NCBI GenBank assembly: GCA_964525635.1
Contig: CAZGJX010000142.1
Span: 1-8,893, forward strand
Origin: an uncultured archaeon
GTDB taxonomy: Archaea; Asgardarchaeota; Lokiarchaeia; Sigyniarchaeales; SOKP01
Reading direction: 5' to 3'
Length of the DNA stretch: 8,893 bases
Below the pieces are notes generated by a model. The model did not search any database. It had not been told where the DNA came from and worked only from the letters and a program-made list of their open reading frames with translations. The number at the start of each line of letters is the position of its first letter. The first letter of the stretch is position 1. This document shows, piece after piece, positions 1-8,893 of the stretch. The position numbers were made by a program, and so were the translations under genes.

Positions 1-1120
1 ATGCTGTATCAGACCAATTACTAGGAGGAATTGTTCCTTTAACATTAATAAAAATAGCTTTATTTGTTTCATATCGAGGTAATTCATTTGATAAAATTCT
101 AAGGTTTTTCGCTAGATTTCTTATATAATCAAAATATATTTCTTTAGCATATCTAGTTATACCATTTAATTGAATAATTGAAATTGCAGCACTTATATTT
201 TTAAAACATAATATATTTAGGAGTAGAGCATGTTCAAATGCAAACTTAAGAATTCCCTTTTTTTTGGGTAATAATGCATAAAGACCATAACTTTTAAAAT
301 TCATATTGTCTTGAATTTTTTGAATTTCAGATGCATTTAGTTTAGTAATTTCTTTATTTGGATCAATATTTAAATCATTCAACTTAGTCTTAATTATAAT
401 ATCGCTTTCTCCACCTATTCCCTTAATAAATGGTAAGATGCTTAGTTTTAATCCATTTTTTATAGAATTATGCATATTTCCAAATAACAGTAATCCTTCT
501 TTCTCTTCAAAAATTTTTTCATTTAATAATTCTTGATAAATTTCTTTATTAAAAGATTTAAGTTCATTCATTGGTTTTAGAGAGTCTCCAGCAATTCCAA
601 TAATAGTTGGCCATCCTTGATTAATGATTTGAGGTTTTAATCTTTTAGCAAACATATAAGCTAAGGTTGCTCCTGCTATATGATCAAGTCCATCAAATCC
701 ATACAAAGTTGGATTAATAAAAGTAAGGTTTTCTGGATATTCATCTTTATCTATATTACTATCAACTTCATGATGATCAAGAATAAAAAATTCTTCTTTT
801 CTATTTTTAATTATTGGAACTAATTCTGTAAGATTTGAACCTACATCTGTAAAGATATAAGCAATTTTATTTGTATTCCTCTTCGCAAGTATTCCTTTTA
901 GATAATTATCCCATGAAACAGATCTATTATAAATAAAATAATCATAACTTAAATTCATTCTATATAATAAATTTTGTATGAGGTATAGACAACTAATACC
1001 ATCAGCATCGTTATGAGAAATTGCAATAACTTCATTAAAGTTATTAGATAGATCACTAAAGGTATTTACACCATTATTAAGATCCTCTAAAAATTTACTT
1101 CGATCTGGTTCATTTTCCAT
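1..1120 (-). CDS. DHH-family phosphoesterase, archaeal RecJ/Cdc45 (GAN)-like; C-terminal part runs off the left edge of the window
   Basis: Absent from the supplied ORF track because it has no stop inside the window. Hand translation of the minus strand from ATG 1120-1118 stays open to base 1 (about 373 codons): MENEPDRSKFLEDLNNGVNTFSDLSNNFNEVIAISHNDADGISCLYLIQ...KEEFFILDHHEVDSNID...FDGLDHIAGATLAYMFAKRL...WPTIIGIAGDSLKP... The HNDADG and LDHH motifs are the DHH-superfamily signatures shared by RecJ-like nucleases. The DHHA1 part would lie beyond the edge. Confidence 0.8.
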   Translation of the reverse strand, partial: MENEPDRSKFLEDLNNGVNTFSDLSNNFNEVIAISHNDADGISCLYLIQNLLYRMNLSYDYFIYNRSVSWDNYLKGILAKRNTNKIAYIFTDVGSNLTELVPIIKNRKEEFFILDHHEVDSNIDKDEYPENLTFINPTLYGFDGLDHIAGATLAYMFAKRLKPQIINQGWPTIIGIAGDSLKPMNELKSFNKEIYQELLNEKIFEEKEGLLLFGNMHNSIKNGLKLSILPFIKGIGGESDIIIKTKLNDLNIDPNKEITKLNASEIQKIQDNMNFKSYGLYALLPKKKGILKFAFEHALLLNILCFKNISAAISIIQLNGITRYAKEIYFDYIRNLAKNLRILSNELPRYETNKAIFINVKGTIPPSNWSDTA

Positions 1121-1424
1121 TTATATCATTTTCTTAATTTAAAATACCTTTTATATCTCAATAAACATAAAATAACACTAATATACACATAAAATTATTA
1201 TTTAGAATATTCAATTTTTAAGAAAGGTTCAATTGCTTATATTATTAATAATTTATAACTCTTACAAATATAATCATAATAATAATATATGGTTATTTTA
1301 ATTTTTATCTATTAAGATATAAGATTTCATTACAGAAAATGAAAATTAAAATTATATGAAAGATTAGAAAAATTAATTTTAATTTTTAGTATTAAAAAAT
1401 TAGAAGTAATTTATTGGTTCAAAA

Positions 1425-3140
1425 ATGAGAAAAAATAAAAATAGATTAATGATTTTATTTGGAATTATTTTAATTTTTACTATTTTCATAAGTAGCTTTT
1501 CACCTCTCAATGTTTCAAGTAAGAATAATGGTGATACAGTAATTAATGATGTTGATATTAATCAAAATAATAAGAATTTAAATACTCAGGGATTTACTGA
1601 AGATGATTATACTTCTATTCTGAAAGAAGAATTAAGTAGTTTGGGAAATATAACTGTTCTCAATGCATCTTATCATAACGAAGGTTATTTTAAAAAAGGA
1701 GATTACCCTCATTTAAATGAAGATTATGAGAGTTATGCTCTAAATAGTACATACTACAATACGACATTTATCGAGTCAATTGAACACGCATCGGTAAATT
1801 ACTTAAAAAAAGAATATTTTGAGAATGATGATATGTATGTTAAATTAAATGATAGTGTTGTTTTTGAATATAATAATACTCTAGCTGGGGGTATAGGTGG
1901 ATTAAAAGGATTTATAGTATATCATCCGAAATTAGTAGTAGAGGAAGTTTTGGAAATATATATTAACAACACTAAAATTGATGAGGATCAATATTCAATT
2001 TTAAGCTATAATTTTCTATATTTCAATTATTATGAATATAATGATAATAGAAACAATGATACATTTACATTAGACTTTATCTATTCTCATAAAATCGAGG
2101 TAAAAAATTGGGAGATATCTCAAAATGATATTGATGATTTAATCGCTTATAATTCTAATTCCAATCTCGAAGCAGATTATAATTACTTTTTTGAAATTCG
2201 TAGTGATCAATATAAAGGAGCAAATCTTGGTAGTTCTACCGAAAATTCTAATTTAACTGTAAGTTTAAATGTTAGTCTATATGAGAGAGGTAATTTAGTT
2301 AATTTTAATTTAGCATTAAATGATCAGGAAGTAGATGATATAGTAAATTATGTAGATATGAATAATAATATTATAATCCCTCTATCAGATAATTTTACTT
2401 GCGATAATCATGAATTTTCATTGAATTTCACAAGTAATTTTGAAATTGAGTTTTTAGAAACAGTTGGTGGAAGTTGGGCTATAGATCGATTAATAGCTTC
2501 CAGAGACATAAGAGAAAGAATATACTTCCCATCAGTTATTTCAGGTCCAGAACATTTATTAATTAAATTCTCATTTTATGAATCCTCAATTTATATAGAA
2601 CAATTTAAAGATTGTTATTCGCTTTTTGATAGAGAAGTTGATGTAATAGAAGCTAATAAATCAGATGATGAATCAATTCCAAGAGGTTTAAAAATAAAAA
2701 CACCTTCTCTAATCATTGGAGAAAATGCATGTCCTTTTATGATAAAATATCAGACAAATAAAACAGTCAGAATAATTATAACGGATAATATTAATATGCC
2801 TGTTTGGGATTTAGATGTTGATTTATATTATTACAGTGCATCCTATGGAACATATGTTTCAAAAAATATAACTCAACCAGTAGCTCCTTTAATTGCAAAT
2901 GAGAATGGTGAAATTGTCTTAAGAAATATTCCTCTTGGAGAATATACATTTCGTATATATCGAGAGGGTAGTTTTATTAAAGAAAAGACTATACATATAA
3001 CAACGTTAGAACCTGAGATCTTTTATATTCATACAAATATCCCTCATTTCCCAAGTATTATTCTAGTATTTAGCCTTATGAGTGCCTTATTATTTTTTGT
3101 TGGATTTATTGCATATGTTAAAAATAAAAAAAAGAAATAA
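1425..3140 (+). CDS. Asn-rich, sequon-dense membrane-anchored extracellular protein of unknown function, with a probable prealbumin/carboxypeptidase-regulatory-like beta-sandwich near the C-terminus
   Basis: 571-aa ORF. The N-terminus has a basic stretch plus a hydrophobic signal/anchor (MRKNKNRLMILFGIILIFTIFISSF). The C-terminus has a TM helix followed by a Lys tail (FPSIILVFSLMSALLFFVGFIAYVKNKKKK). There are many N-x-S/T sequons. The segment NENGEIVLRNIPLGEYTFRIYREGSFIKEKTIHI resembles CarboxypepD_reg-type domains; this is recalled from memory, not searched. Confidence 0.75.
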   Translation: MRKNKNRLMILFGIILIFTIFISSFSPLNVSSKNNGDTVINDVDINQNNKNLNTQGFTEDDYTSILKEELSSLGNITVLNASYHNEGYFKKGDYPHLNEDYESYALNSTYYNTTFIESIEHASVNYLKKEYFENDDMYVKLNDSVVFEYNNTLAGGIGGLKGFIVYHPKLVVEEVLEIYINNTKIDEDQYSILSYNFLYFNYYEYNDNRNNDTFTLDFIYSHKIEVKNWEISQNDIDDLIAYNSNSNLEADYNYFFEIRSDQYKGANLGSSTENSNLTVSLNVSLYERGNLVNFNLALNDQEVDDIVNYVDMNNNIIIPLSDNFTCDNHEFSLNFTSNFEIEFLETVGGSWAIDRLIASRDIRERIYFPSVISGPEHLLIKFSFYESSIYIEQFKDCYSLFDREVDVIEANKSDDESIPRGLKIKTPSLIIGENACPFMIKYQTNKTVRIIITDNINMPVWDLDVDLYYYSASYGTYVSKNITQPVAPLIANENGEIVLRNIPLGEYTFRIYREGSFIKEKTIHITTLEPEIFYIHTNIPHFPSIILVFSLMSALLFFVGFIAYVKNKKKK

Positions 3141-3147
3141 GTAAAAT

Positions 3148-3477
3148 TTGATTGTAATTTTCATTGATGACATAGAAGATTTTGTTCAATTTCTGGATAA
3201 ACGTATAATGAATGAGATTTTTTTCGAATTCAGGAAAAAAAGTAAAACAGGTGATCTATCAAATGAAGTTGAGTTTGAAATATTTCTTCATTTTTTATCT
3301 AAAGTAGAAGAATCTATGGTCTTATATGAAACAAAAATTAACATTACTGACTTAAGTACTTCCTTAAATGAAGAGGAAGTAAAAACTAAAATACAAGAAA
3401 TTTTAAGTAAGGTTAATCCTTCTCTTAAATTAATAAAAGGGAAGATCCGTGAGATTTTTCTTTCGTATTCTTTTTAA
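3148..3477 (+). CDS. small hypothetical protein; start uncertain (TTG at 3148, or in-frame ATG at 3208)
   Basis: 109-codon ORF starting 8 nt downstream of the preceding gene on the same strand. No recognisable motif. The track start is TTG, and the first ATG is codon 21 (MNEIFFEF). Its stop overlaps the aIF2-gamma stop on the other strand. Confidence 0.4.
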   Translation: MIVIFIDDIEDFVQFLDKRIMNEIFFEFRKKSKTGDLSNEVEFEIFLHFLSKVEESMVLYETKINITDLSTSLNEEEVKTKIQEILSKVNPSLKLIKGKIREIFLSYSF

Positions 3478-4666
3478 TTTATTCTCTTTCCATAACCAAT
3501 TAGACGATATCTTCGATTTATGATCCTTGAGATAGCAAAAATAAAATTATCAGGTATGCAAACAGGAGGATTTAATTGTATAACATAAGTATCTTTTAAA
3601 ATTTTTTTTACAATTCCGGCGGTCTTTTCAGTTCCTACAACCATAAGTAATCTTTCTCCATGTTTTAAATTATGGATTTTTATCATCTCTTCGGAACCAA
3701 TAACTCTATCTAAAAGATGAACTTCTAGTTCTACTTCCTTAATTATTTCTGGCAAATTATCTAATTTCCCTGCTAAATGACCGATTAATGCATCACCTTT
3801 AGTTAATGCGGGATCTAGTTGTGTTCCAATCCCTATAAGCCCTCCTGGCTTAGCTTCAGTAAGAAAATTACTTCCTTGACTTAAACTTGTGATGATAGAT
3901 TTTATTGGAATATAATCATCTTTTATTTTTAATCCTGGGCGTATTTCTATTTGTTCTCTTAAACTTATTTTTCCTTTTAATACAGATCCTCCAACAACAC
4001 CGCCAACTAGTTTCTCAATTTCAGTTCCAGGTTTATTTACATCAAAAGAACGAGCTATTAAAAATTGAAATTCTTCACTTTCATCAACCTCAGGAGTAGG
4101 AATAAATTCATCAAATGCTCTCACAATAAGCTCAATATTAGCTCCAAAAACAGCAGAGATAGGAATTATTGGTGCATTTTCAGCTACCGTTCCTTTTATA
4201 AAATCTTTAATTTCTTTATAATTTTCAAGAGCTTCTTCTTTATTAACAGCATCAATTTTATTTTGAATAATTATTATATTTTCTATTCCTGCGATATTTA
4301 ATGCAGCTAAATGTTCTCTTGTTTGAGGTTGAGGACAAACCTCATCAGCAGCAATTAATAAACAAGCTCCATCCATAAGAGATGCTCCACTTAACATTGT
4401 CGCCATCAATATTTCATGTCCAGGAGCATCAACGAAGGAGATATTTCTTTTAAATTTCATTTGTCCTTGACAGTTAGGACATTTATATCGAGGTTCTCCT
4501 TTCTTTCTTGAACTTTCTATCATATGTAATGTTGCATATTCATCACATTCTGGACAATATAAAATTGTTGCATTTGAATATCCTAATTTTATAGAAATTC
4601 CTCTTTCTTGTTCTTCTGAGTGCCTATCGGTCCAATCTCCTGTTAAAGCTTTGACTAATGTGGTCT
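3474..4666 (-). CDS. eif2g: translation initiation factor aIF2 gamma subunit, exon 2 (last two bases of the P-loop Lys codon through the stop)
   Basis: The frame of ORF 3474..4523 stays open upstream to 4664. It reads (K)TTLVKALTGDWTDRHSEEQERGISIKLGYSNATILYCPECDEYATLHMIESSRKKGEPRYKCPNCQGQMKFKRNISFVDAPGHEILMATMLSGASLMDGACLLIAADE...IIIQNKIDAV...AENAPIIPISAV...RYRLIGYG. These are the a/eIF2-gamma hallmarks: G2-G5 GTPase motifs (DAPGH, NKID, SAV), a four-Cys zinc knuckle, and domains II/III. The track's M at 4523 is an internal residue. Confidence 0.9.
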
Positions 4667-4695
4667 ATATGGGAAATGCTGAAATAATCATCTCA
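4667..4695 (-). other. 29-nt bulge-helix-bulge (BHB) intron inside the aIF2-gamma coding sequence
   Basis: Minus-strand sequence UGAGAUGAUUAUUUCAGCAUUUCCCAUAU. Removing it joins A4696 to AG4666-4665, which creates AAG (Lys) and restores GHVDHG-K-TTLV in frame. The flanks form a central helix AUGG(4701-4698)/CCAU(4672-4669), 3-nt bulges UA|U and AU|A, an inner 6-bp helix GAGAUG/CAUUUC and an outer 8-bp helix. Details are in the findings. Confidence 0.75.
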
Positions 4696-5110
4696 TACCA
4701 TGATCCACATGTCCTACCAACCCAATGTTGCATTCTGCTTGTTTTATAATTATTTTTTGCATTTTTTTAGCAGAAATATCATCTTTTTTAGGTTTTTTAG
4801 AGATTAGTTTTGTTTCAACTTCAATTTTTTCTAAATGCTCTGTAACTTCTTCAAGTTCTTCTTCAATTTCTATTAAATCTTTTTTTGTATCTATTAAATC
4901 TCCTATTGTATCTTCTAAATCTTCTTCTGAATTCTGTAATAATTTTTTTGCATCCTCTATATATCTTAATGCTGTAGATTCGCCGATACCTTTAACATTT
5001 AATAATTCTCCTAACTTTATATTGGCTATTTTTTCTACGGAATCTATTCCTATAGCTCTCATACGTTCCGCTGTAGTAGTACCTATACCTTTTATTCTTT
5101 CTAACTCCAT
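4696..5110 (-). CDS. eif2g: translation initiation factor aIF2 gamma subunit, exon 1 (about 120-aa N-terminal HhH/acidic/Lys-rich extension plus the start of the G domain up to GHVDHG and the first base of the Lys codon)
   Basis: ORF 4688..5110 ends ...KQAECNIGLVGHVDHG, then MR-stop read from intron sequence. ECNIGLVGHVDHG is the start of the a/eIF2-gamma G1 P-loop. Two HhH motifs lie upstream (IKGIGTTTAERMRAIGI, VKGIGESTALRYIEDA). An alternative internal start, M117 (ATG 4762-4760), would give a canonical-length factor. Spliced CDS is 415+1193=1608 nt, i.e. 535 aa. Confidence 0.85.
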
Positions 5111-5128
5111 AATATTACTTTAAATTTA

Positions 5129-5148
5129 CTATTTCAATCTATTTCAAT
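5129..5148. repeat. perfect tandem direct repeat, 2 x 10 bp (CTATTTCAAT CTATTTCAAT), 19-38 nt upstream of the aIF2-gamma start codon
   Basis: Read directly: 5129-5138 and 5139-5148 are identical. On the gene strand the repeat is ATTGAAATAG x2. Function unknown; it lies in the expected promoter/5' leader zone. Confidence 0.6.
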
Positions 5149-5535
5149 ATTACAATAAAACATGTAAATTATTATTAAGAATGCATTATGAATAATAAAA
5201 CTATTCCAAATTACTTTATGATATCTAAAAAACCGTTATGAGGAACAAGAGTAAAAATTGATAAAATCTATCAAATTAATAAGGAAAGATGATATTTTTA
5301 CAACAAGTTAGTATTTGTCTTTCCAAATATCCAATTATTTTTTTAATTCTTAATGATAAAATCTTGGTTAATTAAGATGTAAAATTCCATTTTAAAAATT
5401 AACTTTATTTAAATAATAACTACTTACTGAAATAACTATATTAATTTATAATAGTTTTATCTTGAATAATTTTAGAAAAAGCATCTAAATAAAGATAAAA
5501 ATAAAAAGAATTTTGACCTTTTTTCTAAACTGAGT

Positions 5536-5772
5536 TTATGAATCTGATTTAAGTGTTTCAATCGTTTTTATTGCGCCAGGTTTTTTTTCTGGTTCAATAT
5601 AAGAAACCCCAAGTTGACTATCTAAAAAGAAAGTCGATGTTTTTCCACAAGTATCTTCATTATGATGAATATAAACAGGAGAGGGATATTTACTATTATC
5701 AATATCATCCTTATTTACTCTAAAGACAATTTTTTGACTACAATGGGGACAAACATTAAATTTAAGTGGCAT
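5536..5772 (-). CDS. small hypothetical protein with a possible CxxC...HH...C zinc-binding site
   Basis: 78-aa ORF: MPLKFNVCPHCSQKIVFRV...VYIHHNEDTCGKTS... It is divergent from the C25-like gene. It contains a CPHC knuckle plus downstream His/Cys. No family was recognised. Confidence 0.5.
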   Translation of the reverse strand: MPLKFNVCPHCSQKIVFRVNKDDIDNSKYPSPVYIHHNEDTCGKTSTFFLDSQLGVSYIEPEKKPGAIKTIETLKSDS

Positions 5773-5874
5773 TTGCTTTTTAAATCAATACATTCTTTCT
5801 TAAAATAAGAAAATTCTTATTTTTAAATTCTTATTTAATTAAATATAAAATTTATATTTTCATATTGAACTGAA

Positions 5875-8019
5875 ATGTTTTTGAAAAAAAGGAAAGAGAG
5901 AAATCTTATAATCTTTTTAATTTTATTCTTATGTCCTATTATATTTGGGAATTATTCTATAAACCTTACTCAAAATCAGATTTATTCTACTCAAATTAAC
6001 ACTTCAGCTAGTATTGCTGAAATAGATTTCTCTCATTTACCTGAAATCGATTATGATGCTTTAAATAAGAGTTGGTATAAACCTAAAATAGAAATGTTGA
6101 TCATTGCTCCAGAAGGAAGAGGGGATTTCATACTTGAATTAGAGCCATTAGTGGAATGGAAAAATCAAAAAGGTGTAAAAACAATAATTTTAGATAATTA
6201 TTCCTTATATGGAGGGAGAGATCCTCAAGAAAGTATACGAAATATGATCAAATCCTTTTATGAATCAGACGGAATTCGATGGGTTTTATTAGCTGGAGAT
6301 GCTCAAGATAATTTACTTCCAATCAGATATGTATATAATCCTGATACAAGAGATATAGGTAGTTCTGAAATTGTAGGTAATCTTGTTTCTAAACCAACAG
6401 ATTATTATTACGCGGACCTCACAGGAGATTGGGATGAGGATGAAGATAATTTATTTGGAGAATCTCAAGAATATAATTCTCATGGTGTTGATGAAATTGA
6501 TTGGATCCCTGAAGTATATGTTGGTAGACTACCAGCTAATAATGCAATAGAATTAGCTAAAATGGTACAAAAAACACTTAAATATGAGAAGAATCCTGAT
6601 GGGGGAGAATGGATGAATAGAATGTTATTAGCTGGAGGGATATCAGATACAATATCTGAAGAACCACCTGATGGTGAAGATGAATCTGTTTTAACAACTT
6701 ATATATGGCAAAATTATGTGCAAGATGAAATGAATTTTACTCACCTTTGGAGATCCACATCAGCATACACACCTCCCGATCCAAAAGAACCTCTTAATCA
6801 AACTAGTTTTATAGATAATTTTAATGAGGGTTATTCTACAATGATGTTCGCGGGCCATGGTGCTCCTTTTTTATATAATGATAAATCAGGGACAATCTAT
6901 ACGAACACAAACGCTCAAAATTGCAACAATACGAATAATCCATCACTTATATATGCTGATGCTTGTTCAACCTCTACATATGATATTGTTTCAGGTACAG
7001 GTAATGATAATAGTATTGGAGAAATATTAATTAATCAATCTAATAAAGGAGCAATTGGTTATGTAGGTGCTCTTAGAGTTACATGGTATTATACTGATGA
7101 TTATGATTTGGAAAGGTTAAATCGTGCAAATGCAAAATTATTTTGGAGAGAATTTTTTGAAGAAAAAAAATTCCAACAAGGAAGAACATTATATGACTCA
7201 AAGGTAACCTATATGAATACAGATTATTATAAATATGAAAGAATTCTCCCCGCCCATAGAGAAGCAGATCGTAAAAATCTCTTAACATATTGTCTCTTGG
7301 GTGATCCTGAGGTGGATATATACACAGGGATACCAAGTGAGGTAGACAATCCTTTTGAACCAAATTACTACGAAGGACAATTACTTAATATTACTATAAA
7401 AGACAATCTTGATAGAATTAGTCCATATCCTAGAGTTCATCTGAAAACAGATGATGGTATATACCATACGGAATATGGAGATAAAAATGGAAATCTGCTT
7501 ATTCGCCTGCCTCCTGGAGCTGGAAAAATATATAACGTCTCAATTTCAGGGCACAATCTTATAATCTCAAATTTTAGCTTTACAACTATAGCAGACACAG
7601 AAAGTCCAGAGATATTATATCATAGTTTAACACCAAGAAATCCCACATTACAATCTCATTTAAATTTTACAGTTATATCCCAAGATAATGAATCAGGTAT
7701 AGAAGGTGTTTTTGTACTCATTTCAAAAGATAATTTTAATAGTTATTTCTATCAAAGATATCCCTATGATTGTCATAAAGATGAGACCGAATTTAATTGT
7801 ATAACCAATCGTTTTGAACCAGGAGATTATAGTTATCTCTATTTCATTCGAGACTATTTGAATCATACAGACATTGTCTATGAATCTACTTTTAAATTTT
7901 CTATTCCAACACCTGTAACGTATTATTTACTTATCGGTAGTGTAGTTGGTATTGGAATAATAACAATTATTTCAATGTATACTGTATATTGGAGTATAAA
8001 AAAAAAAAAGAAAGATTAG
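5875..8019 (+). CDS. membrane-anchored peptidase C25 (gingipain)-like cysteine protease homologue, clan CD
   Basis: 714-aa ORF with an N-terminal signal/anchor (MFLKKRKERNLIIFLILFLCPIIFG). The C25-type N-terminal region reads MLIIAPE...WKNQKGVKT...IRWVLLAGDAQDNLLPIRY...TDYYYADLTGDWDED...EVYVGRLPANNAIELAKMVQKTLKYE. A candidate catalytic dyad is His328 in MMFAGHGAP (CAT 6856-6858) and Cys364 in LIYADACSTS (TGT 6964-6966). The 36-residue spacing is similar to gingipains. The C-terminus has beta-rich domains, then a TM helix and a KKKKKD tail. Confidence 0.8.
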   Translation: MFLKKRKERNLIIFLILFLCPIIFGNYSINLTQNQIYSTQINTSASIAEIDFSHLPEIDYDALNKSWYKPKIEMLIIAPEGRGDFILELEPLVEWKNQKGVKTIILDNYSLYGGRDPQESIRNMIKSFYESDGIRWVLLAGDAQDNLLPIRYVYNPDTRDIGSSEIVGNLVSKPTDYYYADLTGDWDEDEDNLFGESQEYNSHGVDEIDWIPEVYVGRLPANNAIELAKMVQKTLKYEKNPDGGEWMNRMLLAGGISDTISEEPPDGEDESVLTTYIWQNYVQDEMNFTHLWRSTSAYTPPDPKEPLNQTSFIDNFNEGYSTMMFAGHGAPFLYNDKSGTIYTNTNAQNCNNTNNPSLIYADACSTSTYDIVSGTGNDNSIGEILINQSNKGAIGYVGALRVTWYYTDDYDLERLNRANAKLFWREFFEEKKFQQGRTLYDSKVTYMNTDYYKYERILPAHREADRKNLLTYCLLGDPEVDIYTGIPSEVDNPFEPNYYEGQLLNITIKDNLDRISPYPRVHLKTDDGIYHTEYGDKNGNLLIRLPPGAGKIYNVSISGHNLIISNFSFTTIADTESPEILYHSLTPRNPTLQSHLNFTVISQDNESGIEGVFVLISKDNFNSYFYQRYPYDCHKDETEFNCITNRFEPGDYSYLYFIRDYLNHTDIVYESTFKFSIPTPVTYYLLIGSVVGIGIITIISMYTVYWSIKKKKKD

Positions 8020-8304
8020 GTGGAAAATATTTAATTCATGATATTTATTTTTCCTTATATTATTTCATACTACAATTCATATTTATAAAAAAAATAATAA
8101 TATCTAATTTCAAGTAGCTATTTCAATAACACATTTAAATTTAACGGTTAATATCAGTAAAGTTTAATTAGTACGTATAATTAATTCTATTCAATTTAGA
8201 CCATTATATTTTAAGTTATCATTTCATTGAAATCGAGACACTTAAATATTAAATATGGTTGTTTTAGCCATATAAAAAGATAGCATTAAGCTATAACGCT
8301 GGAA

Positions 8305-8417
8305 GTTAAACTTGAAAGCGTTGACAATAGTACTTCTGTTATTATCAGTGGGAAATGTCAAACTGTGAGTTCGCTTACGGTCATAGTCTTCAAGGAAAAT
8401 ACCCGGACCCATCCGAA
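8305..8417 (+). rRNA. rrf: 5S rRNA body segment 1: loop B 3' side, helix II 3' strand, helices V/IV with loop E, helix I capped by UUCG, loop A, helix II 5' strand, helix III 5' strand, and loop C up to CCGAA
   Basis: Landmarks in order: GUUAAAC (8305-8311); CUUGAA (8311-8316) pairing UUCAAG (8389-8394); AGCG (8317-8320); GACA (8323-8326)/UGUC (8356-8359); AGUAC (8329-8333); CUG/CAG hairpin (8336-8348); GGGAAA (8350-8355); ACUGUGAG (8362-8369)-UUCG-CUUACGGU (8374-8381); CAUAG (8382-8386); ACCCGGACCCAUCCGAA (8401-8417). Confidence 0.8.
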
Positions 8418-8447
8418 TGGCTTTCTAAATTATAGAATCTCCGGGAA
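8418..8447 (+). other. 30-nt BHB intron within loop C of the permuted 5S rRNA
   Basis: Sequence UGGCUUUCUAAAUUAUAGAAUCUCCGGGAA. Central helix UCCG(8412-8415)/CGGG(8442-8445), bulges AA|U (8416-8418) and AA|C (8446-8448), and an inner hairpin GG..UUCUA-AAUUA-UAGAA..UC. Removing it makes CCCAUCCGAA+CCCGGAA contiguous. Confidence 0.65.
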
Positions 8448-8454
8448 CCCGGAA
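8448..8454 (+). rRNA. rrf: 5S rRNA body segment 2 (CCCGGAA: end of loop C, helix III 3' strand, and start of the GAAGUUAAAC element completed by back-joining to 8305)
   Basis: After both joins the sequence reads ...ACCCGGACCCAUCCGAA|CCCGGAA|GUUAAACUUGAA..., which matches the conserved 5S helix III/loop C/loop B core. Total body is 113+7=120 nt. Confidence 0.7.
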
Positions 8455-8481
8455 ACGTTTCTTATATGGCTGAATATATTA

Positions 8482-8489
8482 TTTTTTTT
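8482..8489 (+). terminator. oligo-T tract (T8), a likely archaeal transcription terminator for the 5S precursor
   Basis: TTTTTTTT lies 11 nt downstream of the closing helix. Archaeal RNA polymerase terminates at oligo-T runs. The background is AT-rich, so specificity is limited. Confidence 0.4.
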
Positions 8490-8721
8490 ATTATCTTAAT
8501 TTATAATTTGTAGTTGAAATTCTAAAGATTGAATCTTGATAAATAAATCTTTCAAGAATCGTATTAAAATTGCTTTTTTTTTCTTTCAATGAGGTTTTGA
8601 TTCATTTTTAACCTTCTTATTATATCTTAATTTTTAATAACCTACTACTTAAAATTTTTACCAGATCCTTTTAAATATCAAAAAATCAGTTTTTTACTTA
8701 AAACCAATGAGAGAGTATTAA

Positions 8722-8893
8722 ATGAGATCGAATAAAAAATTACCAATAGTAATTGCAATTTTAATTATCTTTACGCTTCCTGCTTTTTCTAATGTTTCTA
8801 CTGCACAGGTTACTGTTGCTAATAATTCTCGTTATCAAACAGTTAGAAATACCGGATATTGGAAATTACGATTTTATGGACCAAATCCATGGG
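8722..8893 (+). CDS. N-terminus of a secreted/surface protein (partial; continues past the right edge)
   Basis: ATG at 8722, then MRSNKKLPIVIAILIIFTLPAFSNVSTAQVTVANNSRYQTVRNTGYWKLRFYGPNPW..., open to the window end. It has a basic n-region plus a hydrophobic core typical of a signal peptide. It is not in the ORF track because it has no stop. Confidence 0.55.
   Translation, partial: MRSNKKLPIVIAILIIFTLPAFSNVSTAQVTVANNSRYQTVRNTGYWKLRFYGPNPW

Follow-up and report, generated by a model that had tools for sequence, protein, structure and literature searches.

A putative bulge-helix-bulge intron splits the P-loop lysine codon of aIF2-gamma in Loki-type Asgard archaea

The window, meaning the whole 8,893-nt stretch of DNA analysed here, comes from a Loki-type Asgard archaeon (Promethearchaeota) and carries on its minus strand a gene for HhH-aIF2-gamma, whose features are collected in Table 1. 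Gene callers break this gene into two ORFs, the second of which receives a TTG/ATG start just downstream of the break (MVKALTG...). The coding sequence reads GGA CAT GTG GAT CAT GGT, with the last Gly codon at 4699-4697, continues with A4696 and then runs into ATG AGA TGA. The downstream frame starts directly after T4667-A4666-G4665 (UAG) with ACC ACA TTA GTC, which encodes TTLV. Between the two lies an insert of 29 nt (4695..4667, minus strand) with the letters TGAGATGATTATTTCAGCATTTCCCATAT. Once the insert is removed, A4696 is joined to A4666-G4665, which gives AAG (Lys), and a single ORF of 535 aa (5110..3474) reads GHVDHGKTTLVKALTG.

In the predicted spliced protein, Pfam finds HHH_5 at residues 2-56, followed by GTP_EFTU (1e-31) from residue 127, GTP_EFTU_D2 and eIF2_C (1e-22). 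The best solved structure is that of Pyrococcus abyssi (P. abyssi) aIF2-gamma (1kk0), with E = 2e-143 over residues 6-415, and the junction aligns to it without a gap as GHVDHGKTTL; GHVDHGKTT is matched in all solved aIF2-gamma structures. Only the predicted spliced sequence has all that defines an aIF2-gamma, namely the GHVDHGKT P-loop, domain II, the eIF2_C domain III and similarity to solved aIF2-gamma structures over the full length. The boundary is unique within the window, because the sequence becomes GGT ATG ACC and loses the Lys when the 29-nt deletion is moved by +1, and becomes GGT TAG, a stop, when it is moved by -1. An earlier sequence-only reading of this DNA had named the gene aIF2-gamma, had placed the P-loop Lys in neither ORF and had held that deleting 4695..4667, and no other boundary, would create AAG and restore the frame; the domain and structure matches, the translations of both frames and the shifted deletions uphold it on each point, down to the base.

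Table 1. Features of the interrupted aIF2-gamma gene and of the bulge-helix-bulge fold predicted at its insert.
Feature	Position	Strand	Details
Exon 1 of HhH-aIF2-gamma	4696..5110	-	ATG at 5110; residues 1-138 plus A4696, the first base of Lys139
Exon 1 content			N-terminal HhH_5 domain (about 4943-5107), then acidic Lys-rich linker, then start of G domain to GHVDHG
Predicted bulge-helix-bulge intron, 29 nt	4667..4695	-	UGAGAUGAUUAUUUCAGCAUUUCCCAUAU; phase 1, splits the P-loop Lys codon after base 1
Exon 2	3474..4666	-	A4666-G4665 finish Lys139; residues 140-535, TTLVKALTG...RLIGYGKRIN; stop 3476-3474
Outer helix h, 5' strand	4702..4710	-	Exon 1, His-Val-Asp-His codons; A4704 bulged
Outer helix h, 3' strand	4658..4665	-	Exon 2: G of Lys, Thr, Thr, first base of Leu
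Central 4-bp helix H, 5' strand AUGG	4698..4701	-	Exon 1; partner 4669-4672
Central 4-bp helix H, 3' strand CCAU	4669..4672	-	Intron; within the most conserved intron segment UUCCCAUAA
5' bulge UA/U	4695..4697	-	Predicted cut A4696/U4695
3' bulge AU/A	4666..4668	-	Predicted cut U4667/A4666
Inner helix h'	4673..4694	-	GAGAUG 4694-4689 with CAUUUC 4678-4673, one G-U; 10-nt loop 4688-4679

The insert and its flanks are predicted to fold into a bulge-helix-bulge (BHB) structure. The unconstrained minimum free energy fold of 4650-4718 on the minus strand (-16.2 kcal/mol) is exactly the hBHBh' structure whose base pairs the sequence-only reading had listed, all of which are present. There are 8 bp in the outer helix of the window, interrupted by a single bulged A, and 6 bp in its inner helix. 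Along the 5' strand the order is outer helix, 4-bp helix, 3-nt bulge and inner helix, and along the 3' strand it is inner helix, 4-bp helix, 3-nt bulge and outer helix, which is the arrangement that Marck and Grosjean are said to have described in 2003 for the archaeal tRNA 37/38 introns. In cbf5 introns, the rule applied is a cut between the second and third bulge nucleotides (PMC2738675). Cuts predicted in this way from the structure (4696/4695 and 4667/4666) coincide exactly with the junction needed by the coding sequence, which bears out the claimed tRNA 37/38 geometry with cuts after the second nucleotide of each bulge.

The motif taken alone says little. Its fold energy is unremarkable (z = -1.2), and a scan for loose BHB geometry returns 20 motifs in the 27%-GC window vs 15.3 in shuffles. 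Because loose BHB motifs reach chance frequency in AT-rich DNA, the presence of the motif is not used as evidence here. The chance of a BHB motif at one pre-specified cut pair is 15.3/(2 x 8893 x 109), or about 8e-6, and the significance lies in both predicted cuts falling at the sole gene-repairing positions and in the conservation and covariation seen from one lineage to another, not in the motif itself. A second loose BHB match on the minus strand (1135-1160, upstream of a DHH gene) has no BHB fold and is not significant. Rfam at a permissive threshold (E <= 1) gives no relevant family for the 29-nt insert, and tRNA scans find no tRNA in the window or in 23 loci.

Comparison of the relatives' aIF2-gamma loci, which had been proposed along with the first reading, shows the insert at an identical phase-1 position in at least 13 related lineages including the window, and compensatory changes among them keep the helices paired. 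It is 29 nt long in these lineages and once 30 nt. The intron-bearing lineages are drawn from independent NCBI, JGI, ENA and Logan assemblies and share a conserved gene neighbourhood. In 13 of 13, removal of the insert yields an intact protein of 512-537 aa, and the Lys codon is recreated in all. Two limited protein searches returned 94 protein clusters of exon-1-type ORFs that end just past GHVDHG, one of them from a Loki's Castle metagenome, and full-length proteins are absent among the matches to the short exon-1 queries in these homologue searches. A metagenome scan with the narrow DNA pattern GTGGATCATGGNA...AGACCAC... gave one locus (L005), and a scan of a genome collection with window-specific peptides gave 11 loci, one of them with the intron. 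Intron-free aIF2-gamma alleles are present in close relatives, within the same conserved neighbourhood as the intron-bearing loci, so that the distribution of the intron is patchy. Read most simply, the intron is ancient in the clade and has been precisely lost many times.

In the 13 lineages, the motif was compared by explicit pair-by-pair evaluation. For the true structure, 87.4% of the cells are paired, vs 31-45% in controls with the 3' partners displaced by 1-3 columns, and none of 500 shuffles reaches the covariation score. Both-sided changes occur in 3 pairs (9 cells). The outer and central helices are made of codons, so that structure and coding share the same bases and covariation shows at synonymous sites; thus the outer-helix pairs 4709-4659 (U-A / C-G / U-G) and 4706-4662 (G-C / A-U / U-A) covary at synonymous third positions. 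De novo prediction with RNAalifold recovers the core of the outer helix and the central helix, a partial recovery. All 4 pairs of the central helix are kept in 10 of the 13 lineages, and 3 pairs with a G.A mismatch in L001, L002 and L026. The outer helix retains 5-8 of its 8 pairs, with only 5 in L017, L022 and L026, and the inner hairpin has 5-9 bp of differing sequence in 12 of the 13, the inner helix being almost absent in L019. In all lineages the 5' bulge consists of U or A, then A, then any nucleotide (N) beyond the cut, and the 3' bulge of A or U, then A, U or G, then A beyond the cut; an apparent 4-nt 5' bulge is seen in L005 and L026. Change in the intron is also slower than at 4-fold synonymous sites, the mean pairwise identity being 62% vs 38%, and its most conserved part, the segment UUCCCAUAA, reaches 84%.

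With a probability of roughly 0.85, the insert is a genuine BHB pre-mRNA intron in the coding sequence of HhH-aIF2-gamma, cut by the tRNA-splicing endonuclease EndA and joined by RtcB. From this pattern of sequence and structure we infer the RNA cleavage and ligation, the enzymes involved, the circularisation of the intron and any regulatory role. The gene would be transcribed colinearly, and the pre-mRNA would fold locally into an exon-exon outer helix, the AUGG/CCAU 4-bp helix and an intron hairpin, exposing the two 3-nt bulges. EndA would then cut each bulge past its second nucleotide, and an RtcB-type ligase would join the exons, which would complete the P-loop Lys codon AAG and restore the frame, while the 29-nt intron would be released, probably as a circle. 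A functional GTPase would be made from the spliced mRNA only; on unspliced mRNA, translation would terminate inside the intron and leave a truncated polypeptide, about 140 aa long, with the HhH part only. Neither the window nor the retrieved flanks contain an EndA or RtcB gene. Of 16 predicted spliced proteins, none was found by exact look-up in a collection of 15 billion proteins, which is a weak negative because full-length Asgard transcripts are seldom assembled.

Several known systems resemble this one. The cbf5 pre-mRNA introns were described in Crenarchaeota (Aeropyrum, Sulfolobales, Desulfurococcales; Watanabe 2002; Yokobori 2009, PMC2738675). Like them, the aIF2-gamma insert is a short predicted BHB-type intron within the coding sequence of an essential RNA- or translation-related gene, its borders follow the cut between the second and third bulge nucleotides, and it is placed in phase 1, where it interrupts a codon for a catalytic residue after the first letter, Asp in Cbf5 and the P-loop Lys in aIF2-gamma (PMC2738675). 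Both are also patchily distributed, having been gained or lost between related organisms, and both occur in groups with a hetero-oligomeric (alpha-beta)2 EndA, which is reported for Asgard archaea in general (PMC5829648). They differ in gene and in phylum (Asgard/Promethearchaeota), and the aIF2-gamma motif mostly keeps to the strict hBHBh' form, whereas the majority of cbf5 introns have been called unconventional or relaxed BHBs (PMC2738675). Splicing of cbf5 was demonstrated by cDNA and in-vitro cleavage, whereas that of aIF2-gamma is predicted.

In Haloferax volcanii, HVO_1309 likewise has a BHB motif in an mRNA; it is processed by the splicing endonuclease, and the excised intron was recovered as a circle (PMC7714728). 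Unlike the aIF2-gamma insert, that intron is 46 nt long and lies in the 5' UTR, where it leaves the reading frame uninterrupted, the EndA is of the alpha2 type (PMC7714728), and experimental proof of processing stands where splicing of aIF2-gamma is deduced. In size the insert compares with the 31-nt intron of the Lokiarchaeota tRNA-Sec (PMC4989117). With canonical archaeal tRNA 37/38 introns it shares the identical strand order of helices and 3-nt bulges and the identical cut positions; it differs from them in that its host is an mRNA, with the outer and central helices built from codons.

In eukaryotes, a very short mRNA intron flanked by stem-loops is excised from HAC1/XBP1 independently of the spliceosome, IRE1 cutting and tRNA ligase or RtcB joining, and this splicing changes the reading frame and serves as a regulated stress switch. 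The aIF2-gamma insert is similar as a very short mRNA intron with small structured flanks, a frame change and a proposed joining of the tRNA-ligase type; HAC1/XBP1 differs in its endonuclease, IRE1, in its recognition motif and in being known to be regulated. RtcB has been linked to XBP-1 (PMC8718801). It is conceivable, and on balance unlikely, that the intron acts as a checkpoint, an Asgard counterpart of HAC1/XBP1 regulated splicing, in which the synthesis of aIF2-gamma, the initiator-tRNA carrier, is tied to EndA/RtcB activity. A separate HhH-only polypeptide would then come from the unspliced mRNA, on which translation in every case ends within the intron or at the in-frame UAA of the 3' bulge, and the phase-1 position in a catalytic codon would reflect selection for an all-or-nothing switch.

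Whether or not such regulation exists, excision of the BHB intron by EndA and RtcB has to be weighed against other accounts of the insert. The one that fares best, itself improbable, is a real excision at the RNA level by machinery other than EndA/RtcB, be it a different endonuclease-ligase pair or a ribozyme activity. The relaxed motifs of some lineages (central G.A, weak h or h', 4-nt bulge) would suit it, but the geometry matches an EndA substrate exactly, conservation falls on just the 4-bp helix and the bulges, and Asgard EndA is reported as an (alpha-beta)2 type with an L1 loop that confers broad specificity and accepts relaxed BHBs (PMC5829648). A self-splicing group I or group II intron is rejected, since 29 nt is far too short compared with a core of hundreds of nt, and Rfam gives no relevant match at E <= 1.

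Less probable is a decaying pseudogene, in which the 29-nt insertion inactivated this copy while an intact aIF2-gamma elsewhere in the genome does the work. The broken frame, the split by gene callers and the intron-free alleles of close relatives would fit such decay, and the survey of aIF2-gamma copies was confined to the window. Further stops and indels would be expected to accumulate in a pseudogene, but both halves remain open to the conserved RLIGYG C-terminus in the 13 lineages despite saturated synonymous sites. Among the intron-bearing orthologues, dN/dS lies between 0.065 and 0.29 (exon 2, 0.065-0.12; exon 1, 0.17-0.29), and purifying selection acts on both exons, strongly enough to contradict the pseudogene alternative that the first reading had named. 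The length, position and fold of the insert are kept as well, with compensatory changes, and the locus shares its conserved neighbourhood with intact orthologues.

Ribosomal recoding, that is, bypassing in the style of T4 gene 60 or frameshifting over the 29 nt while the RNA stays unspliced, is judged just as improbable as the pseudogene. A short, hairpin-structured insert with a stop soon past the break (UGA 4690-4688) superficially resembles a bypass cassette. However, take-off and landing codons are unmatched (the Gly codon is GGU or GGA, and there is no GGN at the 3' end), and landing on CAU 4671-4669 gives the wrong frame. Frameshifting is impossible because the exon-1 frame closes at 4690-4688, ahead of the opening of the exon-2 frame after UAG 4667-4665. 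Moreover, the invariant Lys codon arises only by RNA joining, and conservation falls on the BHB helices and bulges, not on codon identities. Least credible of all are a split gene whose halves (an HhH-beta1 peptide and an N-truncated G protein) are translated separately and work unspliced, favoured by the TTG/ATG start just downstream but lacking in both halves the P-loop Lys-Thr that all translational GTPases are known to need for GTP binding, and a sequencing or assembly artefact, which the earlier reading had named as a refutation and which is excluded because divergent versions of the insert occur in over 20 independent contigs, obtained from various samples with various assemblers.

Recent reviews list essentially one case of tRNA-type introns in archaeal coding sequences, cbf5 of Crenarchaeota, in accord with the sequence-only reading, in addition to the 5'-UTR BHB intron of HVO_1309 of Haloferax (PMC7714728, 2020; PMC10485636, 2023). 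In the searchable literature, no report of an Asgard or aIF2 mRNA intron was found. Very probably, the gene for aIF2-gamma joins cbf5 as a second protein-coding gene of archaea whose expression requires the tRNA-splicing enzymes. If the BHB intron is genuine, it would be the second known example in a coding sequence, with gene and phylum both new, and would interrupt a universally essential translation factor exactly at its nucleotide-binding loop. Across dozens of Asgard genomes, automatic annotation would then systematically mis-call aIF2-gamma as a pair of ORFs, which would affect marker-gene sets and completeness estimates. The intron, being natural, conserved and very short, would further serve as a substrate in studies of Asgard EndA and RtcB, and its many presence/absence pairs among close relatives would provide a system in which to study precise intron loss. 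Asgard archaea are the closest known archaeal relatives of eukaryotes, and interruptions of coding genes in this group would, if true, bear on the origins of split genes.

The aIF2-gamma gene on the minus strand is split within its P-loop. Before the break the strand reads GGA CAT GTG GAT CAT GGT (G-H-V-D-H-G, Gly at 4699-4697) and then ATG AGA TGA, and the upstream ORF (5110..4688, 140 aa) stops two codons past the P-loop glycine. The remaining protein, TTLVKALTGDWTDRHSEEQERG...RLIGYGKRIN, is read in a different frame, which runs open from 4664 to a stop at 3474-3476, with a UAG (4667-4665) immediately 5' of it. As the sequence-only reading had observed, the frames are rejoined by removing 29 nt: A4696 meets A4666-G4665 to give AAG and one 535-aa ORF reading ...GHVDHGKTTLVKALTG.... 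The boundary is unique in the window, because a shift of one base either way yields GGT ATG ACC or GGT TAG. The predicted spliced protein carries, from N to C, HhH_5, GTP_EFTU, domain II and eIF2_C, and aligns with Pyrococcus abyssi aIF2-gamma (1kk0) over residues 6-415 (E = 2e-143), gapless at the junction.

All base pairs proposed earlier for a bulge-helix-bulge (BHB) are present, and the unconstrained minimum free energy (MFE) structure of 4650-4718(-), at -16.2 kcal/mol, is exactly hBHBh', with the strand order of tRNA 37/38 introns. Under the rule of cutting between the second and third bulge nucleotides, applied to cbf5 and cDNA-verified there (PMC2738675), the cuts fall between 4696 and 4695 and between 4667 and 4666, the exact positions that the coding sequence needs. 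The fold energy has a z-score of only -1.2 against shuffles, and a loose BHB-geometry scan found 20 motifs in the window versus 15.3 on average after shuffling. The chance that both cuts hit the one gene-repairing pair is, as a rough figure, 15.3/(2 x 8893 x 109), or ~8e-6. More-than-chance status does not come from the fold alone; the comparison with relatives settles it. The strongest other scan match, at 1135-1160 (-) (outer 11, inner 7), lies upstream of the DHH gene, where the intergenic DNA is extremely AT-rich (1201-1500, 13.7% G+C). Its MFE structure is not a BHB, its hairpin is not significant (z = -1.4), and it is most likely due to chance.

Features of the window, with elements of the MFE fold and covarying pairs of the 13-sequence alignment A1
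Feature	Position	Strand	Remarks
DHH/RecJ-like gene	2-1120	-	continues past window end
Membrane protein, ~565-570 aa	1425-3140	+	no Pfam match
109-aa ORF	3148-3477	+	convergent with HhH-aIF2-gamma, overlaps its stop
HHH_5 domain and Lys/Glu-rich linker	4760-5110	-	N-terminal, fused to aIF2-gamma
75-78-aa Zn-ribbon-like ORF	5536-5772	-	
C25 (gingipain-like) peptidase	5875-8019	+	
Insert	4695..4667	-	29 nt, UGAGAUGAUUAUUUCAGCAUUUCCCAUAU
Outer helix	4710-4702 with 4665-4658	-	A4704 bulged; MFE fold
Central helix	4701-4698 with 4672-4669	-	AUGG with CCAU; MFE fold
5' bulge	4697-4695	-	UA/U (slash, predicted cut); MFE fold
3' bulge	4668-4666	-	AU/A; MFE fold
Inner helix	4694-4689 with 4678-4673	-	closes 10-nt loop; MFE fold
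His3 with Thr3	4709-4659		C-G 4, U-A 4, U-G 1; A1
Val3 with Thr3	4706-4662		G-C 6, A-U 2, U-A 2; A1

The window has 27% G+C, and the best protein matches come from Asgard archaea, under the labels Promethearchaeota or Lokiarchaeota. Most homologues are unbroken fusions of a helix-hairpin-helix (HhH) domain to aIF2-gamma of ~520 aa. Three 397-aa matches begin at MVKALTG, and their contigs (L001-L004) have the same split, a 29-nt insert at the same site and the same neighbours (C25 peptidase, 75-aa ORF, HhH-aIF2-gamma, 109-aa ORF, membrane protein of ~565 aa). This neighbourhood, extended by the DHH/RecJ-like gene, is conserved across Loki-type genomes (the window, L002, L003, L017-L031). Another intron-bearing locus (L005) came from a DNA-pattern scan of metagenomes, and a genome scan gave L007 (Promethearchaeota bin106) with the intron and L006 and L008 as intron-free controls. 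With the 140-aa exon-1 ORF as query, nearly all matches were 113-146-aa HhH ORFs stopping just past ...ECNIGLVGHVDHG after a few junk residues (e.g., MN, IY, MIMSFRHFP, IKETIRLIP or TSWKFLPFP, then stop). Two such searches, pooled, gave 94 clusters at 90% identity, among them a Loki's Castle metagenome protein, KKN00364 (LCGC14_1138550), and contigs 498 and 504 kb in length; representative contigs were fetched as L017-L030.

Thirteen distinct lineages bear the intron, always after GGN+A and 29 nt long in all but one, and its removal leaves an intact 512-537-aa protein with the conserved ...RLIGYG... tail in every one. The exception has 30 nt (L026 1265-1294; L027 577-606); the frame is unshifted but contains an in-frame UGA, and the Lys codon is absent until excision. 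This version shows a G.A mismatch within the central helix, and its 5' bulge is apparently 4 nt. A few short database proteins (P0200, P0145, P0219) extend beyond GHVDHGKTT before leaving the frame or finishing in LSLIHI, which we take to be translated sequencing adapter; they look like contig-end or sequencing-error artefacts rather than further introns.

Comparison of these loci, as the sequence-only reading had proposed, revealed compensatory helix changes. In A1, where the tested structure comprised the outer and central helices plus the first two pairs of the inner helix, 87.4% of cells are paired, versus 31-45% with the 3' partners slid by 1-3 columns, and none of 500 shuffles reached the observed pairing or covariation score. 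Two outer-helix pairs link third codon positions that are synonymous, and each of them changes identity through double substitutions. Without a supplied structure, RNAalifold recovered the core of both the outer and the central helix without any shift in register; the inner helix was not recovered in this run on the alignment because its register differs between lineages. Sequence by sequence, the central helix is complete (4/4) in 10 of the 13 lineages and has three pairs plus G.A in L001, L002 and L026, 5-8 of the 8 pairs form in the outer helix, and in 12 lineages quite different sequences give an inner hairpin of 5-9 bp, L019 being a weak exception. The 13-lineage intron consensus is uGA.u..gU.AuuUcg.ca.UUCCCAUAA. 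Pairs of sequences are on average 62% identical in the intron and 84% in its last nine bases (central-helix strand and most of the 3' bulge) versus 38% at 4-fold-degenerate sites of the same genes, and therefore the insert is under purifying selection.

Other explanations fare poorly. If the halves were made as separate polypeptides, neither of the two would have the P-loop Lys-Thr. Translational bypassing would omit the invariant Lys and has no matched take-off and landing codons. Ribosomal frameshifting is impossible because the exon-1 frame has already ended (UGA 4690-4688) where the exon-2 frame begins (after UAG 4667-4665). A pseudogene is excluded by the low dN/dS among intron-bearing orthologues (0.065-0.12 in exon 2, 0.17-0.29 in exon 1, with synonymous divergence up to saturation), and a sequencing or assembly artefact by divergent inserts in independent assemblies from four sources. 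A self-splicing intron is dismissed, as 29 nt is too short and an Rfam search found nothing. Judged from sequence, a functional protein is predicted to arise only if the insert is excised from the RNA at the BHB. With cuts that match the coding need, a conserved insert and a gene under selection, the BHB-intron interpretation is supported, and we give BHB pre-mRNA splicing a probability of about 0.85 as the explanation of the insert.

Asgard EndA, the tRNA-splicing endonuclease, has been reported as (alpha-beta)2 with an L1 loop, a type that accepts relaxed and non-canonical BHBs (PMC5829648), and tRNA genes of Lokiarchaeota and other Asgard archaea contain numerous non-canonically placed introns (PMC4989117, PMC11291895). 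On these grounds splicing by EndA and the ligase RtcB is proposed: EndA would cleave both bulges of the pre-mRNA, RtcB would ligate the exons and the 29-nt intron would be released. Exact look-up of 16 predicted spliced proteins in the public protein collection found none, a weak negative.

Two archaeal mRNAs are known EndA substrates, crenarchaeal cbf5 (coding sequence) and Haloferax HVO_1309 (5' UTR); they are described as the only examples, with more expected (PMC7714728, PMC10485636). The crenarchaeal cbf5 intron lies between letters one and two of the catalytic Asp codon (PMC2738675); that of aIF2-gamma, in a notable parallel, has the same phase but interrupts the P-loop Lys codon. The shared phase could be coincidence or a common insertion or retention bias. 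Searches of the full-text literature outside subscription journals found no intron described for aIF2-gamma or for any Asgard protein-coding gene. The insert is very probably a BHB pre-mRNA intron for which both the host gene and the phylum are new, and it is widespread and conserved.

Neighbour-joining on the core protein places the intron-bearing sequences at scattered points among those that lack the intron. Close presence and absence is seen in clusters P0009/P0234 and P0074/P0172. On the genomic contig L031 (2886-4436), where the divergent neighbours are the usual ones, the gene is unbroken, and its N-terminal 119 residues, the variable part, match the intron-bearing ORF P0172 at 96% identity; its helix-forming codons have drifted (CAC GTC GAC CAC GGA AAA ACA). 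The L017 exon-2 protein clusters at 90% identity with several unbroken 529-533-aa proteins. Such differences among very close relatives imply recent precise losses (or gains) of 29 nt. Since the inserts are recognisably homologous, the simplest reading would be that the Loki-type clade gained the intron once, long ago, and has since lost it precisely many times; repeated gain at one site may be an alternative.

The HhH fusion, which makes aIF2-gamma ~520 aa versus ~410 aa, is common to nearly all Asgard matches and absent from the aligned solved archaeal and eukaryotic e/aIF2-gamma structures. In all lineages the unspliced mRNA has a stop inside the intron or at an in-frame UAA of the 3' bulge. 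Where no earlier stop occurs (e.g., L017 2873-2901), the exon-1 frame at the intron 3' end reads ...CAU UUC CCA UAA. The conserved 3' end thus supplies an in-frame stop, so that unspliced mRNA is never read through into exon 2. Its predicted product is the HhH peptide only (120-140 aa); exon 1 alone would thus give the HhH domain as a free peptide.

What the first reader, a model, noticed from the sequence alone, without database searches (positions are those of the whole stretch)
8266..8471. Circularly permuted 5S rRNA gene: helix I is closed by a UUCG tetraloop and the new termini sit in a BHB processing motif
A canonical 5S runs in this order: helix I 5' strand, CAUAG (loop A), helix II 5', ACCCGG..CCCAUxCCGAAC..CCGGAAGUUAAxC, helix II 3', AGCG, helix V/loop E (AGUAC), helix IV, GGGAA, helix V 3', helix I 3'. 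Here the order is rotated. It begins with GUUAAAC (8305-8311) and the helix II 3' strand CUUGAA (8311-8316). Next come AGCG (8317-8320), GACA (8323-8326), AGUAC (8329-8333), the CUG/CAG hairpin (8336-8348), GGGAAA (8350-8355) and UGUC (8356-8359). Then helix I appears as an 8-bp hairpin, ACUGUGAG (8362-8369)-UUCG-CUUACGGU (8374-8381). It ends with CAUAG (8382-8386), the helix II 5' strand UUCAAG (8389-8394) and ACCCGGACCCAUCCGAA (8401-8417). The natural 5S ends are therefore covalently joined by a tetraloop, and the gene opens between CCCGGAA and GUUAAAC. The new ends are embedded in a BHB. Outer helix: AACG(8295-8298)/CGUU(8456-8459). Central helix: CUGG(8299-8302)/CCGG(8449-8452), with one U-G. 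The bulges are AA|G (8303,8304|8305) and AA|A (8453,8454|8455). Outside this lie a leader hairpin (8280-8294) and the 10-bp closing helix 8266-8275/8462-8471. Endonuclease cleavage and RtcB ligation would join A8454 to G8305 and regenerate ...GAACCCGGAA-GUUAAAC..., the conserved 5S core as I recall it from Methanocaldococcus and Sulfolobus 5S. Helix I has no free ends, so the product would be a circular 5S rRNA, or a linear permuted one if it is not ligated. BHB-dependent maturation of permuted genes is known for tRNAs, and permuted 5S rRNAs have been reported in some organelles. I know of no archaeal chromosomal 5S organised this way.
Basis: partly seen in the sequence, partly recalled or inferred. 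Interest (0 to 1): 0.95.

Follow-up and report, generated by a model that had tools for sequence, protein, structure and literature searches.

The report
Circularly permuted, intron-bearing 5S rRNA gene
This Asgard (Lokiarchaeota-type) archaeon encodes its 5S ribosomal RNA in scrambled order with the normal ends sealed by a tetraloop, so the RNA can only be rebuilt by tRNA-style cutting and ligation, most likely into a closed circle; standard annotation tools cannot see such a gene.

Summary
Window 8305-8454 is a 5S rRNA gene in rotated order. Helix I is a closed 8-bp hairpin with a UUCG loop. The new ends lie in a bulge-helix-bulge (BHB) motif made by leader and trailer inside a 13-bp processing stem.

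It is a 30-nt BHB intron in loop C, leaving a 7-nt second exon.

A covariance model built only from ordinary 5S sequences, rotated in silico, matches 8305-8454 end to end (31.9 bits, E 5e-5). The same model in normal order finds nothing, and Rfam RF00001 gives 16 bits.

I found 74 complete homologous loci (62 distinct mature sequences) in Promethearchaeota MAGs and sediment metagenomes, beside the same C25 peptidase gene wherever flanks were checked (7 loci). The helices and the BHB outer helix covary.

There are two breakpoint classes: 47 loci open at CCGGAA|GUUAAAC and 27 inside loop C. Ten distinct introns all measure 30 nt. Cutting at the canonical BHB sites always restores a 120-123-nt 5S.

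Processing by the splicing endonuclease and RtcB ligase, and a circular mature 5S, are inferred, not shown. I found no precedent in the literature I could search.

The parts
8131..8145 (+). Conserved A/T box 1 (ACATTTAAATTTAAC; CCTTTTAAATTTAAC in relatives). Candidate promoter (BRE/TATA-like) element of the locus.
   Evidence: Found at a fixed distance upstream of the 5S in 63 distinct upstream sequences (64 of the 74 parsed loci), about 196 nt for type A and about 212 nt for type B. A promoter role is inferred, not tested.
8159..8173 (+). Conserved A/T box 2 (AAAGTTTAATTAGTA). Second candidate TATA-like element.
   Evidence: Conserved as AAAGTTTAATTACTAG in both breakpoint classes. Its role is inferred.
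8200..8259 (+). Conserved upstream hairpin (ACCAT 8200-8204 / ATGGT 8255-8259; TTAAG 8211-8215 / CTTAA 8241-8245), probably part of the 5' leader. Function unknown.
   Evidence: The equivalent element AACCATATAAG...CTTATAAAATGGTT occurs in most loci. By eye the stem shows compensatory variants (TACCT/AGGTA, TACCA/TGGTA, GAC/GTC). RNAalifold on the mixed alignment found no consensus structure.
8263..8275 (+). Processing stem, 5' strand (TTTAGCCATATAA). Pairs with 8462-8474.
   Evidence: 13 bp in the window. A stem of 7-17 bp is found in 71 of 71 loci with enough flank, with compensatory variants CCATAT/ATATGG, CCACAT/ATGTGG, CCACAAAA/TTTTGTGG and CCTCAT/ATGAGG.
8280..8294 (+). Leader hairpin ATAGC-ATTAA-GCTAT, between the processing stem and the BHB.
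   Evidence: Conserved with changes on both sides (GCAGC/GCTGC, GTAGC/GCTAC) in relatives.
8295..8298 (+). BHB-1 outer helix, leader strand AACG. Pairs with CGTT 8456-8459.
   Evidence: The first three positions pair in 30-32 of 32 type A contexts and 14 of 15 type B contexts, with pair types GC/UA/GU, CG/GC/UA and GC/AU/UA/CG. 83 of 96 cells pair against 58.8 +/- 4.0 in shuffles; 0 of 5000 shuffles reach the observed value.
8299..8302 (+). BHB-1 central 4-bp helix, leader strand CTGG. Pairs with CCGG 8449-8452, which is the 3' strand of 5S helix III.
   Evidence: C-G, C/U-G, G-C, G-C in 30 of 32 type A contexts.
8303..8305 (+). BHB-1 leader bulge AA|G. Predicted cut between 8304 and 8305; G8305 is the first nucleotide of exon 1.
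   Evidence: The bulge is AAG in 29 and ACG in 3 of 32 type A contexts. Model R1 aligns from exactly 8305.
8305..8417 (+). 5S exon 1 (113 nt), in this order: GUUAAAC, helix II 3' strand, AGCG, helix V/loop E (UAGUAC), helix IV, GGGAAA, helix V 3' strand, closed helix I, CAUAG, helix II 5' strand, helix III 5' strand, loop C up to CCGAA.
8362..8381 (+). Helix I as a closed hairpin: ACTGTGAG (8362-8369), TTCG loop (8370-8373), CTTACGGT (8374-8381).
   Evidence: An 8-bp stem (9 bp in one locus) with a 4-nt loop in 74 of 74 loci, with one stem mismatch in two of them. Loops: UUCG 48, UUUG 10, UUAG 7, CUCG 5, UCCG 4. 6 of the 8 pairs show changes on both sides.
8412..8415 (+). BHB-2 (intron) central helix, exon strand TCCG. 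Pairs with CGGG 8442-8445.
   Evidence: UCCG (UCUG in one) / CGGG in all 10 distinct intron-bearing sequences.
8418..8447 (+). 30-nt BHB intron in loop C. 5' bulge AA|T (8416-8418), inner hairpin 8419-8441, central-helix strand CGGG 8442-8445, 3' bulge AA|C (8446-8448).
   Evidence: Absent from L004 and L033 and from the other type A loci apart from the 10 distinct intron-bearing sequences, where CCGAA and CCCGGAA are contiguous. The 10 distinct introns are all 30 nt, and the base of the inner hairpin covaries (GGC/GUC, AACCA/UGGUU, AUCCA/UGGAU). R1 treats it as an insertion.
8448..8454 (+). 5S exon 2, the 7-nt micro-exon CCCGGAA (helix III 3' strand plus AA).
   Evidence: The R1 alignment ends at exactly 8454.
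8453..8455 (+). BHB-1 trailer bulge AA|A. Predicted cut between 8454 and 8455.
   Evidence: The bulge is AAA, AAG or AAT in type A contexts. Joining A8454 to G8305 gives GAACCCGGAA-GUUAAAC in 47 of 47 type A loci.
8456..8459 (+). BHB-1 outer helix, trailer strand CGTT.
8462..8474 (+). Processing stem, 3' strand (TTATATGGCTGAA).
8482..8489 (+). T8 run, candidate archaeal oligo-T terminator 8 nt after the processing stem.
   Evidence: Read directly from the sequence. T-rich tracts follow the stem in relatives. Inferred.

Best explanation
Window 8263-8474 is the precursor region of the 5S rRNA gene of an Asgard (Promethearchaeota/Lokiarchaeota-type) archaeon, encoded in circularly permuted order.

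Shown by sequence, models and comparison:
- The gene starts at G8305 in the loop B/helix III region.
- It runs through helix II 3', the helix V-IV arm and a helix I closed by a UUCG tetraloop.
- It continues through loop A, helix II 5', helix III 5' and loop C.
- A 30-nt intron (8418-8447) interrupts it.
- It ends with a 7-nt exon, CCCGGAA (8448-8454).
- Leader and trailer form a 13-bp processing stem and a BHB whose central helix borrows the helix III 3' strand.
- The intron carries its own BHB, whose central helix borrows four loop C nucleotides.

Inferred mechanism:
1. The (alpha-beta)2 splicing endonuclease of Asgard archaea cuts after the second nucleotide of each of the four AA|N bulges.
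2. RtcB-type ligase joins A8417 to C8448 and A8454 to G8305.
3. The product is a 120-nt covalently closed circle with the ordinary 5S sequence and fold.
4. Helix I has no free ends and its cap is a conserved 4-nt loop rather than a removable linker. The circle is therefore most likely the mature form that enters the 50S subunit.

The same design, with or without the intron, occurs across a clade. A second version opens inside loop C (ACCCGGUC|CCAUCC). All versions converge on the same mature sequence.
For: Anatomy:
- All motifs sit at the stated coordinates.
- The matured 120-mer folds into the 5S junction as a line and as a circle.

Order-specific model test:
- R1 was built from the Rfam consensus plus a Nitrososphaeria 5S, rotated in silico, with no Asgard sequence in it.
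- R1 matches 8305-8454 over the full model at 31.9 bits, E 5e-5. It matches 22 intron-free type A loci at 38-53 bits.
- The matched collinear model R2 finds an independent ordinary 5S (L012) at 59.7 bits. It finds nothing in the window and only a helix III fragment in permuted loci.
- Rfam RF00001 gives 16 bits against a 38-bit threshold.
- R3, rotated at the loop C breakpoint, matches 27 type B loci over the full model at 30-53 bits (25 of them 38-53). For L032 the match boundaries were checked against the sequence and coincide with the predicted cut sites.

Comparison:
- 74 complete loci, 62 distinct mature sequences of 120-123 nt.
- A conserved C25 peptidase gene lies upstream in all 7 loci whose flanks were checked.
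- De novo RNAalifold on the rotated sequences returns helices I-V with 19 of 29 pairs compensatory.
- 96.8% of cells pair against 82.6% in shuffles and 20-43% when partners are slid. There are 263 double-change cells against 70. 0 of 500 shuffles reach the observed values.

BHB:
- The 4-bp central helix and 3-nt bulges are present in 47 distinct contexts.
- The outer helix covaries.
- The junction product is always the 5S consensus.

Intron:
- It is present in some loci and absent in others.
- All 10 distinct introns are 30 nt, and the inner hairpin covaries.

Cleavage rule:
- It is calibrated by a canonical hBHBh' intron in aIF2-gamma in this same window.

Literature:
- Asgard archaea carry the broad-specificity (alpha-beta)2 EndA with the L1 loop (PMC5829648).
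- Circular 16S and 23S transcripts occur in Asgard archaea (PMC12918454).
- E. coli tolerates a 5S whose native ends are closed by a 4-nt connector (PMC7283268).
Against: - There is no RNA evidence of any kind. Transcription, cleavage, ligation, circularity and presence in ribosomes are all inferred.
- Thermodynamics alone does not favour the double BHB. The precursor MFE is -59.1 kcal/mol against -47.9 with the BHBs enforced. In the MFE structure the leader pairs with the internal GCGUU instead.
- The leader/trailer BHB has at best a 3-bp inner helix (GUU/AAC), and the intron BHB has a displaced outer helix. Both are relaxed motifs.
- The circular 120-mer is not unusually stable (z = -1.3).
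- I could not scan any whole genome of this clade for a second, collinear 5S.
- The cultured relative MK-D1 has an Rfam-detectable 5S (PMC11316595). The permutation is therefore not universal in Lokiarchaeia, and co-existence of both forms in one genome is not excluded.
- With AA|N bulges on both sides, a cut shifted by one on both strands gives the same product in most loci. Only a minority of loci discriminate between the two.
Confidence: 0.75

Rival explanations
1. The gene and the BHB cleavage are as described, but the leader/trailer ends are not ligated. The mature 5S would then be a linear, permuted molecule with a closed helix I. Its termini would lie at the helix III/loop B border in type A loci or inside loop C in type B loci. 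This would resemble the permuted mitochondrial 5S of brown algae.
For: Permuted linear 5S rRNAs exist in brown-algal mitochondria (PMC4267664). Nothing here demonstrates ligation. The ribosome tolerates discontinuities in rRNA (established knowledge of fragmented rRNAs).
Against: Intron-bearing loci need ligation anyway to attach the 7-nt exon. Three different interruption sites would give three different nicked molecules, two of them broken in the conserved loop C. Yet selection preserves exactly the contiguous 5S consensus across each junction in 74 of 74 loci. In archaea, EndA cleavage products of rRNA processing stems are normally ligated into circles (PMC12918454).
Confidence: 0.1
2. The circle is only an intermediate, as for permuted tRNA genes. 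An unknown nuclease would open the helix I tetraloop and yield an ordinary linear 5S with an 8-bp helix I.
For: This is the pathway of permuted tRNA genes in Cyanidioschyzon, cited in PMC4267664. Circular pre-16S and pre-23S are classically thought to be re-linearised (PMC12918454).
Against: The connector is always exactly 4 nt and of a stable tetraloop type: UUCG 48, UUUG 10, UUAG 7, CUCG 5, UCCG 4 of 74. 13 loci have the extra-stable C(UUCG)G closing pair. There is no spacer, no flanking processing motif and no BHB at this position. Permuted tRNA genes, from my own knowledge, have longer variable linkers that RNase P and tRNase Z remove.
Confidence: 0.1
3. The locus is a non-ribosomal or decaying 5S-derived element, such as a pseudogene or a regulatory or retro-element RNA. 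The working 5S would be a normal collinear gene elsewhere in the genome.
For: No whole genome of this clade could be scanned. MK-D1, a cultured Lokiarchaeon, has a normal detectable 5S.
Against: 62 distinct sequences keep every universal 5S motif and all five helices through compensatory changes. Synteny is fixed next to the C25 peptidase gene in all 7 loci whose flanks were checked, and the upstream block is conserved across 63 distinct upstream sequences. That pattern indicates purifying selection on a functional 5S fold, not decay. No collinear 5S was found in the 18 loci scanned with Rfam, except in two unrelated archaea. Failure to predict any 5S has been reported for two closed Asgard genomes of another class, Heimdallarchaeum (PMC8813620).
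Confidence: 0.04
4. The arrangement is an assembly artefact, for example mis-joined tandem 5S copies.
For: Both data sources are metagenome assemblies.
Against: The same arrangement with unique flanks appears in more than 80 independently assembled contigs from many samples and in four MAGs. The window's own sequence was recovered in two independent assemblies, JGI Ga0315555_1016957 and Logan SRR9710702. The helix I strands are joined by 4 nt, not by a spacer.
Confidence: 0.01

Closest known systems
Circularly permuted tRNA genes expressed through a circular intermediate. Cyanidioschyzon merolae is cited in PMC4267664. An archaeal case in Thermofilum pendens is from my own memory.
   Same: The 3' part of the RNA is encoded upstream of the 5' part. 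Leader and trailer pair into a BHB. Splicing endonuclease and ligase would join the outer ends.
   Different: In tRNAs the native ends are joined by a linker that RNase P and tRNase Z remove, so the circle is transient. Here the native ends are sealed by a conserved tetraloop with no sign of re-opening. The RNA here is 5S rRNA, and it also carries an intron.
Circular pre-16S/23S rRNA intermediates, circularly permuted 23S rRNA of Pyrococcus and Thermococcus, and circular 23S within archaeal ribosomes (PMC7758197; bioRxiv 10.64898/2026.03.23.713588; PMC12918454)
   Same: A long processing stem contains a BHB. EndA cleavage and ligation of the rRNA ends follow. A circular or permuted rRNA is the functional ribosomal component. 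The pathway operates in Asgard archaea.
   Different: Those genes are collinear, and the ligation joins the natural 5' and 3' ends. Here the gene itself is permuted, and the ligation rebuilds an internal helix III/loop C region. That literature states that 5S is not processed this way.
Permuted mitochondrial 5S rRNA of brown algae and other stramenopiles (Valach et al. 2014, PMC4267664; Rfam mtPerm-5S)
   Same: Helix I is replaced by a closed hairpin, and standard 5S models miss or under-score the gene.
   Different: It is organellar. The termini lie at the alpha/gamma domain junction. The RNA stays linear and permuted in the final product. There is no BHB, no ligation and no intron.
Archaeal BHB introns in rRNA, tRNA and a few mRNAs (established knowledge; EndA types in PMC5829648)
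   Same: The 30-nt insert has AA|N bulges, a 4-bp central helix and an inner hairpin. It is present in some loci and absent in others, like a typical small archaeal intron.
   Different: I found no report of an intron in a 5S rRNA gene. This one leaves a 7-nt terminal exon and shares its 3' exon with a second, overlapping BHB.
Engineered circularly permuted 5S (cp5S) in E. coli (Huang et al. 2020, PMC7283268)
   Same: The native 5S ends are closed by a 4-nt connector and the molecule is opened in loop C or D. The ribosomes work and the cells are viable.
   Different: It is artificial. The cp5S is fused into 23S rRNA rather than ligated into a free circle.

Membership tests
5S rRNA (Rfam RF00001) | Three-way junction with helices I, II-III and IV-V | tested here: met
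   Met after in-silico maturation and rotation. MFE of the 120-mer as a line and as a circle. De novo RNAalifold on 62 sequences. 96.8% pairing with 19 compensatory pairs; 0 of 500 shuffles reach this.
5S rRNA (Rfam RF00001) | Universal single-stranded motifs: loop A CAUAG, loop C CCAUCCGAAC, CCGGAAGUUAA, loop E UAGUAC with GGGAA | tested here: met
   These columns are invariant or nearly invariant in alignment A2, which includes the Rfam consensus and two ordinary archaeal 5S sequences. The window is 54-58% identical to those three references over 110-113 aligned positions.
5S rRNA (Rfam RF00001) | Collinear gene order reaching the curated gathering score (38 bits) | tested here: not met
   No hit at gathering in the window or in 4 homologous loci. 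16 bits, E = 1.4 in E-value mode. The matched collinear model R2 gives no window hit at E <= 10.
5S rRNA (Rfam RF00001) | Full-length match to a 5S covariance model once the order is rotated | tested here: met
   R1: window 8305-8454, 31.9 bits, E 5e-5; intron-free type A loci 38-53 bits. R3: type B loci 30-53 bits, 25 of 27 at 38-53. E-values are rough because calibration was shortened.
5S rRNA (Rfam RF00001) | Component of the large ribosomal subunit | not testable with these tools
   Needs RNA from purified 50S subunits or a cryo-EM structure.
BHB (hBHBh') substrates of the archaeal splicing endonuclease | Two 3-nt bulges on opposite strands separated by a 4-bp helix | tested here: met
   BHB-1: CUGG/CCGG with bulges AAG and AAA; conserved in 47 distinct contexts. 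BHB-2: UCCG/CGGG with bulges AAU and AAC; conserved in all 10 distinct introns.
BHB (hBHBh') substrates of the archaeal splicing endonuclease | Flanking helices on both sides (strict motif) | tested here: inconclusive
   BHB-1 has an outer helix that is present and covaries, but its inner helix is at most GUU/AAC. BHB-2 has a strong inner hairpin that covaries, but its outer helix is displaced by a 5-nt loop. Both are relaxed motifs. Asgard EndA is of the broad-specificity type (PMC5829648).
BHB (hBHBh') substrates of the archaeal splicing endonuclease | Cutting at the 2|1 position of each bulge yields a functional product | tested here: met
   It restores the 5S consensus in 74 of 74 loci. 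The same rule restores the aIF2-gamma reading frame at a canonical BHB in this window.
BHB (hBHBh') substrates of the archaeal splicing endonuclease | The BHB conformation is the predicted minimum-energy fold of the precursor | tested here: not met
   MFE -59.1 kcal/mol against -47.9 with the BHBs enforced. The competing pairing is not supported by covariation.
BHB (hBHBh') substrates of the archaeal splicing endonuclease | Actual cleavage by EndA and ligation by RtcB | not testable with these tools
   Needs an in vitro assay or RNA-seq junction reads.
Circularly permuted RNA genes processed via a circular intermediate (permuted tRNA type) | The 3' part is encoded upstream of the 5' part, with a leader/trailer BHB | tested here: met
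Circularly permuted RNA genes processed via a circular intermediate (permuted tRNA type) | The native termini are joined by a removable linker that end-processing enzymes cut to re-linearise the RNA | tested here: not met
   The connector is a conserved 4-nt tetraloop in 74 of 74 loci, with no spacer or processing motif.
Permuted mitochondrial 5S (mtPerm-5S type) | Linear product with termini at the alpha/gamma junction and no ligation | tested here: not met
   Here the termini lie in the beta domain (helix III/loop C) inside a BHB. Definition of the family taken from PMC4267664. No Rfam family reached its gathering score.

The most novel reading that the evidence does not exclude
A clade of Asgard archaea uses a covalently closed circular 5S rRNA as the mature component of its ribosomes. 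The circle would be made from permuted genes by the tRNA-splicing endonuclease and RtcB. In some members the gene also contains an intron. The genes have at least two independent or migrated breakpoints. If so, the 'missing 5S' of some Asgard genomes would be an annotation blind spot, and 5S biogenesis in these relatives of eukaryotes would depend on the splicing machinery.
Probability: 0.6. Interest if true: 0.95.

Novelty: new variant of a known kind. Interest (0 to 1): 0.9.

Why it matters
5S rRNA is treated as essentially constant and trivially easy to annotate in archaea, bacteria and nuclear genomes (PMC7594248; PMC4267664). Several points follow from this locus.

- **Annotation gap.** The gene is invisible to the standard model. 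That gives a concrete, testable explanation for genomes in which no 5S can be predicted; this has been reported for two closed Heimdallarchaeum genomes (PMC8813620). Permuted models such as R1 and R3 could be run on every Asgard genome.
- **A new kind of 5S.** If the product is circular, it would be the first circular 5S rRNA. It would extend the recent finding of circular 23S in archaeal ribosomes to the one rRNA explicitly said not to follow that route.
- **New dependence on splicing enzymes.** 5S maturation would rely on the splicing endonuclease and RtcB.
- **Firsts in the searchable literature.** It is the first 5S intron and the first permuted chromosomal rRNA gene I could find.
- **Evolution of permuted genes.** Two breakpoints plus an intron, all within about 25 nt and all reusing helix III CCGG or loop C UCCG as the BHB central helix, offer a natural series for studying how permuted genes and BHB introns arise and move.
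- **Structural prediction.** It predicts a specific feature in Asgard ribosomes: a capped helix I and no 5S termini.

Tried and rejected
- **Rfam and ARAGORN.** Rfam at gathering threshold and ARAGORN found nothing in the window. This is informative only as the expected failure of collinear models.
- **Scoring the rearranged sequence with RF00001.** I built rotated (R1, R3) and matched collinear (R2) models from the Rfam consensus plus L003 instead.
- **Three-sequence rotated alignment.** A first version including L012 was misaligned by MAFFT in helix IV/V and was dropped.
- **Join A8447>G8305.** I considered keeping 8418-8439 as a loop C expansion, giving a 143-nt product that also folds like 5S. 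I rejected it because no BHB places a cut at 8447|8448 together with 8304|8305. Relatives without the insert are contiguous at CCGAA-CCCGGAA, and the insert has its own conserved BHB.
- **Promoter call retracted.** I first took CTTAAATA 8241-8248 for the promoter. It is the 3' arm of a conserved upstream hairpin.
- **Upstream leader structure.** RNAalifold on the upstream leader alignment gave no consensus structure. The hairpin is supported only by eye.
- **Precursor MFE.** It does not show the BHBs. I recorded this as evidence against rather than discarding it.
- **Sigma-70 promoter scan.** Not used, because it is not applicable to archaea.
- **Literature.** Ten searches found no archaeal permuted or circular 5S and no 5S intron. 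The library lacks most subscription journals, so absence is not proof.
- **False positives removed.** L083, L084, L086 and L071 from the metagenome pattern scan, and 27 of 31 genome hits, were chance matches.
Full report
**1. The observation**

On the + strand the region reads as follows:
- processing stem 8263/8266-8275;
- leader hairpin 8280-8294;
- AACG, then CUGG, then AA|G (8295-8305);
- GUUAAAC, helix II 3' strand, AGCG, the helix V/loop E/helix IV arm, GGGAAA, helix V 3' strand;
- helix I as an 8-bp hairpin capped by UUCG (8362-8381);
- CAUAG, helix II 5' strand, ACCCGGACCCAUCCGAA (to 8417);
- CCCGG, AA|A, CGUU (8448-8459);
- the other strand of the processing stem (8462-8474);
- a T8 run (8482-8489).

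No Rfam family reaches its gathering score anywhere in the window, and there are no tRNAs. In E-value mode RF00001 gives 16 bits (E = 1.4, threshold 38), and only the 3' half is convincingly aligned. It does so also when folded as a circle.

**2. Where the window comes from**

The neighbouring genes are archaeal: aIF2-gamma with an N-terminal helix-hairpin-helix domain, a C25 peptidase and a DHH phosphoesterase. G+C content is 25-33%.

A DNA pattern that requires the 3'-half motif GGGAA to be followed by CAUAG and loop C has 0 expected matches in shuffles of the window. It found four homologous loci among 185,579 representative genomes. Three are labelled Promethearchaeota archaeon and one uncultured archaeon.

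The C25 peptidase gene lies immediately upstream of the element in all of them. In more distant relatives fetched through that protein, the whole block (orf571, orf109, aIF2-gamma, small ORF, C25, 5S) is conserved. The window's own sequence occurs in two independent assemblies.

**3. Formal test of the permutation**

The tools cannot score an edited sequence against Rfam. I therefore built three covariance models from the same two ordinary sequences, with the Rfam consensus structure. The two sequences were the Rfam 5S consensus and the collinear 5S of a Nitrososphaeria MAG, L003.

- **R1** is rotated to start at GUUAA, with the native ends closed by UUCG.
- **R2** is left collinear.
- **R3** is rotated to start inside loop C.

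No Asgard sequence went into any of them.

R1 matches the window over the full model at exactly 8305-8454, with 31.9 bits and E 5e-5. The 30 nt at 8418-8447 are treated as an insertion. With filters off it gives 21.7 bits for 8305-8418. R1 matches 22 intron-free relatives over the full model at 38-53 bits.

R2 finds an independent ordinary 5S (L012, Nanoarchaeia) at 59.7 bits. It finds nothing in the window at E <= 10. In permuted loci it finds only the helix III/loop C fragment, at 10-24 bits.

The order matters, and the permuted order is the one that fits.

**4. Comparative evidence**

A second pattern constrains only single-stranded 5S motifs in permuted order. It retrieved 89 metagenome stretches. 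After removing four chance hits, 74 loci were complete enough to parse.

Cutting each locus at the predicted sites and rotating gives 62 distinct sequences of 120-123 nt. These align end to end with ordinary 5S sequences. The window is 54-58% identical to the three references.

RNAalifold, run without any guidance, returns helices I to V with 29 pairs. 19 of these have compensatory double changes. Counting on that structure gives the following:
- 96.8% of cells pair, against 82.6% in shuffles and 20-43% when partners are slid;
- 263 cells carry double changes, against 70 in shuffles;
- 0 of 500 shuffles reach any of the five measures.

Helix I is an 8-bp hairpin (9 bp in one locus) with a 4-nt loop in 74 of 74 loci. 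The loops are UUCG 48, UUUG 10, UUAG 7, CUCG 5 and UCCG 4. This is a gene family under selection for the 5S fold. It is neither a curiosity of one contig nor an assembly artefact.

**5. Processing signals**

*Processing stem.* Leader and trailer form a stem of 7-17 bp in 71 of 71 loci with sufficient flank, with compensatory variants.

*Leader/trailer BHB.* Inside the stem sits a BHB:
- a 4-bp central helix (C-G, C/U-G, G-C, G-C);
- 3-nt bulges on opposite strands;
- an outer helix of three or more pairs whose pair types vary (GC/UA/GU; CG/GC/UA; GC/AU/UA/CG).

The outer helix pairs in 83 of 96 cells, against 58.8 +/- 4.0 when trailers are shuffled among loci. 0 of 5000 shuffles reach the observed value.

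The central helix uses the 3' strand of 5S helix III. The precursor and the mature RNA are therefore alternative conformations.

*Caveat.* The MFE of the window's precursor does not contain the BHBs: -59.1 against -47.9 kcal/mol with them enforced. In the MFE structure the leader AACGC pairs with the internal GCGUU. But the leader varies together with the trailer (4.2 of 5 Watson-Crick pairs), not with that invariant internal site (2.5 of 5).

*Motif type.* The inner helix of this BHB is weak (GUU/AAC at most), so the motif is of the relaxed type. Asgard archaea are reported to have the (alpha-beta)2 endonuclease with the L1 insert that confers broad specificity (PMC5829648).

**6. The unmentioned 30 nt are an intron**

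L004, L033 and the other type A loci apart from the 10 distinct intron-bearing sequences read ...CAUCCGAA-CCCGGAA... without interruption. The window and nine other distinct sequences carry an insert at exactly this point.

All ten inserts share these features:
- a length of 30 nt;
- a central helix UCCG (UCUG in one) / CGGG;
- bulges AA|N and AA|C;
- a 23-nt inner hairpin whose base differs completely between lineages yet stays paired (GGC/GUC, AACCA/UGGUU, AUCCA/UGGAU, AAUCAUC/GAUGGUU).

In the window the second exon is only 7 nt (CCCGGAA, 8448-8454). Its CCGG is at the same time the central-helix strand of the leader/trailer BHB. The two BHBs therefore abut.

**7. A second breakpoint class**

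In 27 of the 74 loci (type B, for example L032 and L061) the gene opens inside loop C instead:
- leader ...GCG-CUGG-AA|C-CAUCCGAACCCGGAAGUUAAAC...
- trailer ...ACCCGG-UC|A-CGC...

Here the leader's CYGG pairs with the 5' strand of helix III. Cutting 2|1 and ligating gives ACCCGGUC-CCAUCCGAAC. This is the same sequence that type A loci encode contiguously.

R3 matches all 27 type B loci tested over the full model at 30-53 bits (25 of them at 38-53). For L032 I checked the match boundaries against the sequence, and they coincide with the predicted cut sites. Type A loci score 21-29 bits with R3, and the type B loci reported by R1 score only 15-21 bits with it.

There are thus three interruption sites within about 25 nt: B, the intron and A. 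All reuse helix III CCGG or loop C UCCG as the BHB central helix. All converge on one mature sequence. This is hard to explain unless the ligated product is what selection sees.

**8. Calibration of the cleavage rule in the same window**

The aIF2-gamma gene (minus strand) is interrupted inside GHVDHG|K|TTLV by 29 nt (4667-4695). Orthologues in L032 and L033 are uninterrupted.

The mRNA strand folds into a canonical hBHBh' motif:
- outer helix AUGUGG.UC / GA.CCACAU;
- 5' bulge UA|U;
- central helix AUGG/CCAU;
- 3' bulge AU|A;
- 6-bp inner helix.

Cutting after the second bulge nucleotide and ligating restores GAU CAU GGU AAG ACC = DHGKT. A cut shifted by one creates a stop codon. This organism therefore very probably splices non-tRNA BHB substrates, and the 2|1 rule applies.

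**9. Mechanism: shown and inferred**

Shown:
- permuted gene order;
- a sealed helix I;
- a conserved, covarying processing stem and BHBs;
- an intron that is present in some loci and absent in others;
- exact regeneration of 5S at the canonical cut sites.

Inferred:
- transcription from the conserved upstream A/T boxes (8131-8145, 8159-8173) to the T8 run;
- cleavage by EndA;
- ligation by RtcB;
- a 120-nt circle as the mature 5S.

I rate the circle as most likely for four reasons.
1. Ligation is needed anyway for the micro-exon.
2. The three interruption sites preserve only the ligated sequence.
3. The helix I cap is a fixed tetraloop, not a linker.
4. E. coli ribosomes tolerate a 5S with its native ends closed by 4 nt (PMC7283268).

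The rivals are a linear permuted product, re-opening at helix I, a non-functional copy and an assembly artefact. They are scored in the report sections.

**10. Relation to what is known**

Related phenomena are known:
- permuted tRNA genes;
- circular pre-rRNAs and circular or permuted 23S (PMC7758197, PMC12918454, bioRxiv 10.64898/2026.03.23.713588);
- permuted organellar 5S (PMC4267664).

This locus differs from each in a defining respect; see the membership table. The recent literature says archaeal 5S is not processed by excision and circularisation (PMC12918454).

Ten full-text searches found no archaeal permuted or circular 5S and no 5S intron. The library omits most subscription journals, so prior description cannot be excluded.

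One paper notes that no 5S could be predicted in two closed Heimdallarchaeum genomes (PMC8813620). MK-D1, by contrast, has a detectable 5S (PMC11316595). The permutation is therefore a derived trait of a subclade. Whether it also explains the Heimdallarchaeum case is open.

**11. Verdict**

I class it as a new variant of a known kind: a BHB-processed permuted RNA gene, now for 5S rRNA, with an intron and no evident re-opening. Its interest is high.

The main weaknesses are two. There is no RNA-level evidence. And I could not exclude a second, collinear 5S elsewhere in these genomes.

Noticed in passing
window 4667-4695 (minus strand), within the aIF2-gamma gene 3474-5110: A 29-nt canonical hBHBh' intron interrupts the P-loop codons (GHVDHG|K|TTLV) of aIF2-gamma. 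Splicing at the 2|1 bulge positions restores the frame and the invariant Lys. Orthologues in L032 and L033 lack it. BHB introns in protein-coding genes are rare, and I know of none reported in Asgard archaea.
   Followed up: yes
L032 5931-6050, L061 188-308 and 25 further loci (type B): Related loci carry a second permutation class of the same 5S gene, opened inside loop C (ACCCGGUC|CCAUCCGAAC) rather than at CCGGAA|GUUAAAC. It has its own leader/trailer BHB, whose central helix uses the 5' strand of helix III.
   Followed up: yes
window 8131-8145, 8159-8173 and 8200-8259: A block of about 130 nt upstream of the 5S processing stem is conserved at fixed spacing in 63 distinct upstream sequences of both classes. 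It has two A/T boxes (CCTTTTAAATTTAAC and AAAGTTTAATTACTAG) and a hairpin of about 55 nt. The hairpin stem (AACCATATAAG/CTTATAAAATGGTT) resembles the 5S processing stem. It could be a promoter plus leader element or a separate small RNA.
   Followed up: partly
window 4688-5110 (minus strand); L032 971-2518; L033 788-2344: aIF2-gamma in this lineage carries an N-terminal extension of about 115 aa with a helix-hairpin-helix domain (Pfam HHH_5). The protein is 515-518 aa, whereas aIF2-gamma is usually about 410 aa (the usual length is from my own knowledge).
   Followed up: no
L073 1483-1603 (minus strand): A type B-like locus has a deviant leader (…AAGGGACCAAAUUCCGAAC…) and trailer (ACCCGGUCACUCCUU). 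The 4-bp central helix is not evident and loop C seems shortened. R3 still gives it 40.9 bits. It may be a degenerate copy or a third variant.
   Followed up: partly
window 8296-8321: In the precursor MFE the leader ACGCU (8296-8300) pairs with AGCGU (8317-8321) of the 5S body instead of forming the BHB. This may be a competing or regulatory conformation, or only an artefact of the energy model.
   Followed up: partly
window 1425-8019 and loci L032, L033: The gene order orf571, orf109, aIF2-gamma, small ORF, C25 peptidase, 5S is conserved across relatives at 50-77% protein identity. A stand-alone 5S gene is therefore tied to a translation-factor and surface-protease neighbourhood rather than to an rRNA operon.
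   Followed up: partly

Follow-up and report, generated by a model that had tools for sequence, protein, structure and literature searches.

Does a 30-nt segment lying in loop C of an archaeal 5S rRNA gene leave the transcript as an intron, or does it stay in the ribosomal RNA? The segment occupies positions 8418 to 8447 of the window, i.e., the whole 8,893-nt stretch of uncultured-archaeon DNA that we analyzed, in which all parts of the 5S locus described below lie on the + strand. An initial annotation, made from sequence alone, had read it as a BHB intron within loop C of a permuted 5S rRNA. The comparative data presented here support this reading, with excision remaining an inference and the motif being of a relaxed kind. 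We consider it likely that 8418 to 8447 is a 30-nt BHB mini-intron of the relaxed HBh' type, spliced by EndA and RtcB out of loop C, and, as part of the same joint reading, that its host is a circularly permuted, independently transcribed 5S gene; the splicing itself is inferred without RNA data.

The segment from 8305 to 8454 is a circularly permuted 5S rRNA gene of an Asgard archaeon (Promethearchaeota, Lokiarchaeia-type). At the gathering score of Rfam RF00001 (38 bits), no 5S match was found in the window, and at this threshold none of 19 permuted loci (0/19; the window and 18 relatives) was reported as 5S. Absence of a 5S gene was rejected as the reason; permutation accounts for the miss, because in a gene that is both permuted and interrupted the halves score separately. 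When the covariance model was run on 8372 to 8456, model positions 1 to 53 aligned to 8373 to 8456, the 5' half scoring 17.5 bits (E = 0.1), and the model itself called a 30-nt insertion in loop C, between CCCAUCC and GAACCCGGAA; the 3' half gave a separate match of 16 bits. The Rfam-matched 3' part (8305 to 8369) supplies helices IV and V together with loop E; of helices I and II and of loop B it contains the 3' strands. Helix I is capped by a UUCG tetraloop (8370 to 8373) that bridges the natural 3' and 5' termini. The 5' part follows (8374 to 8417; model positions 1 to 42) and forms exon 1 of the intron; it runs from the 5' strand of helix I through loop A, helix II, and the 5' strand of helix III into loop C, as far as CCGAA. 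Beyond the 30-nt insert, whose reading as a BHB mini-intron rests on comparative and Rfam evidence, lies a 7-nt micro-exon, CCCGGAA (8448 to 8454), between the intron 3' cut and the circularization cut; it starts with the final loop C base, continues as the 3' strand of helix III (8449 to 8452), and ends in AA. The locus fulfills the criteria for a permuted gene, with the 3' part upstream of the 5' part, the UUCG linker, and a leader-trailer BHB at the new junction. ARAGORN detected no tRNA in the window.

As the initial annotation had claimed, removal of 8418 to 8447 and joining of 8454 to 8305 yielded a 120-nt body (8305 to 8417 plus 8448 to 8454). The MFE fold of the rebuilt 120-mer was the 5S three-way junction, at -29.1 kcal/mol, and helices I to V, loops A to E, and the conserved 5S motifs were all present and backed by covariation.

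The gene is flanked by putative expression and processing elements. Upstream of the leader lies a promoter-like A/T box, ACTTAAATATTAAATATGG (8240 to 8258), for which an archaeal TATA/BRE-type role is inferred; relatives carry a conserved ACTTAT(T/A)AAATGG box at an equal distance from the leader. A 10-bp processing stem is formed by the leader strand AGCCAUAUAA (8266 to 8275) and the trailer strand UUAUAUGGCU (8462 to 8471), and between this outer stem and the junction BHB sits a small leader hairpin, AUAGC-AUUAA-GCUAU (8280 to 8294). The leader half of the circularization BHB (8295 to 8305) comprises h' AACG (8295 to 8298), H CUGG (8299 to 8302), and the bulge AA|G (8303 to 8305), with a predicted cut at 8304|8305, and its trailer half (8453 to 8459) comprises the bulge AA|A (8453 to 8455), with a predicted cut at 8454|8455, and h' CGUU (8456 to 8459). 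Positions 8449 to 8452 accordingly have two partners, 8403 to 8406 in mature helix III or the leader at 8299 to 8302 in H of this BHB. Downstream, a T8 run (8482 to 8489) may serve as an oligo-T terminator, a role that is inferred only; T-runs were also found 3' of the trailer in relatives. The leader also matched an Aggregatibacter sRNA weakly, which was put down to chance.

Permuted-order pattern scans yielded 62 further permuted 5S loci, i.e., 63 with the window, comprising 56 distinct sequences. Pattern matches L012, L022, L026, L038, and L046 were excluded as false positives, the first three of these, all from the genome scan, lying in bacterial MAGs. Among the genome matches, 25 of 28 were in MAGs labeled Promethearchaeota, Hodarchaeota, Thorarchaeota, or 'uncultured archaeon' (3), and essentially all permuted loci that carry names came from Promethearchaeota (Asgard) MAGs. 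The locus is syntenic among relatives, in the order aIF2-gamma, peptidase C25, and 5S. Across this set, the 34 pairs of the mature 5S fold were 93.9% paired, with double changes in 15, compared to 32 to 47% when partners were slid. The leader-trailer stem was paired in 90.5% of cells (56 sequences), with 7 of 10 pairs changed on both sides; the small leader hairpin was 78% paired, and all 5 of its pairs covary; in the circularization BHB, H and h' were 97.3% and 93.3% paired, respectively, with covariation in 3 of 4 h' pairs. Of the 56 distinct sequences, 42 have UUCG as the tetraloop, 5 have UUUG, 4 UCCG, 3 UACG, and one each CUCG and UUAG, with covarying closing pairs, and the micro-exon CCCGGAA was unchanged in 56/56.

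We then turned to the insert itself. Every coordinate and pair that had been proposed for the element spanning 8412 to 8452 held, base for base. The exon strand of the central helix H, UCCG (8412 to 8415), pairs with 8442 to 8445 (U8412-G8445, C8413-G8444, C8414-G8443, and G8415-C8442), and the bulges are A8416 A8417|U8418 on the 5' side and A8446 A8447|C8448 on the 3' side. Within the insert, the h' hairpin (8419 to 8441) consists of G8419-C8441 and G8420-U8440, a 2x2 mismatch, and UUCUA (8423 to 8427) paired with UAGAA (8433 to 8437) around an AAUUA loop. The claim of a junction repeat permitting four cut registers was also borne out: GAA occurs at both 8415 to 8417 and 8445 to 8447, and the four excision registers give one product. 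A true 3-nt 5' bulge (AA|N) separates H from h' in all insert sequences at this site, and h' starts directly after it, which meets the flanking-helix criterion for a BHB intron. The 3' site is less regular: the cut in AA|C falls 2 nt after H but lies opposite 5 unpaired bases (ACCCA), which places it in a 5 x 3 internal loop or, within the precursor, a three-way junction. No outer helix adjoins the 3' bulge, helix III (CCGG 8403 to 8406/CCGG 8449 to 8452) lying beyond the 5 x 3 loop, and the motif is therefore of the relaxed HBh' type, not a strict hBHBh'. A further point against our preferred reading is that the window's own h' is broken by the 2 x 2 mismatch after only two base pairs.

Single-sequence folding energies of the intron region were no better than those of shuffles (z from +0.3 to -1.0), and its MFE structures were variable because the CCGG palindromes allow several pairings. 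Thermodynamics alone is uninformative for the intron structure, and only comparative analysis decides. Two competing pairings can be drawn: CCCGG (8402 to 8406, the helix III 5' strand) with CCGGG (8441 to 8445), and UCCGG with CCGGA of the micro-exon, the latter being chosen by the single-sequence MFE of 8401 to 8454. The pairing of CGGG with the helix III 5' strand remains possible, as covariation cannot exclude it, but it explains neither the 5' cut site nor the A-U/G-C covariation of intron positions 2 and 24. The intron also gave a weak match to CRISPR-DR41 (14 bits, E = 1.8), which was attributed to chance.

A referee might suspect a 5S copy that is decaying or has no function, or else an artifact of assembly, with BHB-like pairing arising by chance. 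This view draws on the failure of the Rfam gathering threshold to report 5S in the window or the 18 related loci, and on the frequency of chance pairing: 4/4 pairs in H plus an inner helix of at least 2 bp were met by 13 of 8863 30-mers of the window (0.15%), and by 279 of 200,000 shuffles of the insert (0.14%), a rate of about 0.15% for the window alone that does not vanish across a genome. Against this view, the sequence is identical in two further assemblies (one JGI and one Logan), and hence in three. All 5S helices and the processing stem are under strong compensatory evolution in the 56 distinct orthologous sequences, intron-bearing copies are paired as well as intronless ones (94.4% versus 93.5% for the 5S fold), and the promoter-like and terminator-like elements are conserved. 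We regard this explanation as very unlikely.

Comparison of relatives, a check that the initial annotation had proposed, showed the insert to be present in 26 of the 63 loci (the window and 25 others) and absent from 37. The 23 distinct inserts share one identical site and have a length of 30 nt in 22 cases and 31 nt in one. H (UCCG/CGGG) formed 4/4 base pairs in 22 of the 23 and 3/4 in L027; the 5' bulge AA|N was found in 23/23, and the 3' bulge was AA|C in 22/23 and AU|C in one. The 4-bp helix and its bulges are thus kept, with compensatory changes in h' and none supporting H: the UCCG and CGGG strands are nearly invariant, so H lacks such support, the one change in the exon strand, which scored as 100% paired in the intron-bearing sequences, being a C to U that retains a U-G pair. 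Of the 13 intron pairs, 8 showed double changes, and 88.8% of cells were paired, compared to 14 to 66% when partners were slid; the three basal h' pairs were 97% paired, with compensatory changes in all. RNAalifold returned the same arrangement of H, 3-nt bulge, and h' de novo. The inserts contain copies of adjacent exon sequence.

For all 23 distinct inserts, the predicted cuts regenerate the intronless consensus CCCAUCCGAACCCGGAA, and the spliced loop C equals that of the 37 orthologous loci lacking an intron as well as the Rfam 5S consensus. Some sister loci differ solely by the insert (L003/L051 versus L006/L062, L013/L060/L042 versus L027, and L007/L039 versus L015). The last of these, L015, provides a second, independent case: its insert is a different one of 31 nt, placed 5 nt farther upstream in loop C. 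The L015 insert forms a perfect BHB (H UCCC/GGGA, a 5-bp h', and the bulges AU|U and AA|C) and is likewise predicted to splice to the consensus. Gene anatomy, conserved BHB geometry, covariation, exact presence or absence in orthologues, and the 5S identity of the product are established by these data.

The principal rival is that the 30 nt form an expansion segment retained in mature 5S as an extra loop C hairpin, comparable to that of Halococcus morrhuae. An insert hairpin stacked on a short loop C helix would look alike, presence/absence polymorphism alone fits both an expansion arm and an intron, and large expansion segments are a known trait of Asgard rRNAs (PMC7594248). However, an expansion arm needs neither an exact 4-bp helix, nor exact 3-nt AA bulges, nor a near-fixed 30-nt length, nor a 3' end that reads CGGGAA without exception in 8 or more unrelated insert sequences. 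It would also hold the loop C UCCG paired, whereas intronless relatives conserve the identical loop sequence. The second insert elsewhere in loop C, in L015, has equal cut geometry, and a like architecture interrupts the aIF2-gamma frame, where retention would not be viable. A retained expansion arm is therefore judged unlikely.

The aIF2-gamma gene of the same window provides indirect support for the mini-intron reading. Its reading frame is split by a 29-nt BHB insert at the Lys codon after the GHVDHG motif, and removal of the 29 nt restores GHVDHG-KTTL within a 1608-nt reading frame. The presence of a BHB insert in this essential gene suggests that the lineage splices such mini-introns, an inference made in the absence of RNA data. 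No endA gene was found within the 8.9-kb window. Asgard EndA is of the broad-specificity (alpha-beta)2 type, whose L1 loop permits relaxed BHB substrates (PMC5829648).

These observations can be assembled into a putative pathway. A precursor of about 230 nt would be transcribed, and pairing of leader 8266 to 8275 with trailer 8462 to 8471 would form the first BHB, with cuts at 8304|8305 and 8454|8455. The insert hairpin (8419 to 8441) would form, and CGGG at the insert 3' end would pair with UCCG of loop C; this second 4-bp helix, with a 3-nt bulge 3' of each strand, the one at the 3' site in relaxed form, would expose 8417|8418 and 8447|8448. EndA would cleave all four sites, and RtcB would ligate 8417 to 8448, releasing the intron and creating the junction CCAUCCGAA^CCCGGAA, and 8454 to 8305. 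The predicted end product is a 120-nt 5S RNA with helix I capped by the UUCG tetraloop. Because of this cap, a covalently closed circle is the most likely form of mature 5S; we infer it as the probable end state. Cutting both BHBs at once would free a 7-mer, so an ordered pathway must be assumed, and we infer from the 7-nt micro-exon that the two splicing events are required to be sequential or tightly coupled. Enzymes, ligation, order of steps, and circular end state all have the status of inferences, as neither junction reads nor a mature 5S size are available.

An alternative is that the insert is excised without religation, or by another nuclease, leaving a fragmented or linear-permuted 5S. 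Excised spacers do fragment rRNA in bacteria and organelles, as in the intervening sequences of bacterial 23S. Without ligation, however, CCCGGAA, which provides helix III with its 3' strand, would be set free as a heptamer, although all 56 sequences conserve it perfectly, and all four predicted cut sites lie 2 nt 3' of a strand of a 4-bp helix, which is EndA geometry. EndA products are substrates of RtcB. This alternative is very unlikely, and splicing with ligation remains the preferred reading. A bolder joint reading holds that Lokiarchaeia-type Asgards make 5S as a closed 120-nt circle via the tRNA-splicing machinery, that a class of 29- to 31-nt BHB mini-introns has been gained and lost in the lineage, and that these interrupt both 5S, at two loop C sites, and the essential aIF2-gamma gene; taken together, these propositions go further than we would commit to, and we lean slightly against their all being correct.

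The proposed intron shares with the BHB introns of archaeal 16S and 23S rRNA (Thermoproteales and Desulfurococcales) and with relaxed HBh' tRNA introns a 4-bp central helix, an h' formed within the intron, a predicted cut behind the second base of the bulge, and an RNA core that is restored exactly; it also shares the 3-nt bulge at the 5' site, whereas the 3' site agrees in position only. It differs from them in its 5S host, its length of only 30 nt, the lack of an ORF, the presence of a second BHB 7 nt away, and the absence of an adjacent outer helix. Permuted tRNA genes (Cyanidioschyzon merolae and Thermofilum pendens; PMC3218864, PMC3978253) likewise have the 3' half upstream and a leader-trailer BHB, continuity being restored by cleavage and ligation through a circular intermediate, and extra BHB introns can coexist with the permutation. 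RNase P and tRNase Z reopen the tRNA circle at its natural termini, whereas the permuted 5S, an rRNA, has a conserved UNCG-type tetraloop in place of those termini and shows no evident signal for reopening.

A leader-trailer BHB stem is also used by circular pre-16S and pre-23S, permuted Pyrococcus/Thermococcus 23S, and ribosomal circular 23S; such RNAs are made by EndA and ligase, and the mature species can itself be circular or permuted (PMC7758197, PMC12918454). The 16S and 23S genes are collinear with the mature rRNA and permuted after transcription, whereas here the gene itself is permuted, and 5S is stated not to take part in archaeal rRNA circularization (PMC7758197, PMC12918454). Organellar permuted 5S similarly has helix I ends joined by a short connector and new ends elsewhere, but the molecules are linear and lack both introns and a BHB (Valach et al. 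2014, PMC4267664). The engineered E. coli cp5S, an artificial construct fused to 23S, shows that ribosome function tolerates a 4-nt connector between the native ends (PMC7283268). H. morrhuae 5S is likewise encoded by an archaeal gene with sequence beyond the universal core; its 108-nt insertion is retained, lies in helix V, and lacks BHB geometry. The aIF2-gamma insert resembles the BHB intron of crenarchaeal cbf5 pre-mRNA (PMC2738675), both being short, located in a protein-coding gene, and gained or lost among relatives, but it lies in another gene, in an Asgard lineage, and measures 29 nt.

In the literature searched, permuted 5S is described only from organelles, and no archaeal 5S is reported to be permuted or to contain an intron. 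5S has been called the sole archaeal rRNA neither circularized nor intron-interrupted (PMC12918454), and one listing confines BHB motifs to tRNAs, a single mRNA, and rRNAs, for which 16S/23S work is cited (PMC7714728). The remark that a BHB intron in 5S would be new agrees with this search, and an EndA-type intron in 5S rRNA has probably not been reported before.

If the proposed reading is true, standard annotation misses a 5S gene here (Rfam, 0 of 19 loci), which would affect quality calls of MAGs that require one. Exact gain and loss together with exon-copy inserts would then offer a tractable case for the origin of BHB introns, and the aIF2-gamma intron would widen mRNA splicing in archaea from cbf5 to a further gene, in the lineage closest to eukaryotes. 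Maturation of 5S in a large Asgard clade would hinge entirely on EndA and RtcB, provided that no conventional 5S gene exists elsewhere, which is not excluded, and the mature 5S molecule of these archaea may have no ends.

Positions 8240 to 8490 of the window form an isolated G+C-richer island (0.31 to 0.36) inside a very A+T-rich spacer (0.17 to 0.23), flanked by a peptidase C25-family gene (5875 to 8019) and the next ORF. On the window, Rfam at curated thresholds gave no match and ARAGORN detected no tRNA. At permissive thresholds, the Rfam 5S model matched two separate halves in reversed order, i.e., the 5S 3' half at approximately 8293 to 8371 (16 bits) and model positions 1 to 53 at 8373 to 8456 (17.5 bits, E = 0.1), with a 30-nt insertion opened by the model itself between CCCAUCC and GAACCCGGAA. 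Because the two halves lie in the wrong order, the gene is circularly permuted: the 3' part of 5S (8305 to 8369) comes first, followed by a UUCG tetraloop (8370 to 8373) replacing the natural ends, the 5' part (8374 to 8417), the 30 extra bases (8418 to 8447), and, last, the 7-nt piece CCCGGAA (8448 to 8454). Joining 8417 to 8448 and 8454 to 8305 yields 120 nt, and unconstrained folding of this rebuilt RNA gave the 5S three-way junction with helices I to V at -29.1 kcal/mol. The window's 5S sequence was also found in one JGI contig and one Logan contig.

Related loci were collected with a pattern enforcing the permuted order (TAGTAC...TGGGAA...CCCGGNCCCAT), scanned against one genome per prokaryotic species and against JGI metagenomes. 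Of the 28 matches in the genomes, 25 were true permuted 5S genes: 22 came from MAGs with the names Promethearchaeota, Promethearchaeia, Hodarchaeota or Thorarchaeota, and the other 3 from MAGs with no label beyond 'uncultured archaeon'. In the metagenomes, 37 of 39 matches were true. The permuted 5S loci are orthologous: many of them keep the order aIF2-gamma, peptidase, 5S, with coding regions of 64 to 75% DNA identity. When window positions 3474 to 8454 were compared with the related loci L003, L004, L008, L011, L018, L019, L021, L025, and L029, an order running from aIF2-gamma through small ORFs and a peptidase C25-family surface protein to the permuted 5S was seen to be conserved across divergent Promethearchaeota MAGs.

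In a clean alignment of 56 distinct permuted 5S sequences (A1), the mature 5S structure was 93.9% paired, with both-side changes in 15 pairs, compared to 32 to 47% in slid controls. UUCG closes helix I in 42 of the 56 sequences; the remaining caps are UUUG, UCCG, UACG, CUCG or UUAG, with covarying closing pairs, and circle lengths across relatives are 119 to 123 nt. Pairing in the leader-trailer stem reaches 90.5%, with covariation in 7 of 10 pairs. The junction BHB is conserved: pairing is 97% in its 4-bp central helix H (CCGG/CYGG) and 93% in its flanking helix h', where 3 of the 4 pairs covary. This conservation of structure, cap, stem, and junction BHB shows that the permuted 5S with its junction BHB is genuine and under selection in a large Asgard clade. 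The alternative of a pseudogene or artefact is contradicted by the covariation, the synteny, and recovery in three independent assemblies. With Rfam release 15 at gathering thresholds, no 5S was detected in the window or in any of 18 related loci tested (L006...L029); standard annotation, and MAG quality criteria requiring a 5S gene, will miss the permuted 5S of this clade.

Several further features of these loci were observed. Judged by eye only, the junction BHB of two relatives, L045 and L056 (leader ...GCGCCGGGAAAGTTAAAC, trailer CCCGGAAGCG), appears shifted by one base, with H CCCG/CGGG and bulges GA↓A and AA↓A (arrows, cuts); the ligated product would be unchanged, and in the pairing count it is these two sequences that supply the 'not paired' cells of the junction helix. 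In the window (8255 to 8275) and relatives, the leader begins with bases (AUGGUU in the window, GUGGUU in relatives) that can pair with the leader's own strand of the processing stem (AGCCAU and AACCAC, respectively), thereby copying the trailer's pairing; this hairpin may be a co-transcriptional placeholder, displaced later by the trailer. Among L003 to L069, two conserved boxes lie upstream of 5S, CCA(A/T)ATAAG(A/T)AGGTATTT and AATAACCGTACTTAT(T/A)AAATGG, and many loci have a conserved AAAAATAATTTTTTTAT 40 to 50 nt past the trailer. Because this last element lies beyond the trailer, the primary transcript may extend past the processing stem.

The initial annotation had claimed that the 30 extra bases are a BHB intron in loop C of the permuted 5S, and all of its pairs and coordinates held when checked on the window sequence. 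H is formed by UCCG (8412 to 8415) and CGGG (8442 to 8445), the bulges are AA↓U (8416 to 8418) and AA↓C (8446 to 8448), and h' consists of G8419-C8441, G8420-U8440, a 2 x 2 mismatch, and UUCUA/UAGAA around an AAUUA loop. In the canonical tRNA motif, the last two intron positions (-2 and -1) and nucleotide 38 make up the 3' bulge, which is flanked by the base pairs 32:(-3) and 31:39. By this arrangement, each BHB bulge lies 3' of its 4-bp helix strand and is cut after its second base, exactly the strand geometry that had been proposed. Approximately 0.15% of random 30-mers would yield a 4-bp helix and an h' of at least 2 bp at this site. One correction to the drawing was needed: the 3' bulge has no abutting outer helix, helix III (8403 to 8406/8449 to 8452) being separated from it by a 5 x 3 internal loop. 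As sequence geometry, the motif is of the relaxed HBh' type.

An insert is present in 26 of 63 loci and absent in 37, where CCCAU(N)CCGAACCCGGAA is uninterrupted. Twenty-three distinct sequences have one at the window's exact site; these inserts represent at least eight unrelated sequence types and measure 30 nt, except for that of L029 (31 nt). The 3' end is CGGGAA in all but L008 (CGGGAU); H is 4/4 in 22 sequences and 3/4 in L027, and a U-G pair is preserved in L006 and L062, where the exon strand is UCUG. All 23 have AA↓N as the 5' bulge and 22 have AA↓C as the 3' bulge, with h' beginning directly after the 5' bulge. The intron-only structure was 88.8% paired versus 14 to 66% when slid, with both-side changes in 8 of 13 intron pairs; pair 2-24 is A-U (n = 15), G-C (n = 5) or G-U (n = 3), with no mismatch. 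RNAalifold, given only ACCCGG...CCCGGAA from 12 diverse sequences, recovered helix III, the 5 x 3 loop, H, a 3-nt bulge, and h'. The relative L015 lacks the window-site insert; its loop C is instead interrupted after CCCAU, 5 nt upstream, by a different BHB insert of 31 nt (L015:2428-2482, +; H UCCC/GGGA, bulges AU↓U and AA↓C, 5-bp h'), whose removal also regains the consensus. In a distance tree, intron-bearing and intronless sequences interleave as sister pairs, and the 5S fold is equally well kept in both (94.4% versus 93.5% paired). The L015 insert contains GGAUAAUACCCGGUCCC, a copy of exon sequence just upstream, suggesting that it arose by local duplication; similarly, UCCGAAUGGCU within the inserts of L024 and L048 repeats their own exon-intron junction.

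The window's aIF2-gamma gene (minus strand, 5110 to 3474) is interrupted after GHVDHG by a 29-nt insert (4667 to 4695, minus strand) that splits a Lys codon (A↓...↓AG). All elements of a BHB are present in this insert (H AUGG/CCAU, bulges UA↓U and AU↓A, 6-bp h'), an outer helix having also been drawn by eye, and without it the gene is a 1608-nt in-frame CDS reading GHVDHGKTTLVKALTG. An insert of equal length, position, and geometry, its h' covarying, occurs in the loci L008, L011, and L021, and 11 orthologues lack it. That essential aIF2-gamma is readable only after excision is good indirect evidence that the lineage splices BHB mini-introns. The insert, whose splicing is inferred, looks like an Asgard case of a BHB intron within a protein-coding gene, cbf5 being the only such gene known in the literature searched. 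The protein has an N-terminal extension of approximately 125 aa (4688 to 5110, minus strand; MELERIKGIGTTTAERMRAIG...KGIGESTALRYIEDAK..., then an acidic/lysine-rich linker) that, by eye only, resembles helix-hairpin-helix repeats.

Without RNA data, it is impossible to rule out that the 5S insert is retained as an expansion arm; however, retention would not account for the bulges, the constant length of the helix, the unchanging 3' end, the additional site in L015, or the aIF2-gamma parallel. Excision without ligation, another alternative, would release the invariant heptamer that forms helix III. The data support the reading as a BHB intron in 5S loop C, and splicing of the insert, inferred without transcript data, is likely. 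The weak points of this reading are that H is invariant, CCGG has alternative pairings, single-sequence energies are unremarkable, and transcripts are lacking.

In the pathway we propose, in which the enzymes, ligation, step order, and circular end state are all inferred from sequence alone, EndA would most likely cut at 8304↓8305, 8417↓8418, 8447↓8448, and 8454↓8455, each 2 nt 3' of a 4-bp helix strand, and RtcB would join 8417 to 8448 and 8454 to 8305. The strand from 8442 to 8459 alternates helix, bulge, helix, bulge, helix (CGGG AAC CCGG AAA CGUU), and therefore both BHBs share a three-way junction with the 5S body. Each has a canonical bulge plus h' on one side, i.e., the HBh' form, which is cut by (alpha-beta)2 EndA with an L1 loop, the type reported for Asgard archaea (PMC5829648). 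Intron removal and circularization would probably be ordered, because four cuts before ligation would lose the 7-nt micro-exon. The conserved UNCG-type helix I cap and the lack of a reopening signal suggest that the mature 5S is likely a circle; linking the native 5S termini through 4 nt is tolerated in engineered E. coli ribosomes (PMC7283268).

The 5S insert works like a non-canonical archaeal BHB intron, and its host gene is of the permuted-tRNA type (PMC3218864, PMC3978253). In the literature searched, BHB introns or motifs have been described for tRNAs, 16S/23S rRNA, and one mRNA (PMC7714728), 5S is explicitly left out of the circularization pathway (PMC12918454), and natural permuted 5S RNAs are organellar only (PMC4267664; PMC10085705). 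No 5S intron or permuted archaeal 5S was found in that literature, which left many subscription papers uncovered, and prior description is not fully excluded. What appears to be new is 5S rRNA as the host RNA of a BHB intron, in an unusual tandem-BHB setting. This intron is accompanied by a clade-wide permuted, probably circular 5S rRNA, as well as by an apparent BHB intron in an Asgard protein-coding gene.
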